From the NCBI GenBank assembly GCA_963663235.2, contig CAXXNO010000009.1, positions 1 to 64,000 of the forward strand: a stretch of DNA of 64,000 nucleotides. The letters run 5' to 3'. This document shows positions 1 through 64,000 of the stretch, in pieces. The first letter of the stretch is position 1. Every line of letters begins with the position of its first letter. A model generated the notes under the pieces. The model was not told the DNA's origin. It ran no database searches and worked only from the letters and a program-made list of their open reading frames with translations. This DNA is from Dehalococcoidia bacterium. Its GTDB lineage: Bacteria > Chloroflexota > Dehalococcoidia > Bin125. Both the position numbers and the translations under genes were made by a program.

Positions 1-47
1 GCAGGAGCAGGTTGGCATCGAGGCCGTTGAAGGCGGAGAGGGAGTCG
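1..47 (-). repeat. Duplicated fragment of the 3' region of the MBL-fold hydrolase gene (direct repeat of 1053..1099)
   Basis: 45/47 nt identical to 1053..1099; the copy runs off the window edge. Confidence 0.85.
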
Positions 48-67
48 TCGGAAGGGCGCGGTTCGTT

Positions 68-946
68 CTACCGAGCCAGCGCCGTGTACCAGGAGCGGAT
101 GGCCCGGCCGATCTCGTCGGGGGAGTCCTCCTGGATGAAGTGGGATCCGGGCACCGTAGCCTCGCGCTGGTTGGGCCAGGCGCGGCAGAAGTCGCGCAGG
201 GCGCCGGTGAGAATGGCGCCGGGGTCGGCGTTGAGGAACAGTTTGGGGACATCGGCGGCGCTGAGCCATTGTGCGTACGCGTCGACGATGGCCACGACGT
301 CGGCGGGCTCGCCGTCGATCGGGATCTCGCGTGGCCAAGTGAGGGTGGGGCGTCGCGACTCGCCCGGCTCGCGGAAGGGCCGCCGGTAGATATCCATCTC
401 GGCGTCGGAGAGAGGCCGCAGCACGCTGCTCGGCAGGATCCGCTCCACGAAGACGTTCTTGACCAGCACCATCTCCTCGCCGGCCTCGGATCGCATCCCC
501 TGAAATATTTTGCGCGCAGCCTCCGGCCATTCCGCCCAGGTCACGGGGCGAACGATGGCCTCCATGTAGACGATCCCCTTCACCCGGCCGGGATGACGAT
601 GCGCCCAATGGAAGGCGAGGGCCGAGCCCCAGTCGTGGCCGACCAGGGTCACGCGGTCGCCGAGGTCGAGCCGGTCCAGCCAGGCGTCGAGGTAGCGGAC
701 GTGGTCGACCAAGCGGTAGGAGCCGTCGGGCGCCGCAGCGGAGTCGCCCATGCCCACGAGGTCAGGGGCGAGGCAGCGGGCGACGTCCTGCAGGTGCGGG
801 ATGACGTTGCGCCAGAGATAGGAGGAGGTGGGGTTGCCGTGCAGGAAAACGATGGGGTCGCCCTGTCCGGCATCGACGTAGGCGATCTCGGTGTCGAGCA
901 CGGTGACGCGTCGACGCTGGAACGGATCGTCCGCGCGGATAGTCAT
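68..946 (-). CDS. dhaA: Haloalkane dehalogenase (alpha/beta hydrolase)
   Basis: Motifs FLHGNPTSSYLWRN, GHDWGSAL, LTWPREIP, HFIQEDSP; GGAGG RBS upstream. Confidence 0.93.
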   Translation of the reverse strand: MTIRADDPFQRRRVTVLDTEIAYVDAGQGDPIVFLHGNPTSSYLWRNVIPHLQDVARCLAPDLVGMGDSAAAPDGSYRLVDHVRYLDAWLDRLDLGDRVTLVGHDWGSALAFHWAHRHPGRVKGIVYMEAIVRPVTWAEWPEAARKIFQGMRSEAGEEMVLVKNVFVERILPSSVLRPLSDAEMDIYRRPFREPGESRRPTLTWPREIPIDGEPADVVAIVDAYAQWLSAADVPKLFLNADPGAILTGALRDFCRAWPNQREATVPGSHFIQEDSPDEIGRAIRSWYTALAR

Positions 947-978
947 CGGTCGTTCCTCCGTCCGAAGCGATGCGGGAG

Positions 979-1767
979 CTAGCGGGCGGCGCGCTCGCGG
1001 GCGGCGGCGAGGGCGGCGGGGACGCCCTGGGTCCAGGGCGGGCCGTGGGAGGGCAAGAGCAGGTCGGCATCGAGGCCGTTGAAGGCGGAGAGGGAGTCGA
1101 GCGCCTGGGCGGTGTCGCAGAGAAAGCGCCTAGGCCCGATCTGCGGCCCCTCCGCGCCGGTGTGCATGTTGCGGGTCACGAGGGCGTCGCCGCTGAAGAG
1201 GATGCCGCGGTCGGGGAGGGAGAGGATGCAGGAGCCAGGCGTCGCGCCGGGGGCGTGGCGGACGGTGAGCCGTCCGGGGACGTCGAGCGTCGAGCCGGCG
1301 TCGTAGGTGGCGACCTCGTCGACCCGGGGCACGCTGAAGGGGTCGAGGTTCATGAAAAGGAAGGGTATCAAGCCGCCCAGGATCCAGCCGCGCGGCAGCA
1401 TGAGGTGGAGCGTGTAGGCGTAGAGTGACCGCGCCGGGCGCGCCTTGTTCGACTCGGGCTTGTAGGGCTCACTCCGGGTGGCGAGGGCTTCATCGGCGGT
1501 GTGCACGAAGACGGGCACGCCGTGCTTCGTGCGGAGGAACTCGGCGCAGCCGGTGGTGTCGAAGGCGGCGTGGGTCAGCACGACCGCCGCGACATCCGCG
1601 GGCGAGCGGCCGATCTGCTCCAGGCCCCGCAAGAGGCGCTTGCGATCGTGGCGGATGCCGGCGTCGACGAGGGTGATCTTGCCGCCGTCCTCGATGGCGT
1701 AGAAGTTGATGTGTTTGTGGCCGAAGTTCCAGACCCCGTCGGCTACCTGCTGCGCCTGCCAAGCCAT
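979..1767 (-). CDS. MBL-fold metallo-hydrolase, with a degenerate metal motif
   Basis: LVDAG, LTHAAFDTTG (HxHxDH-like), PGATPG, FSGDAL, LPSHG; start moved to ATG 1767 behind AGGAGG, since the longer ORF runs through repeats. Confidence 0.8.
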   Translation of the reverse strand: MAWQAQQVADGVWNFGHKHINFYAIEDGGKITLVDAGIRHDRKRLLRGLEQIGRSPADVAAVVLTHAAFDTTGCAEFLRTKHGVPVFVHTADEALATRSEPYKPESNKARPARSLYAYTLHLMLPRGWILGGLIPFLFMNLDPFSVPRVDEVATYDAGSTLDVPGRLTVRHAPGATPGSCILSLPDRGILFSGDALVTRNMHTGAEGPQIGPRRFLCDTAQALDSLSAFNGLDADLLLPSHGPPWTQGVPAALAAARERAAR

Positions 1768-1825
1768 GGCGTCCTCCTGTCGGGCGAGGATGGCAGTCGG
1801 GCGGCGGAGGATCAACGCGGGGGAA

Positions 1826-2420
1826 AACCTCACCCTTCCGCTGCGCGAAGGGCGCAAGCGCCCCCTGGCCCTCCTTCGACTCGCCTGCGGCTCGCTCAGG
1901 ACAGCCCTCTCCATCGGCAAGCGATGGAGAGGGGGAGAAGAGAAGGAAGGATCACAGGGCTGCCCCGTTCTCCTTCGACTTCGCTCAGGACGAACGGGGC
2001 GGGAGAGGGGGAAGGAGAAAGAGTGGAGAGGATGGTTCGTTCGCTCTCGGACAGCCCTTCGACAGGAGCAGGACGAACGCGGCGTGGGTGTGGGAGACCT
2101 CACCCTTCCGCTGCGCGAAGGGCGCAAGCGCCCCCTGGCCTTTTCTCCAATAGGGAGCGAGGGATGGGGAACCTCACCCTTCCGCTGTGCGAAGGGCGCA
2201 AGCGCCCCTGGCCTTTTCTCCAATGGAGAGCGAGGGGTGGGGAACCTCACCCCCTTCCCCCTCTCCATCGGCAAGCGATGGAGAGGGGGAAAAGAGAAGG
2301 AAGGATCCAGGGCTGCCCCGTTCTCCTTCGACTCCGCTCAGGACGAACGGGGCAGGAGAGGGGGAAGGAGAAAGAGTGGAGAGGATGGTTCGTTCGCTCT
2401 CGGACAGCCCTTCGACAGGG
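1826..2420. repeat. Cluster of nested REP-like palindromic modules containing a ~160 bp direct repeat
   Basis: Module acctcacccttccgctg(c/t)gcgaagggcgcaagcgcccc at ~1827, ~2097, ~2171; hairpin ccctctccatcggcaagcgatggagaggg at ~1906 and ~2259; ccttcgac..gctcaggac modules; ~1906-2066 repeated at ~2259-2419. Confidence 0.9.
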
Positions 2421-2456
2421 CTGAGGGAAGGCGGAGGGCCAACGGGTCGCCAGCCG

Positions 2457-4721
2457 TCAGAGCTTTTCCAGGGGGGCGAGGGAAACGAGGAGCTTCCTGA
2501 CGCCGGCGTCGTCGAAGTCGACGGTGACTTCGTGGTCGCCGTGGGAATCGGAGCAGGCGACGATCACGCCCGTGCCAAAGCCGCGATGCCGCACGCGGTC
2601 GCCCACGGCGAGGTTGAGCACCGGCTGTTCGACATCGACGCCGTCGTAGTCGTTCCAGCGCAGCGGGCGACCGGCGGGGGGCGGCGGCCGATCGGAGCGG
2701 CCAGCGGCGCTGGTGGGGGAGCCGGTGGGGGCGCCGGTAGGGGCGCGTCCGCGTCGCTCGATGGCGTCGTCGGGGATGTCGGCGAGGAAGCGGGAAGCGG
2801 GGTTGTGGCCGGCCATACCGGCGAATGCGCGGCGGAAAGCGTAGACAAGATAGAGACAGCGTTGCGCGCGGGTGATGCCCACGTAGCAGAGGCGTCGCTC
2901 CTCCTCAAGGGAATCGGGGTCGTCGAAGGAGCGCTGGTGCGGGAGCACCCCCTCCTCCAGGCCGATGAGGAAGACGACGGGGAACTCGAGGCCCTTGGCG
3001 GCGTGGAGCGTGATCAGCGTGGTGGCGTCGGGCGGGCCGTCGGCGAGGGCGTCGACGTCGGAGACGAGGGCGACGTTCTCAAGGAAGGTGGCGAGGGCGA
3101 GGCCGGGCTCGAGCTGGTCGTAGTTGGCGGCGACAGTGCCGAGCTCCTGCACGTTCTCCCAGCGCTCCTCGGCGTCGTCGAACTCGCGGAAGAGGTACTC
3201 CTGATACCCGGTCTCGCGGAGGAGGGAAGCCAACACCTCGTTGACCGTAGCGCGGCCGGCGAGATCGCGGGCCTCGTCGATCAGCGCGGCGAAGGCGCGC
3301 AGCGGTTCGACCGCGCGGGCGGGGACGCGGGGACCGTCGGCTGCGCCGAGGGCCGCCACGGCATCGAGGGGGGGCGCACCCCGCTCGCCGGCCCATTCCA
3401 GCAGCACCGCCAGCGTGCGCTTGCCCGCGCCGCGCCCGGGGACGTTGATCACGCGCTCGAAGGAGACGACATCGGCGGGGTTGTGGACCAAGCGGAGATA
3501 GGCGAGGAGATCCTTGATCTCGCGTCGCTCGTAGAAGCGGGTGGCGCCGACGAGCCGGTACGGGAGACCGGCGCGCAAGAACGTCTCCTCCACCACCCGC
3601 GACTGCGCGTTGGTGCGGTACATCACCGCAGCGTCGCCGGGCTTCCATTCGCCCACGGCCACGTGGCGGGTGATCTCCTGGACGACGAACTCCGCTTCCT
3701 CGGCCTCCGTGTAGGCCTCGTACGCGACGGGAAGCGGCCCGGCCTCGTTCTCGGTCCAGAGCGACTTGTGCAGCCGTTCGGTCGCCTTTTGGATGACGGC
3801 GTCGGCCGCACGCAGGATCGACTGCGTGGAGCGATAGTTCTGTTCCAGCCGGACGACGGTCGCGTCCGGGTAATCGCGCTGGAAGAAGAGAATGTTGCGG
3901 ATGTCGGCGGCGCGCCAAGAGTAGATCGACTGGTCGGGGTCGCCGACGACCGTGAGGTTGCCGGATCCCCCGGCCCACAAGCGCGCCAACTGATACTGCA
4001 CCAGGTTCGTGTCCTGGAACTCGTCGACGAGGACGTGGCGGAATCGCGACTGATAGCGCTCGCGCACGGCGGGGGCGGCGTCGAAGAGATGCAGCGTCCG
4101 GAGCAGCAGGTCGTCGAAATCGAGGGCGTTGCTGGCCGTGAGCATCGCCTGGTAGCGCTCGTAGACGCGCGCGGTGATCTCTTCGAAGTAGCCGCCGACG
4201 CGCTCCTGGTACTGCTCCACCGAGGTGTTCTCGCTCTTGGCACGCGAGACGTTGTGCAACAGCGCGCGGGGGGACGTCTGCTTGGGATCGAGTCCGAGAT
4301 CGGCGACGGCCTGTTTCACCAGCGCGAGTTGGTCGGCGGCGTCGAAGATGGTGAAGCCGCGGGGGATGTCGATGGCGCGGCCGTCGGATCGGAGGATGCG
4401 GACACAGATCGCGTGGAAGGTGCCGAGCGTGATCCCCTCCGCCTCGCGGCCCAAGAGATTGTCGACGCGCCCCTGCATCTCCCGCGCGGCCTTGTTCGTG
4501 AAAGTCACGGCCATGAGCTGCCAGGGGGCCACCCCGCCCGCGGCGGTCAGATAGGCGATGCGATGCGCGATCACGCGGGTCTTGCCGCTGCCGGGGCCCG
4601 CCAAGATCAGTAGCGGTCCCTCGCCGTGGGTGACGGCGCGGGCCTGCGCGGCGCTGAGATCGCGGAGATGGGGTTCCTGGGGGAGAGGAGAGGTGGGGTC
4701 GGCGGCGGGACGCGCAGTCAT
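2457..4721 (-). CDS. pcrA: ATP-dependent DNA helicase PcrA/UvrD
   Basis: AGPGSGKT, TFTNKAA, VDEFQDTN, VGDPDQSIY, LEQNYRST, TLHAAKGLEF, EERRLCYVGITRA, C-terminal GDRVRHRGFGTG domain. Confidence 0.95.
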   Translation of the reverse strand: MTARPAADPTSPLPQEPHLRDLSAAQARAVTHGEGPLLILAGPGSGKTRVIAHRIAYLTAAGGVAPWQLMAVTFTNKAAREMQGRVDNLLGREAEGITLGTFHAICVRILRSDGRAIDIPRGFTIFDAADQLALVKQAVADLGLDPKQTSPRALLHNVSRAKSENTSVEQYQERVGGYFEEITARVYERYQAMLTASNALDFDDLLLRTLHLFDAAPAVRERYQSRFRHVLVDEFQDTNLVQYQLARLWAGGSGNLTVVGDPDQSIYSWRAADIRNILFFQRDYPDATVVRLEQNYRSTQSILRAADAVIQKATERLHKSLWTENEAGPLPVAYEAYTEAEEAEFVVQEITRHVAVGEWKPGDAAVMYRTNAQSRVVEETFLRAGLPYRLVGATRFYERREIKDLLAYLRLVHNPADVVSFERVINVPGRGAGKRTLAVLLEWAGERGAPPLDAVAALGAADGPRVPARAVEPLRAFAALIDEARDLAGRATVNEVLASLLRETGYQEYLFREFDDAEERWENVQELGTVAANYDQLEPGLALATFLENVALVSDVDALADGPPDATTLITLHAAKGLEFPVVFLIGLEEGVLPHQRSFDDPDSLEEERRLCYVGITRAQRCLYLVYAFRRAFAGMAGHNPASRFLADIPDDAIERRGRAPTGAPTGSPTSAAGRSDRPPPPAGRPLRWNDYDGVDVEQPVLNLAVGDRVRHRGFGTGVIVACSDSHGDHEVTVDFDDAGVRKLLVSLAPLEKL

Positions 4722-4801
4722 CGTCGGCAGGGTAGCACGGGCGTTCGCCTCGACCGTCTGGGGGAAGGTGCACAACTCCCCTCCTACGGATCAGACGCCG
4801 G

Positions 4802-5032
4802 CTAAGAGTTGAGACGAAGGGCTTGTCGGTGAGCGGCGAGGAAGCGGCGCAGCGCGATCAGGGACCAGATCGCCTCGATGACCGTGATCGGGTACACCTC
4901 GGCCAGGCCGCTGTAGACGGCCGTCGCAATCGACGCGCCCGCGAAGATCAAGATGAACCAGCGCGATCGATGCTCGAACAGATACGCCATGACCATGATG
5001 GAGACGGCGATCGATCCGAAAATCGTCAACAT
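4802..5032 (-). CDS. Small membrane protein (about 3 TM helices)
   Basis: Hydrophobic 76-aa ORF with YPITVIEAIWSLIALRRF; TTG start. Confidence 0.6.
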   Translation of the reverse strand: MLTIFGSIAVSIMVMAYLFEHRSRWFILIFAGASIATAVYSGLAEVYPITVIEAIWSLIALRRFLAAHRQALRLNS

Positions 5033-5054
5033 CGATCTAGGGTATAGGGCCGCC

Positions 5055-5252
5055 TCGTTCTCCTTCGACCCTTCGACAAGCTCAGGACAGGCAAGCTCAG
5101 GACGAACGGGGCGGGAGGGGGAACCTCACCCTTCCGCTGTGCGAAGGGCGCAAGCGCCCCCTGGCCCTCCTTCGACAAGCTCAGGACAGGCCCTCTCCAT
5201 CGGCAAGCGATGGAGAGGGAGAGGATGAGATAAGGAGAGAAAGGAACGGGGC
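5055..5252. repeat. REP-like module cluster, same family as 1826..2420
   Basis: ccttcgacaagctcaggac twice, acctcacccttccgctgtgcgaagggcgcaagcgcccc, and ccctctccatcggcaagcgatggagaggg. Confidence 0.9.
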
Positions 5253-5311
5253 GGGAGGAGGTCAAATCGATCAGCGGATCGATCAGGCAAGTCGATGGCA
5301 GCGGCCGACGT

Positions 5312-5320
5312 TGCTATACT
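5312..5320 (+). promoter_or_regulatory. Extended -10 element (TGcTATACT)
   Basis: Matches TGnTATAAT with one mismatch, ~50 bp upstream of the 5372 CDS. Confidence 0.45.
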
Positions 5321-5371
5321 TAATGGCGACACGGTGCCCATCGGTGGCGGGGGCGACCGAGCGAGGTCAAG

Positions 5372-6220
5372 ATGTTACTCCTAGCCGTCGGATGGCCCGG
5401 AGGCAGTCCCGAGAACACCGGCATCATCATTGGTGTAGTGTTTGGCGCGTACTTCGGCGCCCTCTGGCTGGCCGCCATCCTGTGGACGATCCGCGACATC
5501 CGCGAGCGCTCCCACGATCCCATTACCCAGATCATCGCCCTCGTGATGGTGGTCGGATTCAGCCTGGCCGGCTGGGCCCTGTACATGGTGCTGCGGCCGC
5601 GGTTCACGCTGGCGGAAGTGTACGAGCGCCAGCTGGAAGAAGAGGCCCTGCTCCAGGACCTGTCGCATCAGCTGGCGTGCCCGCAGTGCGGGGCCGAGGC
5701 GCACGACGACTACGTCGCCTGCCCACAGTGCGCCACCCGCCTTAAGGAGCCCTGCCACAGCTGCCAGCGGGCGCTCGCGCTGACCTGGCGCCTCTGCCCG
5801 TGGTGCGGCACGACGCGAGAGCCGCCCGCCGCAGAGCCGGTCGTCGCCGTGGCGGAGCCGGTCGCGGCCGTAGCCGCGGCGTTCGCCCCAAGAGAGGCGT
5901 TCGCTCCGAACGAAGAGTCCGCTGCGAACGAAGAGTTCGCTCCGCCGGAGGAAGTCGCTCCCGAGGAAGTGGCCGACAGCCCGCCGCCCACCCCTGCAGC
6001 CGCACCCGCCGGCGGATTCCTGCGACGCATTCCATCGCGGCGCGGGGCCGAGCAGGCGCCGACGGCGGACAAGGAAGCGGCTCACCTGGAACGACGCATG
6101 GCCCATCTCGAACGGCTCGCGGCCGAGCGAGGGGCGAGGGAAGACGAAGGCGAGGAACGGGCCTCGGAGCAGCCGGAGCCGATCGGGGATCACTGGCCGC
6201 GCGCGAGCAACGCCCCTTAG
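5372..6220 (+). CDS. Membrane-anchored double zinc-ribbon protein
   Basis: N-terminal TM helices, LRPRFTL..YERQLEEEALL, four CxxC pairs, low-complexity acidic tail. Confidence 0.85.
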   Translation: MLLLAVGWPGGSPENTGIIIGVVFGAYFGALWLAAILWTIRDIRERSHDPITQIIALVMVVGFSLAGWALYMVLRPRFTLAEVYERQLEEEALLQDLSHQLACPQCGAEAHDDYVACPQCATRLKEPCHSCQRALALTWRLCPWCGTTREPPAAEPVVAVAEPVAAVAAAFAPREAFAPNEESAANEEFAPPEEVAPEEVADSPPPTPAAAPAGGFLRRIPSRRGAEQAPTADKEAAHLERRMAHLERLAAERGAREDEGEERASEQPEPIGDHWPRASNAP

Positions 6221-7051
6221 CTAACCGCCCACCCGCTCCGTGACAGCGAGCAGGCGCTCAAGCGTCGAAAGGTCAAGGTGTCCGCGGGCCAACTCGACGG
6301 CGCGCTCCGCCTTGCGCCGTCCGACGAAGGCGCTGCGCCCGTACAGCGGCCCCAGGCGCTCAACGGCGTCCGGCGTCGAAAGCGGGGTGCTGATGAGCGG
6401 GATCTCTTCCGACTGCGTACGCTCCAGCACATAGGAGAGCGGCGCCTGGCCGCCGGTCAGGATCAAACAGGCGGTCTCGGTGTCGAGCGCGGCCAGGGCC
6501 AGATCGGGCCGGTCGACGCGGGTGATCACGGCCTTGCTCCCGAGCCGCGCGAAGTGCACCGAGCCGGGGTGGGCCGTAATGGGCCCGATCTCGATCCACT
6601 CGAGGGCCTCGTCCCGCAACTCATCGGGGGCATGGAGCGTGCCGGAGAGCGCTTGCGCCATCTCGCGCACCGAGGGCGCCGCCAGCAGCCGGTCCTGCGG
6701 CATAGCGCCGAGAAAGAGAAGTTCGGCATCGAGGTGGGAGCCGAGATCATCGACCCGGGAGCGGGCGGCCTCGAGCCGGTCCGCGGGGACCGCCGTGAAC
6801 ACGATGCCGGCAGCGCTCGTCTCCCCCGCGGTGCGAACGATCGTCGCGTCATCGGCCTGGCCGTAGCGAGAGACGAGGAGCACCAGGCGTCGCGGGTCGG
6901 CGGCGGCGGCCGTCGCCACCGCCGCGGGATCGGGCGCTTCCACGATCGTCAGGCCGGCCGCCGTCTCGCGCGCGAGCGCCCCAGCGACGCCGGCGGCGAC
7001 GGTCGATTTACCGTCGCGGCGTAGCGGAGAGGTCACGATCAGGCTGGGCAT
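6221..7051 (-). CDS. DRTGG-domain protein (Pta N-terminal-like, no acetyltransferase domain)
   Basis: DGKST P-loop remnant, VITRVDRPDL and CLILTGG. Confidence 0.8.
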   Translation of the reverse strand: MPSLIVTSPLRRDGKSTVAAGVAGALARETAAGLTIVEAPDPAAVATAAAADPRRLVLLVSRYGQADDATIVRTAGETSAAGIVFTAVPADRLEAARSRVDDLGSHLDAELLFLGAMPQDRLLAAPSVREMAQALSGTLHAPDELRDEALEWIEIGPITAHPGSVHFARLGSKAVITRVDRPDLALAALDTETACLILTGGQAPLSYVLERTQSEEIPLISTPLSTPDAVERLGPLYGRSAFVGRRKAERAVELARGHLDLSTLERLLAVTERVGG

Positions 7052-7251
7052 GCACACTCCCTGCGAGCGTCGGGCGAGTATAGCAGCGCGCCCCCAGGCC
7101 CCCGTGAGGCGGTCCGGGGACCGCGTCGGCCGCGGCGCGGCACGATGAACTCGACGGTCCCTTGCCCTTTACCTAGCATCGGTCCAGGGCCGGTCGCGGC
7201 GGTTTTTCCGGGCGTCGCCGCCTGTAGTACGCTGCGCATCGGCCGCGTCGG

Positions 7252-7327
7252 GCCGAGGTAGCTCAGTCGGTAGAGCACACGGCTGAAAACCGTGGGGTCG
7301 GCAGTTCGATTCTGCCCCTCGGCACCA
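7252..7327 (+). tRNA. tRNA-Phe(GAA)
   Basis: GCCGAGG acceptor stem, CACGG-CT-GAA-AA-CCGTG anticodon arm, GTTCGATTC T-loop, encoded CCA; 76 nt. Confidence 0.97.
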
Positions 7328-7388
7328 CGATCCCGTAGCTAATTCATCAGCTGCGCTTACCTGTGGGCAACTCCCGCCGGAGGAGATC

Positions 7389-7733
7389 ATGAGAAACATC
7401 CCCGCCCTGCCGCCGAGCCAAATTGCGCATGCTATCGATGACCTCGATAAGCGTCCTGAGCACCGCGGACGTAGAACGACCAAGTTCTGCGTAGAGAGGG
7501 ATGACCAGCACTACCCTCCGAAGGCGGTTATTTCGCGAGCGTGCGAATCCGCAGGAAAGCAGTTCGGTCAGGGCGGCGGGGGTTTCCACGGAGGCCCCGA
7601 AGCCAACGACTACCTCATAGCGCGCGGCTTTTGTGTGGCACTGTGCACCCGAGCAGCGGGAAAATGCTGCGGTGGAGAAGCGGGCCTCGCGAGGAAGCGC
7701 GTCGGACGCGCGCGACCGACGGCTGGGGCGTAG
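7389..7733 (+). CDS. Small protein resembling the N-terminal domain of McrA/McrB-like restriction proteins; possibly a remnant
   Basis: YPPKAVI..A....F.GG.EAN.YL..RGF pattern; GGAGGAG RBS; lower GC; directly after the tRNA. Confidence 0.55.
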   Translation: MRNIPALPPSQIAHAIDDLDKRPEHRGRRTTKFCVERDDQHYPPKAVISRACESAGKQFGQGGGGFHGGPEANDYLIARGFCVALCTRAAGKCCGGEAGLARKRVGRARPTAGA

Positions 7734-7779
7734 ACGCCGGGAGCGAGTATCATCCGCGCGCCGAGAGGGGGAGGATGCA

Positions 7780-8244
7780 ATGGGGCTCTTCAAGCCAAAC
7801 AGCCGGAGCGGGGCGGCGGCCGAGGAGCGGCTGCAGCACGATCAGATCGCCTGGCTGACGACCGTGACGCCGGAGGGGATGCCGCAGTCGTCGCCGGTGT
7901 GGTTCATCTGGGACGGGGAGTCGTTCCTGGTCTACAGCGAGCCGGACAAACCGAAGGTCCGCAACATCGAGGGCCACGCGCAGGTGTCGCTGCACTTGGA
8001 GGGCGACCGTCGGGGCGGGGACGTAGTGACGATGGAGGGGACGGCGCGGATCGATCGGGGCGCGCCGTCGGCGGAGGCCGTGCCGGCGTACGTGGAGAAG
8101 TATCGCGACGGGTTCGAGCGGCTGAGCATGTCGGCGGCGAAGTTCGCGGCGGCGTACTCTGTGCCGATCCGGATCAGGCCGTCGCGGCCGCGGGCGTGGC
8201 TGGTGTCGCGACCGACGGAGGCGGGGGGCGGCGAGGAGAGGTAA
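7780..8244 (+). CDS. PPOX-class F420-dependent oxidoreductase (TIGR03667-like)
   Basis: AWLTTVTPEGMPQSSPVWF, KVRNI, YVEKY, YSVPIRI; GGAGG RBS. Confidence 0.88.
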   Translation: MGLFKPNSRSGAAAEERLQHDQIAWLTTVTPEGMPQSSPVWFIWDGESFLVYSEPDKPKVRNIEGHAQVSLHLEGDRRGGDVVTMEGTARIDRGAPSAEAVPAYVEKYRDGFERLSMSAAKFAAAYSVPIRIRPSRPRAWLVSRPTEAGGGEER

Positions 8245-8294
8245 GTCGCCGGGTGAGGGATGCCGCCCACATCGATGGCGGCGGACGGATATGA

Positions 8295-8324
8295 ACGGGG
8301 CGGGGCTTGTGAGCCCCGCCCCGT
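8295..8324. terminator. Hairpin between convergent genes
   Basis: acggggcggggct-tgtg-agccccgccccgt, 13-bp perfect stem. Confidence 0.7.
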
Positions 8325-8358
8325 CGAAGTGCGGTGATCGCCGCGTTTCCGCTGGCTG

Positions 8359-8601
8359 CTAGCAGGCTGCGACGTTGTCGCCGTGGGCCAAGTGGGAGTC
8401 CAGAGCGTTGCCGTTGACGCTCATCGTCCTCTCAGCCTTGGTGCCTGGCTTGTGGCAGATCACGACTTCGCCTGCGGTGGAGGCGGCGTTGGGATCGTGG
8501 TCAGTCGGGTCCGGGTGGGCCGGTCCACCGGCGAAGGCCGCGCCGGCGGCGCTCATGGTGAGCAAGCCCGCCAGCGACACTGCTATCAACCTTTTCTTCA
8601 T
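8359..8601 (-). CDS. Small secreted protein with a Cys/His motif
   Basis: Signal peptide MKKRLIAV...AFA; VVICHKPG...SV..NAL..HL.HGD...C. Confidence 0.75.
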   Translation of the reverse strand: MKKRLIAVSLAGLLTMSAAGAAFAGGPAHPDPTDHDPNAASTAGEVVICHKPGTKAERTMSVNGNALDSHLAHGDNVAAC

Positions 8602-8660
8602 ACTTCCCTCGTCCTTTCAATACGGCCGTCCGGCCGTCTAGGTCGCGCTTGTGTCCGGCG

Positions 8661-8688
8661 AGGTTAGACCTGGGCGAAACGGTGTCAA
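8661..8688 (-). promoter_or_regulatory. Sigma70-type promoter for the small secreted protein
   Basis: TTGACA (8688-8683), 16 nt spacer, TAACCT (8666-8661). Confidence 0.55.
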
Positions 8689-8715
8689 GGTCGAGTCGAG
8701 TGGACTGCACACGGA

Positions 8716-8731
8716 TGTGAGAGGGTTCACA
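8716..8731. promoter_or_regulatory. CRP/FNR-family binding site
   Basis: Perfect TGTGA-N6-TCACA (TGTGAgagggtTCACA) in a divergent intergenic region. Confidence 0.65.
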
Positions 8732-8889
8732 AGCGTGGCGGTGGTGGGTGGATTCTGTCGCTCGGCGGCGCGTGGCTGCGCCTAGCCGTTAGTCGCCAGC
8801 GAGGCGGGAGGGGCGAGGCGGGAGGGCTCATGTCGGGAGGATGATACGGTGCGTGCGTCTCCAGGGTGCTGTGTGGATGGAGCGCCATT

Positions 8890-10161
8890 GTGACCGTTTA
8901 TATTCCCGTCCTCATCGTGTTGCTCTTGCTTTCCGCGTTCTTTTCCAGCGCGGAGACGGCGTATCTCTCCTTGCCGCGGGTCCGGCTGGAGCACTACGTG
9001 CGCCAACGGGTGAGCGGGGCAGGACGAGTCGCGCAGCTGCTGGAATCGCCGCGGCGGCTGCTGGCGGCGATCCTGCTGGGCAACAACCTGGTCAACACGG
9101 GAGCGGCGGCGGTGGGGACCGCGATCGCGGTCGAGATCGTCTCGGGAGGCGAAGGGGTGCTGGCGGCGACGCTGCTGGTCACGGCGCTGCTGGTGGTGTT
9201 CGGAGAGGTCGGCCCGAAGACGGTGGCGCTGCATCACCCGTTCGCCCTCAGCCGCGTGTACGCCCTGCCGCTGCGCTACTGGGAGCGCGCGGCGCAGCCG
9301 GTGGTCACGGCGCTGGACCTGCTGAGCCGTGGAGTGCTGTACGTCGCGGGGAGTCGCGGCGAGGCCACCTCCGTCGTCAGCCTGGGGGAGTTGCGCACCG
9401 CGATCGTGCTGGGGCGCGAGGCGGGCGCGCTGGAAGAAGAGGAATCGGAGATGCTGCTGGGGGCGTTGACGCTGCAGCAGCGTCAAGTGCGGCGGATCAT
9501 GACCCCTCGCGTCGCCATGGAGGTGGCGGAAGCGGACGAGCCGCTGCGCGTCGTATCGAAACGGCTGGCCGAAGTGGGCTTCCTGCGCCTCCCGGTCTAC
9601 GTCGGCAGCACCGACAACATCGTCGGCTACGTCCACATCAGCGACATCAACGCAGCCTACGCCAGCGGGCGGGCCGACCAGCCGGTGCGCACCGTGATGC
9701 GCGATGCCGCCTTCGAATCGGAGCGGGCGTCGATCGCGCGGGTACTGGAACGCATGCAGGAGAGCGGCACCCACCTGACGATCCTGGTGGACGAGTTCGG
9801 ATCGACCGCGGGGCTGGTCACGCTGGAGGACATCATGGAGGAGGTGGTGGGGGAGATCATGAGCGAGAGCGGGCGGGAGCAGCTGGGAGTCGACATCCGG
9901 GTTGGGGGGCGCCTCTACGTGGAGGGGCGGCGATCCCTGGCGGAGCTGGGCGACGACCTGGAGGCCGACCTCTCGCACCCGGGCGCGGAATCGGTCGGGG
10001 GGCTGGTGCTGGCCTATTTGCAGCACTTCCCGGCGCGAGGGGAAGAGGTGGAGCACGGGGGGTATCGCTTCAGCGTGATGGCGGCCGACGAGCGGCGGGT
10101 GAGCCTGGTGGCCGTGGAGAAGCTGCCGGAAGAGCCGCGGGAGGGAGGCGAGGGAGGCTAA
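8890..10161 (+). CDS. HlyC/CorC (CNNM) family Mg/Co transporter-like protein
   Basis: SAFFSSAETA, ILLGNNLVN, FGEVGPK, CBS pair (IMTPR, VDEFGSTAGLVTLEDIMEEVVGEI), CorC domain. Confidence 0.92.
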   Translation: MTVYIPVLIVLLLLSAFFSSAETAYLSLPRVRLEHYVRQRVSGAGRVAQLLESPRRLLAAILLGNNLVNTGAAAVGTAIAVEIVSGGEGVLAATLLVTALLVVFGEVGPKTVALHHPFALSRVYALPLRYWERAAQPVVTALDLLSRGVLYVAGSRGEATSVVSLGELRTAIVLGREAGALEEEESEMLLGALTLQQRQVRRIMTPRVAMEVAEADEPLRVVSKRLAEVGFLRLPVYVGSTDNIVGYVHISDINAAYASGRADQPVRTVMRDAAFESERASIARVLERMQESGTHLTILVDEFGSTAGLVTLEDIMEEVVGEIMSESGREQLGVDIRVGGRLYVEGRRSLAELGDDLEADLSHPGAESVGGLVLAYLQHFPARGEEVEHGGYRFSVMAADERRVSLVAVEKLPEEPREGGEGG

Positions 10162-10310
10162 CGTCTCTGGTCCCAACCGCCGATGGATCCATCGCCGATA
10201 TCCGCCACGCTGTGGCCATCGTGAGGCAGAAGGCGGACGACGCGGCGCGCGTCGCGCGCAGGGGGGGCGGACCTTCGCGGGACGCGTCTCCGTCGCCGGG
10301 CGGCAACCCT

Positions 10311-13300
10311 CTACGGGCAGCCCGCGCCCGTGTGGAATGTCCAGGCGAAATACACGGGCTGGGTCCCCGCGGGGATAGCGAAGCCGAAGAGGGAGACCGT
10401 CCACACGCCCGGCTGCAGCGGCCCCCGCACCGTGGCGCGTTCCCACACGGACGGCCCCGAGTCGGCGGTGCTCTGCGCCACGCCGCTGGGGTCAACGATC
10501 GAAAAATCCACGTCCGAATGCGCCAGGCCCGCATCCTCCGGCCACCAGATCGTCGCGTCGAAGTTGCACGCGTCCGTCGGCACCGCGACGGCCACATTCA
10601 CCCGCTGCGAGTCCACCAGCGGGTCGACGGTGCCCCAGCCCGCCCAGCCGTTCAGCGGCGCGACCGGCCGTCCGGCCCCCTGAAGATTCAGCGCCGCCTG
10701 TGCGCCCGTCCGACCGTTCCAGCCCGCCCCTTCCCAGGCGGTGTTGTTGGGCGCGGAGTTGAGCAGGTACGCGTACACGTGCCCCGCACAGACGCGCCGC
10801 GCTCCGGGCGCCGCCGACGTCAGAGCGCCCGACGGTGACGATGGGCCCTGCCGCGTGGGGCACCCGTTGAACAGCGGGGAGGGAACTGCGGCCTGCATCC
10901 AGTTGTGATAGAGCATCGCCAGCGCGGCGATGGTCGGAGCCGCGGCGCTGGTCCCGTTGAATCCCGGCCAAGCCCAGGTCGCGGCCGTGCCCCACGAACT
11001 CGCCGCCTCGATGTTCGTGTAGCCCAGGATGTCCGGTTTCAGCCGCAGATCGGGCGTGGGTCCGCGGCTGGAGTAGGCGCACAGCCCGCTCGGCGGCGCG
11101 TAGGAGCGGCCGTTGTCCGGGCAGTTGCCCAGCACGTTCCAGGCGCCCACCGCGATGACCTTGTGCGCCTCAGCCGGAGAGCCGACGCTACCGAAGGCCG
11201 GCTCCGCGCCGGGAATGGGGTGGTGACAGTCCCCGTCGCCGGCCGGTCCCGTGCCCAGCGGGTCCGGGCCGCCCTGCCCGTCCGTGTGGCACGCATCGTT
11301 CCCGCTCGACGCGATCACCACCGCGCCCACGTCGAAGGCGTTGTCCATCAAGGTCGCCGTGGCCGAGGCCGGGTTCTGCAAGAACGCCGTCCACGAGTTC
11401 GAGACCACGCTGTCGAAGCTGGCCACCGCTTTCTGCACGGCCCGGATGACGGCGGCGGTGCGAAATTGGCAGCCGCTATCGACGGCCTTCCAGCTGTCGG
11501 TGGTGATCGGCGTGATCCCGCGCAGCTCCGGCCCGCGGTTCGCGTTGCCGCTGATGATTCCTATCGCCGGCGTGCCGTGATTCGCGCAGTCCCCCGGGTT
11601 GTAGTTCGGCGTCCCCACCACGGTGCCGTTGGGCGCGCGGCCGCTGCCCCAGCAGTCCGCTCCCCCGTGCGCGCAGTCGCCTGTCCATCGATCGGGATAG
11701 TCTCTGAGCAGTCGATGCCCGGCTCGCATGCCAGTCCCGACCACACCGATGTAGCCGCCGTTCAACCCCAGCGCGGCATACGGATCGCTGTTGAACGCCG
11801 CCCGCACCAGGATCGGCTCGTCGCCCCGTCTGCCGTTTGGACCGTTGGGGCCCGCCCTCTGCCCGGGGACGATCTCCCCTTCGTTCAGTTGGATGAAGAG
11901 CACGCTTGGGTGCTGGGCGATCTCAGGCACCAAGCGCAGCGGCGCCTCCACCAGCGCCGCGTTGATGAGCCAGAAGGTTTCCAGCAACGTGATCTCCTGG
12001 CTGCCGAAACTGGCGAGGAACGCGTTCACGGATTCCTCTCGCGCTCCCGTGAGCTCGGCGACCAATCGCTCCACCTCCGCGAAGTCCGCCGGCCGCTGCC
12101 CGCTGTCTAGGGCGTCGCGTCGCGTGCCCATCGGCAGCGCCGGAAAGAGCGGCAGCAGCAGCGGATCCACGAGGTTAATCACGAGGGTCTCGGCGACGTT
12201 GCCCAATTGCTGGGGATCGTCCCCGATTCTCTCGCGCAGCAGGGGCGAGATCTTGGACGGCTCGGTGGCGGCGGCGGATGCGCCCTTGAAGCGCTCGGGC
12301 GTCACATCGTTCTCGACGCTCATGCTCAGAGGCCGGAAGTCTCCGGAGCGCGCTTTATCATCGATGCTCACCTGCACCCCCACGAGGCCCCCCCCGCCCT
12401 CCACGTCGGCCGCGCTCGCGGCCGTGTAGGCGGCGTCGCGGAACTGCGTCATCTGACCGAACCGTGACCACAATCGCACCCAGATTGGGCTGCCGTCGGT
12501 CGGGAGGCCGGCCACCGTCGCGAATTGGATGAGACCCTGTGAGCCGGAGAAGAGGTCGGTGGCTCCCTCCGACGTGCCCACATGCAGCGAGAACTGGTCC
12601 ACGCCGATACCGGCGCTCCACGTGAACGTGACCCTTGCGCCGGGCAGCGTGGAACCGGGCTCGGGGCTTGTGATCTCGGCCGGGATCGCCACCACAGGGC
12701 CGCCCGCTGCCGTATAGATGAAGTCGCGGAACTCCTATCGCGCGCCGAAGAAGGTAAACAGGCGCACGAACACTGGGCCGCCGGTGGTGGGGAGGCCGCC
12801 CACACTCGCGGCCAGGCTGAGACTCTGCGAGGCGGAGAAGATCTCGTCGCCGCCGGGCGACGTCCCCACACGGAGCAAGTACCCGTTGGCGCCGCTGCCG
12901 GCGCTCCACGTAAACGTCACGGTGCCACTGGTCAGCGTGGAGCCCGGCTCGGGGCTCGTGATCTCCGCCTGGCTTTGCTCGGCCGTGGGAATCCTTACGG
13001 TGTAGGCGGCGTCGCGGAACTCCCACTCCTCCCCGAACCGGGACCATACGCGCGCCCACACGGGACTGCCGTCCGTAGGCAGGCCCCTTAGGTGGAGGAC
13101 GCGGTTGAGACCCTGCGAGGCGGAGAAAATGTCGTTGCTCGCCTGCGACGTGCCGATATCGAGCCAGTATTCGTCGACGCCGCTGCCCGCGCTCCAGCTC
13201 AACCGAATCGAGCCGCTGGTCAGCGTCGAGTCCGGTGGCGGGGCCGTGATCTCCGCGGCGACCCGCTCCTGCGCCGCGGCGGGCGGGGGCGGCGTCCCGC

Positions 13301-13397
13301 TCAGCCCCGCCGCGACGGCGAGGCCAGCGACGATGATCGCGAAGAGCACGGATCGACGCAGACCCGGCCAGGGACGAAGCACCACGACGCCTCGCAT
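10311..13397 (-). pseudogene. Secreted S8 (subtilisin-like) peptidase with three N-terminal ~95-aa repeats, interrupted by an in-frame TAG at 12735..12737
   Basis: ORFs 12735..13397 and 10311..12695 are in the same frame; signal peptide; repeats AEIT(S/A)P.P.STL...GLPT.G.P; NHGT, ASSGND, YSSRGPT, KPDI, GTSAAAP. Confidence 0.8.
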
Positions 13398-13564
13398 TCA
13401 GTAGGCTGCGCGAGCCTACGCGCGGCCTATCAAGGGGTCAATCGACTCGGTCCCTGATGTGCAATGCTCTTCGAAACACCAGAGGGAAGACGCGGACGAC
13501 GCCGGGACACTGCTGGACGTGCCGTGATGGGCGGCAGCCGACGTCACCCTCGTGTCATCCCACC

Positions 13565-13645
13565 CTGGTCACTGGGGGGACAGCATGGAGGAGGAGGTGG
13601 GGGGGGAGATCATGAGCGAGAGCGGACGGGAGCAGCTGAGGGTCG
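13565..13645 (+). repeat. Degenerate copy of an internal segment of the hlyC/corC gene (9814..9892)
   Basis: catggaggagg..gggagatcatgagcgagagcgg(a/g)cgggagcagctg shared between the two sites. Confidence 0.85.
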
Positions 13646-13738
13646 TTTGCCCACGCGGCGGCCGGTTGCGATAATCGGAGGGGGCTGGACTCGCTGTTCC
13701 CGCGTGTACGGGGCGGCGCGCCCACTCCGACGGTGGAC

Positions 13739-13827
13739 GCCGAAGTGGCGGAACTGGTAGACGCGACAGTCTCAAACACTGTTGGGGGGAAATCCCCGTG
13801 CCGGTTCGAGTCCGGCCTTCGGCACCA
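13739..13827 (+). tRNA. tRNA-Leu(CAA)
   Basis: GCCGAAG stem, ACAGT-CT-CAA-AC-ACTGT, long variable arm, CCA end. Confidence 0.96.
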
Positions 13828-13854
13828 GAGTCGATCCCGACAGGACAGAAGCGT

Positions 13855-13928
13855 TGCCGAGTAGTGTAACGGTAGCACGCGGGACTTTGAATCCCCCAGT
13901 TCAGGTTCGAACCCTGGCTCGGCAGCCA
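13855..13928 (+). tRNA. tRNA-Gln(TTG)
   Basis: TGCCGAG/CTCGGCA stem, GGGA-CT-TTG-AA-TCCC, GTTCGAAC, CCA end. Confidence 0.94.
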
Positions 13929-13943
13929 CGCTGTCCTGGACTC

Positions 13944-14019
13944 TCCCCGGTAGCTCAATTGGTAGAGCGGGCGGCTGTTAACCGCTAGGTTGTAGGTTCG
14001 AGTCCTGCCCGGGGAGCCA
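13944..14019 (+). tRNA. tRNA-Asn(GTT)
   Basis: TCCCCGG stem, GCGG-CT-GTT-AA-CCGC, GTTCGAGTC, CCA end. Confidence 0.96.
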
Positions 14020-14027
14020 ACATTCGG

Positions 14028-14123
14028 CGGCCAGAGAGGGAGCGTTAGAGCGGGTCCTTCCGCGGCTGCGCCGGGGAAGGACTCAGCGCTCGGTTGTCGG
14101 TGCGAGTCCTGCCCGGGGAGCCA
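14028..14123 (+). repeat. tRNA-Asn-derived repeat unit 1 (hairpin replaces anticodon arm)
   Basis: tagagcggg-tccttccgcggctgcgccggggaagga-...-gagtcctgcccggggagcca. Confidence 0.9.
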
Positions 14124-14130
14124 CCATGCG

Positions 14131-14226
14131 CCGGCCCGAGGGGGAGTGGTAGAGCGGGTCCTTCCGCGGCTGCGCCGGGAAGGATTCACCGCGCGGTTGT
14201 CGGTTCGAGTCCTGCCCGGGGAGCCA
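14131..14226 (+). repeat. tRNA-Asn-derived repeat unit 2
   Basis: ggtagagcggg-tccttccgcggctgcgccgggaagga-ttcaccgc-..-ggttcgagtcctgcccggggagcca. Confidence 0.9.
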
Positions 14227-14244
14227 AGATTCGCTGGTACACGC

Positions 14245-14499
14245 ATATTCTGGGTCTATGTCCTCCGGAACCCAGAGGGGCAGCTCTACATCGGCCATAC
14301 CGCCGACTTGGAACGCCGCGTGCAGCAGCACCGGGATGGGGCGGCTCGCTGGACGCGCCACCGCGGGCCGTGGGAGTTGGTCCATCACGAGCAGTACGCA
14401 ACGCGCGCGGCTGCCATGCGACGCGAGCGCGCGTTGAAGCGGGGGCGCGCGAACACGTGGCTTCGCGCGCGATACGGCCGGCCAGAGGGGAAGCGGTAG
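14245..14499 (+). CDS. Small stand-alone GIY-YIG nuclease; the expected start codon reads ATA
   Basis: FWVYVLRN...LYIGHTADLERRVQQH..G.ARWT..RGPWELVHHE...AMRRERALK; its TAG stop lies inside repeat unit 3. Confidence 0.88.
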   Translation: MFWVYVLRNPEGQLYIGHTADLERRVQQHRDGAARWTRHRGPWELVHHEQYATRAAAMRRERALKRGRANTWLRARYGRPEGKR

Positions 14500-14573
14500 A
14501 GCGGGTCCTTCCGCGGCTGCGCCGGGAAGGATTCACCGCTCGGTTGTCGGTGCGTGTCCTGCCCGGGGAGCCA
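14478..14573 (+). repeat. tRNA-Asn-derived repeat unit 3
   Basis: ggtagagcggg-tccttccgcggctgcgccgggaagga-ttcaccgctcggttgtcgg..gtcctgcccggggagcca. Confidence 0.9.
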
Positions 14574-14700
14574 CACTACAAAATCGGCCCTGGAACCGCT
14601 CCTCGCGGTCGGCGAGGAAGAGGTCGCGGTACGCGCGCTTAGGGCGGATCGCGGTCACGTACCGATCCCGCACGGTCACCCGGTCGAAGACGGCAAGGGC
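14533..14700 (-). pseudogene. Possible C-terminal remnant of a large serine recombinase reading into the tRNA-like att sequence
   Basis: AVFDRVTVRDRYVTAIRPKRAYRDLF...VAPRAG resembles recombinase C-termini that overlap tRNA att sites; no catalytic domain present. Confidence 0.4.
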
Positions 14701-14802
14701 CGACGCGCCGTCCAGGTGAGGCGGCCGGAATGGCAGCATCTACCATGCGTGGACGCGATCATCGCGGACGCGACCAAAGCGTGAGAACGGAAAGCGACGA
14801 CG

Positions 14803-15873
14803 GTGGGAATCGGCGCGGCCCTCGGTACGGCCACCGCGTGGGCGGTGGCCGTCACCTTCATGGCATCGCAGACGGTGCGCGTCGACACGCTCACGCTGAC
14901 CTTCATCCAGGTGATCTGGGGGGGCGCGTTCTACGTGGCGGTCCTGTTCGCGCTGGGCGGGCTGGACGACCTCACCGCGATGAGCTTCGACGCCATGTGG
15001 CAACTGGCGGGGGCGGGATTCCTGGCCACCGGGAGCACCCAGACTCTCTACGCGGCCGCTATCGCCCTGCTCGGGCTGGCGCGGCCGTTCGCCATCATCA
15101 CGGGCCTGAGCGTCCTGCTGACCTTCATCTTCGCGGCGATCCTCCTGGGCGAAGCCGTCACGTTGCGAGCCGGGGTGGGGGCGGCGCTGGTGCTCATTGG
15201 GGTCTACCTCGTCGCCCTGTACGGCCGACCGCGCGCCGACGCCGCGGCCGCCGCATCGGAGCCACGCTCCGCTCGCCCGCCCGGCGGCGGGAGTGCCGAC
15301 TTGCGGGAATCCGCGACGGCCGCTCCGGCCTACGACCAGGGGCAGGCGCGGGACGTGCTCCCGACTCTCTTCCTCGGCTCCTCGCGCGCGGTGGGGAGGT
15401 CCGCGGTGGCGACGCTGCCGGTGATCGTGCGTTGGGCGTTTGCGCATCGCTTGGCGGTCGGCGTCGCGCTGGCGGTGGCGGCCAGCGCCAGCGCGGCGGC
15501 CTCAGTGGTGTGGCTGCGCGCCGTCGCCGTGGACGTCAACCCCTCCGCCGTCGCCATCGTGCGGATGCCGCTCATCCTGGTCGTGCTCGGCGCGGGGGCA
15601 TGGCTGTGGCCGAACTCCCGCCTGCGCGCGCGCGACGTGGACCGGCGGACCATGAGCGCCATGGCGGTCTATGGCATTCTGGGAACCGGCGTCTCCAGCA
15701 TGCTGATGATCGTCGCCATCCAGGAGATCGGCGCGGGCCAAGCGATCGCCGTGTTCTCCGTCTCCCCGCTCATCGGACTGCCGCTGGCGGTGCTCTTCCT
15801 GCGCGAACAGATCACGCGCTGGGCGGTCGTCGGGACGATCATCGCAGTGGTGGGAGTCGCGGCCCTCGCCTGA
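14803..15873 (+). CDS. DMT/EamA family transporter
   Basis: Two 5-TM halves, AILLGE and LFLREQIT motifs. Confidence 0.88.
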   Translation: MGIGAALGTATAWAVAVTFMASQTVRVDTLTLTFIQVIWGGAFYVAVLFALGGLDDLTAMSFDAMWQLAGAGFLATGSTQTLYAAAIALLGLARPFAIITGLSVLLTFIFAAILLGEAVTLRAGVGAALVLIGVYLVALYGRPRADAAAAASEPRSARPPGGGSADLRESATAAPAYDQGQARDVLPTLFLGSSRAVGRSAVATLPVIVRWAFAHRLAVGVALAVAASASAAASVVWLRAVAVDVNPSAVAIVRMPLILVVLGAGAWLWPNSRLRARDVDRRTMSAMAVYGILGTGVSSMLMIVAIQEIGAGQAIAVFSVSPLIGLPLAVLFLREQITRWAVVGTIIAVVGVAALA

Positions 15874-16048
15874 AGCGCGGGCCGAGCAGCGCGCACGATC
15901 GCGAGATGGTGGGAGCCGCCAGTACGGCATGACGGCCGGCTGCCGGCGCGCGATGACAGGCCGGCCGCGTGCGCGTAGTCTTTCCCGCACGGCCGCCAGC
16001 CGCCAGCGGAGCGGGCGGGTCGTCCCGACCCTGGAAGGGAGCGGAGCG

Positions 16049-17083
16049 ATGGAGTTCGGCTTCTACGCGGATACGCATGGTTTGCACTACCTGGAAGGTC
16101 AGGACCACCGCATGCACGACGTGCCGGCGCAGCAGATGCGCACCGTGGAGGTGGCGCAACTGGGCGAGCGGCTGGGCTACCACTCCATCTGGTTCGCCGA
16201 CCATCTCTGCATGCCGATCGCCTCGACCAGCAAGCACAAGGCGAACGTCACCGGAAAGCGAGCCTACCAATCCCACCACGACATGCTCGACGCCGCGGTG
16301 ACGATGGGCGCCGTGGCCGCCCAGACCAGCCGGCTGAAGCTGGCCTCCTCGGTGCTGATCGCACCGTTCCGCGGCCCCCTGAACGATGCGCGGCAGTTCG
16401 CCACGATCGATGTGCTCTCCGGCGGCCGCTTGATCCTGGGAGTCGGAGGCGGCTGGCAGCGAGAGGAGTACGACGCCATCCAGCTGCCGTACGAAAAGCG
16501 CGGCGAGATCACCGAGGAGTGCATCGAGATCTATAAGCGTGCATGGATGGACGACGTCGTTGAGTTCCACGGCCGCTACTATGACTTCGCCAACCTCTCC
16601 ATGGACCCGAAGCCGCTGCAGAAGCCGCATCCACCGATTTTCTTCGGCAGCGTTGTGCCCGCCGGGGTGCGTCGCGCCGCCCGCCACTGCGACGGGCTCT
16701 ACACGATGTTCGTCGACGCCGTCACCGTCGCGGAGCCGGATCGCTACAGCGATCTGCAAGAGCAAACGCGCCGGGAGCTGAAGGAGTTCGGCCGGGAGCC
16801 GCATGACTTCGCCATGCTGGCTACCGTGACCATCCACGTCACCGGGCCCGACGACCCGCTTGCGCAACGGGCCGACCGAACGGTCTGCACCGGCACAGCG
16901 GGGCAGGTCCTCTCGGACCTCGAACGGTTCGCCGAGGCGGGCTACTCCCACATCGTCTGCTGCTTTGAAATCCCCTCGCATCAGATGGACGAGTACCAGG
17001 AGCAAGTGGAGCGCTTCGGCCGGGATGTCCTCCCGGCCGCTCGGGCGATGGAGCCCAAGGGTGGCTGGAACGCCAACTTCTGA
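16049..17083 (+). CDS. LLM-class (probably F420-dependent) oxidoreductase
   Basis: GYHSIWFADH, ATIDVLSGGRLILGVGGGW, PKPLQKPHPPI. Confidence 0.9.
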   Translation: MEFGFYADTHGLHYLEGQDHRMHDVPAQQMRTVEVAQLGERLGYHSIWFADHLCMPIASTSKHKANVTGKRAYQSHHDMLDAAVTMGAVAAQTSRLKLASSVLIAPFRGPLNDARQFATIDVLSGGRLILGVGGGWQREEYDAIQLPYEKRGEITEECIEIYKRAWMDDVVEFHGRYYDFANLSMDPKPLQKPHPPIFFGSVVPAGVRRAARHCDGLYTMFVDAVTVAEPDRYSDLQEQTRRELKEFGREPHDFAMLATVTIHVTGPDDPLAQRADRTVCTGTAGQVLSDLERFAEAGYSHIVCCFEIPSHQMDEYQEQVERFGRDVLPAARAMEPKGGWNANF

Positions 17084-17103
17084 CCCCACGAGCCGAGAAG
17101 CCG

Positions 17104-17586
17104 CTACGCGCGGGGAAACCGTTCCTTCACCCAGCCCGACTCATACGGAGTGCGGAACGCCACGGTGCAGGCGATGTGCTGGATGAGCCAGCGGCCCGCG
17201 ACCTTGCGGAAGCGGTCGTCGTACGTGCCGGCGAGCAGGATCGCCCGTCCCTCCACGGTCAACGTCTCCCAGGTGTACCAGCGGCCCGTGGCCTCCGTCC
17301 CGGACGCCCCGATATCGATCGCCCCGCCCACCGTGTAGTGAAGAGCGAAAGTGGCGCGGGTCGCTGCCGTGCGGAAGAATTCGCGGACCGACGCCTTGCC
17401 CTCGAAGCGCCCGAACACGTTGTTCTCCCAGACGGCATCGTCCGTGAAGAGATCCAGAAAGGCGGCGGCGGGGAACTCCACTTCGCCGCGAAGGCCCGCG
17501 TCCAGGCGCTGGGCGTACTCCTGTTTGAGCCGTTCGATGGCCGTCCCATCCTCTAGCCGCCGGATTCGCTCCTCCAGCGTCGGCAA
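17104..17586 (-). CDS. NTF2/SnoaL-like domain protein
   Basis: LEERIRRLED..AIERLKQEYA, LFTDDAVW, GTYDDRFRKVAGRWLI; TTG start behind GGAGGG. Confidence 0.85.
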   Translation of the reverse strand: MPTLEERIRRLEDGTAIERLKQEYAQRLDAGLRGEVEFPAAAFLDLFTDDAVWENNVFGRFEGKASVREFFRTAATRATFALHYTVGGAIDIGASGTEATGRWYTWETLTVEGRAILLAGTYDDRFRKVAGRWLIQHIACTVAFRTPYESGWVKERFPRA

Positions 17587-17636
17587 GGCTGTCCCCTCCC
17601 CGTCGTTCTGCTTCACTCGCGAAGGCGCACGCCCGC

Positions 17637-18746
17637 TCAGCGCGCGACCGCCGGCGGACTCTCCGGCATGAGATCGGCGAGTCGCGGCATCACCTCTTCC
17701 GCCAGCAGCGTCATCGAGCGGTCCCACTTATCCCACGGCTTCCACTCATGCGCCATCGGCATCAGCACCCCGAACCCGCCCACCTCGTCGTACAACTTCC
17801 GGATCTGCTGCTCCACGTCGTCTGGGCTGCCCACGATCCAGCCGTTGTCCAGCAAGAACTCCGGCGTGAGGATCTCGTCCGGCATGCTCGGGTCCGGCTT
17901 GATCACCGTCGTGAAGTTGTAGAGCTTCAAGAACGTGATGAAGTACTCGCGGTAGTCTCGCGCCAGGGTGCTTTGCAGCACCTCCGCGCGGGCCTGCTCC
18001 GTGGTGTCGGCCACGTACATCTCGCGACAGATCCGCCACTGCGCGCGGTCCGGCGTGCGCCCCGCCTTCCGCGCCCCCTCCTCCACCGCCTCCCAGTGCT
18101 TGCGCAGCACCCACGGTTGCGTGATGCCAATGCTCAACGGCATCCAGCCTCGCTCGCCCGCCTGGATGAGCGTGGGCGACCGCTCCGATGTTCCCGCCAC
18201 GGCGATCGGCGGGTGCGGCTTCTGGTACGGCTTCATGTACACCCGCAGGCTGACCTCCTCAATCGGTTCCCCGATCTCGATCCGCCACCACTTCGATTCG
18301 TACACTCCCGGGGCCGGGTCATCCCACAGCTTCAGCACCATGTCCACGCCGACCCGCATCGCCTCCCGCTGCTCGCCGGACGCCGCGTCCACTCCCACCG
18401 CGAGGAAATCCAGCGGGTTGGCCCCGGAGCCCACGCCCCAGTAGAACCGCCCCTTCGCCAGGTGATCCAGCAGTGCGATGCGATGCGCCAGGTGGAACGG
18501 GTTGTGGTTCACGAGCACGGTCACGCCCGTGCCCAGGATGATGCTCTTCGTCCTCGCCAGCGCCATGGCGATGAACAGCTCCGGCGCGGGGATCGGCTCC
18601 CATTCCGCCGTGAAATGCTCCCCCACCCACGCCTCGTGGAAGCCCAACTCGTCGATCCGGACGATAGTGTCCAGATCCTCGTGGATCGCTTCCGTGTAAT
18701 CGCCGCCCGGTGGATGCAGCGGCATCGCGAAGTACCCGAGTTGCAT
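17637..18746 (-). CDS. LLM-class flavin-dependent monooxygenase (limonene monooxygenase-like)
   Basis: MQLGYFAMPLHPP, EAWVGEHF, LDHLAKGRFYWGVGSG, KPYQKPHPPIAV; GGAGG RBS. Confidence 0.9.
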   Translation of the reverse strand: MQLGYFAMPLHPPGGDYTEAIHEDLDTIVRIDELGFHEAWVGEHFTAEWEPIPAPELFIAMALARTKSIILGTGVTVLVNHNPFHLAHRIALLDHLAKGRFYWGVGSGANPLDFLAVGVDAASGEQREAMRVGVDMVLKLWDDPAPGVYESKWWRIEIGEPIEEVSLRVYMKPYQKPHPPIAVAGTSERSPTLIQAGERGWMPLSIGITQPWVLRKHWEAVEEGARKAGRTPDRAQWRICREMYVADTTEQARAEVLQSTLARDYREYFITFLKLYNFTTVIKPDPSMPDEILTPEFLLDNGWIVGSPDDVEQQIRKLYDEVGGFGVLMPMAHEWKPWDKWDRSMTLLAEEVMPRLADLMPESPPAVAR

Positions 18747-18820
18747 TGTGTTCCTCCGTTCAAGCCAGCGATGACAACTCGGCCGGCCGGGCCGACCGAT
18801 CGATCGCACGGACTCCCCGC

Positions 18821-19645
18821 CTACGCGTCCTGCCCGACGCCCCACGCGATCGCGTTGCGCAACAACTGCAGATAAGCGTCCGTCTCCCACGGTCCGCGCA
18901 GGATATCCGGGGCCTTCCCCGAGGGGCTCACGCTTGCGTCCACCAGGGATTGACTGTTGCTGACTTGGGAGTGGCAATGACCCAGCGCGATATAGGTCAC
19001 GCCGCCCGCTCCGACATCGCGGGTGTAGCCCAGCACGCGCGATTTGCCGTCCGGCAACAGAGCGGTGTCCTCCTCGTACTCGAAGCCAAAACCGGGCGGC
19101 GAGGTCACGCCTCCGAGGACCGCCGTCAGCAGCACGCGGGTCGAAGCGGGATGTTGGAGCTCGATCATGTACGGTTCGTCGATCGCGTCGAAGGAAGGGG
19201 GCAGGTTCCTGGTCAAGAAGTGATCGCGGTCGGCCACCTCCACGCGGATCTTTCGCATCGGCGGGTGGCTGAGAAAGAAGCCGCCCAGCGTCTCGTGGTG
19301 GCTGGTCTTCACCATCCTTCGCCTCTCGCCGCTCTCCCCGACGCGCACCGCCCGTCCGCCGCTGGTGCCGTGCAAGCCCAGCCAGCGGCCGCCCTTCGCG
19401 AGCCAGTCCGCCACGAACCGGTTTTGCTCATCATTCAAGTAGGGGCCGGCTGTGTACGTGATCAGGAGCTGCGTCCCGGGCAGCCACCGCTCGATGTCGG
19501 TGAAGTCGTTGCAGACGGTAGCGATCATCCTCGGCCACTCTTGCAGAAGCTCCAGGAGCCGCCGGCGGGCGTAGTCCATGTCGTGCCCGCCGTGCGCGCC
19601 GGGAGGGAACCCCCCAACGACAACGTGGACTCGGCTGGCGTGCAT
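18821..19645 (-). CDS. ThuA-like (class I glutamine amidotransferase fold) protein
   Basis: GGRWLGLHGT, LGGFFLSHPP, DEPYMIE, YIALGHCH. Confidence 0.8.
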   Translation of the reverse strand: MHASRVHVVVGGFPPGAHGGHDMDYARRRLLELLQEWPRMIATVCNDFTDIERWLPGTQLLITYTAGPYLNDEQNRFVADWLAKGGRWLGLHGTSGGRAVRVGESGERRRMVKTSHHETLGGFFLSHPPMRKIRVEVADRDHFLTRNLPPSFDAIDEPYMIELQHPASTRVLLTAVLGGVTSPPGFGFEYEEDTALLPDGKSRVLGYTRDVGAGGVTYIALGHCHSQVSNSQSLVDASVSPSGKAPDILRGPWETDAYLQLLRNAIAWGVGQDA

Positions 19646-19902
19646 CCGCTGGCCCTCCCGACGGCGATACGAGGCGCGCTCGCATGCGGGTGTCCGGCAG
19701 CTCTGGGCGTCCTACCCTATGCGCGCTCGGCGCACTTGGGAAGGCCTGGATGCGCTTCGTAGAAGCGCCACCCCAATGCGATCACGAATGGCGGCGTTCG
19801 ATCAGCCTCCCGGCGCACAGCCAAGAGGAGGAGCGCAGTAACAGTCGGGTCGCGGGGTCGCCGCGCCTCACCGGCATCCCGAGAGGACCGGGGCCAGCAG
19901 AA

Positions 19903-21042
19903 TCAGCCGCCGGCAACCTGTGCGGCGGGACTGGGCTCAATGGCATGCACGGCCGGCAGCACTTCCTTGGCGAAGAGCCGCAGGCTGCGCTCCGCCACGT
20001 CGGCGGGCATGCCCCCGTAGCGAAAGCCGAGGATGAGTTCCTCGGCGCTCGTCATGCGCTGGATGTGCTCGAGCTTCTCGCGGCATTGCTCCGGCGTGCC
20101 CCACACCTGCGGCTTGGCGTTGAAGCGCCCGATCTGCTCCGGCGTCTTCGTGTTCAGCGTTTGCGCGAAGCTCTGGTAGTACTCGTAGCCGCCGACGCTC
20201 TCAAACTGCGCGCTCTCGCTGAAGTGGTAGTGCCGTTCGATGCTGATCTGCATTTCGGTGGTGTGGCGCACAATGGATTCCCACGCTTCCTCCTCGGACT
20301 CGGCGCAGGCGACGTTGACCACCACCGTCGGCTGCACGGGCGCCCAGTTCCGCTCGGCGCGGACCGCGTTGAAGTCGCGCACGTCCTTCTGGTAGTCGTC
20401 CCAACTCTTCTGGTTGGTCAGGAGCATACCCACACCGGCGTCGGCCAGGATGGCCAAGCTCTCGGGGCTCACCCAGGCGGCCTTGATATTGTTCACCAGA
20501 TTCGGCGTGCGCGGCCGCGGCCGGATCGTCATCTCCGGTATCTGGTAGAACTCGCCGTCGTAGGAGAACCACTCCTGCGTGAGCGCCAGGCGCACGATCT
20601 CCAGCGACTCCATGAAGCGCCCGCGCGACTCACTCAAGGGAATGCGATAGGCGTCGAACTCACGCTGGGCCACGCCACGGCCCAACCCGATGGTGAGACG
20701 CCGCCCCTGCAGCATGTGGTCGAGCACACAGATCTGTTCGGCGACTTGCACGGGGTCGTACCAGGGCAGCACGATCACCATCGTGCCCATGTCGAGGTTC
20801 TTCGTGAGGCCGGCGAAGTAGCCCAACTGCTGGAGGGCGCTGCCACACATGATGTAGGGAGAGAAGTGGTGGTCGAGGGCCCAGAGCGCATCGAAGCCCA
20901 GCGGTTCGGCGAGGCCGGCCAGGTGCAGATCTTCTCCCCAGACCTGCTGGTCCGGCACGGAGGGATCCACGTCCGTCGCTTTTGCCTCGAAGCGGTCCCA
21001 GTCTTGGTAATTCTGGAAGTTGAAGCAGATGCCGGCTTTCAT
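19903..21042 (-). CDS. LLM-class flavin-dependent oxidoreductase
   Basis: AEPLGFDALWALDHHF, IGLGRG, IRPRPR, WGTPEQC. Confidence 0.9.
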   Translation of the reverse strand: MKAGICFNFQNYQDWDRFEAKATDVDPSVPDQQVWGEDLHLAGLAEPLGFDALWALDHHFSPYIMCGSALQQLGYFAGLTKNLDMGTMVIVLPWYDPVQVAEQICVLDHMLQGRRLTIGLGRGVAQREFDAYRIPLSESRGRFMESLEIVRLALTQEWFSYDGEFYQIPEMTIRPRPRTPNLVNNIKAAWVSPESLAILADAGVGMLLTNQKSWDDYQKDVRDFNAVRAERNWAPVQPTVVVNVACAESEEEAWESIVRHTTEMQISIERHYHFSESAQFESVGGYEYYQSFAQTLNTKTPEQIGRFNAKPQVWGTPEQCREKLEHIQRMTSAEELILGFRYGGMPADVAERSLRLFAKEVLPAVHAIEPSPAAQVAGG

Positions 21043-21301
21043 CACAGACTCCTCATCCACGCCACGCTGCGGCCAGGCCTTCCCTGTCTGAGTCCAGCCT
21101 CAAGAGCGGCGCAGGCGGCAGTCTAGCATGGCTCCGTCCCCCTCAGTCACTGCCGCCTCGCGCGATTGAGGTCGAGCTACAGGTGGAGCCAAGGCGCTAA
21201 GCGATCGCGCACGCGACACCCGCCCCCGCCTCCTCCAGCGACTAGAATGCCGCCTGTCGAAGCCGTGGAATCCGGGCCGAAGGAGGACGGGGGAGCGGAC
21301 C

Positions 21302-22594
21302 GTGTCTACCGCCTTCGTTCACGCCCGTCTCCTCCCCGGCGACGGCCGCGACTTCGACAACGCCAGCGTGAAAGTCGAGCGCGGCCGCATCGCCGAGGTG
21401 CGGACGGACGGCCGTGCCGTCCCGGCGGACGTCGTCATCGACCTGGAAGGGCGGACGCTGCTACCGGGCTTCATCGACCTGCACACCCACATCGTGGGCG
21501 GCGACGGCGCCATCGGCCAAGGCGATGAAGCCAAGAGCTTCAAGATATCGGACCCCCTGGACCAAGCCGTGCTCGATTCGGTGGAGGCGGCGAGGACCAC
21601 GCTGCACGCCGGCGTCACCACGGCGCGTGAGACCACGGCCCGCGACTACATCGACGTCGCCATCAAGCGCGCCCAGGCGGCGGGCCGGATCGAGGCCCCG
21701 CGCCTGCTCACCACCGCCACCGCGATCTGGATGACCGGCGGACACGGGATGGAGATGGGGCGCTCCGGCTCGGACGGCCCGGCCGACGGCGTGGAGGAGA
21801 TCGTCCGGCGCGTGCGACAGTTGGTCGCGAACAAGGTGGACGTCGTCAAGGTCGTCAGCGCGGACGGGCCGGAGACCGGCGGTGAATGGGCCAGCGCGCA
21901 ATACACGAAGGAGGAAGTGGCGGCGGCCTTCGCGGAGGCGAAGCGGCTGGGGCGACGCACGGCGGCCCATGCCATGGGGCACGAGGGCGTCAACAACGTG
22001 GTGACCTCCGGCGTCGAGACAGTGGAGCACGGCTGGTACATCAGCGAAGAGAACTGCGCCAACATGGTGAAGCACGGCGCCTACCTGATCCCGACGCTGG
22101 GCAACGTGGTGGACATCATCCACAAGGGGCCGGGGCTGGCGATGCCCTGGGCCGTCATGATGGCCTCCGACGAGCAGGCGATCTTCGACCGGCACGCGAT
22201 GGCGGTGCGCATGGGCGTGAAGATCGGGATGGGCTCCGACTGCGGCGGCAACGAGGCGCGGCGGCACGGCGACAACCTGCTGGAGCTGGAGTGCTACGTG
22301 CGCTGCGGCATGAAGCCGATCGACGCACTGACCAGCGCCGCCCTGGAGGCGGCGAAGGCGATCCGGATCGACGATCAGGTGGGGACGATCGAGGCCGGGA
22401 AGCTAGCGGACCTCGTGATCCTGGACGGCGACCCGCTGGCGGACATCCGCCTGACCCGCACGGGCGTGGTGGGCGTCGTGCAGGGCGGCGCGGTCAAGCG
22501 CGACGACCTGGGCATCCTGGGCCCCATGCGCCGCGACACCGGATCGCGATCGCAGGAGGTGGTGGTCCTGGCCAAGCAGGGGACGCTGGGCTGA
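21302..22594 (+). CDS. Amidohydrolase family protein (Xaa-Pro dipeptidase-like)
   Basis: LPGFIDLHTH, AAHAMG, TVEHG, GSDCG, GTIEAGKLADLVI. Confidence 0.9.
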   Translation: MSTAFVHARLLPGDGRDFDNASVKVERGRIAEVRTDGRAVPADVVIDLEGRTLLPGFIDLHTHIVGGDGAIGQGDEAKSFKISDPLDQAVLDSVEAARTTLHAGVTTARETTARDYIDVAIKRAQAAGRIEAPRLLTTATAIWMTGGHGMEMGRSGSDGPADGVEEIVRRVRQLVANKVDVVKVVSADGPETGGEWASAQYTKEEVAAAFAEAKRLGRRTAAHAMGHEGVNNVVTSGVETVEHGWYISEENCANMVKHGAYLIPTLGNVVDIIHKGPGLAMPWAVMMASDEQAIFDRHAMAVRMGVKIGMGSDCGGNEARRHGDNLLELECYVRCGMKPIDALTSAALEAAKAIRIDDQVGTIEAGKLADLVILDGDPLADIRLTRTGVVGVVQGGAVKRDDLGILGPMRRDTGSRSQEVVVLAKQGTLG

Positions 22595-22646
22595 GGCCGC
22601 CGGCTCCGGACGGCACCGTCCCCCTCGTTCGCTGCCGCCTCGCGCG

Positions 22647-23084
22647 CTAGAGGCTCATGGCGCCCATGGCGGGCACCGGACGCTTCGGATCGATGTCGGG
22701 GAAGAGCATGGCGTAGGTTTCGAGGTTTTCCTTGCCCTCAACCGTGAACGCCCCCGCCGCGATCGCGTCGGGCGCCGCGTGCATGCCGGTCAGGAGCTTG
22801 ACGAACGACTCAGGACTCTGCGTGAGGACGATGTCCGGGTTCGCGGCGCGCCCCTCGCTGCAGGCGCAGCCGCCTCCCGCGACGTTAATCGTCCAGGCGC
22901 CGCCCCCCGGACCGGTGAAGTCCATCACGGTGGCATACTCGCGGCCGGAGGCTGCCTCCCGATCGAGCGTGGCGTGCGGAATCAGCATGTTGTAGAAGCC
23001 CAGGGCACGGTGCGTCGCGGAGGCGCTCGGCTGCGGCCCCGTCCGGTCCAGCCGCAGACGGAGCTCGGTATGACTGCCTGACAA
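22647..23084 (-). CDS. SCP2 sterol-binding-like domain protein; start uncertain, possibly truncated
   Basis: DFTGPGGGAWTINVAGG.C...EG.A.NPDIVLTQ pattern. Confidence 0.6.
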   Translation of the reverse strand: MSGSHTELRLRLDRTGPQPSASATHRALGFYNMLIPHATLDREAASGREYATVMDFTGPGGGAWTINVAGGGCACSEGRAANPDIVLTQSPESFVKLLTGMHAAPDAIAAGAFTVEGKENLETYAMLFPDIDPKRPVPAMGAMSL

Positions 23085-23244
23085 GTAGATCCAGGCGGGG
23101 ACGGGGCATCGCGGCCCTTGGTCCCTCTATAATCCGAGCGCCTCACGAGAGGGAGCCCGCGCCCGTAGACTGGTGCGCAGCCGGCCAACCTTCGGCAACG
23201 CGCTTGTCCCGCTCGGCGCAGCGGGCGGGCGGAGGGAGCGCCCC

Positions 23245-23556
23245 ATGTCCGTCCGGATCTTCATCACCTACAACCTGCGACCGACGACGTCGATCGAGGA
23301 ATACCGCAAGTTCTCGCACGAGGTCGACCAGCCCCTCGCGTCCAAGGCGCCCGGCATCCTGCGCTTCGAGGTCTTCGAGGTGCGCGGCGCCGGCGAGGGC
23401 GAGCCGGACTTCCGGATCGTCGAGGAGATCGAAGCCGAAAGCTGGCAGGCCTGGCTGGACATCTTCGACAACCCGGATGTCAAAGCGGCGCACGAAGGCT
23501 TCCAGCGTCTGTGTGACCCCGATTCCGCTCGCACCCACTGGACCGAGAAGGTCTAA
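23245..23556 (+). CDS. Dimeric alpha/beta-barrel (EthD/REDY-like) protein
   Basis: IFITYNL...EEYRKFSHEVDQP, IVEEIEAESW; GGAGGG RBS; TATAAT at 23128. Confidence 0.7.
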   Translation: MSVRIFITYNLRPTTSIEEYRKFSHEVDQPLASKAPGILRFEVFEVRGAGEGEPDFRIVEEIEAESWQAWLDIFDNPDVKAAHEGFQRLCDPDSARTHWTEKV

Positions 23557-23591
23557 TCGGTAGAAGGTCTGATCGGCACCAACGCGCCTGC

Positions 23592-23629
23592 AAATAAAGA
23601 AGGGGGCGGCCCAGACGGCCACCCTCTTC
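23592..23629 (-). terminator. Intrinsic terminator of the amidohydrolase_2 gene
   Basis: gaagggggcggc...gccaccctcttc imperfect stem followed by a T-rich tract on the minus strand. Confidence 0.55.
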
Positions 23630-23651
23630 GCATTCTCCACGCCAGCGGCAG

Positions 23652-24827
23652 TTACGACAGGTTGTAGATCCGGTTGATGTTGCCGCCCAGCATCGCCTGA
23701 CGCGTCTCCGCGCTCAACGGCTCCACCAGCTCTTCCAGGTCCTTCACCCAGCCCCCCGTGTGGTCGAAGTGGGGGTAGTCGCTGGCCCAGGCGAAACACT
23801 GGGGCCCCGCGTAGTCCATGACGAGCGCGGACGAAGCCTCGTCCGGGTCGCCCGAAACAAAGCACTGCCGCTTGAAATAGGTGCTCGGCTTATCCTTCAG
23901 CGGCATCGGAAGCGTTTTGTAGTGGCCCTCGTAGATCGCGTCCATGCGGTCCAGCATGGAGCCGATCCACCCGGACTGGACTTCCAGGATGCCGAACTTC
24001 AGCGCCGGGAAGCGGTCGAGCGCGCCGAAGGCGAACATGCTGACGAACGCCTGCTGGGTCGCCTGCAACGCCAGCACCAAGAGGTACCACTGATTCACCG
24101 GCGCCATCGGGTCCAGCCGGAAGCGGGGCGAGAAGTTGCTCGGCATGTCGAGCGTCGTCGGGTGAATGGCCATGGGCACGTCCAGCTCCTGCGCCTTGGC
24201 CCACAGCGGATCGTGGGAAGGGTCGCCGTGCGCGACCTTGCTCTGCGTGAACGGGTGCACGAACCCGCCCTTGCAGCCGTCCTTGACCGCCCGTTCCAAC
24301 TCGGCGGCCGCGCTCTCCACCCCGCCCGTCAAGGAGATGTGCGCGATCGCCACCAGCCGGCCGTCGCTGGAGCGGCAAAAATCGGCGACCCAGCGGTTGT
24401 AGGCGCGCGTGTAGGCCAGGGCGAGTTCCCCATCGTTGCACTCGGCCTCCCAAGTGAGGCTGACCGTTGGGTAGAGCAACGCCTTGTCCAAGTGCTCTTT
24501 GTCCAGGAGGTCGAGGCGTTCCTCGGCGTTGCGGGCGCCATAGGGCGTGTTTTCGGGGTTCATATAGTCCCGACCCGGCCGCGGCGTGGTGTCACTTTGC
24601 CCCATCGCGCCGAAGACGCCCAGCATCCCCTTCACCACCTGCTTCGACGGCTTCCCCGCGATCTCCAGGTACTCGTACCCTTCGTCATCCTTGGCGAGGC
24701 GAAGCGTGCGGTCTTTGTACTTGTTCTCGATGTACTCGGTCCAAAGGTCGATCGGCTCCAGCACGTGGCCGTCGGCATCGACGACGCCGTCGTACTTGAT
24801 CGGTACAGGCGGGTACGCGTAGCCCAT
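23652..24827 (-). CDS. Amidohydrolase_2 family protein
   Basis: VDADGHVLEP, AYNRW, AIHP, WASDYPHFD. Confidence 0.9.
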   Translation of the reverse strand: MGYAYPPVPIKYDGVVDADGHVLEPIDLWTEYIENKYKDRTLRLAKDDEGYEYLEIAGKPSKQVVKGMLGVFGAMGQSDTTPRPGRDYMNPENTPYGARNAEERLDLLDKEHLDKALLYPTVSLTWEAECNDGELALAYTRAYNRWVADFCRSSDGRLVAIAHISLTGGVESAAAELERAVKDGCKGGFVHPFTQSKVAHGDPSHDPLWAKAQELDVPMAIHPTTLDMPSNFSPRFRLDPMAPVNQWYLLVLALQATQQAFVSMFAFGALDRFPALKFGILEVQSGWIGSMLDRMDAIYEGHYKTLPMPLKDKPSTYFKRQCFVSGDPDEASSALVMDYAGPQCFAWASDYPHFDHTGGWVKDLEELVEPLSAETRQAMLGGNINRIYNLS

Positions 24828-24982
24828 GGCGCTCTCCTTATACTCAGTGATACTTAGTGGCCCCGCAGCGTGCTTGGTACAGTGAGACTAATCCTCGTGT
24901 CAAGGGAGCTATCGTCCGTTGACGGCCGCTCGCGCGACGTGCGGGCGCTGCGTCCGCGACGGGCGAGGCCGGGGACCGCTCG

Positions 24983-25402
24983 TCAATCGAAGGCGACCGT
25001 GGAGCTGCCGCGGACGGAGCGCTCGCCTTGCGGATTGTCGATCCACAGCTCGACATCAACGAAGCGGACGCCGTCTTCCTGGTACTTCCGGGTGACCGTC
25101 CCGCCGAAGGTCATCTCGGCGTCGTGGAGGTCGGGGCGGCGGTGGGAGACTTGGATCCGCCGAATGGTGCCGGCGCCGCCCAGCCAGCGGCGGACGAACT
25201 GCTCCACGAAGGCCAACTTGACCGTCCCCGGGACAATGGGGCGCTCGAACCCCATGCTCAGTGCGGCAGCGGGGTCGAAGAACTGGGGGCTCCACTGCCA
25301 GGATGCGCCGATGAACTTCAGCATGCCGAAGTGCGTGGGCGTGCGCTTGACCGGCGGGAGGGCGTCCCCCTCGGCGATGCTGTCGTAGGAGCGGGGAGTC
25401 AC
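24983..25402 (-). CDS. MaoC-like (hot-dog fold) dehydratase subunit
   Basis: EGDALPP, GTVTRKY, VELWIDNPQG; GTG start overlaps the upstream stop (GTGA). Confidence 0.75.
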   Translation of the reverse strand: MTPRSYDSIAEGDALPPVKRTPTHFGMLKFIGASWQWSPQFFDPAAALSMGFERPIVPGTVKLAFVEQFVRRWLGGAGTIRRIQVSHRRPDLHDAEMTFGGTVTRKYQEDGVRFVDVELWIDNPQGERSVRGSSTVAFD

Positions 25403-25869
25403 CGGGGGTCTCCGCGCTTCGGGTAGTAGGCGACCGTCCGGTGCACGCGCGCTACCGTATCGCCGTCCTGGTTGGTGCAGCTCCACTCGTAGTGAACGAA
25501 GAGGGAGTGACCGACCCGCCCGCCGATCCGCTCCTGGATGTCGGCGATCTTGGGGACCACCCTGAGCCGGTCGCCGAGGCGCACGGGCGCGTCGTAGCGC
25601 CACTCGTCGGCGGCGAGCAGGCCGTGGCCGGGCAGGTCGGGCGCGCTCGCTTGCCGCATGCGGGTGACCACGGTGAGCAGGGCGTAAGGCGGCACCACAG
25701 CGCGTGGGTCATCGCCTTCCAGGGCGGCGATCACGGCGGGGTCGTCCTCGCCCAGGGCCTCGGCCATGCGGCGCGTCGCTTCCCGGCTGATCTCGACGGA
25801 GATTGGCTCGCCCTCGCGGCCGATCTGCGCCGTCATGGCGGGGGTCAGCAGACTCTCTTCATCGGGCAT
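25399..25869 (-). CDS. MaoC N-terminal-type (FAS1-like) dehydratase subunit
   Basis: MAEALGEDDP, EWRYDAPVRLGD, TNQDGDTVA. Confidence 0.8.
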   Translation of the reverse strand: MPDEESLLTPAMTAQIGREGEPISVEISREATRRMAEALGEDDPAVIAALEGDDPRAVVPPYALLTVVTRMRQASAPDLPGHGLLAADEWRYDAPVRLGDRLRVVPKIADIQERIGGRVGHSLFVHYEWSCTNQDGDTVARVHRTVAYYPKRGDPR

Positions 25870-25962
25870 GGAACGCTGGGGCTCCTCGCGCTGGTTGGGA
25901 CGAGCGGTCATACGTCTGCTCACCGACGCCCAGCCGCCGCACGTCCTCGGCGGTGGGGGCCT

Positions 25963-26421
25963 CTACTCCGCCCGGCGCCACCGCGGCTGCACCAGGTCCG
26001 GCGCCGTCCGCTCGAACACGACCCGCACCGGCATCCCGATCTGGAGCTCGTCGAACTCCATGTCAACGACGTTGCTCAGCATCTGGATCTCGGGGTGGTC
26101 ATCCAGCTCCACGATCGCGACGTTATACGGGCCGCGCGCCTTCACCTTCGGGTTCGCGGGATGCACGGCGTTGATGCAAGACCACACAGTCCCCGTTCCA
26201 GCCACCTCCTGCCAGCCCAGGTGATCGAACGACAAACAGTGGTGGCAGATCAACTCCGGCGGATGCTGCAACTTCCCGCAGCCCCCGCAGCGCTGCACCA
26301 CCAGCCGCCCCTCCTTCGCCGCGTCCCAGAACCCCTTGCTCAGCGGATCCTCGGGGTTGGGCTCCGGCACCCCTTCGGGGAAGTAGCGGCCGTCGATGAA
26401 CTCCGCGCCGTCTTTGCTCAT
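25963..26421 (-). CDS. Zn-ribbon/OB-fold (DUF35) protein
   Basis: FWDAAKEGRLVVQRCGGC...HPP..ICHHC, GMPVRVVF. Confidence 0.92.
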   Translation of the reverse strand: MSKDGAEFIDGRYFPEGVPEPNPEDPLSKGFWDAAKEGRLVVQRCGGCGKLQHPPELICHHCLSFDHLGWQEVAGTGTVWSCINAVHPANPKVKARGPYNVAIVELDDHPEIQMLSNVVDMEFDELQIGMPVRVVFERTAPDLVQPRWRRAE

Positions 26422-26437
26422 GGCCCTCTCGCTTGTC

Positions 26438-27634
26438 TCAGTTGTGCAGGATCACGTTGCTGACCGGCGCGACGCCCGGCCCGCTCGCCACCAGACACGT
26501 CCGCGCCCCCTCCACCGGCAGCGTGGAGTCCCCGCGCATCTGCCGCACCCCTTCCACCATCAATTCGAAGCCGTGCGTGTACGCCTCGGCCAAGTTGCCG
26601 CCGCTGGTGTTGAGCGGCAGCTCGCCGGCGTGGGGGGCGTCGGGCTCGGCGACCCGCTTGTGCTCGATGCGGCCCCCTTCGACGAACTGTCCCGCCTCGC
26701 CCCGCCCACAGAAGCCGTGGTCCTCCAGTGACATCAGCACGAGGCCCGTGAAGTTCTCGTACAGCTGCGCCACGTCGATCTCTTCCGGCCCCATTCCCGC
26801 CGACTTGAACAGCCGCCGCGCCACCGACGAGAACCCCGCCCCGTGCCGCAGTCCGGCCGCGTAGCCCGCGCCCTCTTGGTAATCGCTCCCCTGTGCCGCG
26901 CCGGCGATATACACCATCTTCTGCTTGAGATCCCGCGCCCGCTCCGGCGTCGTCAGGATGACCGCGGCCGCGCCGTCGGTCTCCTGGCAGCAGTCGAACA
27001 GCCGCAGCGGGTCGGCGATGATCCGCGAGTTCTGATGATCCTCGATCGTGATCGGCTTCCCATACATCACGGCGCGCGGGTTGTGTTGCGCGTGCTTGTA
27101 GCTCGCCACCGACACCTGCCCCAACTGACGGCTGGTGATCCCGTGCTCGTGCATGTAGCGCTTGATCGGCATCGCGAACCGCTGCGCCGGGATGAGCATC
27201 CCGGCCGGCAGGCGGAACGCGTCGGTCCCTTCGATTCGCCCCTCTATCAGCAGTTGCCCGAAGCGCCGGTACTGCCCCTGCGCCAGCGCGCGATAGGCCA
27301 CCACGTAGTCGGCGTACCCCGCCGCGATCCCCGCCGCCGCGTTGCCCACCGCTCCGGCCACGCCGCCGCCGCCGCCGCCCCAGTACATGTTGCTGAAGCC
27401 GTGCTCCGGGGTGCCCAGCGCGGTCGCGACCCGGAGCGGATCGTTGCGATCGTTGGCGTAGGAGGCGAACCCGTCCAAGCGGCGCGGGTCCAGCCCCGCG
27501 TCGGCGCACGCGGCCAGGATCGCCTCCAGGGCCAGTTGGAACTCCGGCCGCTCGATGGAGCCGTGGCGGCCGTACTCCGACTCCCCGACTCCCACGATGC
27601 AGACCTTGTCGCGGATGCCCCGGCCGTTGTCCAT
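26438..27634 (-). CDS. Thiolase-like (Ltp2/SCP-x type) protein lacking the N-terminal catalytic Cys
   Basis: IVGVGES, LFDCCQETDGAAA, QLYENFT, LNTSGGNLAEAYTHG; a Gly run occupies the usual Cys position. Confidence 0.88.
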   Translation of the reverse strand: MDNGRGIRDKVCIVGVGESEYGRHGSIERPEFQLALEAILAACADAGLDPRRLDGFASYANDRNDPLRVATALGTPEHGFSNMYWGGGGGGVAGAVGNAAAGIAAGYADYVVAYRALAQGQYRRFGQLLIEGRIEGTDAFRLPAGMLIPAQRFAMPIKRYMHEHGITSRQLGQVSVASYKHAQHNPRAVMYGKPITIEDHQNSRIIADPLRLFDCCQETDGAAAVILTTPERARDLKQKMVYIAGAAQGSDYQEGAGYAAGLRHGAGFSSVARRLFKSAGMGPEEIDVAQLYENFTGLVLMSLEDHGFCGRGEAGQFVEGGRIEHKRVAEPDAPHAGELPLNTSGGNLAEAYTHGFELMVEGVRQMRGDSTLPVEGARTCLVASGPGVAPVSNVILHN

Positions 27635-27890
27635 GGCGCTACCTTATTCCTACCCGCTGGTCGTTCGGATCGCGCGGCCATTCTGTCGCATGCCCTCGCC
27701 ATCGCCAAGTGCACTGCGGCGGGGGCTGGATGCCCGCCGCTCGCCTTTGACCAGATGGCGTGCCCGCACCCCGCCGCCGCGTGGACGTCTTCGCCGCACC
27801 AGCCCAGGCGCTGGGAGCGGCTTACAGCCCCCGTTCATCTGAGCGCTGCCGCCCACGGGAGGGGGGTTCGGCAAGACATGGGCAAGCCGC

Positions 27891-27896
27891 TATAAT
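27891..27896 (+). promoter_or_regulatory. -10 element TATAAT
   Basis: Perfect hexamer ~40 bp before the DUF1800 start in GC-rich DNA. Confidence 0.5.
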
Positions 27897-27934
27897 CTCC
27901 GCGCCGATTTACCGACCCAGGTGCGGAGACGCCT

Positions 27935-29338
27935 ATGGCCGATGAACAGCTTGCACTGATGGCGCATCTGCTGCGCCGCGCGGGGGTCGGGGCATGGCGG
28001 GAGGAGTTGGAGGCGTACGCCCAGCGCCCCTATGAGGAGGTCGTGGAGGATCTCCTCCACCCCGAGCGGTTCCCGGAGCCCGAGGAGGACCTGCTCCAGC
28101 GCTACTGCCCAACCCTGACGAACGCGGATACACCCATCATTTGGGCGGGGCACTGGGTCTACCGGCTCGTCAACACGTCGCGTCCGCTGGAAGAGAAGAT
28201 GGCACTCTTTTGGCACCACGTATTCGCCACCGGCTGGTTCAAGAGCGAACACAATCCCTCCATGGTGACGCAGATCCAGATGTTCCGCGAGAACGGCCTG
28301 GGGAACCTGCGGACGATCCTGACCGAGGTCTCGAAGGACCCAGCCATGATCTGCTGGCTGGACAACTGCGAGAACCTTGTCACCGGGTCCAACGAGAACT
28401 ACGGGCGCGAGCTCCTGGAGCTCTTCTCCATGGGCATCGGCAGCTACACCGAGACGGACGTCAAAATGGCCGCCCGGGCGTTCACCGGCTGGACGTTCCA
28501 GCAGCCCATACCGCTCTATCCCTACGGCGTGTTCCCGTCGAAATTCGAGTACCACGCCGAAGAGCACGACGACAGTGAGAAGACGTTCCTGGGGCACAGC
28601 GGCCGCTTCAACGGCGAGGACGTCATCGACATCATCGTCCAGCAAGAAGCCGCGGCCCGCTTCATCTCGCGCCACCTCTACAACTTCTTCGTGGCCGACG
28701 AGCCGCAGGTGCCAGCCTGGAGCGTCACGCCGCCGCAGGATCCGGAGGCGATCGACACCCTGGTCCGGGCCTACTTCGACTCGGACGCCGACATGCGCTC
28801 CGTGATGCGGACGCTGCTCACCTCAGACTTCTTCCGAGCGGCCCGCTTCAAGCGCGTCAAATGCCCGGCCGAGTTCGTCGCCGGGACGCTGAAGCTTTCC
28901 GGCGACCTCCGCTCGCCCGAGCCCGAGCTGGGCACCCTGGGAGACGCGATGACGGCGATGGGACAGAAGCTCTACGACCCGCCCTCCGTGGAGGGCTGGC
29001 ACACCGGCAAGGAGTGGATCGATGGGGGCACGCTGATCGAGCGCGTGAACTTCGCCGTATCCCATCTGCGCGACGTCTCCAAGCCGGGACCTCAGGCCGT
29101 TGTGCAGCGCCTGAGCGCAGGCGGGGGCCCCGTGACCCCCGCGGACTTCGTCGAGCGCTGTCTCGAACTGGTCGGGCCCTTGGAGGTGAGTGAAGAGACG
29201 CAGGCCGCGCTCCTGGAAGTCGCCGAAGGCGGCGGCGACCTGCGCTTCGACAGCGAGGAAGCGAAGCGCAGCAGCGAATCTCGCATCGGCCGGATGCTGG
29301 GGCTCATCGCTGCGGCCCCGGAGTATCAGTTCGCCTAA
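27935..29338 (+). CDS. DUF1800 family protein
   Basis: AHLLRRAG, LEEKMALFWHHVFAT, NENYGRELLELFSMG, ARAFTGW, PPSVEGW, PEYQ. Confidence 0.92.
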   Translation: MADEQLALMAHLLRRAGVGAWREELEAYAQRPYEEVVEDLLHPERFPEPEEDLLQRYCPTLTNADTPIIWAGHWVYRLVNTSRPLEEKMALFWHHVFATGWFKSEHNPSMVTQIQMFRENGLGNLRTILTEVSKDPAMICWLDNCENLVTGSNENYGRELLELFSMGIGSYTETDVKMAARAFTGWTFQQPIPLYPYGVFPSKFEYHAEEHDDSEKTFLGHSGRFNGEDVIDIIVQQEAAARFISRHLYNFFVADEPQVPAWSVTPPQDPEAIDTLVRAYFDSDADMRSVMRTLLTSDFFRAARFKRVKCPAEFVAGTLKLSGDLRSPEPELGTLGDAMTAMGQKLYDPPSVEGWHTGKEWIDGGTLIERVNFAVSHLRDVSKPGPQAVVQRLSAGGGPVTPADFVERCLELVGPLEVSEETQAALLEVAEGGGDLRFDSEEAKRSSESRIGRMLGLIAAAPEYQFA

Positions 29339-29372
29339 GCGGCAGTTCGCCGAAGCGTGAGGAGTGCGAACG

Positions 29373-30530
29373 ATGGCAGGAAACAGCAACGGTCGTGCCT
29401 CGGTTCTGGTCGTGATCCAGTTGAGCGGCGGCGCGGACTTCATGAACACCCTCATCCCCTACACGCATGGCGCATACCACGACGCCAGACCGGTGGTCGG
29501 CATCAAGCCCGAAGAGGTGCTGCCGATCAACGACACCCTCGGCTTTCATCCGTCGGCCGGTCGCCTCAAGGAGCTGTACGACGCAGGCAAGGTGGCGGTG
29601 GTGCAGGGCATCGGCTACGAGAACTCCAGCCGCTCGCACTTCCGCGGCATGGACATCTGGCACACCTGCGAGCCCAACGAGATCGCCACGGAAGGCTGGA
29701 TCGCCAAGGTCATTCGGGAGATCGATCCCCAGGGCGAGAACCCGCTGACCTGCGTCAGCTTCGGCCGCGGCTTGCCCCGGTCCCTGGCCGCGCCCGGCGT
29801 CACGGCGACGTCCGTCGGCAACCTGGACCAGTACGGGCTCATGACCGATATCGAAATTGAGCAGGAGCGCACCGAGGATCTGCAACTCTTCAAGCGCATG
29901 TACACGCCGGCGGTTGGGGCCGGAGCGGTGATGGATTACCTGGGCCGGACCGGCCGGGACGGGCTGGTGGCCGCCGACGTATTGAAGGAGGCCCCGGCCA
30001 GATACAGCACCAACGTGGAGTGGGGGACGAACCCCATCGCCAAGAGCCTGCGAGACGTGGCGCGCGTCCACACGGCGGGGCTGGGCACCCGAATCTTCTA
30101 CGCGCAGCAGGCCGGCTACGACCACCACTCCCACGAACCGCCGAACCTGGCCCGGCTGCTGGGCGAGCTCAGCGGCGCGATCTCCGACCTGCAACAGGAC
30201 CTGCGCGAGCACGATGCCGCCGAGGAGGTCACGTGTCTGGTGTTCACGGAGTTCGGCCGCCGGATCAGGGACAACGGCTCCGGCACGGACCACGGCTCCG
30301 GTGGCGGCGCCTACATCATCGGGGAGCAGGTGGAGGGCGGCCTGTACGCCGAGTACCCGTCCGTCGATCCCGCCGACTGGCTGTACGGAGAGGACCTCCG
30401 CCACACCGTCGATTTCCGCGGCATCTACGGCACCGTGCTGGAGCAGTGGATGGGGATCGATCCAGTATCCATCGTGGGCGGGACGTTTGAGCAGATCCGT
30501 CCGTACAAGGAGACGCCGGCGAGCGGTTAG
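29373..30530 (+). CDS. DUF1501 family protein
   Basis: LVVIQLSGG, RSHF, EFGRR..DNGSGTDHG, VDFR.IY. Confidence 0.92.
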   Translation: MAGNSNGRASVLVVIQLSGGADFMNTLIPYTHGAYHDARPVVGIKPEEVLPINDTLGFHPSAGRLKELYDAGKVAVVQGIGYENSSRSHFRGMDIWHTCEPNEIATEGWIAKVIREIDPQGENPLTCVSFGRGLPRSLAAPGVTATSVGNLDQYGLMTDIEIEQERTEDLQLFKRMYTPAVGAGAVMDYLGRTGRDGLVAADVLKEAPARYSTNVEWGTNPIAKSLRDVARVHTAGLGTRIFYAQQAGYDHHSHEPPNLARLLGELSGAISDLQQDLREHDAAEEVTCLVFTEFGRRIRDNGSGTDHGSGGGAYIIGEQVEGGLYAEYPSVDPADWLYGEDLRHTVDFRGIYGTVLEQWMGIDPVSIVGGTFEQIRPYKETPASG

Positions 30531-30549
30531 CCGCCTAACGGGCCGGCCG

Positions 30550-31611
30550 ATGGAGAGGGAAAGCGAGGGTACCGTGGGAGAAGCCACTGCGACGAGACCG
30601 TACGCGTTGCTCCGGGCCGGCTTCCCGTACCTCACCACGCTGGGGATGAGGCGCGTCACCACCTACTGCATCGATATCGCTATCGGTGATGAGGGGCGCT
30701 TGTATGTCCTCTGCCGGAATGACATCCCCGCCGGCGGCAACAACATCCGCCGCATGAACTGGGACGACGAGGACCTGGGCGCGATTGGCACCACCGGTTC
30801 GGGCGATGGTGCGTTCACCTGGCCCTCCTGCCTGGTCCGGGACCGAGACGAGAATCTGTACGTCTCGGACGAGAGCTTACACCGGGTCTCGGCGTTCAGC
30901 CCCGCGGGGGACTTTCTGGGCAAATGGGGGACGCATGGATCCGGCCCGGGCGAATTGGACCGCCCTTCCGGGCTGGCCTTCGACGCCGAGGAGAACCTTT
31001 ACGTCGCCGACACGCTGAACCATCGCGTTCAGAAGTTCACCAAGGACGGCAGGTTCCTGGACCAGTGGGGCCACCACGGCGCCGGCGAGGGCGAGCTCAA
31101 CATGCCTTGGGGGATCACCATCGACGCCGAGGGCGACATTTACGTCGTCGACTGGCGCAACGACCGCGTCCAGAAGTTCAGCGCCGACGGCGCGTTCATC
31201 ATGCAGATCGGCCGCTCCGGCAGCGACGACGGCGAGCTCAACCGTCCCAGCGGCGTCGCGGTCGATGCCGACGGCGACATCTACGTCGCCGACCGCGGCA
31301 ACAACCGCGTCCAGCTCTTCGACCGCAGCGGCCGCTACGTGGAGAAGTTCTTGGGCGACGCGACGCTATCCAAGATGGCCCGTGACTACGTGATGGCCAA
31401 CCCCAAGGTCCTCCGGCTGCGGGAGATGGTGAGCCTGGAGCCGGCCAAGCGGCTGCGGGCGCCGACGTCCGTGCGGGTGGATGGCGAAGGGCGGATGTAC
31501 GCGGTCGACTTCGCCTCGCACCGCATCCAGGTGTACAAGAAAGAGGCGTATCCCCTGGCGGAGGACGAGGTCATGCCCGCGCCGAAGGCGCCCACGCTCT
31601 CGACCGTCTGA
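30550..31611 (+). CDS. NHL-repeat beta-propeller protein
   Basis: Repeated P.G...D..G..YV.D..N.RVQKF units. Confidence 0.9.
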   Translation: MERESEGTVGEATATRPYALLRAGFPYLTTLGMRRVTTYCIDIAIGDEGRLYVLCRNDIPAGGNNIRRMNWDDEDLGAIGTTGSGDGAFTWPSCLVRDRDENLYVSDESLHRVSAFSPAGDFLGKWGTHGSGPGELDRPSGLAFDAEENLYVADTLNHRVQKFTKDGRFLDQWGHHGAGEGELNMPWGITIDAEGDIYVVDWRNDRVQKFSADGAFIMQIGRSGSDDGELNRPSGVAVDADGDIYVADRGNNRVQLFDRSGRYVEKFLGDATLSKMARDYVMANPKVLRLREMVSLEPAKRLRAPTSVRVDGEGRMYAVDFASHRIQVYKKEAYPLAEDEVMPAPKAPTLSTV

Positions 31612-31654
31612 TGCCGTCCGGTGGGCGGTGGGGCGGAGCCGGGGAAGGCGCGCG

Positions 31655-31996
31655 ATGCCGCTGATGTTCGGGTTCGCGCAGGAGCGACGCAAACTCCTGG
31701 AGGCCGAGCTGTTGCGGGTGGCCGCTGAGCTTCCAGCGTTGGGGGTGGAGCGCGCCTACTTGACCGGCGACCTGGCGCAGGAGCGGGTGGGCCCCGATTC
31801 GGAGCTGGAGTTGGTGCTGGTCCATTCCACCGTGGAAGCGTTCCACCGACGCCCGGACTTCTTCATCGATCATCTGCGCCCTCGAGTCGGCATGCGCCTC
31901 CTCGTCTACACGCCCCAGGAATTTGAGGAGCTGTCCGAAACGGACCCCGTCCTGCAACGGGCGCAGCAGCACGGTTCGCTGATCTATGCCGGCTGA
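31655..31996 (+). CDS. Minimal nucleotidyltransferase (MNT)-like protein, degenerate motif
   Basis: YLTGDLA....PDSELELVLV, LLVYTPQEF, G.LIY; overlaps the HEPN gene. Confidence 0.75.
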   Translation: MPLMFGFAQERRKLLEAELLRVAAELPALGVERAYLTGDLAQERVGPDSELELVLVHSTVEAFHRRPDFFIDHLRPRVGMRLLVYTPQEFEELSETDPVLQRAQQHGSLIYAG

Positions 31997-32432
31997 GGGC
32001 GGTGCTCGTCCCCCGGGAGGAGCACGAGAGTCCGCTCGTTGGCTGAAGCAGGCCGGCCATGACCTGAGCGACGCCCACCTCTGCGCGGAGGCGGGGCGCC
32101 ACGCCCTAGCGTGTTTCCTCTGCCACCAGTGCGCCGAGAAGGCGGTGGTCGCCTACTTGCTCGCGCAGGGCGCGGAACAGGTCTGGGGCCATGCGCTGGC
32201 CGACCTTTGCGAGGACGCCATGACGTTCGACCCCTCGTTCGTCTTCATCAAAACGAGTGCGCCGCTCCTGGACAAGTATTATCTCGGGGCGCGCTATCCG
32301 TCGGGCTTGCCGGGCGGGGTCCCGGCTGAGGCGTTCGACTCGCACGACTCGGAGCGGGCGCTGGCGATCGCGGGGGACGTGTACGAGTTCGTGGAGCGTC
32401 GGATCGAGGAGCCCGAAGAGCCGCAAGGCTGA
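31986..32432 (+). CDS. HEPN domain protein
   Basis: RWLKQA..DL, ACFLCHQCAEKA, GHAL, LDKYY...RYP. Confidence 0.9.
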   Translation: MPAEGGARPPGGARESARWLKQAGHDLSDAHLCAEAGRHALACFLCHQCAEKAVVAYLLAQGAEQVWGHALADLCEDAMTFDPSFVFIKTSAPLLDKYYLGARYPSGLPGGVPAEAFDSHDSERALAIAGDVYEFVERRIEEPEEPQG

Positions 32433-32452
32433 GGCCGCGGGGGCGCAGCGCT

Positions 32453-33877
32453 TCAGGCGCCGAGCGCCGCGAGCGGCGGACGCTTCGTGTGCCAGTCGGT
32501 GGCCTGCTGGAAGGCGTGGCCCACGCGCAGCGTCAGGGCGTCGGCCCAGGGCCGGGCGACGATCTGCAGCCCCACGGGCAGCCCCTGCTCATCGAAGCCA
32601 CACGGCACGGTCAGGGCCGGCTGTCCCGTGAAGTTGAAGGGGAAGCAGCAGCGGATGGAGGCCGACATCAGCGTCTCCTGGAAGCCGTCCGGCGCCTTGT
32701 ACTCCATCTGCCCGTGCCGGGCCGCGGTCGCCGGCATCGTCAGCGTGGCCAGCACGTCGATGCGCTCGTCCTTCCAGAGGCTTTGTATCTGCGCGTTGAA
32801 CCGCGTGCGGAAGCGCTGGGCGTTGAGGTAGTCGGTGGCGAGCATCACCTCGCCGATCTGGAGATAGCTACGCACGTCGTCCTGATAGTCCGGCCCCTGC
32901 CGGCGCATCCGTGCGGCGTGCCAGGCCGCCGACTCCGCCAAGGAGATGCCGAACCCCTCCAACTCGATCCGGTCGATGTCCTTCGGCATCGTGACTTCAA
33001 ACACGTCGGCTCCCGCCGTCTTCAACTCGGCGACCGCGGCCTCGAACGCCGCCGTCACGCCCGGGAAATGGCTGTTGAAGTAGTTGCGCGGCACGGCGAC
33101 GCGCAGGCCCCTGACTCCCTGCCCCAATTGCGCCGAGAAGTCCTCGGTCGGCTGCTTGGACGAGTTCAGGTCGCGGGGGTCGTAGCCGGCGAGCACGTTC
33201 AGCGCCAGGGCGGCGTCCTCCGCCGTCCAGCACAACGGCCCGATGTGGTCCATGGAGTACGAGAGCACGTGGACCCCATCTTTGGGGATGCGGCCGAACG
33301 TCGCCTTCAGTCCCGTGACCCCGTTCACGCAGGCGGGGATGCGGATCGACCCGCCGGTGTCCGTGCCCAGGCCGAAGGGGATCTGCCCCGTGGCCACCGC
33401 CGCGCCGGTGCCGCCGCTGGAGCCGCCGGGAACCCGCGGCGTCTCCATGTCCCAGGGATTGCGCGTCGGCGGCGTCTGCACGCCGTAGGCGAACTGGTGG
33501 GTGTTCGTCTTCCCCACCAAGACCGCGCCCGCGGCGTCCAGGCGCTCCACCGTGGAGGCGCTCTGGGTCGGGATGTGCCCCTGCAGCACCTTGGAGGAGG
33601 AGGTCGTCTCGATCCCGGCCGTCTCGACCAGGTCCTTGGCCGCGTACGGCACCCCATCCAGCGGACCCAGCGCGCCGCCGGCGCGGCGGCGCTTGTCCGA
33701 CGCGTCGGCCGCCTGGAGCGCGTGCTCGGGCGCGACGCGGTTGAAGGCTTTGATCGTGCCGTCCGTCCGCTCGATGTGGTCCAGCAGGAGCTGCGTGATC
33801 TCGCGGCTCGAGAATTCGCCCGCCGCCAGCCCGTCGGCGATCGCCCGGACGGTGCGGATCTCCTTGTTCGTCGCCAT
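32453..33877 (-). CDS. Amidase signature family (GatA-like) amidase
   Basis: PLDGVPYAAKD, PGGSSGG, GTDTGGSIRIPA; GGAGG RBS. Confidence 0.93.
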   Translation of the reverse strand: MATNKEIRTVRAIADGLAAGEFSSREITQLLLDHIERTDGTIKAFNRVAPEHALQAADASDKRRRAGGALGPLDGVPYAAKDLVETAGIETTSSSKVLQGHIPTQSASTVERLDAAGAVLVGKTNTHQFAYGVQTPPTRNPWDMETPRVPGGSSGGTGAAVATGQIPFGLGTDTGGSIRIPACVNGVTGLKATFGRIPKDGVHVLSYSMDHIGPLCWTAEDAALALNVLAGYDPRDLNSSKQPTEDFSAQLGQGVRGLRVAVPRNYFNSHFPGVTAAFEAAVAELKTAGADVFEVTMPKDIDRIELEGFGISLAESAAWHAARMRRQGPDYQDDVRSYLQIGEVMLATDYLNAQRFRTRFNAQIQSLWKDERIDVLATLTMPATAARHGQMEYKAPDGFQETLMSASIRCCFPFNFTGQPALTVPCGFDEQGLPVGLQIVARPWADALTLRVGHAFQQATDWHTKRPPLAALGA

Positions 33878-34873
33878 GCTCCGCCTCCTGGTCGTCCCAG
33901 CCGCCCTGAATGGGAACCCGGACCGCAAGTCCGTCGCGCACCGCGCCGGAGCGGCCCAGCGCCGCGGCTGCCGACGGATACTAGCACCAGCGGCCAGGTC
34001 TCTTCGCGCCAGCGGCCGGTCACCCGGACACGAGACGGGCGATCTTCGGACGCCTCGCAGGGTCGTTCGGGAGACGCGCCCAGGGCGTCTCGGCCCAGGG
34101 CGTGTGCTCCGCGGGAACGTCCCAGCGGGACTCGTCGAAGTAGGTCTCGCAGAGCCTTTTCGCGATTGGGTGGTCGGGGCCGGGGCGTGGCGGCCAGGGA
34201 GATGATCGAGTACCTGCGGTAGGAGAAAGAATTGGGCGAGCAGTACAGGCCGCATCCCAGGGTCGATGACTTTCCCCAGAGTACGCCCAGGGTTATGACA
34301 GGCTGAGGGGAGCGTGAGAAGGCGGCGCGGGGGTTGCCCCGCGGACCCGTTGCGGGGGCGGGGCAGATGGTGCTAGCATCGGCGGCCACGGACTTGGAAA
34401 AGGCCCGTGTGGCCTGGATATAGGCGTCCGCGCGGAGAATTCGCGCGGGTCCACGCTTCTCGAGCGCCGTTCGTGCGGAGCAGAGGGAAGAGGATGATCC
34501 AGGGGATTTCTCGCGTTAACGATAGCGTCACGAACCGTGAGCGTTCGCGGCGGCTCTCTTGCGGGCAACGACCCGCGCGCGACCGGTATGGCGCCGGTCG
34601 AGTGGAAGAATCCCAAGACGGCGGCGCGTTCGTATTCCGAATTAACAGGTGCAAGCGTGCCGTGGTTGGCGATGGAGTGGATTGACATCTTGTAGGCGGT
34701 TGGCCGTCGCATGCGTCGGGGCGCCGACGGCCGAGATGGGGAGAGCGACGTCGAGATGATGGCCCCGCATCGCTTCGGCAGGACTTGGAGTGGACCGAAG
34801 GAGGCGCAGGAATAGAGGACCACGAGCGACTGCATCCATTACCAAGAGAGATCACCAGGAGGAATGACGATCG

Positions 34874-36724
34874 ATGAGCAGACGACCAACCTATAAGCCG
34901 TGGCTGAACAGGAGCAAGCTCTCCCGCCGCCGGATGATGGTGATGACCGGGACGGCGGGCCTAGGGGCGGCCGGACTGGCCCTTGTCGGCTGCGGCGACG
35001 ACGACGACGAAGCGATATCGCAAGCCATTGCGCAGGTGATTGAAGAGCAGGCGGAGCAGGCCCAGGCGCAGGTCACCGAGGAAGAGCAGGTCGCCCAGGT
35101 CGAGCAAGCGGCGGAAGAGATCGAGCAGGCGGCCGAAGAGGCGGGCGTGGACATTGAGCGGGACATGATTGTGGCGCAGAACAACCTGTTCGTGTCGCAG
35201 GACCAGGACTTCTCGAACATCCACGAGACGCAAGAGGCGAACGTCGCCATCAACGCGGTGTTGATTCGCAACCCGATCATCGGGAAGCAGACCGCGGACG
35301 GCCGCAGCTACTTCAGCCAGGACAGCACGGGCCCGTGGGAGCCGATGCTCGCCACCGACTTCACGCTGAGCGAAGACGGGCTGGTCTACGAGTTCACCCT
35401 GCGGGAGGGTGTGATCAGCTACAACGGCAACGAGCTGACGGCCGACGACGTGGTCTACACGTATGCGGCCAAGGTCGTGTCGGGCGGCATCGGTCAGTTC
35501 GTGTCGGACTTCGCGCTCGAGATCAAGACGGCGGAGCAGGTGGTGCGGGTCGACGATCGCACGGTGCAGTTCCACCTGAGCCGGCCGTACCCGACGTTCG
35601 TGCAGGGGATCTCGAACCACCACGCCGGCGCCATCCTCGACAGCACGGTACGGCTGGAGCACGCCACGGAGGACGACCCCTTCTCCACGGAGTGGGCCAC
35701 GACCAACTCCAACAGTTTTGGCGCCTACAAGATCGAGAGCTTCATTCAAGGGGAGCAGGCGGTCTTTGTCGCCAACGAGAACTACGTGCGGGGCAGCGGG
35801 GTGAACCCGCCCGCGATCAAGAAGATGATCTGGCGCGTGGTGCCGGAGAGCGCCAACCGGCTGGCGCTGGTCCGCCGGGGCGACGTGCACATCGCCAAGC
35901 AGATGCTGGCGCGCGAGCAGTTGGACGCCGAAACCGAGGAAGGGATCGCCATTCCCTTCGCGGAAGGGAACCTCAGCTTCTGGATCAGCACGAACCTGGA
36001 CAAGGAGCAGTGGAGCGACACGCGCTCGCGGCAGGCGTTCACCTACGCGCTTCCGTATGACGAGGTCATCAACACCGTCTACCGCGGCAAGGCGCGGCGG
36101 GAGTTCGGGATGGTCCCGGACGATATTCCCGGCGCCGCCCCGCAGCACTGGGAGAAGTACGTCCAGGACTTCGACATAGCGAGGGAGCTGCTGGCGCAGG
36201 CCGGGGTGCCCGACGGATTCTCCAGCGACCTGGCGTTTGAGCTGAACTTCCCCGATTCGGAGGAGAACGCCATCCTCATCCGGGACGCCGTCGCGAACGT
36301 GGGGATCGACCTGAGCCTGGTCGGCCTGACGCCGGCGGCCTCCACCGAGAACCGGGTCACGCGCGAGAAGCGCCAGCCCGCGTTCCTGACGCGGGACTAC
36401 GCCATTGTGAAGGCGATCCCGTACTACCTGCACCTGTTCTTCCTGTCGGAAGAGTCAATAATCAACTGGTCCGCGTACTTCCCCGGGCGCGCGAACTACG
36501 ATGAGTTCGAGGCGGCGCTGCAGGCCGGCATCGGCGTGGGGGACGACCTGGCTCAGGAAACGCTGGATCACTACGGCGAAGCACAGAGGGTGCTGGCGGA
36601 CGACTCGGTGATGCAGTGGATGGCCTGGACGGACCCGCAGTACATCTGGCGCGACAACTTGAGCGGCTTCTACGGCCGCTCCGACAACCTGATCGACTAC
36701 GGAGAGGTGGCGTTCACGGCATAA
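34874..36724 (+). CDS. ABC transporter substrate-binding protein (family 5), Tat lipoprotein
   Basis: SRRR twin-arginine signal, LVGC lipobox, YEFTLREGV, LTADDVVYT, RQAFTYA; AGGAGG RBS. Confidence 0.9.
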   Translation: MSRRPTYKPWLNRSKLSRRRMMVMTGTAGLGAAGLALVGCGDDDDEAISQAIAQVIEEQAEQAQAQVTEEEQVAQVEQAAEEIEQAAEEAGVDIERDMIVAQNNLFVSQDQDFSNIHETQEANVAINAVLIRNPIIGKQTADGRSYFSQDSTGPWEPMLATDFTLSEDGLVYEFTLREGVISYNGNELTADDVVYTYAAKVVSGGIGQFVSDFALEIKTAEQVVRVDDRTVQFHLSRPYPTFVQGISNHHAGAILDSTVRLEHATEDDPFSTEWATTNSNSFGAYKIESFIQGEQAVFVANENYVRGSGVNPPAIKKMIWRVVPESANRLALVRRGDVHIAKQMLAREQLDAETEEGIAIPFAEGNLSFWISTNLDKEQWSDTRSRQAFTYALPYDEVINTVYRGKARREFGMVPDDIPGAAPQHWEKYVQDFDIARELLAQAGVPDGFSSDLAFELNFPDSEENAILIRDAVANVGIDLSLVGLTPAASTENRVTREKRQPAFLTRDYAIVKAIPYYLHLFFLSEESIINWSAYFPGRANYDEFEAALQAGIGVGDDLAQETLDHYGEAQRVLADDSVMQWMAWTDPQYIWRDNLSGFYGRSDNLIDYGEVAFTA

Positions 36725-36765
36725 CGAACGGCGGCTCGGCCGCACACACCAGCAAGCGAATGGAC

Positions 36766-36793
36766 GGGAGGCCCTTCTTCGGAAGGGCCTCTC
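36766..36793 (+). terminator. Terminator hairpin with a UUCG tetraloop
   Basis: gggaggcccttc-ttcg-gaagggcctctc followed by gctttgt. Confidence 0.7.
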
Positions 36794-36904
36794 GCTTTGT
36801 CTGTCGCAGGGGCCGGGCCGGGCCGGGCCGGGCCGGCCCCACAGCGGCGGCGCAAGGCCGGCAGGCTCTCCGCTGGGCGGGTGGCGGGGGTGTGGGTGTG
36901 GGGC

Positions 36905-37936
36905 CTAGGGCACGGGCATCCACTCACCGCCGGGCTTGAAGCCCTTGGCGGTGGGGATGATCTCGTTGCCGAACTGCTCCAGGCGCTCGAACAGCTCGGC
37001 GCTGGTGCGGCTGCGGGTCTCCTGGAAGACGATCATGAGGGAGTAGCCCGCCTCAGCGTAGCCCTGGAGGTCGGAGAGGATCATCTCCGGCGTGCCGACA
37101 CAGTTCGGGCGCCGGTCCTTCTTGACGTCCGGATCGTCGGCGTCGGTGATGCGGGCGACGGTGACGCCCATGAGCATGAAGTCCGAGAGGTCCCGTTTGC
37201 CGCGCTCCGCTTCCTGGCGGATCGCATCCAGGAAGCGATCGTTGTCAGCGGGGCGGGCGTTGGGGTGGGCGAAGACAGGGTAGAAGCCGTCGCAGAGCCG
37301 CGCGGATCGCCGAGCGCCAACCATGGACTGGCCGCCGAAGACGATGGGCGGGTAGGGCTTCTGCACGGGCTTGGGGTCCATGGAGAGGTTGTCAAAGTTG
37401 TAGAACTCGCCGTGGAAGGCGACGACGTCGTCCGTCCAGGCGCGCTTGTAGATCTCGATGCATTCGTCGGTCATGTCGCCGCGCCGGTCGTAGGGCAGGC
37501 CCAACGCCTCGAACTCTTCCTTCGCCCATCCGGCGCCCACGCCGGCGATCACCCGCCCGTTGGAGAGCCAGTCGACGGTGGCGAACTGCCGGGCGTCGTG
37601 GAGCGGGGGGCGGTAGGGGGAGATCAGCACGGAGGTGCCGAGCTTGATCCGCTCGGTGGTCACCGCGACGGCGGCCATGGTGGCCAGGGCATCGAAGAGC
37701 ACCGGCTTCGTGGGGTAGTGCCGCTTGCCCGTCTCCGGGTTGGCGATGTGCACGTTGGTGGTCTGCAAGGGCAAGGTGACGTGGTCCGGGAACCAGAGCG
37801 AATGGAAGCCCACGCGTTCGGCGAGCTGCGCGTACTTGACCGGCTGGATGTCTTGCGGCGGAATCGATTCCAGCCAGAACTCGGTGTCGCTGCGAATGGC
37901 GACGCCGTGGGTATCCATGTAGCTGCCAATCTCCAT
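36905..37936 (-). CDS. LLM-class (probably F420-dependent) oxidoreductase, paralog of 16049..17083
   Basis: GFHSLWFPDH, DARQFATVD, NLSMDPKPVQKP. Confidence 0.9.
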   Translation of the reverse strand: MEIGSYMDTHGVAIRSDTEFWLESIPPQDIQPVKYAQLAERVGFHSLWFPDHVTLPLQTTNVHIANPETGKRHYPTKPVLFDALATMAAVAVTTERIKLGTSVLISPYRPPLHDARQFATVDWLSNGRVIAGVGAGWAKEEFEALGLPYDRRGDMTDECIEIYKRAWTDDVVAFHGEFYNFDNLSMDPKPVQKPYPPIVFGGQSMVGARRSARLCDGFYPVFAHPNARPADNDRFLDAIRQEAERGKRDLSDFMLMGVTVARITDADDPDVKKDRRPNCVGTPEMILSDLQGYAEAGYSLMIVFQETRSRTSAELFERLEQFGNEIIPTAKGFKPGGEWMPVP

Positions 37937-38062
37937 CGTTGCGCGTTCCTTCCCCTGCCATTCGGGGCCGCCCGACGGCGACCCCTGGGCCCGCATGATG
38001 CCAGGCGCGGGCGGGCGTGTCGACGGGCCGCTGCCAGGGGCCGCGCGCCGCGGACGCCGGCG

Positions 38063-39487
38063 TCAGGCGCCCGCCCAGGCCAGATCCGGCCGCCGCGTGT
38101 GCCAGTCGGTCGCCTGCTGGTAGGCGTGGCCCACCCGCAGCACCATCGCCTCCGCCCAGGGCCGCCCGACGATCTGTAGCCCCGTCGGGAGGCCGCCTTC
38201 GTCGCGCCCGTTGGGCACGGTGAGCGCCGGTTGCCCCGTCAGGTTGAACGGGTAGGTGCAGCGGATGGAAGCGGACATCAAGGTCTCCGTGAAGCCATCG
38301 GGCGCGGTGTACTCCATCTGCCCGTGCGGGGCCGCGGTGACTGCGACGGTGGGGGTGGCCATGACGTCGATGCGCTGATCGTCCCACAGCTGCCGCATCT
38401 CGGCGCAGATCCGCGTTCGGTAGCGTGAGGCGTTGATCCAATCGGTGGCGAGGATGAACTCACCCGTCTTGATGAAGCTGAGCACGTCCGGCCGGTAGCC
38501 GCCGGGATTCGCGCGGACGTGGGGGGCGTGGTAGGCGGCCGACTCGGCGAGCGCGATGCCGAAGCCGGCCGGGTCGGTCATCTCCACGCTCTTGGGCACG
38601 GCGACCTGGATGACCTCAGCGCCGAGCCCCTTCAAGACATCGAGGGAGTCCTGGAGAGCGCCGGCAACCGCCGGGTAGTGGCTAACGAAATAGTTGGTGG
38701 GGACGGCGACGCGCAGGCCGCGGACGCCGCCCGAGAGCGCGGCGGTGTAGTCCTCAGTGGGGCGCTTGGAGGAGTTGGGGTCGCGCGGGTCGTGGCCCGC
38801 CATGACGTCCAGAGCCAGGGCGACGTCCTCGACGGTCCAGGCGAGCGGGCCGACGTGATCAAAGGAGTAGGAGAGCACCAGGGCGCCGAATTTGGAGATG
38901 CGCCCGAAGGTCGCCTTGAGCCCCGTGATCCCGTTGAGGCAGGCAGGGATGCGGACGGAGCCGCCGCCGTCGGTGCCGATGCCGAAGGCGGCCTGGCCGG
39001 CCGCGATCGCCGCACCGGTGCCGCCGCTCGACCCGCCCGGCACGCGCGCGGTCCCGCCGTCCCAGGGGTTGCGCGTGGGCGGGGTCTGCACGCCGTAGCC
39101 GAACTGGTGGGTGTTGGCCTTCCCTACCAGGACCGCCCCGGCCGCCGCCAATCGATCCACCACCGTGGCGCTGCGGTTGGGGACGTAGCCCTTGAGCAGA
39201 TCGGACGAGCCAGTGGTCTCGATCCCTTTGGTCTCGAAGAGGTCCTTGGCGGCGTAGGGCACGCCGTCGAGCGGGCCGATGGGCCGGCCGGCGCGACGTC
39301 GCTCGTCCGAGGCGTCGGCGGCGGCCAGCGCCGTCTCGGCAGTGACGGTGATGAACGCCTTGACGGCGCCGTCGGTCCGCTCGATCCGCTCGAGGCAGAG
39401 CGCGGTCATCTCGCGGCTGGAGAACTCGTTCTTTGCGAGTCCGTCCGCGATCGACTTCACGGTGCGGAGATCCTGGTTACTGGTCAT
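38063..39487 (-). CDS. Amidase signature family amidase, close paralog of 32453..33877
   Basis: PLDGVPYAAKD, PGGSSGG, GTDGGGSVRIPA. Confidence 0.93.
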   Translation of the reverse strand: MTSNQDLRTVKSIADGLAKNEFSSREMTALCLERIERTDGAVKAFITVTAETALAAADASDERRRAGRPIGPLDGVPYAAKDLFETKGIETTGSSDLLKGYVPNRSATVVDRLAAAGAVLVGKANTHQFGYGVQTPPTRNPWDGGTARVPGGSSGGTGAAIAAGQAAFGIGTDGGGSVRIPACLNGITGLKATFGRISKFGALVLSYSFDHVGPLAWTVEDVALALDVMAGHDPRDPNSSKRPTEDYTAALSGGVRGLRVAVPTNYFVSHYPAVAGALQDSLDVLKGLGAEVIQVAVPKSVEMTDPAGFGIALAESAAYHAPHVRANPGGYRPDVLSFIKTGEFILATDWINASRYRTRICAEMRQLWDDQRIDVMATPTVAVTAAPHGQMEYTAPDGFTETLMSASIRCTYPFNLTGQPALTVPNGRDEGGLPTGLQIVGRPWAEAMVLRVGHAYQQATDWHTRRPDLAWAGA

Positions 39488-39700
39488 GGCCAACGCCCCC
39501 TTTTCCCGCGCGAAGGGCCGCGACGACTCCGTCCCGCACAGTCACCGCGACCCCGCAGCGTCCCGTTCTCGGCTTGCCCCGAGGCGGCCAAGATCGTGCA
39601 GAGTCTACGCCAGGGCGGGCGGCGTGTGTGAAGGCGAGCGGCGAGCGGTTGTGAGGCCGTCCTCAAGGGAGGAGAATGCGCGCGCGGAACGGAGGAGCCC

Positions 39701-40501
39701 ATGCCGAACACGATTCTCTATGACGTCCACGAGCGCATCGCCACCATCACGCTCAACCGGCCGGAGCGGCTGAACGCGCTCTCGCCGGAGATGCAGCGCG
39801 AGATCGACGAGGCGCTGAGCGAAGCAGAGCGCGACGAGGCCGTGCGGGTGGTAGTCATCGCGGGCGCGGGGCGGGCGTTCTGCGCCGGCTACGACATCGC
39901 CGGGACGGGGGATTCGGCGCAGATCCGCGACGTCGCCGCCGACCGCATCCGACTGGAGAAGATGCTAAACCGCTGGTTGCGGATCTGGGACGCCACGCTT
40001 CCGGTGATCGCCAAGGTCCACGGCTACTGCCTGGCCGGCGGATCACAACTGGCGATCATGTGCGACGTGACGATCGCGGCGGAGGACGCGCGCGTGGGGA
40101 CGCCGCAGCTGCCGCTAGGCGCCGGGTTCCTCTCGCCGATCTGGGCCTGGCACGTAGGGCCGAAGAAGGCCAAGGAGTTGCTGTTGCCGACGGGCACGAT
40201 GATCTCCGGCAGCGAGGCGGCGCGGATCGGGCTGTTCAACGTCGCGGTGGCGGCGGATCAACTCGACCAGTACGTGGCGGAGTACGCGCAGAGCGTGGCC
40301 AAGACGCCCAAGGCGGTCCTGGCGCTGGAGAAGCTGGCCATCAACCGGAGTCAAGAGGTGCAAGGATTTCGGCAGGCCGTCCTGCAGGGAGCGGAGATCG
40401 ACGCGCTGGCGCACGCCACCGATGCCGTGATGGAAACGAAGCAGCAGATCCAGGAGCAGGGGTTGAAGGCGGCCCTGGCCGCCTGGCAAGCGGCCGACTG
40501 A
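39701..40501 (+). CDS. Enoyl-CoA hydratase/isomerase family protein
   Basis: TITLNRPERLNAL, AFCAGYD, PVIAKVHGYCLAGG. Confidence 0.92.
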   Translation: MPNTILYDVHERIATITLNRPERLNALSPEMQREIDEALSEAERDEAVRVVVIAGAGRAFCAGYDIAGTGDSAQIRDVAADRIRLEKMLNRWLRIWDATLPVIAKVHGYCLAGGSQLAIMCDVTIAAEDARVGTPQLPLGAGFLSPIWAWHVGPKKAKELLLPTGTMISGSEAARIGLFNVAVAADQLDQYVAEYAQSVAKTPKAVLALEKLAINRSQEVQGFRQAVLQGAEIDALAHATDAVMETKQQIQEQGLKAALAAWQAAD

Positions 40502-40546
40502 GCGTTGATCCCTCGGCAGGGCCGCGCCGCTCGGGCGCGGGCGCCG

Positions 40547-41713
40547 TCAGGCGCCGGATTGCGTCGGAACCGGATCGCCGGGTGGCGGGGCCGCCGCCGC
40601 CGCCGCCGGCGTCAGCGGGATGGCGCGCCGGCTCTCGGGGTCGAAGGCGTGGAGGTGGGCGAGGTCGAAGATGAGGCCGACCTCCCGCCCGGCCCGCGCC
40701 CGTGAGCGCGGGTCCACGCGGGCCAGAAAGCGGGTGCCCTCCCGGTCCAAGTGGAGATAGATCTCGCTGCCCATCAGCTCCATGAGATCGACGGTGGCCG
40801 AAACGGCCGCAGGGCGCACCCCCAGCGGGGGGAAGTCTCGATCGTGGATGTGCTCCGGGCGGATGCCGAGCACGACGCGCCCATTGGCGCGGGCCGCGAG
40901 AGCGGGCACCAGGTCGCGCGGCGTGTCGAGCTGAAACGCGCCCGCATCGAGCCGGATCGCCTCGGGGGTCTCGCTGACCGTTACGTCGAAGAAGTTCATC
41001 GCCGGGCTGCCGATGAAGCCAGCGACAAACATGTTCGCCGGACGGCTGTAGAGCTCCGCCGAGGCGCCCACCTGCTGGAGCAGCCCCTGATCCATCACCG
41101 CGATGCGGGTGGCCATAGTCATAGCCTCCACCTGATCGTGCGTCACGTAGACGAAGGTGGCGTCCAGGCGTTGATGCAGCTTGCTGATCTCCGCCCGCGT
41201 CTGCACGCGGAGCTTTGCATCGAGGTTGGAGAGCGGCTCATCCAACAGGAAGGCGGCCGGCTCCCGCACGATCGCGCGGCCCAAAGCGACGCGCTGCCGT
41301 TGCCCGCCGGAGAGTTGCCGCGGCTTGCGCTTGAGGAGCTCGCCGAGGTCCAGGATCTCCGCCGCCGCCTCCACCCGCCGCCGGATCTCTCGCTTGTCGA
41401 ACTTTCGCAGCTTGAGGCCGAAGGCCATGTTGTCGAAGACCGACATGTGGGGGTAGAGCGCGTAGGACTGGAAGACCATGGCGATATCGCGGTCCTTGGA
41501 CGGCACATCGTTGACGACGCGATCGCCGATGGAGATCTGGCCGCCCGTGATCTCCTCGAGTCCCGCCAGCACCCGCAGCGCCGTCGACTTGCCGGAGCCG
41601 GACGGTCCCACGAGGACCAAGAACTCGCCGTCGGCGATCTCGAGCGTGAAGTCGTTCACGGCGATCACGTCGCCGAAGGCCTTCGTGACGTGGTCGAACA
41701 TTACCTTTGCCAT
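40547..41713 (-). CDS. Sugar ABC transporter ATPase (MalK/UgpC type)
   Basis: GPSGSGKST, VFQSYALYPH, LSGGQRQR, DEPLSNLDA. Confidence 0.95.
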   Translation of the reverse strand: MAKVMFDHVTKAFGDVIAVNDFTLEIADGEFLVLVGPSGSGKSTALRVLAGLEEITGGQISIGDRVVNDVPSKDRDIAMVFQSYALYPHMSVFDNMAFGLKLRKFDKREIRRRVEAAAEILDLGELLKRKPRQLSGGQRQRVALGRAIVREPAAFLLDEPLSNLDAKLRVQTRAEISKLHQRLDATFVYVTHDQVEAMTMATRIAVMDQGLLQQVGASAELYSRPANMFVAGFIGSPAMNFFDVTVSETPEAIRLDAGAFQLDTPRDLVPALAARANGRVVLGIRPEHIHDRDFPPLGVRPAAVSATVDLMELMGSEIYLHLDREGTRFLARVDPRSRARAGREVGLIFDLAHLHAFDPESRRAIPLTPAAAAAAPPPGDPVPTQSGA

Positions 41714-41770
41714 GCGCGCGACCCCCGAGCGGCGACACCCGCCAGGATGGCGGGGCATCGACTATGCAGA

Positions 41771-42724
41771 TTACCCCTTTACCGATCCGGCCAGAATCCC
41801 CTGGACGAAATAGCGCTGCAAGGCCAAGAAGATGATCAGCGGCACCACCATCGAGATGAAGGCGGCGGCGGTGAGGAGCTCGTAGTCCTGGCCACGCGAG
41901 CTGACCAGGTTCGAGATCCGCAGCGTCATAGGCGCGAGGTTCGGATCGCCGAGGAAGATGAGGGCAATCAGGAGATCGTTCCAGATCCAGAGGAACTGGA
42001 AGATCGCGAGGGAGGCGAGCGCCGGCACCGAAAGGGGCAGGATGATGCGGAAGAAGACGCGCAGATCGGAGGCGCCGTCCATATAGGCGGCCTCCAGGAG
42101 CTCGCGCGGGAGGCCGCCGAAGAAGTTGCGCAGCAGATAGACGGCGAAGGGCAGGCCGAACCCGGTGTGCGCGATCCAGATGCCAGGATAGCTACTGATG
42201 CCGAAGATCTTGCCGCCCAGGACGGGCAGGTCGGCGTCGATGCTCACTGCGCCGTAGAGCTGCTGGAGCGGGATCAAGGTCATCTGGAGCGGCACCACCA
42301 AGAGGCCGACCACGAGCAGGAAGAGGATGTTGCGCCCGGGGAATCGCATCCAGGCGAAGGCGTAGGCCGCAGCCGCCGCCACCAAGATCACGATGACCAT
42401 ACTGGGGACCGTAATGATGATGCTGTTGACGAAGGCGCGGCCCAGCCCCTGCTGGTTGAGGACGACGTCATAGTTGTCGATCGTGAAGTCGAGGGGGGCC
42501 TTGATCGCTTCCCACCAACCGGAAGCGGCGATGGCGGTTGGATCGCGGAAGGAGCTCACCAGCAAAGCGATGGTGGGGATGCTCCAGAGCAGCACGATGA
42601 CGATCAAGGCGAGGTGGAGCGGCCCGCGCGCCAGAAGCCAGCGTCCGAGGCGACGGGGGTGCAGGCGCGGAAGGCGCGGCGCGGGAGGGCGTCCGGCCGG
42701 GAGGGAGAGACCGCGCCCCGTCAT
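41771..42724 (-). CDS. Carbohydrate ABC permease (AglG-like)
   Basis: ELLEAAYMDGAS EAA loop, FLWIWNDLL, ALQRYFVQGILAGSVKG. Confidence 0.92.
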   Translation of the reverse strand: MTGRGLSLPAGRPPAPRLPRLHPRRLGRWLLARGPLHLALIVIVLLWSIPTIALLVSSFRDPTAIAASGWWEAIKAPLDFTIDNYDVVLNQQGLGRAFVNSIIITVPSMVIVILVAAAAAYAFAWMRFPGRNILFLLVVGLLVVPLQMTLIPLQQLYGAVSIDADLPVLGGKIFGISSYPGIWIAHTGFGLPFAVYLLRNFFGGLPRELLEAAYMDGASDLRVFFRIILPLSVPALASLAIFQFLWIWNDLLIALIFLGDPNLAPMTLRISNLVSSRGQDYELLTAAAFISMVVPLIIFLALQRYFVQGILAGSVKG

Positions 42725-43671
42725 CAGCGGATCTCCTCCTGGAACTGGAAGCGCCGGATGCTGACGATCATGATGGGCACGACCCAGAGCAGCAGCACGA
42801 CGGCCAGCGCCGCCCCCACGCCGAAGTCACGGAAGCGGAAGAGCTCCCGGAAGAAGAGGGTGGCGACGACGTCCGTATCGGAGCGGCCGCCGGTGATGAC
42901 CCAGACGAGGTCGAAGATCTTGAGGGCGAAGATCACGAGCGTGGTGGTGACGACCATGATGGTGGGGGAGAGGATGGGGATGATCACGCGGCGGAAGATC
43001 TGCCACTCGTTGGCGCCGTCGACGCGGGCGGCTTCCAGCACCTCGCCCGAGATGCCCTTGAGGCCGGCCGAGAGCACCACCATGGCGAAGCCGGTCCACA
43101 TCCAGACGCCCACGGCGATCAGGACGAAGTTGTTGATCTGAAGCGGGCCCTCGAGCTCATCGGGCCCGGCGTTGGTAAACCAAGTCTGGGGCGCGCCGGT
43201 GTCCTGCAGCCAGGGGGTGGAGCCGCCCGTGGCCGGGTTGTCGATGCCGATCCCCGTGAGGACGGCGTTGACCGTGCCGATGTCCTGATTGAACTCCAGC
43301 ATGAAGCGCCAGATCACGGCGGCGGCCACGAAGGAGATGGCCATCGGGATGAAGACGCCGGCCTTGGCGATGGCCTCGTAGCGGACGCGTCCGGTGAGGA
43401 CGGCCATGACCAGCCCGAGCGAGACGGTGACGAGGGTGAAGAGGACCACCCAGAGCAGAGTGGTCAGGATCGCGCTGTGCGTATCGGCGACGAGGGACTG
43501 GGGATTGTCGATGATGAATTGGAAGTTATCGAAGCCGACGAAGGAGTCGGAGTGTTCGTCGAAGAAGCTGCGGCGGATGGTGTCGAGGGTGGGGTAGACG
43601 AGGAAGACGCCGAGGATGGCGAGCGCGGGCGCGAGCCAGATCCAGGGTACCCAGCGGCGGCGACGGGTCAT
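42724..43671 (-). CDS. Carbohydrate ABC permease (AglF-like)
   Basis: LAPAL, FIPMAIS, EAARVDGANEWQIF, LKIFDLV. Confidence 0.92.
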   Translation of the reverse strand: MTRRRRWVPWIWLAPALAILGVFLVYPTLDTIRRSFFDEHSDSFVGFDNFQFIIDNPQSLVADTHSAILTTLLWVVLFTLVTVSLGLVMAVLTGRVRYEAIAKAGVFIPMAISFVAAAVIWRFMLEFNQDIGTVNAVLTGIGIDNPATGGSTPWLQDTGAPQTWFTNAGPDELEGPLQINNFVLIAVGVWMWTGFAMVVLSAGLKGISGEVLEAARVDGANEWQIFRRVIIPILSPTIMVVTTTLVIFALKIFDLVWVITGGRSDTDVVATLFFRELFRFRDFGVGAALAVVLLLWVVPIMIVSIRRFQFQEEIR

Positions 43672-43694
43672 GGCGTCCCCTCCGCGCAATCAGA

Positions 43695-43729
43695 GGAGGC
43701 GGCCCGCCGTCGAGCGGCGGGCCGCCTCC
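43695..43729. terminator. Intercistronic hairpin after the binding-protein gene
   Basis: ggaggcggcccgccg-tcgag-cggcgggccgcctcc, 15-bp perfect stem. Confidence 0.7.
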
Positions 43730-43751
43730 GTCAAGCGCTAAGCAAGACGGG

Positions 43752-45131
43752 TTAGGTTCCTCGCGCGCCCTCAATGCTGGCGAGGATATCGTCCAGGTCG
43801 CCGGGGTTGACGAGGTACTCCGTCACGCCCACCCAGAACGCCTGCTGGAAGCCACCGCCCACGGTGTCATCCAGGTCAAAGCGGAAGGCCCTGGCCTGAA
43901 GCAACGACTCGGCCAAGCGGCGGGAGACCGGGTCGGGGTAGCGGTCAAAGTCGATATCGTTGTGGACCGAATTGAAGCCGCCGAGATTGACCCAGATCTG
44001 CTGCCCATCGGCGCCGGCGAGGTACTGCATCAGCGATTGCGTGGTGTCGTCGTCGTTGAAGGCGTAGACGAGGGCTCCGCCGCCGGCGACGCCGCCGCCG
44101 GGGAAGGGGAAGAAATCGAAGTCTTCACCGGCGACGGCGTCCGGGAACTGGTCGCTGATGAAGCCGGCCGCGAAGCCGCCCAAGTAGAACATGGCCGCGG
44201 TGGGCGGGTCCTCGAAGGGCGGGAAGCTGGCGTCGATGAAGCCGGTGGCGTTGATGCCCTCGCCGCCGCCCTGGACGACGTTGCCCTCCCCGAGCACGAT
44301 CTGGCCGAATTTCTCCCAGGCGTCCTTGACGCGGGGGTCGGTGAAGGGAATGGAGCCGTCGATCACGCCGTCGTTGACCTCGCCCCCGCCGGGCTCGCCG
44401 AGGATGAGCTCCTGGATCCAGTCCGTGCCGGGCCAGCCGCTTGCGCCGCCGCTTTCCACCCCCGTGGACCACGGCGTGAGGCCATCGCCCTTGATCTGTT
44501 CGGTGAGCGCCAGGAGGTCATCGAAGGTGCTCTGGGCCGTGAGCGGCTGCCAGCCGTTGTCGGCGAAGAGCTTGGGGTTGTAGAAGATGGTGCCCTTGGT
44601 GTCGGCCTTCATGAAGAAGGCGTAGAGGGTGCCGTCCACGGAGCCGAGGTCGACGAAGCTCTGCGGATAGTTGGCGCGGACCTCCGCCTCCAGGTCCAGG
44701 TCGGCCAAGGGGACCAGCTCCCCCTCGCGGGCGAAATCGCGCAGCGTGCCCACCTCGGGCGGGATGGCGATATCGGGCGGGTTGCCGCCCTCCACGCGGG
44801 TCGTCAGCAGCTCGGTCAGATCGCGGGTGCCGGTGAAGGCCATGTTTCCGCCGGTGGCGGCCTCCCAGGGAGCGACCATGGCCTCGAAGCGGGCGAGCTC
44901 ATCGCCGCCGCCCCAGACGCCGAGCACGTCGGCGGTGCCGAGCTCCGCCGGCGCCTCGGGGGGCGGCGCGGCGGCGGGGGCTGGGGCTGGGGCTGGTTCC
45001 TCGTCGTCGTCGTCGCCGCAGCCGACCAAGGCCAGCCCGGCGGCGCCGAGGGAGGCCGTGCTCGCACCCGCCAACAGCGAGCGCCGACTCAGCCGCTTCC
45101 CGTGCAAAACCCGTTGATGGAGCGTGTTCAT
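43752..45131 (-). CDS. Alpha-glucoside ABC substrate-binding protein (AglE-like), Tat lipoprotein
   Basis: SRRSLL, LVGC lipobox, GGNPPDIA, ESGGASGWPGTDW, FRFDLDD. Confidence 0.88.
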   Translation of the reverse strand: MNTLHQRVLHGKRLSRRSLLAGASTASLGAAGLALVGCGDDDDEEPAPAPAPAAAPPPEAPAELGTADVLGVWGGGDELARFEAMVAPWEAATGGNMAFTGTRDLTELLTTRVEGGNPPDIAIPPEVGTLRDFAREGELVPLADLDLEAEVRANYPQSFVDLGSVDGTLYAFFMKADTKGTIFYNPKLFADNGWQPLTAQSTFDDLLALTEQIKGDGLTPWSTGVESGGASGWPGTDWIQELILGEPGGGEVNDGVIDGSIPFTDPRVKDAWEKFGQIVLGEGNVVQGGGEGINATGFIDASFPPFEDPPTAAMFYLGGFAAGFISDQFPDAVAGEDFDFFPFPGGGVAGGGALVYAFNDDDTTQSLMQYLAGADGQQIWVNLGGFNSVHNDIDFDRYPDPVSRRLAESLLQARAFRFDLDDTVGGGFQQAFWVGVTEYLVNPGDLDDILASIEGARGT

Positions 45132-45286
45132 GAGACTTTCCTCCTCCTATTGGCAGCGCAACGCTACCGCATCGCAGCGTGACGCTAGGCCACGTCCAGC
45201 GCGAAGCCTATCAGGTCCAGACTGTCAGCAGGGACGGCGGCGGCGCCTTTTCGCGGGAGGAAGGGTGCGGGAAGGGCACCCCCGGC

Positions 45287-47146
45287 CTAGAGGCGCTCAG
45301 CCACCGATGACCACGCTGCGCGCCGCCTGCCGGCTTCCGCCCGCCGCAAGTTGACGGCCGCGCCGATGTGTCCGAAGTGCGTCAAGGCCTGGGGGAAGTT
45401 GCCCAGCATCTCGCCGGTGCGGCCATCGATCTCCTCGCTGAAGAGGCCCAGGTCATTGGCGTAGCCGGTGAGGCGGTCGAAGAGGGCGCGGGCGCGCTCG
45501 ACCTCACCGAGCATGATGAGGTTGTCGGTCAACCAGAAGGAGCAGATCAGGAAGGTGCCCTCGCTGCCGCGTTCGCCGTGCATGAAGTTGCGGTAGACGA
45601 GCCCATCGTCGGAGGTGAGCTCGCGCTCGATGGCGGCGATGGTGGAACGCATGCGGGGGTCCTTGGCGGGGATGAAGCGGACCAAGGGGAGGAGGAGGCT
45701 GGAGGCATCGAGCTCCTTGCTGCCGTAGGCCTGGACGAATGCGCCGCGGTCGGCGTCGTAGCCGCGGGTGAGGACTTCGTCGCGGATCTCGTCCCGGACG
45801 GCGCTCCAGCGGTCGACATCGCTGGGGAGGGAGCGCGCCTGCGCGAGCTTGACCATGCGATCGAGCGCCACCCAGCACATGACCTTGGAGTAGACATGAT
45901 GCTGGCGGCCGTCGCGGCTCTCCCAGATGCCGTCGTCGGGCTCGCGCCAGTGGTCGAGGACGAAGTCGGCGACGCGGCGGAGAAAGGCCCACTGCTGCTC
46001 GTGCAGCTCGCCGACGTACCTCTGATAGAGGTACGCGGTGTCGACGACCTCGCCGTAGATGTCCAACTGGAACTGAGTCTGCGCCTCGTTGCCGATGCGG
46101 ACGGGCCGGGAGCCGCGGTAGCCGTCCAGCTCCGGGAGCTCGATCTCGGTGAGGCGTCGCTCCCCGCCGAGGCCGTACATGAGTTGCAGATCGCGCGCGC
46201 GGCCCGCGGTGCTCCAGTCAAGCCACTGCTGATATGCCCGCGCGGTCTGGGTGAAGCCCAGAATAAACAGGCTATAGAGGGCAAAGGTGGCGTCCCGGAT
46301 CCAGGTGAAGCGGTAGTCCCAGTTGAGGTCGCCGCCGATGCGCTCGGGAAGCGACGTGGTAGGAGCGGCGACCAGAGCGCCCGACGGCGCGTAGGTGAGC
46401 GCCTTAAGCGTGAGGGCGCTGCGCAGGAGCTGGGGCCGGTCGGCGCCCTGGTAGGTACACTGCGCCGCCCACTCCTCCCAGTAGCGCTTGGTCCCGTTCA
46501 GCCAGCGCCCGAAGACTCGCTTGTCGACGGTGCGTACGCTGGGGGAAAAGTGCGTCTCGTAGGTGACATCGGCGTAGACGGCGTCGCCGGCGGGGAGCCG
46601 GCCATCGGCGACGAACTGATCGTCGCGCAGATCCAGATCCGCGGAGCAGAAGAGCGAGATGCCCTGCGCACCGCCGTGCGCGATCCCGGAATGCTCGTCC
46701 TGGAGAGCCGTGTACGGAGTAATTGCGCCGTAGTCGAAGCGGGGCCGACAGACCAAGGAGAAGCGGACGGCCCCCTCCGTGCAGCGGAGGATGCGGGCGA
46801 TGTGCTGGTTGGTCCCGGCCTCGAACGGCATGTCCGGCTCAGCGTGCTCATGCACGGGCATGAAGTCCGTCAGCGTCGCCAGGCCGGAGTCCGTCTCAAA
46901 GGCCGTCTCGAGGATGTTGGTCTCGGGGAGGTAGCGCCGACGGATCGATCGAGCGTCCGGCACCGTGACCTGGAAGTAGCCGCCGTTCTCCCAGTCCAGG
47001 ATGCGCCCGAAGATCGAGGGGCTATCGAAGCGGGGCAGGCAGCACCAGTCGATAGAGCCGGACCTGGAGACGAGGGCACAGGAGTGCGCGTCGCCGATGA
47101 GGCCGTAGTCGGAGATGGGCGGGTAGGGGCCAGCGGAGTCAGGCAC
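45287..47146 (-). CDS. Glycoside hydrolase family 15 (trehalase/glucoamylase-like)
   Basis: DYGLIGD, PTTSLPE..GG..NWDYR, QLDIYGE, GIWE, GNFPQALTH; start GTG 47146 (ATG 47182 is the alternative). Confidence 0.93.
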   Translation of the reverse strand: MPDSAGPYPPISDYGLIGDAHSCALVSRSGSIDWCCLPRFDSPSIFGRILDWENGGYFQVTVPDARSIRRRYLPETNILETAFETDSGLATLTDFMPVHEHAEPDMPFEAGTNQHIARILRCTEGAVRFSLVCRPRFDYGAITPYTALQDEHSGIAHGGAQGISLFCSADLDLRDDQFVADGRLPAGDAVYADVTYETHFSPSVRTVDKRVFGRWLNGTKRYWEEWAAQCTYQGADRPQLLRSALTLKALTYAPSGALVAAPTTSLPERIGGDLNWDYRFTWIRDATFALYSLFILGFTQTARAYQQWLDWSTAGRARDLQLMYGLGGERRLTEIELPELDGYRGSRPVRIGNEAQTQFQLDIYGEVVDTAYLYQRYVGELHEQQWAFLRRVADFVLDHWREPDDGIWESRDGRQHHVYSKVMCWVALDRMVKLAQARSLPSDVDRWSAVRDEIRDEVLTRGYDADRGAFVQAYGSKELDASSLLLPLVRFIPAKDPRMRSTIAAIERELTSDDGLVYRNFMHGERGSEGTFLICSFWLTDNLIMLGEVERARALFDRLTGYANDLGLFSEEIDGRTGEMLGNFPQALTHFGHIGAAVNLRRAEAGRRRAAWSSVAERL

Positions 47147-48053
47147 CGGGCTGAATCGGGACCAGGTCAGCCCGAGCGCCATCGTCGGTCAGGGACTGCA
47201 GGCCGATGGCGAATGCGCCCAGCAGGCCGACATCGTCGCCGCCCTGCGCCGGGACGATGTCGGCGCCCGAGACGGAGGAGTCGCCGTGTCGCGCTACGTA
47301 TTCGCGAACGGGCGCCAGCAACAGCTCGCCCGCCTGGGCCAACCCGCCTCCGATTACCACGCGCTCCGGCATGAAGCAGTACACCAGGTTCAGGATACCG
47401 ATTGCCAGGGCGTCGGCGACATCGAGGAAGTGTTCCCGCGCCCGCGCATCCCCGGCCCGCACCCGCTGGGCCACCAGCGCCGCATCCTCGCCGGCGAGGC
47501 GCGCGAGTGCAGTCCCCGATCCGAGCGACTCCATCGTGCCGCCGCTGCGGCGGTCGATGACCATGTGCCCGGCCTCGGCCAGAGAGCGGCGCCCGTGGAG
47601 CAGCCGTCCGTCGATGATGACCCCCGCTCCGACGCCCGTGCTCGCCGTGACGTAGAGCATGTCGGACGTGCCGATCCCCGCGCCGAAGCGGTGCTCGCCC
47701 ACAGCCGCGAGATCGGCGTCGTTTGCGAAGATCACGGGGAGGCGCAAGGCGTCGGCGAGTCCACGTCCGGACAGCCGCCCCTCCCAGGCGGGCAGGTTGG
47801 GGAGCCGCAGCGGCTCGCCGCGGACGTAGTCGACGGGGCCCGGGACACCGACCACCGCCAGCCCGATCTCCGCGCCGCCCGCCGCGATGGCCTCGCGCAT
47901 CGCCTCGGGGAGCGCCTGGGGGCGGTCCGGCGGCGTCGGGCTCACCGACTTGGTGCGCAGCACGCCGTCGAGGCCGAAGACGGCGACGCGCATCCGCGTG
48001 CCGCCCAGGTCCACGGCGAGGATCGCCGGCCGCTTGGGGGGCGGGGCGCTCAC
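47139..48053 (-). CDS. ROK family sugar kinase (glucokinase-like)
   Basis: VDLGGT, GVPGP, ANDADLAAVGE, STGVGAG, EAGH. Confidence 0.9.
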   Translation of the reverse strand: MSAPPPKRPAILAVDLGGTRMRVAVFGLDGVLRTKSVSPTPPDRPQALPEAMREAIAAGGAEIGLAVVGVPGPVDYVRGEPLRLPNLPAWEGRLSGRGLADALRLPVIFANDADLAAVGEHRFGAGIGTSDMLYVTASTGVGAGVIIDGRLLHGRRSLAEAGHMVIDRRSGGTMESLGSGTALARLAGEDAALVAQRVRAGDARAREHFLDVADALAIGILNLVYCFMPERVVIGGGLAQAGELLLAPVREYVARHGDSSVSGADIVPAQGGDDVGLLGAFAIGLQSLTDDGARADLVPIQPGA

Positions 48054-48117
48054 GGCGCGTGCGGGCGGGGAGGACGATCGGTCCGAACGAGCGTATCCGC
48101 CAGGGACGCTGCCGCCT

Positions 48118-49530
48118 TCACCTCAGGCGCCAGCGCCTGGGTGCGATCAGCGCGTCCGCCTGGGACGGACCCCAGGTCCCGGCGGGATAGAAGCGGATGG
48201 GCGGGGGTGCGTCCAGCACGGGCTGCACGACGGACCAGGCCAGATCGACCTCGTCGGCGCGGGCGAAGAGCGTGTGCTCCCCTCCCATGGCCGCGTGGAA
48301 GAGGCGCTCGTAGGCCTCAGGGGGCTGGGCCTCAAAGGAGCGAACGTAGGAGAAGTCCATCTCGACCGGCTGCACACGCAGCGTGGGGCCAGGCTCCTTG
48401 GCCAAGAAGCCCAAGGAGATCCCTTCCTGCGGCTGGATACGGATGAGCAAATGATTGGACTCCAAGTCCTCTACCTCCGACTGCTGGAAGAACCGCACCG
48501 GCGCAGGCCGGAAGCTCACATAGACCTCGACGGTGCGACCCGCCAACCGCTTGCCGGTGCGTAAGTAGAACGGCACGCCGGCCCAGCGCCAGTTATCGAT
48601 CTCCAGGCGAATGGCCGTGTAGGTCTCCGTGGCCGAGTCCGGGTCGACGCCTTCTTCCTCGCGATAGCCGGGCACGTCGTCACCGTTCACCGCGCCCCGC
48701 GCGTACTGGCCGCGCACCACGGCGGCGGCCTCCACAGGCCGCACGGCGTGGAGGAGCTTCACCTTCTCGTCGCGGATCGCTTCGGGCTCAAAGGAGCGCG
48801 GGGGCTCCATGGTGAGGAGGGTCAAGACCTGCAGTGTGTGGTTCTGGATAACGTCGCGCAGCGCGCCGACCTCTTCGTAGAATTCGCCCCGGCTCTCCAC
48901 GCCGATCGATTCGGCCATCGTGATCTGCACGTGGTCGATGGCGTCGCGGTCCCAGACGCGCTCGAACATGGAGTTCCCGAAGCGCAGCACCAACAGGTTC
49001 TGCACCGACTCCTTGCCCAAGTAGTGATCGACACGGAAGACCTGGGATTCGTCGAAGAACTCGTGGACAGTCCGGTTGAGCTCTCGCGCCGAGAGGCGGT
49101 CCCGGCCGAACGGCTTCTCAATCACCAAGCGGGTGTCGCGCACGAGGTCATGCTGAGCGAGGCCCTGGACCGTGGAGGAGAACGCGGAGGGTGGCGTGGA
49201 GAGGTGCACAATGCGTCCGGGCCGGGTGCGCTGCGCGACCTCATCTAGACCGCCCAGGCGGGCGCAGACGAAGCCCAAGCGAGCGGCGAAGCGGTCCCAG
49301 GCGGCCGGGTCCACGTCGCGGCGGGAGAACTCCCGGACCGCCTCTTCCGAACGCGCCCGGAACGCCGCGTCCGTGAGGTCGCGGCGCGAGTAGCCGATGA
49401 TGCGAGCGTCCTGCGGCAAGAAGCCGTCCAGGTGAAGGTTGTACAGGGCCGGGAGCAGCTTGCGGCGCGCCAGATCGCCCGTCGCGCCGACGATGACGAA
49501 GTCCAGTGCCGGGGGAGCCCGGCCGCTCAT
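48118..49530 (-). CDS. zwf: Glucose-6-phosphate dehydrogenase
   Basis: GATGDLA, EKPFG, RVDHYLGKE, RWAGVPFYLRTGK. Confidence 0.96.
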   Translation of the reverse strand: MSGRAPPALDFVIVGATGDLARRKLLPALYNLHLDGFLPQDARIIGYSRRDLTDAAFRARSEEAVREFSRRDVDPAAWDRFAARLGFVCARLGGLDEVAQRTRPGRIVHLSTPPSAFSSTVQGLAQHDLVRDTRLVIEKPFGRDRLSARELNRTVHEFFDESQVFRVDHYLGKESVQNLLVLRFGNSMFERVWDRDAIDHVQITMAESIGVESRGEFYEEVGALRDVIQNHTLQVLTLLTMEPPRSFEPEAIRDEKVKLLHAVRPVEAAAVVRGQYARGAVNGDDVPGYREEEGVDPDSATETYTAIRLEIDNWRWAGVPFYLRTGKRLAGRTVEVYVSFRPAPVRFFQQSEVEDLESNHLLIRIQPQEGISLGFLAKEPGPTLRVQPVEMDFSYVRSFEAQPPEAYERLFHAAMGGEHTLFARADEVDLAWSVVQPVLDAPPPIRFYPAGTWGPSQADALIAPRRWRLR

Positions 49531-50396
49531 TCCTCACGCACCGCGTGCCCCCCGAACTGCTGTCGCAGGGCCGCGATCATCCGCATCGCGAAGGGGTTGT
49601 CGTCCCTGGAAGTGAAGCGGCTGAACAGCGACAGCGTCAGGACGGGCGCGGGGACGCCCCGTTCCACGGCATCCTGCACCATCCAGCGTCCCTCGCCGGA
49701 GTCGTCCACGTAGCCGCGAAGCCCCTCCAACGTAGGATCCTCCTCAAACGCGCGCTCGGCCAACTCCAAGAGCCAGGAGCGCACGACGCTGCCGTGGTTC
49801 CACAGGGCAGCCACGCCGCGCAGGTCCAGATCGAACTCCGACGCCTGCATGAGATCGAACCCCTCGGCGTAGGCTTGCAGCATCCCGTACTCGATGCCGT
49901 TGTGAACCATCTTGGTGAAGTGTCCCGCGCCCGAAGCGCCCACGTAGGCGTAGCCATCCTGCGGCGCGAGCGCGACCAGCGCCGGCTCCAGCGTATCGAA
50001 GGCGTCGCGGGGCCCACCGACCATCAGACAGAACCCCACCTCCTCGCCCCAGACACCGCCGGAGGTTCCCACGTCCACGAACCTGAGCCCCTGCTCCTCC
50101 AGCGTCCGGGCCCGGCGCACCGAATCCTTGTAGTAGCTATTGCCGCCATCCACCAGGATGTCACCGCGAGAGAGGAGGGGGCTGAGCGAGTCGATCGTCG
50201 ATTGCGTGGGATCACCGGCCGGCACCATGATCCAGACGACGCGGGGCGGGTGAAGCGCGTCGACGAGGTCCTGCATCGAGGCGACATCGGAGACGGCGGG
50301 GTCGCGATCGTAGCCGACCACCTCGTGGCCAAGGCGACGCAGGCGCGCCGCCATCCCGCCGCCCATCCGCCCCATTCCAACGATCGCGATTTTCAT
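49527..50396 (-). CDS. gnd: 6-phosphogluconate dehydrogenase (short decarboxylating type)
   Basis: GMGRMG, DGGNS, KMVHNGIEYG, DDSGEGRW, LRQQFGGH. Confidence 0.95.
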   Translation of the reverse strand: MKIAIVGMGRMGGGMAARLRRLGHEVVGYDRDPAVSDVASMQDLVDALHPPRVVWIMVPAGDPTQSTIDSLSPLLSRGDILVDGGNSYYKDSVRRARTLEEQGLRFVDVGTSGGVWGEEVGFCLMVGGPRDAFDTLEPALVALAPQDGYAYVGASGAGHFTKMVHNGIEYGMLQAYAEGFDLMQASEFDLDLRGVAALWNHGSVVRSWLLELAERAFEEDPTLEGLRGYVDDSGEGRWMVQDAVERGVPAPVLTLSLFSRFTSRDDNPFAMRMIAALRQQFGGHAVREE

Positions 50397-53029
50397 CGGA
50401 TCAGCTCCTGTAGTTGGGACAAAGTGACGCGCGCGACCTGTCGATCATGCGCGCGCAACGATTCGAGGTCGCCCAAGGCCTGCGCCCGTGAGAGCTCGCC
50501 GAAGGTGTACGGCTGTCCAGGAATCGGCACGTCCACGCCGCCCTCGTCGACGACCTGGATGAAAATGCCGTTGTTGCGGCCGCCCTTGTGGTATTGCCCG
50601 GTGGAGTGGAGGAAACGCGGGCCGTAGCCCACGGTGGTAGCGACCCGCAAGCGATCGCGCAGGGCCAGGCGCACGGCCTGGAGGTGGACATCGACCTCGG
50701 GGCGGCGGGGCAGATAGGCGAGGATGGCGACGTAGTCACCGAGCCGGACCTGGTTAAGCAGATCCTCCAGCGCCGGCGTCTCCGGCACGGCCGCGCCTTC
50801 CTTCAAGATCCGCGCAGTCGCATCCTTGGCCTCCTGCACGTTCGGCTGGTCGAAGGGGTCGATGCTGAGGAGATAGCCCGCCACGGCGGTGGCGAAGGCC
50901 CAGCGGATGAACCCGCCGCCGATCTGGTCCGGCTCCGAGTAGGGCAAGCGGACGACGGGGTGGCCCGCGGCGGCGAGCGCCTCGAGACCTTCGTGGTCCC
51001 CCACGGCGACGAACAGGCGGTCGTCGCCGTAGACCTCGGGCGCACCCAGCGGCTCTCCCTCCACCGGGAGGATCCCCGTCCCCTCCTTGCCGGTGGATTC
51101 GGCGATGAGTTGTTCCACCCAGGTGCCGAAAGTCGCGACGGGCGGCGGGAGGACAAACGTGAGCTTGTCCCGCCCGAACAGCGCGGCCGTCCCGATGATC
51201 GCTCCCAGCCAGGCGCCCGGGTTGTCGTTGATCGAGACGCAGGGATGGCAAGCGTGGAGCATCTCGTGCGCCTGATCCAGCAAGTGGCCGATATCGGCGC
51301 CGATCAAGGCGGCGGGCACCATTCCGAAGTAGGAGATGGCGGAGTAGCGGCCGCCGATATCGCTGCGGTTCAGAAACACGCGGCGGAACTTGCGTGCGCG
51401 GGCTTCGTGTTCGAGCGAGGTGCCGGGGTCCGTGATGGCGATGAAGTGGCTGCCGTCGGGCACGATGTTCCAGAAGTAGGCGAGCTGCGACAGCGTCTCG
51501 ATGGTTGCGCCGGACTTGCTGGCGACGATAAACAGGGTCCGGTCCCGGTCGATCCGTTGCTCCAGGGCGCGGATGCTCTCGGGCAGGGTGGTGTCCAGGA
51601 TTTCGAGTCGCAGGGCGCCGGGCGCCACACCACAGGTCGCCTGCAAGACCTCCGGCGCCAGGCTCGATCCGCCCATGCCCAGCAACACCGCGGTGTCGAA
51701 CCCCGCGCCCGCCACCTCCTGGGCCAAGCGCTGAAGGTCAGGCACCTCGTCCATCATCTCGTCGACGACGGTGATCCAGCCCAGCCGGTCGGGGATCTCG
51801 CGCGGCTCCAGCTTCCACAAGGTGTAGTCGCCGGCCCAGAGACGATGCACGACCTCCTGCTGCTCCAGCGCCTGCAGGCGGGTCTCGACCCGCGGGGCGA
51901 GATCGGCGAGCCGTGCGGAGTGCCGCGGCTTTCCGGCCGGCAAGGCCGTGAGCGAGTCGCCGATGCAGGAGAGCAGGCCCTCAAAGTCGGCGGCGAAGGA
52001 GGCCAGTCCGTCTCGCAACAAGCGATCGGTCGTCGCGCCGAGGTCGACGCCTTCGGCGTGAAGGGCGTCGAGCGTTTGCGCGGCGGCGTCCAGGGCGCCA
52101 TCGACCGCGCGGGGGTCGACGCGGCCGTGGTCGACGAAGGCGAGGAGCGTCGTCTCCGGCACGGTGTTCACCGTGTCGGGCGCGATCAACCCATCGACGT
52201 AGAGGAGATCGGGGTAGGCCTTGTTTTTGGTGCTGGTGGAGGCCCACAGCGGGCGCTGCAGACGCGCGCCCGCCGAGGCGAGAGTCTCCCAGCGCGGGCC
52301 GCTGAACAGATCGCGGTAGCGGCGGTAGGCGAAACGCGCATTGGCGATCGCCGCCGTACCGCGCAGAGGCGAATCCTCGGGCAGTTGCGCGTCGACGGCG
52401 GTATCGACCCGCGAGACGAAGAACGAGGCCACGCCGGCGATCCCCGCGAGCGGCCGGCGCGCCTCCAAGCGCCGCTCCAGGCCCGCCATGTAGGCCTGGG
52501 CGACCTGTTCGTAGACCGCCACGCTAAAAAGCAGCGTGACGTTGACGTTGATCCCCTCGGCGATCAGGTCCTCCAGGGCGCGGACACCCGCCGGCGTGCC
52601 CGGGACCTTAATCATCAGATTAGGCCGGTCCACCATCTGGAACAGCCGGGTGGCTTCGGCCACCGTGCCGGCGTGATCGTTCGCCAGGCTGGGCGCGACC
52701 TCCAGGGAGACGTAGCCGTCGGCGCGGTCCGTGCGATCGTAGACGGGGCGCAAGACGTCCGCGGCCAGGCGCATGTCGTCCACGGCCAAGCGAGCGAACA
52801 CGTCGATCGGCTCCGTGGCACCGGCGGCCGCGATGGCGTGGAGCGCGTCATCGTAGTCGGTGGAGCCGGAGATCGCCTTGGCGAAGATCGTCGGGTTGGA
52901 GGTGAGGCCGGTGATCCAGCCGTCGCGGACGTAGCGGGCCAGCGCGCCCGAGGTCACAAAGCCGCGCCGGATGAAATCCAGCCACAGACTCTGTCCCGCC
53001 TGACTCAGAGCCTGAATGGAAGTCGACAT
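50393..53029 (-). CDS. tal-pgi: Bifunctional transaldolase / glucose-6-phosphate isomerase
   Basis: GLTSNPTIF, MIKVPGT, LWASTSTK followed by GMGGSSL, SKSG, EQLIAESTGK, DQPNVQ. Confidence 0.93.
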   Translation of the reverse strand: MSTSIQALSQAGQSLWLDFIRRGFVTSGALARYVRDGWITGLTSNPTIFAKAISGSTDYDDALHAIAAAGATEPIDVFARLAVDDMRLAADVLRPVYDRTDRADGYVSLEVAPSLANDHAGTVAEATRLFQMVDRPNLMIKVPGTPAGVRALEDLIAEGINVNVTLLFSVAVYEQVAQAYMAGLERRLEARRPLAGIAGVASFFVSRVDTAVDAQLPEDSPLRGTAAIANARFAYRRYRDLFSGPRWETLASAGARLQRPLWASTSTKNKAYPDLLYVDGLIAPDTVNTVPETTLLAFVDHGRVDPRAVDGALDAAAQTLDALHAEGVDLGATTDRLLRDGLASFAADFEGLLSCIGDSLTALPAGKPRHSARLADLAPRVETRLQALEQQEVVHRLWAGDYTLWKLEPREIPDRLGWITVVDEMMDEVPDLQRLAQEVAGAGFDTAVLLGMGGSSLAPEVLQATCGVAPGALRLEILDTTLPESIRALEQRIDRDRTLFIVASKSGATIETLSQLAYFWNIVPDGSHFIAITDPGTSLEHEARARKFRRVFLNRSDIGGRYSAISYFGMVPAALIGADIGHLLDQAHEMLHACHPCVSINDNPGAWLGAIIGTAALFGRDKLTFVLPPPVATFGTWVEQLIAESTGKEGTGILPVEGEPLGAPEVYGDDRLFVAVGDHEGLEALAAAGHPVVRLPYSEPDQIGGGFIRWAFATAVAGYLLSIDPFDQPNVQEAKDATARILKEGAAVPETPALEDLLNQVRLGDYVAILAYLPRRPEVDVHLQAVRLALRDRLRVATTVGYGPRFLHSTGQYHKGGRNNGIFIQVVDEGGVDVPIPGQPYTFGELSRAQALGDLESLRAHDRQVARVTLSQLQELIR

Positions 53030-53032
53030 GGC

Positions 53033-53491
53033 TCACTCCCGTCGCAGATAGCGCTCCTCGATGGCTTGCACCTTGCGGAGGCGGCGCACATGCCGCTCGG
53101 CCCCGGAGAAGGTCGCCGCCTGCCAGACGCGCACGATCTCCACAGCGAGGCTGGGACCGATGACGCGAGCGCCGAGGCAGAGGACGTTCATGTCGTCATC
53201 TTCAACGCCCTGGCGGGCGGAAAACGTATCGTGGCAGAGGCCGGCGCGGACTCCCGGCGTCTTATTCGCCGCCACCGAAGCGCCGACGCCGCTGCCGCAT
53301 ATCAGCAGCCCCCGCTCCGCCTGCGCCGCCGCGACCGCGCCGGCCACGGCGTCCGCGTAGTCAGGATAATCCACGGCCTCGGTGCTGTCGGTCCCGAGGT
53401 CCAAGACCTCGTGGCCCAAGCGTCGGAACTCCTCCGCGATCTCGGCTTTGAGAGGGAACCCGGCATGGTCCACGCCCAGGGCGACTCGCAT
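53033..53491 (-). CDS. rpiB: Ribose-5-phosphate isomerase B
   Basis: DHAG, DYPD, CGSGVG, AANK, RHVRRL. Confidence 0.95.
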
Positions 53492-53492
53492 G

Positions 53493-55523
53493 TCAGCCGG
53501 CCTCCCGGGAGAACTGCTCGGCCCGCGCCGCCGCCCGTTCCGCCACGCGCTGGGCGGTGAGACCGAACTCCTTGAACAACTCCTCGGCGGGGGCCGAAGC
53601 GCCGAAGTGGTCGAGCGCCACGACATCGCCGTGGTCGCCCACGTAGTGGCGCCAGCCCTGCGGCGACGCCGCCTCCACGGAGACGCGCACCCGCACGTCC
53701 GGGGGCAACACCGCATTTCTCGTCGATTGGAGCTGCTCCTCGAAGAGCTCCCAGCTGGGCATACTCACGACCCGCGCGCGCAGGCCCCGTTGCGCGAGCA
53801 GATCGCGCGCGGCGAGGGCGATCGAGACCTCGGATCCCGTGGCCAGCAGGAGGAGATCGGGTGAGCCGGAGCCGGCATCGGTGTCGGCATCGGCGAGCAC
53901 GTACGCGCCCTGCGCCACGCCGGCATTGACCCGATCGACATCGTCGAGGACGGGCAGTTTCTGGCGAGTCAGCACGAGGACCGAGGGGCCGGGCCGGGTG
54001 ATGGCGAGGCGCCAGCAGGCGGCCGTCTCGTTGGCGTCGGCGGGGCGGAAGACAGTGAGCCCCGGGATCGCTCGCAGCGAGGCGAGGTGCTCAATGGGCT
54101 GATGCGTGGGGCCATCCTCCCCGAGGCCGATGCTGTCGTGCGTGAAGATGAAGACGACGTGCGCCTCCTGCAGCGCAGCGAGGCGGAGCGCCGGCCGCAT
54201 GTAGTCAGAGAAGACCAAGAAGGTCGCCGCGTAGGGGATGACGCCACCGTGCAGCGCCATGCCGTTGACGATGTTGCCCATCGCGTGCTCGCGCACGCCG
54301 AAGTGGATGTTGTGGCCGCACCATTCGTCGAGGCCGAGGTCGCCGTAGCCTTGCAAGTACGTGTTGGTGGAGGGGGCGAGGTCGGCCGATCCGCCCACCA
54401 GGGTCTGCAGGCGCTCGATCAGCGCGTTGAGCACCTTCCCCGACGCCTGGCGCGTGGCCATTCCGCCATCGGCGGACGAGAACGCCGGGAGGGCGTCCGC
54501 CCACCCGTCGGGGAGCGAACCGGCGGTCACGGCGCGCAGCGATCGGGCGTCGTCCGGGTAGGCGCGCTCATAGGCGGCATAGCGGTCGTTCCACTCATCC
54601 TCCCAGCGGCGGCCACGGTCCAGCGCGTTGCGGAACTCGCTCAGCGCGTCGTCCGGCACGAAGAAGGCCGGCTCCTCGGGCCAGCCCAGAGCGCGCTTCG
54701 TGCGCCGCACTTCTTCATCGCCCAGCGGCGCGCCGTGCACCTCGGGCGTGCCGGCGCGGGCGGGGCTGCCGAAGCCGATCACGGTGCGGGCCATGATCAG
54801 CGAGGGCCTGGCCGTTTCGGCGCGGGCCCGCTCGATGGCGGCGGCGACGGCTTCCACGTCGTTGCCGTCGACGCGCTGCACGTGCCAGTCGTAGGCCTGG
54901 AAGCGGCGACCGACTTGCTCCGTGAAGGCGATCTCGGTGCCGCCCTCGATGGAGATGCCGTTGTCGTCGTAGAGGTAGATGAGCTTGCCGAGGCCGAGCG
55001 TGCCCGCCAGGCTGGCCGCCTCCGACGACACGCCCTCCATGAGGTCGCCGTCGCTGACGATGCCGTAGACGTAGTGGTCCACGACATCAAACCGCGGCCG
55101 GTTGAAGTGCTCAGCGAGGAAGCGTTCCGCCACGGCCATGCCCACGCCCATCGCGAAGCCCGCGCCGAGCGGTCCCGTGGTGAGCTCGACGCCGGGCGTG
55201 AGGCCGCGCTCCGGGTGGCCGGGGGTCTTGCTGCCCAACTGCCGGAAGCGCTGCAGCTCCTCCAGCGGCAAGTCGTAGCCGGTCAGAGCGAGGAGGGCGT
55301 ACAGGAGCAAGGAAGCGTGCCCGGGAGAGAGCACGAAGCGATCCCGGTCCGGCCAGTCGGGATTGGCGGGATTGTGGCGGAGGAAGCGGGTCCACAGCGT
55401 GTACGCCATAGCGGCCGCGCCCATGGGTGTGCCGGGATGCCCGGAGTTCGCCTTTTGCACGGCGTCCATCGCCAGCGTCCGGATCGTGTTGATGCAGCGC
55501 TCGTCGAGTGGAGAGTTGGCCAC
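53493..55523 (-). CDS. tkt: Transketolase
   Basis: [45 protein letters not shown]. Confidence 0.96.
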
Positions 55524-55677
55524 GTCGCCCTCCCCTTTCCCCAGGTATGGCCCACCGAGTCTACGGAGCCGCCGGTCCGTCAACAATCAGCCGGGCCAAG
55601 CCCTTTTTCCCAACGCCGCCGTGCCGACCCGCCATCGCATCCGCCACGGACCGTTGTGCCACCCGGCGATCCGGCCA

Positions 55678-56277
55678 TCAATCGTGAACGAAGCGCGTGG
55701 CCTGCCGGTCCTTGGCGTCCGGCGGCAAGTGCAGAAAGCGCAGGCGAAGCTCATCCCAGAGCGCCAGGCGGGTCCAGTCGGGCGGGGAGAGATTGTGGTC
55801 GTCGTCGTCGAGGAAGGGGTTGGGCAAGAAGACGGTCAACTGCTGCTCGTCCTTGCCGTTGAAGAGCCGCAGCCCCCAACTCACCGGATTCCCGTCAGGT
55901 CCCAGCCGCCGGTAGAGCTCCGCGCGCGCCGTGCGGCGGTGTCGCGCCAGTTCCGGAGCGACGGGGTTGCGCGCGGATCCCTTGTGCTCGCCGATGCAGA
56001 TGTGAAGGTGCCAGTGGCCGAAATCGACGGTGAGGTAGCCGTCCAGCATCGCCACACGCGCCGGGGGCGAGGGCGCCCGAATCTCGAAGACCGCGCCCTG
56101 GATCAAGGTGCCGAAACGGATGTCCGCCCAGCGCTGCTGGAACAGATCCTTCAAGAGCGCCAGCAGTGTGGGCTCCGAAGTATCGAGCGGGAAGAGATCC
56201 AGCGTGCCGTTGCCCGGCTCATGGACCGTGCGGCCAGCGGCGGCGGCCTCGCCCGAGGCGCTCTCCGTAGTGGGCAT
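55678..56277 (-). CDS. Conserved hypothetical protein, last gene of the nitrile hydratase operon
   Basis: Start overlaps the upstream stop (TGATG); HWHLHICIGEH motif. Confidence 0.75.
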   Translation of the reverse strand: MPTTESASGEAAAAGRTVHEPGNGTLDLFPLDTSEPTLLALLKDLFQQRWADIRFGTLIQGAVFEIRAPSPPARVAMLDGYLTVDFGHWHLHICIGEHKGSARNPVAPELARHRRTARAELYRRLGPDGNPVSWGLRLFNGKDEQQLTVFLPNPFLDDDDHNLSPPDWTRLALWDELRLRFLHLPPDAKDRQATRFVHD

Positions 56278-57125
56278 CAGAACACGTCGTCGCGCTCGCC
56301 GAACTCGAACTCGCTGGTCCGTTCGACGATCTCATCGTCCGTCAGGATGCCCCGGCCGGTGAGGACCGATTCGAAGGCGCCGAGCCAGCACTTGTAGTAA
56401 TCGAAGGGCTCATCACCGGCCTCAGCGGAGGCGATGCGCCCGATGAGGCCCCGGCGGAAGTCGTCCCAGTCGTAGAGTTGGTCTTCGTGCAGGGCCGCCG
56501 CCATCCCAAACGCCCGGCCCTCCCACGGCGCCTGGAAAACCAACTCGCCGTTCTTGCGGGGCATCGCCGCCGCGCCCTGCATGTCGGCGACGATCCGGCC
56601 GGGATCGGACGCATCGGCTCCGTTCGCTCCGTGGCTGACCGCGCAGGCATCCATCAATTCGGGGCGGGCGTCTCGGCCGCGCCAGCGGCGTCGATCGTCG
56701 AGGGGCTCGCCATCGGGCCGGTCCTGCCAGGCCGAGGCGGTGAACTGGAGTTGCGCGAGCGACAGCGGAGGCGCGAGGTAGTCGTCCGCGTCCAGCATCG
56801 CCTCGATGTAGTCGTAGAGATCAAGGATGAGCGTTTCCGAATTGACGGAGTGAAACCAGAGCGTCCGGCCATCGAAGAGCAGCAGCGCCACGTTGGCGAG
56901 GGCGCAGGGTCCAAGGCAGCCGCCGATGGTGAGATGCACGAAGTTGCGCAGGCGGCGGCGTTCCCACTCCTCGTGATAGAGGTCGACCGGCACGGGGGCG
57001 AAACCGTCCTCGGTGCGGCCGCAGCAGCAGGCGGAGGCGCAGACAAACAGTTGGCCGCGAGCGCGGGCGACGTTCACCAGCACGCCGTCCACGCGAGTGA
57101 CCAGATTGCGGTTGCGGTCGTACAC
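56277..57125 (-). CDS. Fusion of a thioredoxin-like (2Fe-2S) ferredoxin-type domain and a nitrile hydratase accessory protein
   Basis: N-terminal FVC..ACCCG...GCLGPC..ANV; C-terminal PRKNGELVFQAPWEGRAFGMA..W..FR..LI...YY..WL.AFE. Confidence 0.8.
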   Translation of the reverse strand: MYDRNRNLVTRVDGVLVNVARARGQLFVCASACCCGRTEDGFAPVPVDLYHEEWERRRLRNFVHLTIGGCLGPCALANVALLLFDGRTLWFHSVNSETLILDLYDYIEAMLDADDYLAPPLSLAQLQFTASAWQDRPDGEPLDDRRRWRGRDARPELMDACAVSHGANGADASDPGRIVADMQGAAAMPRKNGELVFQAPWEGRAFGMAAALHEDQLYDWDDFRRGLIGRIASAEAGDEPFDYYKCWLGAFESVLTGRGILTDDEIVERTSEFEFGERDDVF

Positions 57126-57134
57126 GGCCGTCGC

Positions 57135-57734
57135 TCAGCCGACCAGCGCGGGCGAAGGGACATCGGCCACGCCGATCATGGCGTCGCGGGTGACGAGCGG
57201 CACCAGCTCCTCCTCGCTCAGCCGCTCCGTGCCGGGAGGCCGCTGCGGCAGCACCATGTAGCGCAGCTCGGCGCTGCTGTCCCAGACGCGGATTTCGCGC
57301 GCGTCATCGATCTCCAGCCCGAACTCCCGCAGCACGCTGCGTGGCTCGATGACGACGCGCGAGCGGTAAGGCGGCGACTTGTACCAGGCGGGCGGCAGGC
57401 CCAGCACCGGCCAGGGATAGCAGGAGCAAAGCGTACAGACGACGACGTTGTGCACATCCGGGGTGTTCTCCACCACGTTGAGCATGTCGTACCTCAGGCC
57501 AAACTGGGCCAGCGCCTCGGCGGAGTTGTCCAGAAGCAGCCGCTTGTACGCGGGATCGACCCAGGCGCGGGCCACAGCGCGGGCGCCGATCATGGGGCCG
57601 GTGTCGTCCTGGAAGCGGCCGACCACCTTGTCGACCGTGTCGGAGGCGAGGATGCCCTTCTCCAGCAGCAGCGACTCCAGCGCCCGCACGCGGGAGGCCA
57701 CGTACGGCTCCACGTTGGGATGGTTCTTGCCCAT
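57135..57734 (-). CDS. nthA: Cobalt-type nitrile hydratase alpha subunit
   Basis: [20 protein letters not shown]; Thr and Tyr positions indicate the Co type. Confidence 0.96.
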
Positions 57735-57770
57735 GCCTTCAGCCTTTCACCGCTCTAAACGGGCGCCGCC

Positions 57771-58454
57771 TCAGGCGGGCAGCAGATAGGTCTCCCACAG
57801 ATCGAGGTAGAGCGCCTCGCGGCCTTCGACCGACTCGCCCCACAGATCGCGCGCGTCGAAGCGGACGCTGTAGACGGGCTGCGGCTCCTCGCCGCGCTCG
57901 TGCGCGTTGGCATCCGGGAAGACGAAGACGCCGTGCAGGCGATCGATGACGCCGCGCTTGCCCCGCGCGTATCGAGGCAGGCGGGTGTGCGCGTGGGGCT
58001 GGATGTTCCTGGTGACCACGGCGTCGCCCAGCGCGAAGCGGGGTGGGGCCGCAGCGGGGCGGCGGAAGGGGTGGGTCCCGGACGTCGTGGCGGGGGGCTG
58101 GAACGGCTCCCCCGACGCCGACGAAGCGGCCGGGGCGGGCGTCGCGTCCGGGTTGTCTTGGATGAGGGCGGTGCGCCGGTCCAACTCCTCCTCGGTGACC
58201 ACGCCCTTCTCGGTGAGCACACGGGTCATGCCAGCGAGCCAGCGCTCGTAGTAGGTGGAAGCGAGGTAGCGGGCGGGTTGCATGCGCTCGATGCCGTGGC
58301 GGAACTCATCGAGGTTGTAGGCGCGGGCGCGGAGCAGGCCGAAGTTGAGGCCGCAAACGGTGCGCTCCCAAGCGTCGTGGAAGACGGGCTCGTTCTCCTC
58401 GCGCTCGACAGGGCCGAAGCCGTGCATGCCGCCCATGTCGTGCACGCTGTTCAT
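57771..58454 (-). CDS. nthB: Nitrile hydratase beta subunit
   Basis: MNSVHDMGGMHGFG, DEFRHGIE, YYERWL, HTRLPRYARGKRG, DLWETYL. Confidence 0.96.
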   Translation of the reverse strand: MNSVHDMGGMHGFGPVEREENEPVFHDAWERTVCGLNFGLLRARAYNLDEFRHGIERMQPARYLASTYYERWLAGMTRVLTEKGVVTEEELDRRTALIQDNPDATPAPAASSASGEPFQPPATTSGTHPFRRPAAAPPRFALGDAVVTRNIQPHAHTRLPRYARGKRGVIDRLHGVFVFPDANAHERGEEPQPVYSVRFDARDLWGESVEGREALYLDLWETYLLPA

Positions 58455-58577
58455 CGCCCCTCCTCCCAGCGACCGGAACGGGTCCGAGTATACAGCGGGC
58501 CGGAGTGGACGGCCCGCGTGGACGGCCGAGGGCGGCGCTGCTAGCCTCGCCCGGCCGCGGAAGGATTTGCTCTGACC

Positions 58578-59984
58578 ATGGCAGCAGGCAGCGCGGAGCT
58601 GGCCTTCGCGTCGATCGAGGAGGTCGCCGGGCGCATCGCGCGTCGCGAGGTCTCACCCGTCGAGATCACCGACCTGATGCTGGCCCGCATCGAGGAACAC
58701 AACCCGACGATCAACGCCTTCTACACCGTGTTCCGGGACGCCGCGCAGGCCAGCGCCCGCGCGGCGGAGGCGGAGATCGCGGCGGGGAACTATCGCGGGC
58801 CGCTGCACGGGATCCCCATCGGCATCAAGGACATCTACGAAACCGGGCCCACGACCTGCGGCTGCGCGGCCCTGGAGCACTACGTGGCGGAGCGCGACTG
58901 CGCCCCCGTCCAGCGCCTGAAGGCAGCGGGCGCCATCATCCTGGGCAAGACGGCCACCTACGAGTTCGCGTTCGGGGTGCAGACCTTGGCGTCCCACTTC
59001 AAGCCGACGCGCAACGCCTGGGACCTCACGCGGGAGTGCGGCGGATCGAGCAGCGGGACCGCGGGCGCGATCGCGGCGGGGCTGGCGTACGCGGGGATGG
59101 GCACCTGCACAGGCGGGTCGATCCGCTGGCCCGCCCAGTGCTGCTTCCACGTGGGGCTCAAGCCGACCTACGGACGGGTGAGCCGCGCCGGCGTGTACCC
59201 GCTCTCGTGGAGCCTGGACCATGTGGGGCCGCTGGCGCGGACCGTGACGGACGGCGCGCACATGCTGCAAGGCTGCGCCGGCTACGACCGCGACGACCCC
59301 GCCTCCGCGAACGTGCCCGTGCCCGACTTCACAGCGAAGATGGGACGGGAGATCGCGGGAATGAAGATCGGGCTACTGCGCGGCCTGTACGAAGAGCGCT
59401 GCGACCCCAAAGTGCGCGCGACGTTCGAGGCGGCGATCCCGGTGTTCGAGCGATTGGGCGCGGAGATCATCGACGTGCCCACGGTATCCCACGAGCAACT
59501 CTCGGCGGTGGTGCTGCCCCTGCTCTGGGCCGACGCCGGCGCCATCCACGTGAACAACCTGCGAGCGCACGGCGATCGGTACAACCCCCACACGCGGCAA
59601 CTGATGACCTGGGGGCTGCTCTACGACAGCACGGCCTACTTGAACGCCTGCCGGGCACGCGCGCAGATCCGCGACGGGCTCCTGGCGGCGCTGAGCGAGA
59701 CGGTCGACGTGCTGCTGATCCCGACCGTCGGATTCCAGGGGCCCGGGCCCGTGCCGGAGCAGGTCGTCAGCATGAGCATGCGCATCGTGCGGGGGGCGCT
59801 GTACACGGGGCTGTTCAACATCACGGGCCTGCCCGCGATCCAAGTACCGTGCGGCTTCGACGCCGACGGGTTGCCGGTGGGCTTGCAGATCGCGGCGAAG
59901 CCGTTCGACGAACCAACGATGCTGCAGGTGGCCCACGCCTACGAGCAAGCGGCCGGCTGGTACAAACAACACGCGGAGATCTGA
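58578..59984 (+). CDS. Amidase signature family amidase, divergent from the nitrile hydratase genes
   Basis: GPLHGIPIGIKD, GGSSSG, GTCTGGSIRWPA. Confidence 0.92.
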   Translation: MAAGSAELAFASIEEVAGRIARREVSPVEITDLMLARIEEHNPTINAFYTVFRDAAQASARAAEAEIAAGNYRGPLHGIPIGIKDIYETGPTTCGCAALEHYVAERDCAPVQRLKAAGAIILGKTATYEFAFGVQTLASHFKPTRNAWDLTRECGGSSSGTAGAIAAGLAYAGMGTCTGGSIRWPAQCCFHVGLKPTYGRVSRAGVYPLSWSLDHVGPLARTVTDGAHMLQGCAGYDRDDPASANVPVPDFTAKMGREIAGMKIGLLRGLYEERCDPKVRATFEAAIPVFERLGAEIIDVPTVSHEQLSAVVLPLLWADAGAIHVNNLRAHGDRYNPHTRQLMTWGLLYDSTAYLNACRARAQIRDGLLAALSETVDVLLIPTVGFQGPGPVPEQVVSMSMRIVRGALYTGLFNITGLPAIQVPCGFDADGLPVGLQIAAKPFDEPTMLQVAHAYEQAAGWYKQHAEI

Positions 59985-60050
59985 GCGCCGCCGCAGCCGC
60001 TGCCGTGCGCTATGATCCGCGCCAGAGCCGATGCGCGGAAGGCGATCCCC

Positions 60051-61277
60051 ATGCACTTGATGTATTTCACCGAGCAGCCGCTCTCGACGTACCCCAGGGA
60101 GGCGAGCCGGGAGACGGACGACCTGACCGTGCTGCTGCTCTCCAACCGACACTTCAACCCGGTGGACGCCAGCCGGCTCTACAACGAGCGCTTGGAAGAG
60201 TACCTGCTGGCCGAGGAGGTCGGAGTCGACGGGATCATGCTGAACGAGCACCACTCCGCGCCGTTCTGCATGCAGGCCAAGTGCAACATTTTCGCCGCCG
60301 TGCTCGCCGCCGCGACGGAGCGCGTGAAGATCGTCCTATTGGGGAACCCCACGCCGATCAGCGAGAACCCGGTGCGCCTGGCCGAAGAGCTGGCGATGAT
60401 CGACCTCATCTCGAAGGGACGGCTGGTCTCCGGCTTCGTCCGCGGCGGCGGCACCGAGCAACTGGCCACGAGCACCAACCCCGCCTACAACCGCGAGCGG
60501 TTCCAAGAGGCGCACGATCTCATCATCAAGGCGTGGACGGAGCCGGGACCGTTCCGCTGGGAAGGCAACCACTACCAGCAGCGGGTGGTGAACCCCTGGG
60601 CGCGGCCGCTGCAGAAACCGCACCCGCCCATCTGGATCCCGGGCGTCGTGAGCCGGGAGACCACGCTGTGGGCGGCGAAGCATCGCTACCCGTTCATCTG
60701 TCTCAACACGACCATCGAGGCGACGAAGAAGATCTGGGCCGTCTACAACGAGGCCGCCGAGGAAGAGGGCTACACGCCGGGGACGGAGCATCGCGGCTAC
60801 CTGCTGCGGGTGCACGTCCAGGACACCGAAGAGAAGGCGCTGGAGAACGCGCGCGAGTACCTGTGGATGATGGGTGAGTTCACCGGCCTGGTTCATCCCA
60901 CCTGGAGCAGCCCCGCGGGCTACTCGTCGCCGCGACAGCGCCGCGCTTGGGTAGAGATCGCGAACGGGCGGCGCGCCAGCCCCCGCGGCGAAGGCGCGCC
61001 CTCCCTGGAGAAGCAGATCGAGAGCATGCAGATCGTCGCCGGGACGCCGGACCAAGTGGTGAAGAAGCTACGCGTGCTCATGGAGGAGACGCGCCCGGGG
61101 ATCTTCGCGTTCTGGGGCAACGACGGCGGCATGGGGCACCAGGACTCGATGCGCTGCATCGAGCTGCTGGGCAAAGAGGTGATGCCGGCCGTGCGCGACA
61201 TCGCCGACGAACTGGACCTCAAGGGCCCGTTCGAGCGGAGCCCGGTCCCCGCCGCGTCGACGGCCGGGGCCAGCTGA
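60051..61277 (+). CDS. LLM-class flavin-dependent oxidoreductase
   Basis: GIMLNEHH, LAEELAMIDLISKGRLVSGFVRG, PLQKPHPPIW. Confidence 0.9.
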   Translation: MHLMYFTEQPLSTYPREASRETDDLTVLLLSNRHFNPVDASRLYNERLEEYLLAEEVGVDGIMLNEHHSAPFCMQAKCNIFAAVLAAATERVKIVLLGNPTPISENPVRLAEELAMIDLISKGRLVSGFVRGGGTEQLATSTNPAYNRERFQEAHDLIIKAWTEPGPFRWEGNHYQQRVVNPWARPLQKPHPPIWIPGVVSRETTLWAAKHRYPFICLNTTIEATKKIWAVYNEAAEEEGYTPGTEHRGYLLRVHVQDTEEKALENAREYLWMMGEFTGLVHPTWSSPAGYSSPRQRRAWVEIANGRRASPRGEGAPSLEKQIESMQIVAGTPDQVVKKLRVLMEETRPGIFAFWGNDGGMGHQDSMRCIELLGKEVMPAVRDIADELDLKGPFERSPVPAASTAGAS

Positions 61278-61537
61278 GCGACGCCGCTGCTTGCGGCGAT
61301 CTGGGCTGCGTTCGCCCGCGGCGGCCATCCCTTACACGAGGTCCGGCATCGACGGGCGAGTATCAAAGTAATGTCCAGACCCGGCGTGGCGGGCCGTACG
61401 AGCCCGTAGTAGGGTTTTTCTCGTAGAGGGTACCGACGGGGGCACCGAAGATCGTGACGGACGCCCCCCCGGTGCGGCCCAGCGCCGGGCATCCCCGGCG
61501 GCCGCCGAACGGACTGTGGGTATCAAGGGAGATAGGC

Positions 61538-62302
61538 ATGAGATTTCCGAGACGGCTCTTCGTACTCCTAGGCCTGACGAGCCTGCTGCTGAGCGGCGGC
61601 ATCGCGCTGGCGCTGCACGACGTAAACACGCTGGATATCAGCCGGCCTTGGGGCGGCGCGGACCAGACCGCCGTTTCGCCCACGCCGCGCGTGGAGGTCA
61701 CCTACGTGATCAAGGCGAGCGGGAACATCCCGGCGGACACGGTGGACGCCGTCGAGGATGCGATCACCGCCTGGAACGCGAAGATCGACGACCGGGAGGG
61801 GGGCAACTGGGTCTTTGACCTGGTGCCGCTAGCTGAAAGTAGCTCTAGCTCTAGCTCGGCCGCGGCGGAATTGATCCTGCTCGGCCATAACATCAAAGCA
61901 CCGCCCGACCACGGCGGTGGCGGCGGTGGCGGCGACGACGGCGACAAGAAGGCCGACATCGAGATCCAGATCAAGAAGGGCGGCGGCGTGATCGCCGGAT
62001 CGGCGCAGTCATCGTTCGACGCCGACGGCTTCCGGGTGCACGTGAAGATCCAGATCTCGAGCAGCTCCTTCGGCATCGGGAACAGCGACGCGGTGGTCGA
62101 GGAGATCGCGATGCACGAGCTGGGTCACGCGCTCAGCCTCGGGCACCACGGCGACGAGAACGACCTCATGGGCCGGACCGTGGGCTTTGTCGGCGACGGC
62201 CCTTCGGCGTGCGACCTGGACGGGTTCGAGACGTCGCACCACTGGCTGGTGGAGGGGGCAACGGTACCGCACCTCAACCACGACAGCGTCATCCCCTGCT
62301 AA
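61538..62302 (+). CDS. Secreted metzincin (matrixin-like) metalloprotease
   Basis: Signal peptide; HELGHALSLGH plus Met-turn DLM. Confidence 0.82.
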   Translation: MRFPRRLFVLLGLTSLLLSGGIALALHDVNTLDISRPWGGADQTAVSPTPRVEVTYVIKASGNIPADTVDAVEDAITAWNAKIDDREGGNWVFDLVPLAESSSSSSSAAAELILLGHNIKAPPDHGGGGGGGDDGDKKADIEIQIKKGGGVIAGSAQSSFDADGFRVHVKIQISSSSFGIGNSDAVVEEIAMHELGHALSLGHHGDENDLMGRTVGFVGDGPSACDLDGFETSHHWLVEGATVPHLNHDSVIPC

Positions 62303-62365
62303 CCGCGCTGGAGGGCCCGCGGCCTCGCCGAACCGCTCGGCGCGCAGGGCGCCGGGCGCAACAGG

Positions 62366-63151
62366 TCAGACTTCGACCGGCAGTTCCGGGCGCGCCGCCC
62401 AGTCGGCGAAGGATCCGTCGTAGAGGCTGACTTCGTAGCCGAGGCGCTGTAGCGCGATCAGCGCCACCGCCGCGCGAGGGCCTCTGCGACAGTAGGTCAC
62501 GATCCTGGGACGGGGATGCGGACCCGGTTGGGCGCCGGAGGCGGCGAGCAGGGCCGCAACGTGGGCGCGTGAAGCGAAGAGAGTCTCGCCCTCGGTCACG
62601 AACTCGGTCCAGCGGATGTGGGTCGCGCCGGGGATATGTCCGGCGCGGTCCTCCGTGACCTGCCTGCCGGTAAACTCCTCGACGCTGCGCGTGTCCAGGA
62701 GGACCGGCGGATCCGCGCCCGCGAGATCGGGCGCGAAGACGCGCAGCTCGGGACGCGGCCGCAGCGTGAACTGCGCCGGCGGGGCCGTCAGCGGCCGGTA
62801 GAAGATCTCGTGGCCGGCGGCCCAGCGATCGAAGGGGTGGTCCAGCAAGCGCACGTCGGGGTGGCCGAGGTAGTCGAGCAGCCAGGCGAGCATGGCGCCG
62901 CTCTGGCCGTCGTAGGCGTCGTAGACGACCACGGGCATCCCGGCGCCGACCCCGGCGGCGCCGAACCACTGGGCCAACTCATCGTCGGGGCGCAGGCGGC
63001 CGTCGGCGTCGAAGATTTGCGCCAGGGGCAAGTTGATGGCGCCGCCGATGTGGCCCTGGAGGTACTTGACGGGGCGGCGGGCATCGACGAGGCGGCCGGC
63101 GGGAGCGGCGAGCTCACGCTCGAGCCAGGCCGCGTCGACAAGTTCGATCAT
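62366..63151 (-). CDS. Tandem-domain rhodanese/sulfurtransferase
   Basis: Y.QGHI.GA, LDTRS..EF.G, GHIPGA, YCRRGPRA, YDGSFADW. Confidence 0.9.
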   Translation of the reverse strand: MIELVDAAWLERELAAPAGRLVDARRPVKYLQGHIGGAINLPLAQIFDADGRLRPDDELAQWFGAAGVGAGMPVVVYDAYDGQSGAMLAWLLDYLGHPDVRLLDHPFDRWAAGHEIFYRPLTAPPAQFTLRPRPELRVFAPDLAGADPPVLLDTRSVEEFTGRQVTEDRAGHIPGATHIRWTEFVTEGETLFASRAHVAALLAASGAQPGPHPRPRIVTYCRRGPRAAVALIALQRLGYEVSLYDGSFADWAARPELPVEV

Positions 63152-63176
63152 CTAGAAGCGCTTCCGATAACGCCTC

Positions 63177-63215
63177 CTACAGCGCCTCGCTATAGCGCCT
63201 CGCTATAGCGCCTCG
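63177..63215. repeat. Three tandem 13-bp units duplicating the end of the OsmC-like gene
   Basis: ctacagcgcctcg ctatagcgcctcg ctatagcgcctcg. Confidence 0.85.
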
Positions 63216-63739
63216 AAGGCGACGTTGATGGGGGTGGCGCGGGTGACGCTCTGGGCCACGGGCGAGCCGTCGACGGCCTTCTGCCAGATCTTGCGCAGCG
63301 TGGCTTCGTCGGCGTCGGCCTGCACATAGACCTTGGCGGTGATGCCGCCGTAGCCGGGGTTGCCGGCGTCGTCGAGGTCAGCCCACTTGAGGATGTTGTC
63401 GAAGTTGCCTTCCAGTGCGATCTCGAGGTTCTTGATCTGGACGCCCTGGCGGGTGGCGTTCAGCACGAACCCGACCATCATGCAGGAGCCGACGGCCGAG
63501 AGCAGATGCTCGTGGGCACTGGCGGCGGTGTCTTTGGTGTCGAGGTCGGCGGGCTCATCGAACTCGACGGTGTGGGTGCGGGTGTGCGCCTTGGCCTTGA
63601 AGCCATCCTGCCAGACGACGCGCGAGCGCCAGGGGCCGCTGAAGGCCTTGAGGTTCTCGGGCTTCTTCAGCGACGCGATGACCGCTTCCAGCTTCTCGGG
63701 GTGCAGCCCGTTGATCGTGTCCGGCTTCGTCGTCATCAT
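63203..63739 (-). CDS. OsmC-like protein, single-Cys type
   Basis: FDEP..L...D, EHLLSAVGSC, V.GSPV. Confidence 0.85.
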   Translation of the reverse strand: MMTTKPDTINGLHPEKLEAVIASLKKPENLKAFSGPWRSRVVWQDGFKAKAHTRTHTVEFDEPADLDTKDTAASAHEHLLSAVGSCMMVGFVLNATRQGVQIKNLEIALEGNFDNILKWADLDDAGNPGYGGITAKVYVQADADEATLRKIWQKAVDGSPVAQSVTRATPINVAFEAL

Positions 63740-64000
63740 CGGCTCCCTTCGGCAACCGGGGCGTACTCCCGGCGCAGGATGTCCGCCGCCTGGCGCAGCG
63801 CTTTGAGCTTGCGGAACGACGTCTCCGGGGTGTTGACGGAGCGCTCCGCAAAGGTGCCAAAGCCACAGTCCGGGTTGAGGTAAATCTTCTCGGGATCGAA
63901 GTACTGGAGCAGGTCGCGGGCGCGTGCGGCGATGGTCTCCGCGTCCTCGACGTCGTCGCTGCGGGGGTTCACGACGCCCAAGCCGATCTCCTTCTCGTTG
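63736..64000 (-). CDS. Cobalamin-independent methionine synthase II (MetE-like) family protein, C-terminal part only
   Basis: GLGVVNPR...VE, YLNPDCGFGT; runs off the window. Confidence 0.85.
   Translation of the reverse strand, partial: NEKEIGLGVVNPRSDDVEDAETIAARARDLLQYFDPEKIYLNPDCGFGTFAERSVNTPETSFRKLKALRQAADILRREYAPVAEGSR

Follow-up and report, generated by a model that had tools for sequence, protein, structure and literature searches.

The region that follows the tRNA-Asn gene of a Dehalococcoidia bacterium is probably a member of a widespread family of selfish, homing-type cassettes residing at tRNA genes. These cassettes consist of a GIY-YIG nuclease of about 85 aa, an intact tRNA gene on the same strand and one or several partial copies of this tRNA gene, in one of whose arms a stretch is replaced by a short perfect hairpin typical of the nuclease lineage. 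All these features are found here, a small GIY-YIG ORF lying beside an intact tRNA gene of the same strand and partial tRNA copies with a perfect hairpin. The present copy is probably ageing, as its nuclease gene has no canonical start codon and its tRNA-derived units are decayed. The family is apparently undescribed so far; a literature search found no paper describing tRNA-resident GIY-YIG/hairpin cassettes. The window, i.e. the whole stretch of DNA that was analysed, comprises the first 64,000 nucleotides of contig CAXXNO010000009.1 (assembly GCA_963663235.2), and the features of the locus are as follows:

13739-13827, + strand: tRNA-Leu(CAA), found by ARAGORN and Rfam
13855-13928, + strand: tRNA-Gln(TTG), found by ARAGORN and Rfam
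13944-14019, + strand: intact tRNA-Asn(GTT), anchor of the cassette (ARAGORN; Rfam tRNA model, 68.8 bits)
14027-14123, + strand: unit 1, without ORF, made of a remnant of the GIY-YIG end, GTTAGAGCGGG, a hairpin (14055-14081) and the tRNA-Asn 3' part up to CCA
14130-14226, + strand: unit 2, without ORF, built like unit 1, with GGTAGAGCGGG and a hairpin at 14159-14184
14242-14499, + strand: GIY-YIG nuclease ORF, about 85 aa, catalytic domain only (Pfam PF01541)
14477-14573, + strand: unit 3, overlapping the end of the ORF, with GGTAGAGCGGG (14495-14505), a hairpin (14506-14531) and the tRNA-Asn 3' part up to CCA

The tRNA-Leu and tRNA-Gln genes are context and lie outside the cassette; the Leu-Gln-Asn cluster is also seen in relatives, both with and without the cassette. 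The tRNA-Asn gene is the only Asn tRNA gene found in the whole assembly, among 46 tRNA genes. The neighbouring genes encode a subtilase, an Ig-domain protein (Big_7), an EamA transporter and a luciferase-like monooxygenase. No integrase is found between the direct repeats, where the GIY-YIG gene is the sole ORF that matches a family.

The repeat search delimits three direct repeats of 97 nt each, i.e. the number given in a preliminary description of this DNA, with one more base at the left than the length of about 96 bp that it had proposed. As it had stated, the tRNA sequence runs in all three units from the D loop to the CCA end. Each unit successively includes the final codons of the nuclease gene, GGTAGAGCGGG (replaced by GTTAGAGCGGG in unit 1), a hairpin and the 3' part of the tRNA up to CCA. 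The two other units share 91% and 94% identity with unit 2 (E 2e-31 and 3.7e-37), and the BLAST search of the own genome with unit 2 detected no additional unit elsewhere. The hairpin common to the units is TCCTTCC-g-CGGC-tgc-GCCG-GGAAGGA. It does lie in the anticodon arm, which the preliminary description had considered as replaced, but it displaces only the six bases CGGCTG (tRNA positions 29-34). Of the anticodon loop and stem, the units keep the 3' half, which reads TTCACCGCT in place of the TTAACCGCT of the tRNA. The T stem shows a C-U mismatch in the three units (GTCGG against CCTGC), and in the T loop the second T of the TTCGA box is lost in units 1 and 3 (TGCGA). The differences from the tRNA, mostly A>C and T>G, look like neutral decay. 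Units 1 and 2 had been proposed to be collapsed copies of a complete module, and they indeed look like ORF-less copies; genome G280 has the same layout, in which three units devoid of ORF precede the ORF and a further unit follows it. Common descent with the element was considered as the source of the derived changes (TTCACCGCT, GTCGG/GCCGG) that the units have in common with those of G280, an idea that is weakened since most of these changes are A>C or T>G.

The junctions of the array are covered by short Logan contigs from runs of four studies. The junction between the tRNA and unit 1 is covered by run X1 (13990-14070, with just 30 letters on the tRNA side), that between units 1 and 2 by contigs of X1, X2 and X4, the stretch from unit 2 to unit 3 across the ORF by contigs of X1, X4 and X8, and the junction of unit 3 with the flank by contigs of all four runs. 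Since contigs from these four studies together span each of the junctions, the array is no quirk of this assembly. In run X8, positions 14028-14150 are uncovered, and 0.07 of the words are found in the RNA run X20; neither was counted as evidence.

The preliminary description had also placed a GIY-YIG gene between units 2 and 3 and its TAG stop within the tRNA-derived GGTAG. Both statements hold: PF01541 matches residues 35-99 of a 117-aa ORF with 54.6 bits (cut-off 22.6; E 1.4e-14), and the stop codon lies at 14497-14499. The hallmarks of GIY-YIG domains are the tyrosines of both GIY and YIG, an arginine and a glutamate, carried by a three-stranded sheet with helices. Comparison with 23 relatives reveals that Y16, G18, R26, H30 and E62 are invariant and Y6 almost so. 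The AlphaFold model (pLDDT 86.2) includes strands at residues 3-9, 15-20 and 45-52 as well as helices, and its closest folds are 1zg2, SLX1 and HIGLE. In the same way, the best PDB matches of the family profile A2 are the UPF0213 protein BH0048 (1zg2; 5.9e-17) and 1ywl (1.4e-14), followed by SLX1 (5e-8 to 2e-6), I-TevI reaching just 3.8e-4. By its closest PDB relatives, in sequence and in predicted fold, the nuclease can be assigned to the UPF0213/SLX1-like branch. The NCBIfam search of the ORF gave only sub-threshold matches, among which the group I intron endonuclease model TIGR01453 (17.2 bits for a cut-off of 56). A literature search found no paper dealing with YhbQ/UPF0213 together with GIY-YIG. 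The ORF ends about 20 residues past the catalytic glutamate. Near the conserved N-terminus, at 14242, there is no ATG, GTG or TTG, which had escaped the preliminary description; the nearest in-frame starts, TTG at 14197 and GTG at 14146, which are the only ones ahead of the domain, are both within unit 2. This suggests that the nuclease may be inactive in this copy.

The cassette recurs in many other genomes. Profile A1 has matches at E<=1e-8 in 130 of 301 genomes from the same class. The best 30 loci hold 33 ORF copies, five of them belonging to the three genomes from which the profile had been built. A tRNA gene lies on the same strand at most 483 nt from each of the 33 copies, and 32 are accompanied by hairpin-plugged fragments of this adjoining tRNA (examined by eye). 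The genomes compared are kin, so that the counts, here and below, are not independent. Of the 40 matches that rank next (E 5.5e-20 to 3.8e-14), 8 have a same-strand tRNA gene within 700 nt. About 1% would be expected by chance, by our own rough estimate based on a total of 46 tRNA genes and a length of 2.75 Mb. The tRNA genes found beside the 33 best copies are of the types Asn, Val, Ile, Ala, Trp, Met and Ser; they are located upstream of the ORF in 22 cases and downstream in 11. For example, the same architecture is found with tRNA-Ala in G037 and with tRNA-Val in G060. Tandem arrays occur in G037, G310 and G280 and at loci L066, L068 and L118, as well as at the present locus. Three of the 33 ORFs are broken, judging from their translations by eye: L085 and L087 have an internal stop and the second copy of G037 a frameshifted end.

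Beyond the class, four of the five best tblastn E-values correspond to like cassettes in MAGs labelled Anaerolineaceae, Acidiferrales, Pseudomonadales and Lloydbacteria, and a weaker match, in an Opitutales MAG, is a cassette of the same kind. Relatives with this layout are labelled as four other phyla; the tRNA types Arg and Lys are added there. According to the preliminary description, its interpretation would fail if nuclease, tRNA fragment and hairpin were not consistently associated elsewhere, but they do occur together at the top-scoring ORFs and in these other phyla. Its proposal of a small selfish element that resides at a tRNA gene, is devoid of integrase and makes tandem arrays finds support in the recurrence of this layout.

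The relatives differ in the details of their tRNA fragments, which can be 5' parts or 3' parts of the tRNA and harbour the hairpin in the D loop, the anticodon arm, the variable region or the T arm. In the cassettes of the Asn clade, the ORF runs up to GGTAGAGC, the GG of the D loop, which we read as tRNA positions 18-19; this boundary was read in the present locus, L064, L072, L073, L076, L078-L080 and G280. A tree of 37 ORFs places the present protein in a clade of 7 (support 94/89), all of whose members are associated with tRNA-Asn and TCCTTC hairpins. On the whole tree, the hairpin labels require 12 changes, against a mean of 24.3 for shuffled labels, and the tRNA types require 13. As both labels are about equally clustered, the tree cannot say which of them travels with the protein.

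The tRNA-Asn gene is free of any cassette in 10 of 11 relatives from the same family, and that of G003 is accompanied by a decayed hairpin remnant. There is no synteny downstream of tRNA-Asn among the relatives, so that the exact insertion borders cannot be read from an empty site. No pair of filled and empty sites within one species was seen among the genomes compared.

Besides its presence in the units, the TCCTTC..GAAGGA hairpin is scattered through genomes that bear the cassette and generally not through genomes of the same family that are devoid of it, an observation that is new here. Sites were counted against a control with the reversed pattern. The own genome (G000) has 22 sites for 5 controls, or 15 for none with a 7-nt stem, and 12-13 TCCTTCC..GGAAGGA sites lie away from the locus while the control pattern is absent. 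Other cassette-bearing genomes give 52 sites against 2 (G142), 130 against 9 (G233) and 170 against 8 (G071), and further counts are 103 against 1 in G003 and 37 against 10 in G280, whose cassette was typed only after its hairpin count had been seen. Of 23 genomes in which no TCCTTC-type cassette is known, 22 show flat counts. The correspondence is not perfect: two cassette genomes show only a weak scatter (G169, 5 against 1; G236, 17 against 9), and the scatter is strong in G159 (86 against 8) though no TCCTTC-type cassette was found there. Furthermore, the TCCGCC type of hairpin is enriched in only 3 of 6 cassette genomes. In G000, the scattered copies are the central part of a longer palindrome of 34 nt, which makes up a repeat family, and they have just a stem of 7-8 bp in common with the hairpin of the units. 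These short hairpins are missed by BLAST with unit 2 and were revealed by the pattern search alone. Another idea, that larger palindromes enclose the scattered hairpins in their loops, does not hold in general: this is the case of 3 of 31 sites in G071, for a mean of 1.8 with permuted flanks, and of 13 of 18 sites in G000, but these belong to one repeat family, so that the control is uninformative.

Two known systems are precedents for this arrangement. The mORFs of fungal mitochondria, described in the available part of the source for Allomyces atp6 and for Glomus atp6, atp9, cox2 and nad3, bring along a replacement gene end that displaces the native one, so that the function of the gene is kept (PMC3630166). 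As in the present cassette, a free-standing ORF of homing endonuclease type (a GIY-YIG in Glomus atp9) lies behind a working target gene and is followed by a displaced duplicate of the gene end. The present family departs from the mORFs as presented there in several respects: it targets a tRNA gene of bacteria and not a protein gene, its nuclease has only about 85 aa, the displaced copy bears a lineage-specific hairpin, units often form tandem arrays or have no ORF, the layout can be 5' or 3', and homing is putative.

The second system is SegB of phages T4 and T6, a free-standing GIY-YIG homing endonuclease encoded in a tRNA gene cluster, which cuts inside tRNA genes and drives the recombination-dependent tandem amplification of a segment holding its own gene and a tRNA (PMC13096335, available part). 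Both nucleases are thus encoded among tRNA genes, and the cleavage motif RAWTSGAAC of SegB, taken on the opposite strand, resembles in our eyes the T-loop box. SegB is, however, a phage protein with a C-terminal part (missing in SegB-short), whereas the present nuclease is chromosomal, is limited to the catalytic domain and fails to match the group I intron endonuclease model, as noted above. In connection with SegB, the available part of that paper (PMC13096335) describes no tRNA fragments plugged by hairpins.

From the anatomy of the locus, we infer a homing mechanism that would follow the logic of the fungal mitochondrial mORFs. The nuclease would break the DNA of the tRNA gene at or near the hairpin position, here tRNA positions 29-34, and a copy that bears the cassette would then serve to repair the break by homologous recombination, the tRNA sequence itself providing the homology arms. 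The spacer, the ORF, GGTAGAGCGGG and the hairpin would thereby be copied in behind a restored tRNA, and the old 3' part of the tRNA would remain as a displaced fragment. Extra modules could come from repeated cutting of the still-intact tRNA gene or from unequal recombination between the tRNA 3' repeats, and later deletions that remove ORFs could lead to the present array. The hairpin might destroy the cleavage site in the spare copy, might be the binding site of the nuclease as in Ssn/NTS, or both. In addition, the proximity of a single-copy essential tRNA gene may shield the cassette from deletion. As the intact tRNA keeps any target internal to the tRNA, homing leaves the immunity of the host copy unaccounted for.

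The scatter of the hairpin also brings to mind a domesticated Ssn-like system, i.e. a site-specific nuclease of ssDNA whose cognate hairpins, distributed over the genome, would tune DNA uptake or recombination, the tRNA being incidental. According to the available part of the Ssn paper, SsnA is a single-domain GIY-YIG protein of 94 aa that binds a ssDNA hairpin repeat and cuts a few nt upstream of it, and 71% of the ssnA homologues are flanked by such hairpins (PMC11893778). The nuclease family studied here is likewise made of single GIY-YIG domains of about 90 aa, and its gene is flanked by its own short hairpin (three at the present ORF), which is also scattered in the same genomes; these shared traits inform about a mode of working, not about membership. 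Such a system is nevertheless unlikely. Its published SRM motif, which the hairpins found here do not fit, has no match in 13900-14650 on either strand, and its 24 sites in G000 compare with 30-52 in three shuffled versions. The scattered hairpin copies amount to tens at most here and not to hundreds (just the 12-13 of G000), and the best solved relatives are UPF0213 and SLX1. A link with tRNA that holds for all 33 ORF copies is too regular to be incidental, whereas the word tRNA has no occurrence in the available part of the Ssn paper (PMC11893778). Finally, the three broken ORFs fit selfish decay. Other small nuclease genes, encoding Y1/HUH enzymes, are known to be paired with short scattered palindromic repeats: RAYT with REP/BIME, and TnpA of IS200/IS605. 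They resemble the present cassettes by the association of a small nuclease gene with genome-wide short palindromes; they differ by the nuclease type, which is GIY-YIG here, and are not known to have a scaffold of tRNA fragments. Both are named in the discussion of the Ssn paper (PMC11893778, available part).

Two further readings concern the units themselves. The preliminary description had suggested that they may be processed into CCA-ended tRNA-like RNAs acting as decoys or guides; more generally, they could provide functional tRNA-like RNAs or processing signals, made from the transcript of the tRNA operon. In favour of this, three tRNA genes precede the units on the same strand, each unit retains the 3' acceptor strand with CCA and a segment resembling a T arm, and the family has maintained hairpins that are perfect but vary in sequence. 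This proposal does not stand up well and is very improbable, since the units have no 5' acceptor strand, all have the mismatched T stem and two have the altered T-loop box; ARAGORN finds no tRNA in 14020-14573, and only the three true tRNAs match the Rfam tRNA model in 13500-14800 (E<=1), the other Rfam matches there being two of chance level (a snoRNA model, 22 bits, and YrlA, 19 bits). Their minimum-energy folds are not cloverleaf-like and barely better than those of shuffled sequences (z -2.2, -1.6 and -0.7). The varied hairpin positions and the 5' or 3' fragments of the relatives are ill-suited to one RNA function, and the differences from the tRNA resemble neutral decay. Direct repeats of tRNA 3' ends are, on the other hand, the usual scar of integrases that target tRNA genes. 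The repeats present here, in a sequence that comes from a metagenome-assembled genome, could therefore be attachment-site leftovers of an integrase-borne island beside an unrelated GIY-YIG gene, or a repeat assembly artefact. This is hardly credible: no integrase or phage gene lies nearby, the fragments extend back to the D loop and bear a lineage-specific hairpin, the link between nuclease and tRNA is seen in 33 of 33 copies, and contigs from the runs of four studies span the junctions.

A bolder proposal can be put forward tentatively. The nuclease and its hairpin of 16-26 nt might form a two-part 'cut-and-plug' mobile system that writes its own hairpin into the repaired sites. The nuclease would break hairpin-prone DNA, the arms of tRNA genes being the first targets because they are conserved in all bacteria, but also other sites, and the cassette could cross phyla with tRNA homology alone. 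This would explain the varied positions of the hairpin, its scatter in cassette genomes and not in cassette-free kin, and the movement between phyla. If true, it would be a new way of DNA movement and would provide very small sequence- or structure-specific nucleases with known targets.

If the cassettes are indeed selfish homing-type elements, tRNA genes of many bacterial phyla would host an undescribed class of very small selfish elements, made of a nuclease of 85 residues and a signature hairpin, which always leave one working tRNA behind. Many puzzling tRNA gene fragments and annotations as 'GIY-YIG family protein' would thereby be explained. The biology of homing endonucleases, as known from mORFs and SegB, would reach bacterial chromosomes and be joined to that of the Ssn nuclease/hairpin pairs. 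Furthermore, dozens of natural nuclease-target pairs would be readable from sequence and could serve to test the specificity of bare GIY-YIG domains. As for the present genome, the region 14020-14573 would be a decaying mobile insert and not a set of functional RNA genes.

The tRNA-Asn, the three hairpin-bearing repeats behind it and the small GIY-YIG gene reported in the preliminary description were all recovered by ARAGORN, Rfam, repeat and Pfam searches. The locus comprises a tRNA cluster (57-69 bits in Rfam across the three tRNAs, also called by ARAGORN) and three 97-nt units:

13739-13827, tRNA-Leu(CAA)
13855-13928, tRNA-Gln(TTG)
13944-14019, tRNA-Asn(GTT)
14027-14123, unit 1, direct repeat behind tRNA-Asn
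14130-14226, unit 2, direct repeat behind tRNA-Asn
14477-14573, unit 3, direct repeat behind tRNA-Asn

Searched against the source genome, unit 2 matched the other two units at 91% and 94% identity (E 2e-31 and 3.7e-37). Each unit begins with the terminal codons of the nuclease ORF, followed by GGTAGAGCGGG, which corresponds to the D-loop and 3' D-stem of the tRNA, by the hairpin TCCTTCC-g-CGGC-tgc-GCCG-GGAAGGA, by TTCACCGCT, and then by the variable loop, T arm and acceptor 3' strand to CCA. The hairpin does sit in the anticodon arm, as first described, but it replaces only the six bases CGGCTG (tRNA positions 29-34), the remaining anticodon loop and 3' stem strand being retained. All three units carry GTCGG instead of GTAGG, which sets C against U in the T stem as a mismatch, and the T-loop box TTCGA has become TGCGA in units 1 and 3; A>C or T>G make up five of the eight kinds of unit-versus-tRNA change (14027-14573 compared with 13978-14019). 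Since similar 7-nt spacers (ACATTCG, CCATGCG, AGATTCG) lie behind every CCA, the repeating module consists of spacer, ORF (where present) and unit. Units 1 and 2 appear from their sequence to be modules that lack about 250 nt of the ORF.

The ORF located between units 2 and 3 matches the Pfam GIY-YIG family with 54.6 bits (cut-off 22.6) and stops at TAG 14497-14499, within GGTAG. No ATG, GTG or TTG precedes its conserved N-terminus (FWVYVLRN, from about 14248) nearer than TTG 14197 and GTG 14146, both in unit 2. As GGT ACA stands here where a relative has GTG ACA, the start codon may have been lost, and this copy of the cassette is probably decaying. The catalytic positions are intact, and the AlphaFold model has a GIY-YIG fold (pLDDT 86.2) whose nearest solved structures are UPF0213/SLX1 proteins. 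In the same way, the family profile matches the UPF0213 proteins BH0048 (5.9e-17) and EF2693 first; the nuclease domains of SLX1 come next, and I-TevI matches only weakly. No additional DNA-binding domain was found in the nuclease.

The source genome (2.75 Mb, 14 contigs, 68.4% G+C) has a single tRNA-Asn gene among its 46 tRNA genes, and neither the unit nor the nuclease gene turned up a second time in a whole-genome search. Around the locus stand ordinary chromosomal genes (subtilase, Ig-domain protein, EamA transporter, luciferase-like monooxygenase). Just upstream of the tRNA cluster, on the minus strand (10311-13397), the 794-aa subtilase and the 220-aa Ig-domain protein have a repeated N-terminal motif (EITSPEPGSTL..FTWSAG) in common.

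We conclude with high confidence that this locus belongs to a conserved family of cassettes associating a small GIY-YIG ORF, an adjacent same-strand intact tRNA and hairpin-plugged fragments of that tRNA. With the protein as query, a small GIY-YIG gene was found in 28 of 60 relatives; a tRNA was nearby at two of the 29 fetched loci, both overlapping views of one place in genome G037. This place has the same architecture with a different tRNA and a different hairpin: a fragment of the 5' part of tRNA-Ala bearing the hairpin GTCGCC-cag-GCGAC, an intact tRNA-Ala(GGC), the ORF, a unit (GAGAGCA, hairpin, 3' part of tRNA-Ala ending in CCA), another ORF that is frameshifted, and a repeat of that unit. 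In G060, two ORFs surround tRNA-Val(GAC): one stops at the TAG formed by positions 8-10 of the intact tRNA, and the other ends in the GGTTAG of a fragment whose anticodon and T arms have both given way to CCCGAT-type hairpins.

A profile built from these four proteins was then searched against 301 genomes of the class and matched 130 of them (E<=1e-8). The best 30 loci contain 33 copies of the ORF, and the three genomes used to build the profile account for five of these. Each of the 33 lies within 483 nt of a tRNA on the same strand (Asn for 13, then Val, Ile, Ala, Trp, Met and Ser), the intact tRNA being located upstream of the ORF, as in the window, for 22 copies and downstream for 11. Fragments of the adjacent tRNA with a perfect 5-8-bp hairpin were seen by eye beside 32 of the 33, so that the association proposed from this single locus recurs elsewhere. 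Among the next 40 matches, by contrast, only eight lie within 700 nt of a tRNA on the same strand, which indicates that the tRNA-linked proteins form a distinct, top-ranking subfamily. Furthermore, the best tblastn matches among contigs of one genome per species come from MAGs labelled as other taxa, where they form cassettes of this kind too: Anaerolineaceae (tRNA-Asn, 64% identity, TCCTTCC hairpin at a different fragment position), Acidiferrales (tRNA-Arg), Pseudomonadales and Lloydbacteria (both tRNA-Lys) and, as a weaker match, Opitutales (tRNA-Asn). At the remaining 26 of the 31 tblastn loci, no tRNA stands within 500 nt on the same strand.

In a tree of 37 ORFs, the protein falls in a clade of seven (support 94/89), all associated with tRNA-Asn and TCCTTC hairpins. 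Over the whole tree, hairpin type requires 12 changes, tRNA 13 and layout seven, so that layout switches even inside clades. Modules in tandem, or fragments devoid of an ORF, were seen in G037, G310 and G280 and at loci L065, L066, L068, L071, L078, L086 and L118, the copy numbers in L066, L068 and L118 being lower bounds because N runs break apparent extra tandem ORF copies. The array on contig C4 of G280 (three ORF-less units, the ORF, then a unit) closely resembles that of the window, and its 3.8 kb contain no intact tRNA. At L068 (G142), some 300 nt before the ORF match and immediately behind it, both the anticodon-arm and T-arm segments of a unit are swapped for an identical hairpin, and the following unit resembles a deletion between the two hairpins of the previous one; this suggests that hairpin copies recombine with one another. 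The empty-site comparison initially advocated revealed a tRNA-Asn with nothing comparable behind it in 10 of 11 same-family relatives, and a decayed remnant, GAGCGGG-TCCTTCC-tgc-GGAAGGA-TTTAGCGCG, in G003.

Hairpins of the cassette type are also scattered through genomes. The source genome has 15 TCCTTCC..GGAAGGA sites, 12 of them outside the locus, against none for the reversed control pattern. The scattered sites are the core of a 13-copy family of perfect palindromes of about 34 nt, CTCTCCA-TCCTTCCC-nnnn-GGGAAGGA-TGGAGAG, found on contigs C6 (126838-150544, six within 24 kb; 341395), C11 (136712) and C12 (106188, 128698, 364734, 374391). The family has its core stem in common with the cassette hairpin, and its copies frequently adjoin CCTCACCCCC-type repeats. 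Counts of the 6-nt stem TCCTTC..GAAGGA versus its reversed control, in genomes with such a cassette or remnant, are 22 v 5 in the source genome, 5 v 1 in G169, 52 v 2 in G142, 17 v 9 in G236, 130 v 9 in G233, 170 v 8 in G071, 103 v 1 in G003 and 37 v 10 in G280, this last having been typed only after the count, from the clustering of its hairpins round a second GIY-YIG gene. The nine same-family cassette-free genomes have 0-4 v 0-9, and genomes with cassettes of other hairpin types 0-8 v 1-14, except G159 (86 v 8 over the whole genome). No TCCTTC-type cassette was found in G159, whose two GIY-YIG matches are both of the tRNA-Ile type; its hairpins may have outlived their nuclease, or a cassette may be unassembled. 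The TCCGCC type is enriched at least threefold in three of six cassette genomes (G180, G229, G152), and reaches threefold with a sizeable count in none of 20 others (G142 having 13 v 4). Between the type of a cassette and that of the scattered hairpins there is thus a link that is real but imperfect, and that rests on related genomes.

These cassettes resemble the mORFs of fungi, in which an endonuclease ORF carries a replacement end for its target gene and the native end is displaced downstream (PMC3630166). tRNA sequence adjoins the ORF end in every case; in the Asn clade, it is the GG in the D-loop of the displaced fragment. In young-looking copies, the part of the fragment past the hairpin matches the local tRNA exactly. 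The nuclease would break the tRNA gene near the site later filled by the hairpin, and repair would use a cassette-bearing copy, the tRNA itself providing homology on both sides. The outcome would be a working tRNA, with spacer, ORF, D-loop remnant and hairpin copied in. Because the intact tRNA would stay cleavable, repeated rounds, or unequal exchange between repeated 3' parts, could build arrays, much as SegB amplifies its own segment in phage T6 (PMC13096335), and later deletions would leave units devoid of an ORF. The hairpin might serve as a plug removing the target from the spare copy, as the binding site of the nuclease, as described for Ssn (PMC11893778), or as both. Taken as a whole, this homing-type mechanism is plausible, though unproven, and we hold it to be somewhat probable.

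Other, less probable explanations have to be weighed against it. One is a purely Ssn-like host function; the Ssn paper (PMC11893778) makes no mention of tRNA. A second small GIY-YIG type (L029, G003:C1:1083331-1083531; L027, G060:C3), which ends in ...IKRWTRRKKEALI, is devoid of tRNA linkage and stands between copies of a longer hairpin repeat, CCGTTCGTGG-TTCGACAAGCTCA-CCACGAACGG, looks more like the classical Ssn-and-repeat pair. The idea that the units yield functional tRNA-like RNAs, put forward in the preliminary description, failed every test run on them (ARAGORN, Rfam, RNA folding); as DNA, the hairpin alone folds with -14.9 kcal/mol (z -2.55).

That the units are scars left by an integrase is very improbable; no integrase was found among the neighbouring genes. 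As for an assembly artefact, likewise very improbable, no single Logan contig from the runs of four studies (one run possibly being the assembly source) spans the array, and contigs from these runs cover its junctions: tRNA to unit 1 in run X1 (13990-14070, of which just 30 letters lie in the tRNA), the passage between units 1 and 2 in X1, X2 and X4, unit 2 through the complete ORF into unit 3 in X1, X4 and X8, and unit 3 to flank in runs of all four studies.

Full-text searches, subscription journals lying outside their reach, found no publication that links bacterial GIY-YIG genes with hairpins and with fragments of tRNA genes. What is new here is a case from Chloroflexota in which the tRNA precedes the ORF and some units lack an ORF, together with the class-wide count of these cassettes and the type-specific scatter of their hairpins.
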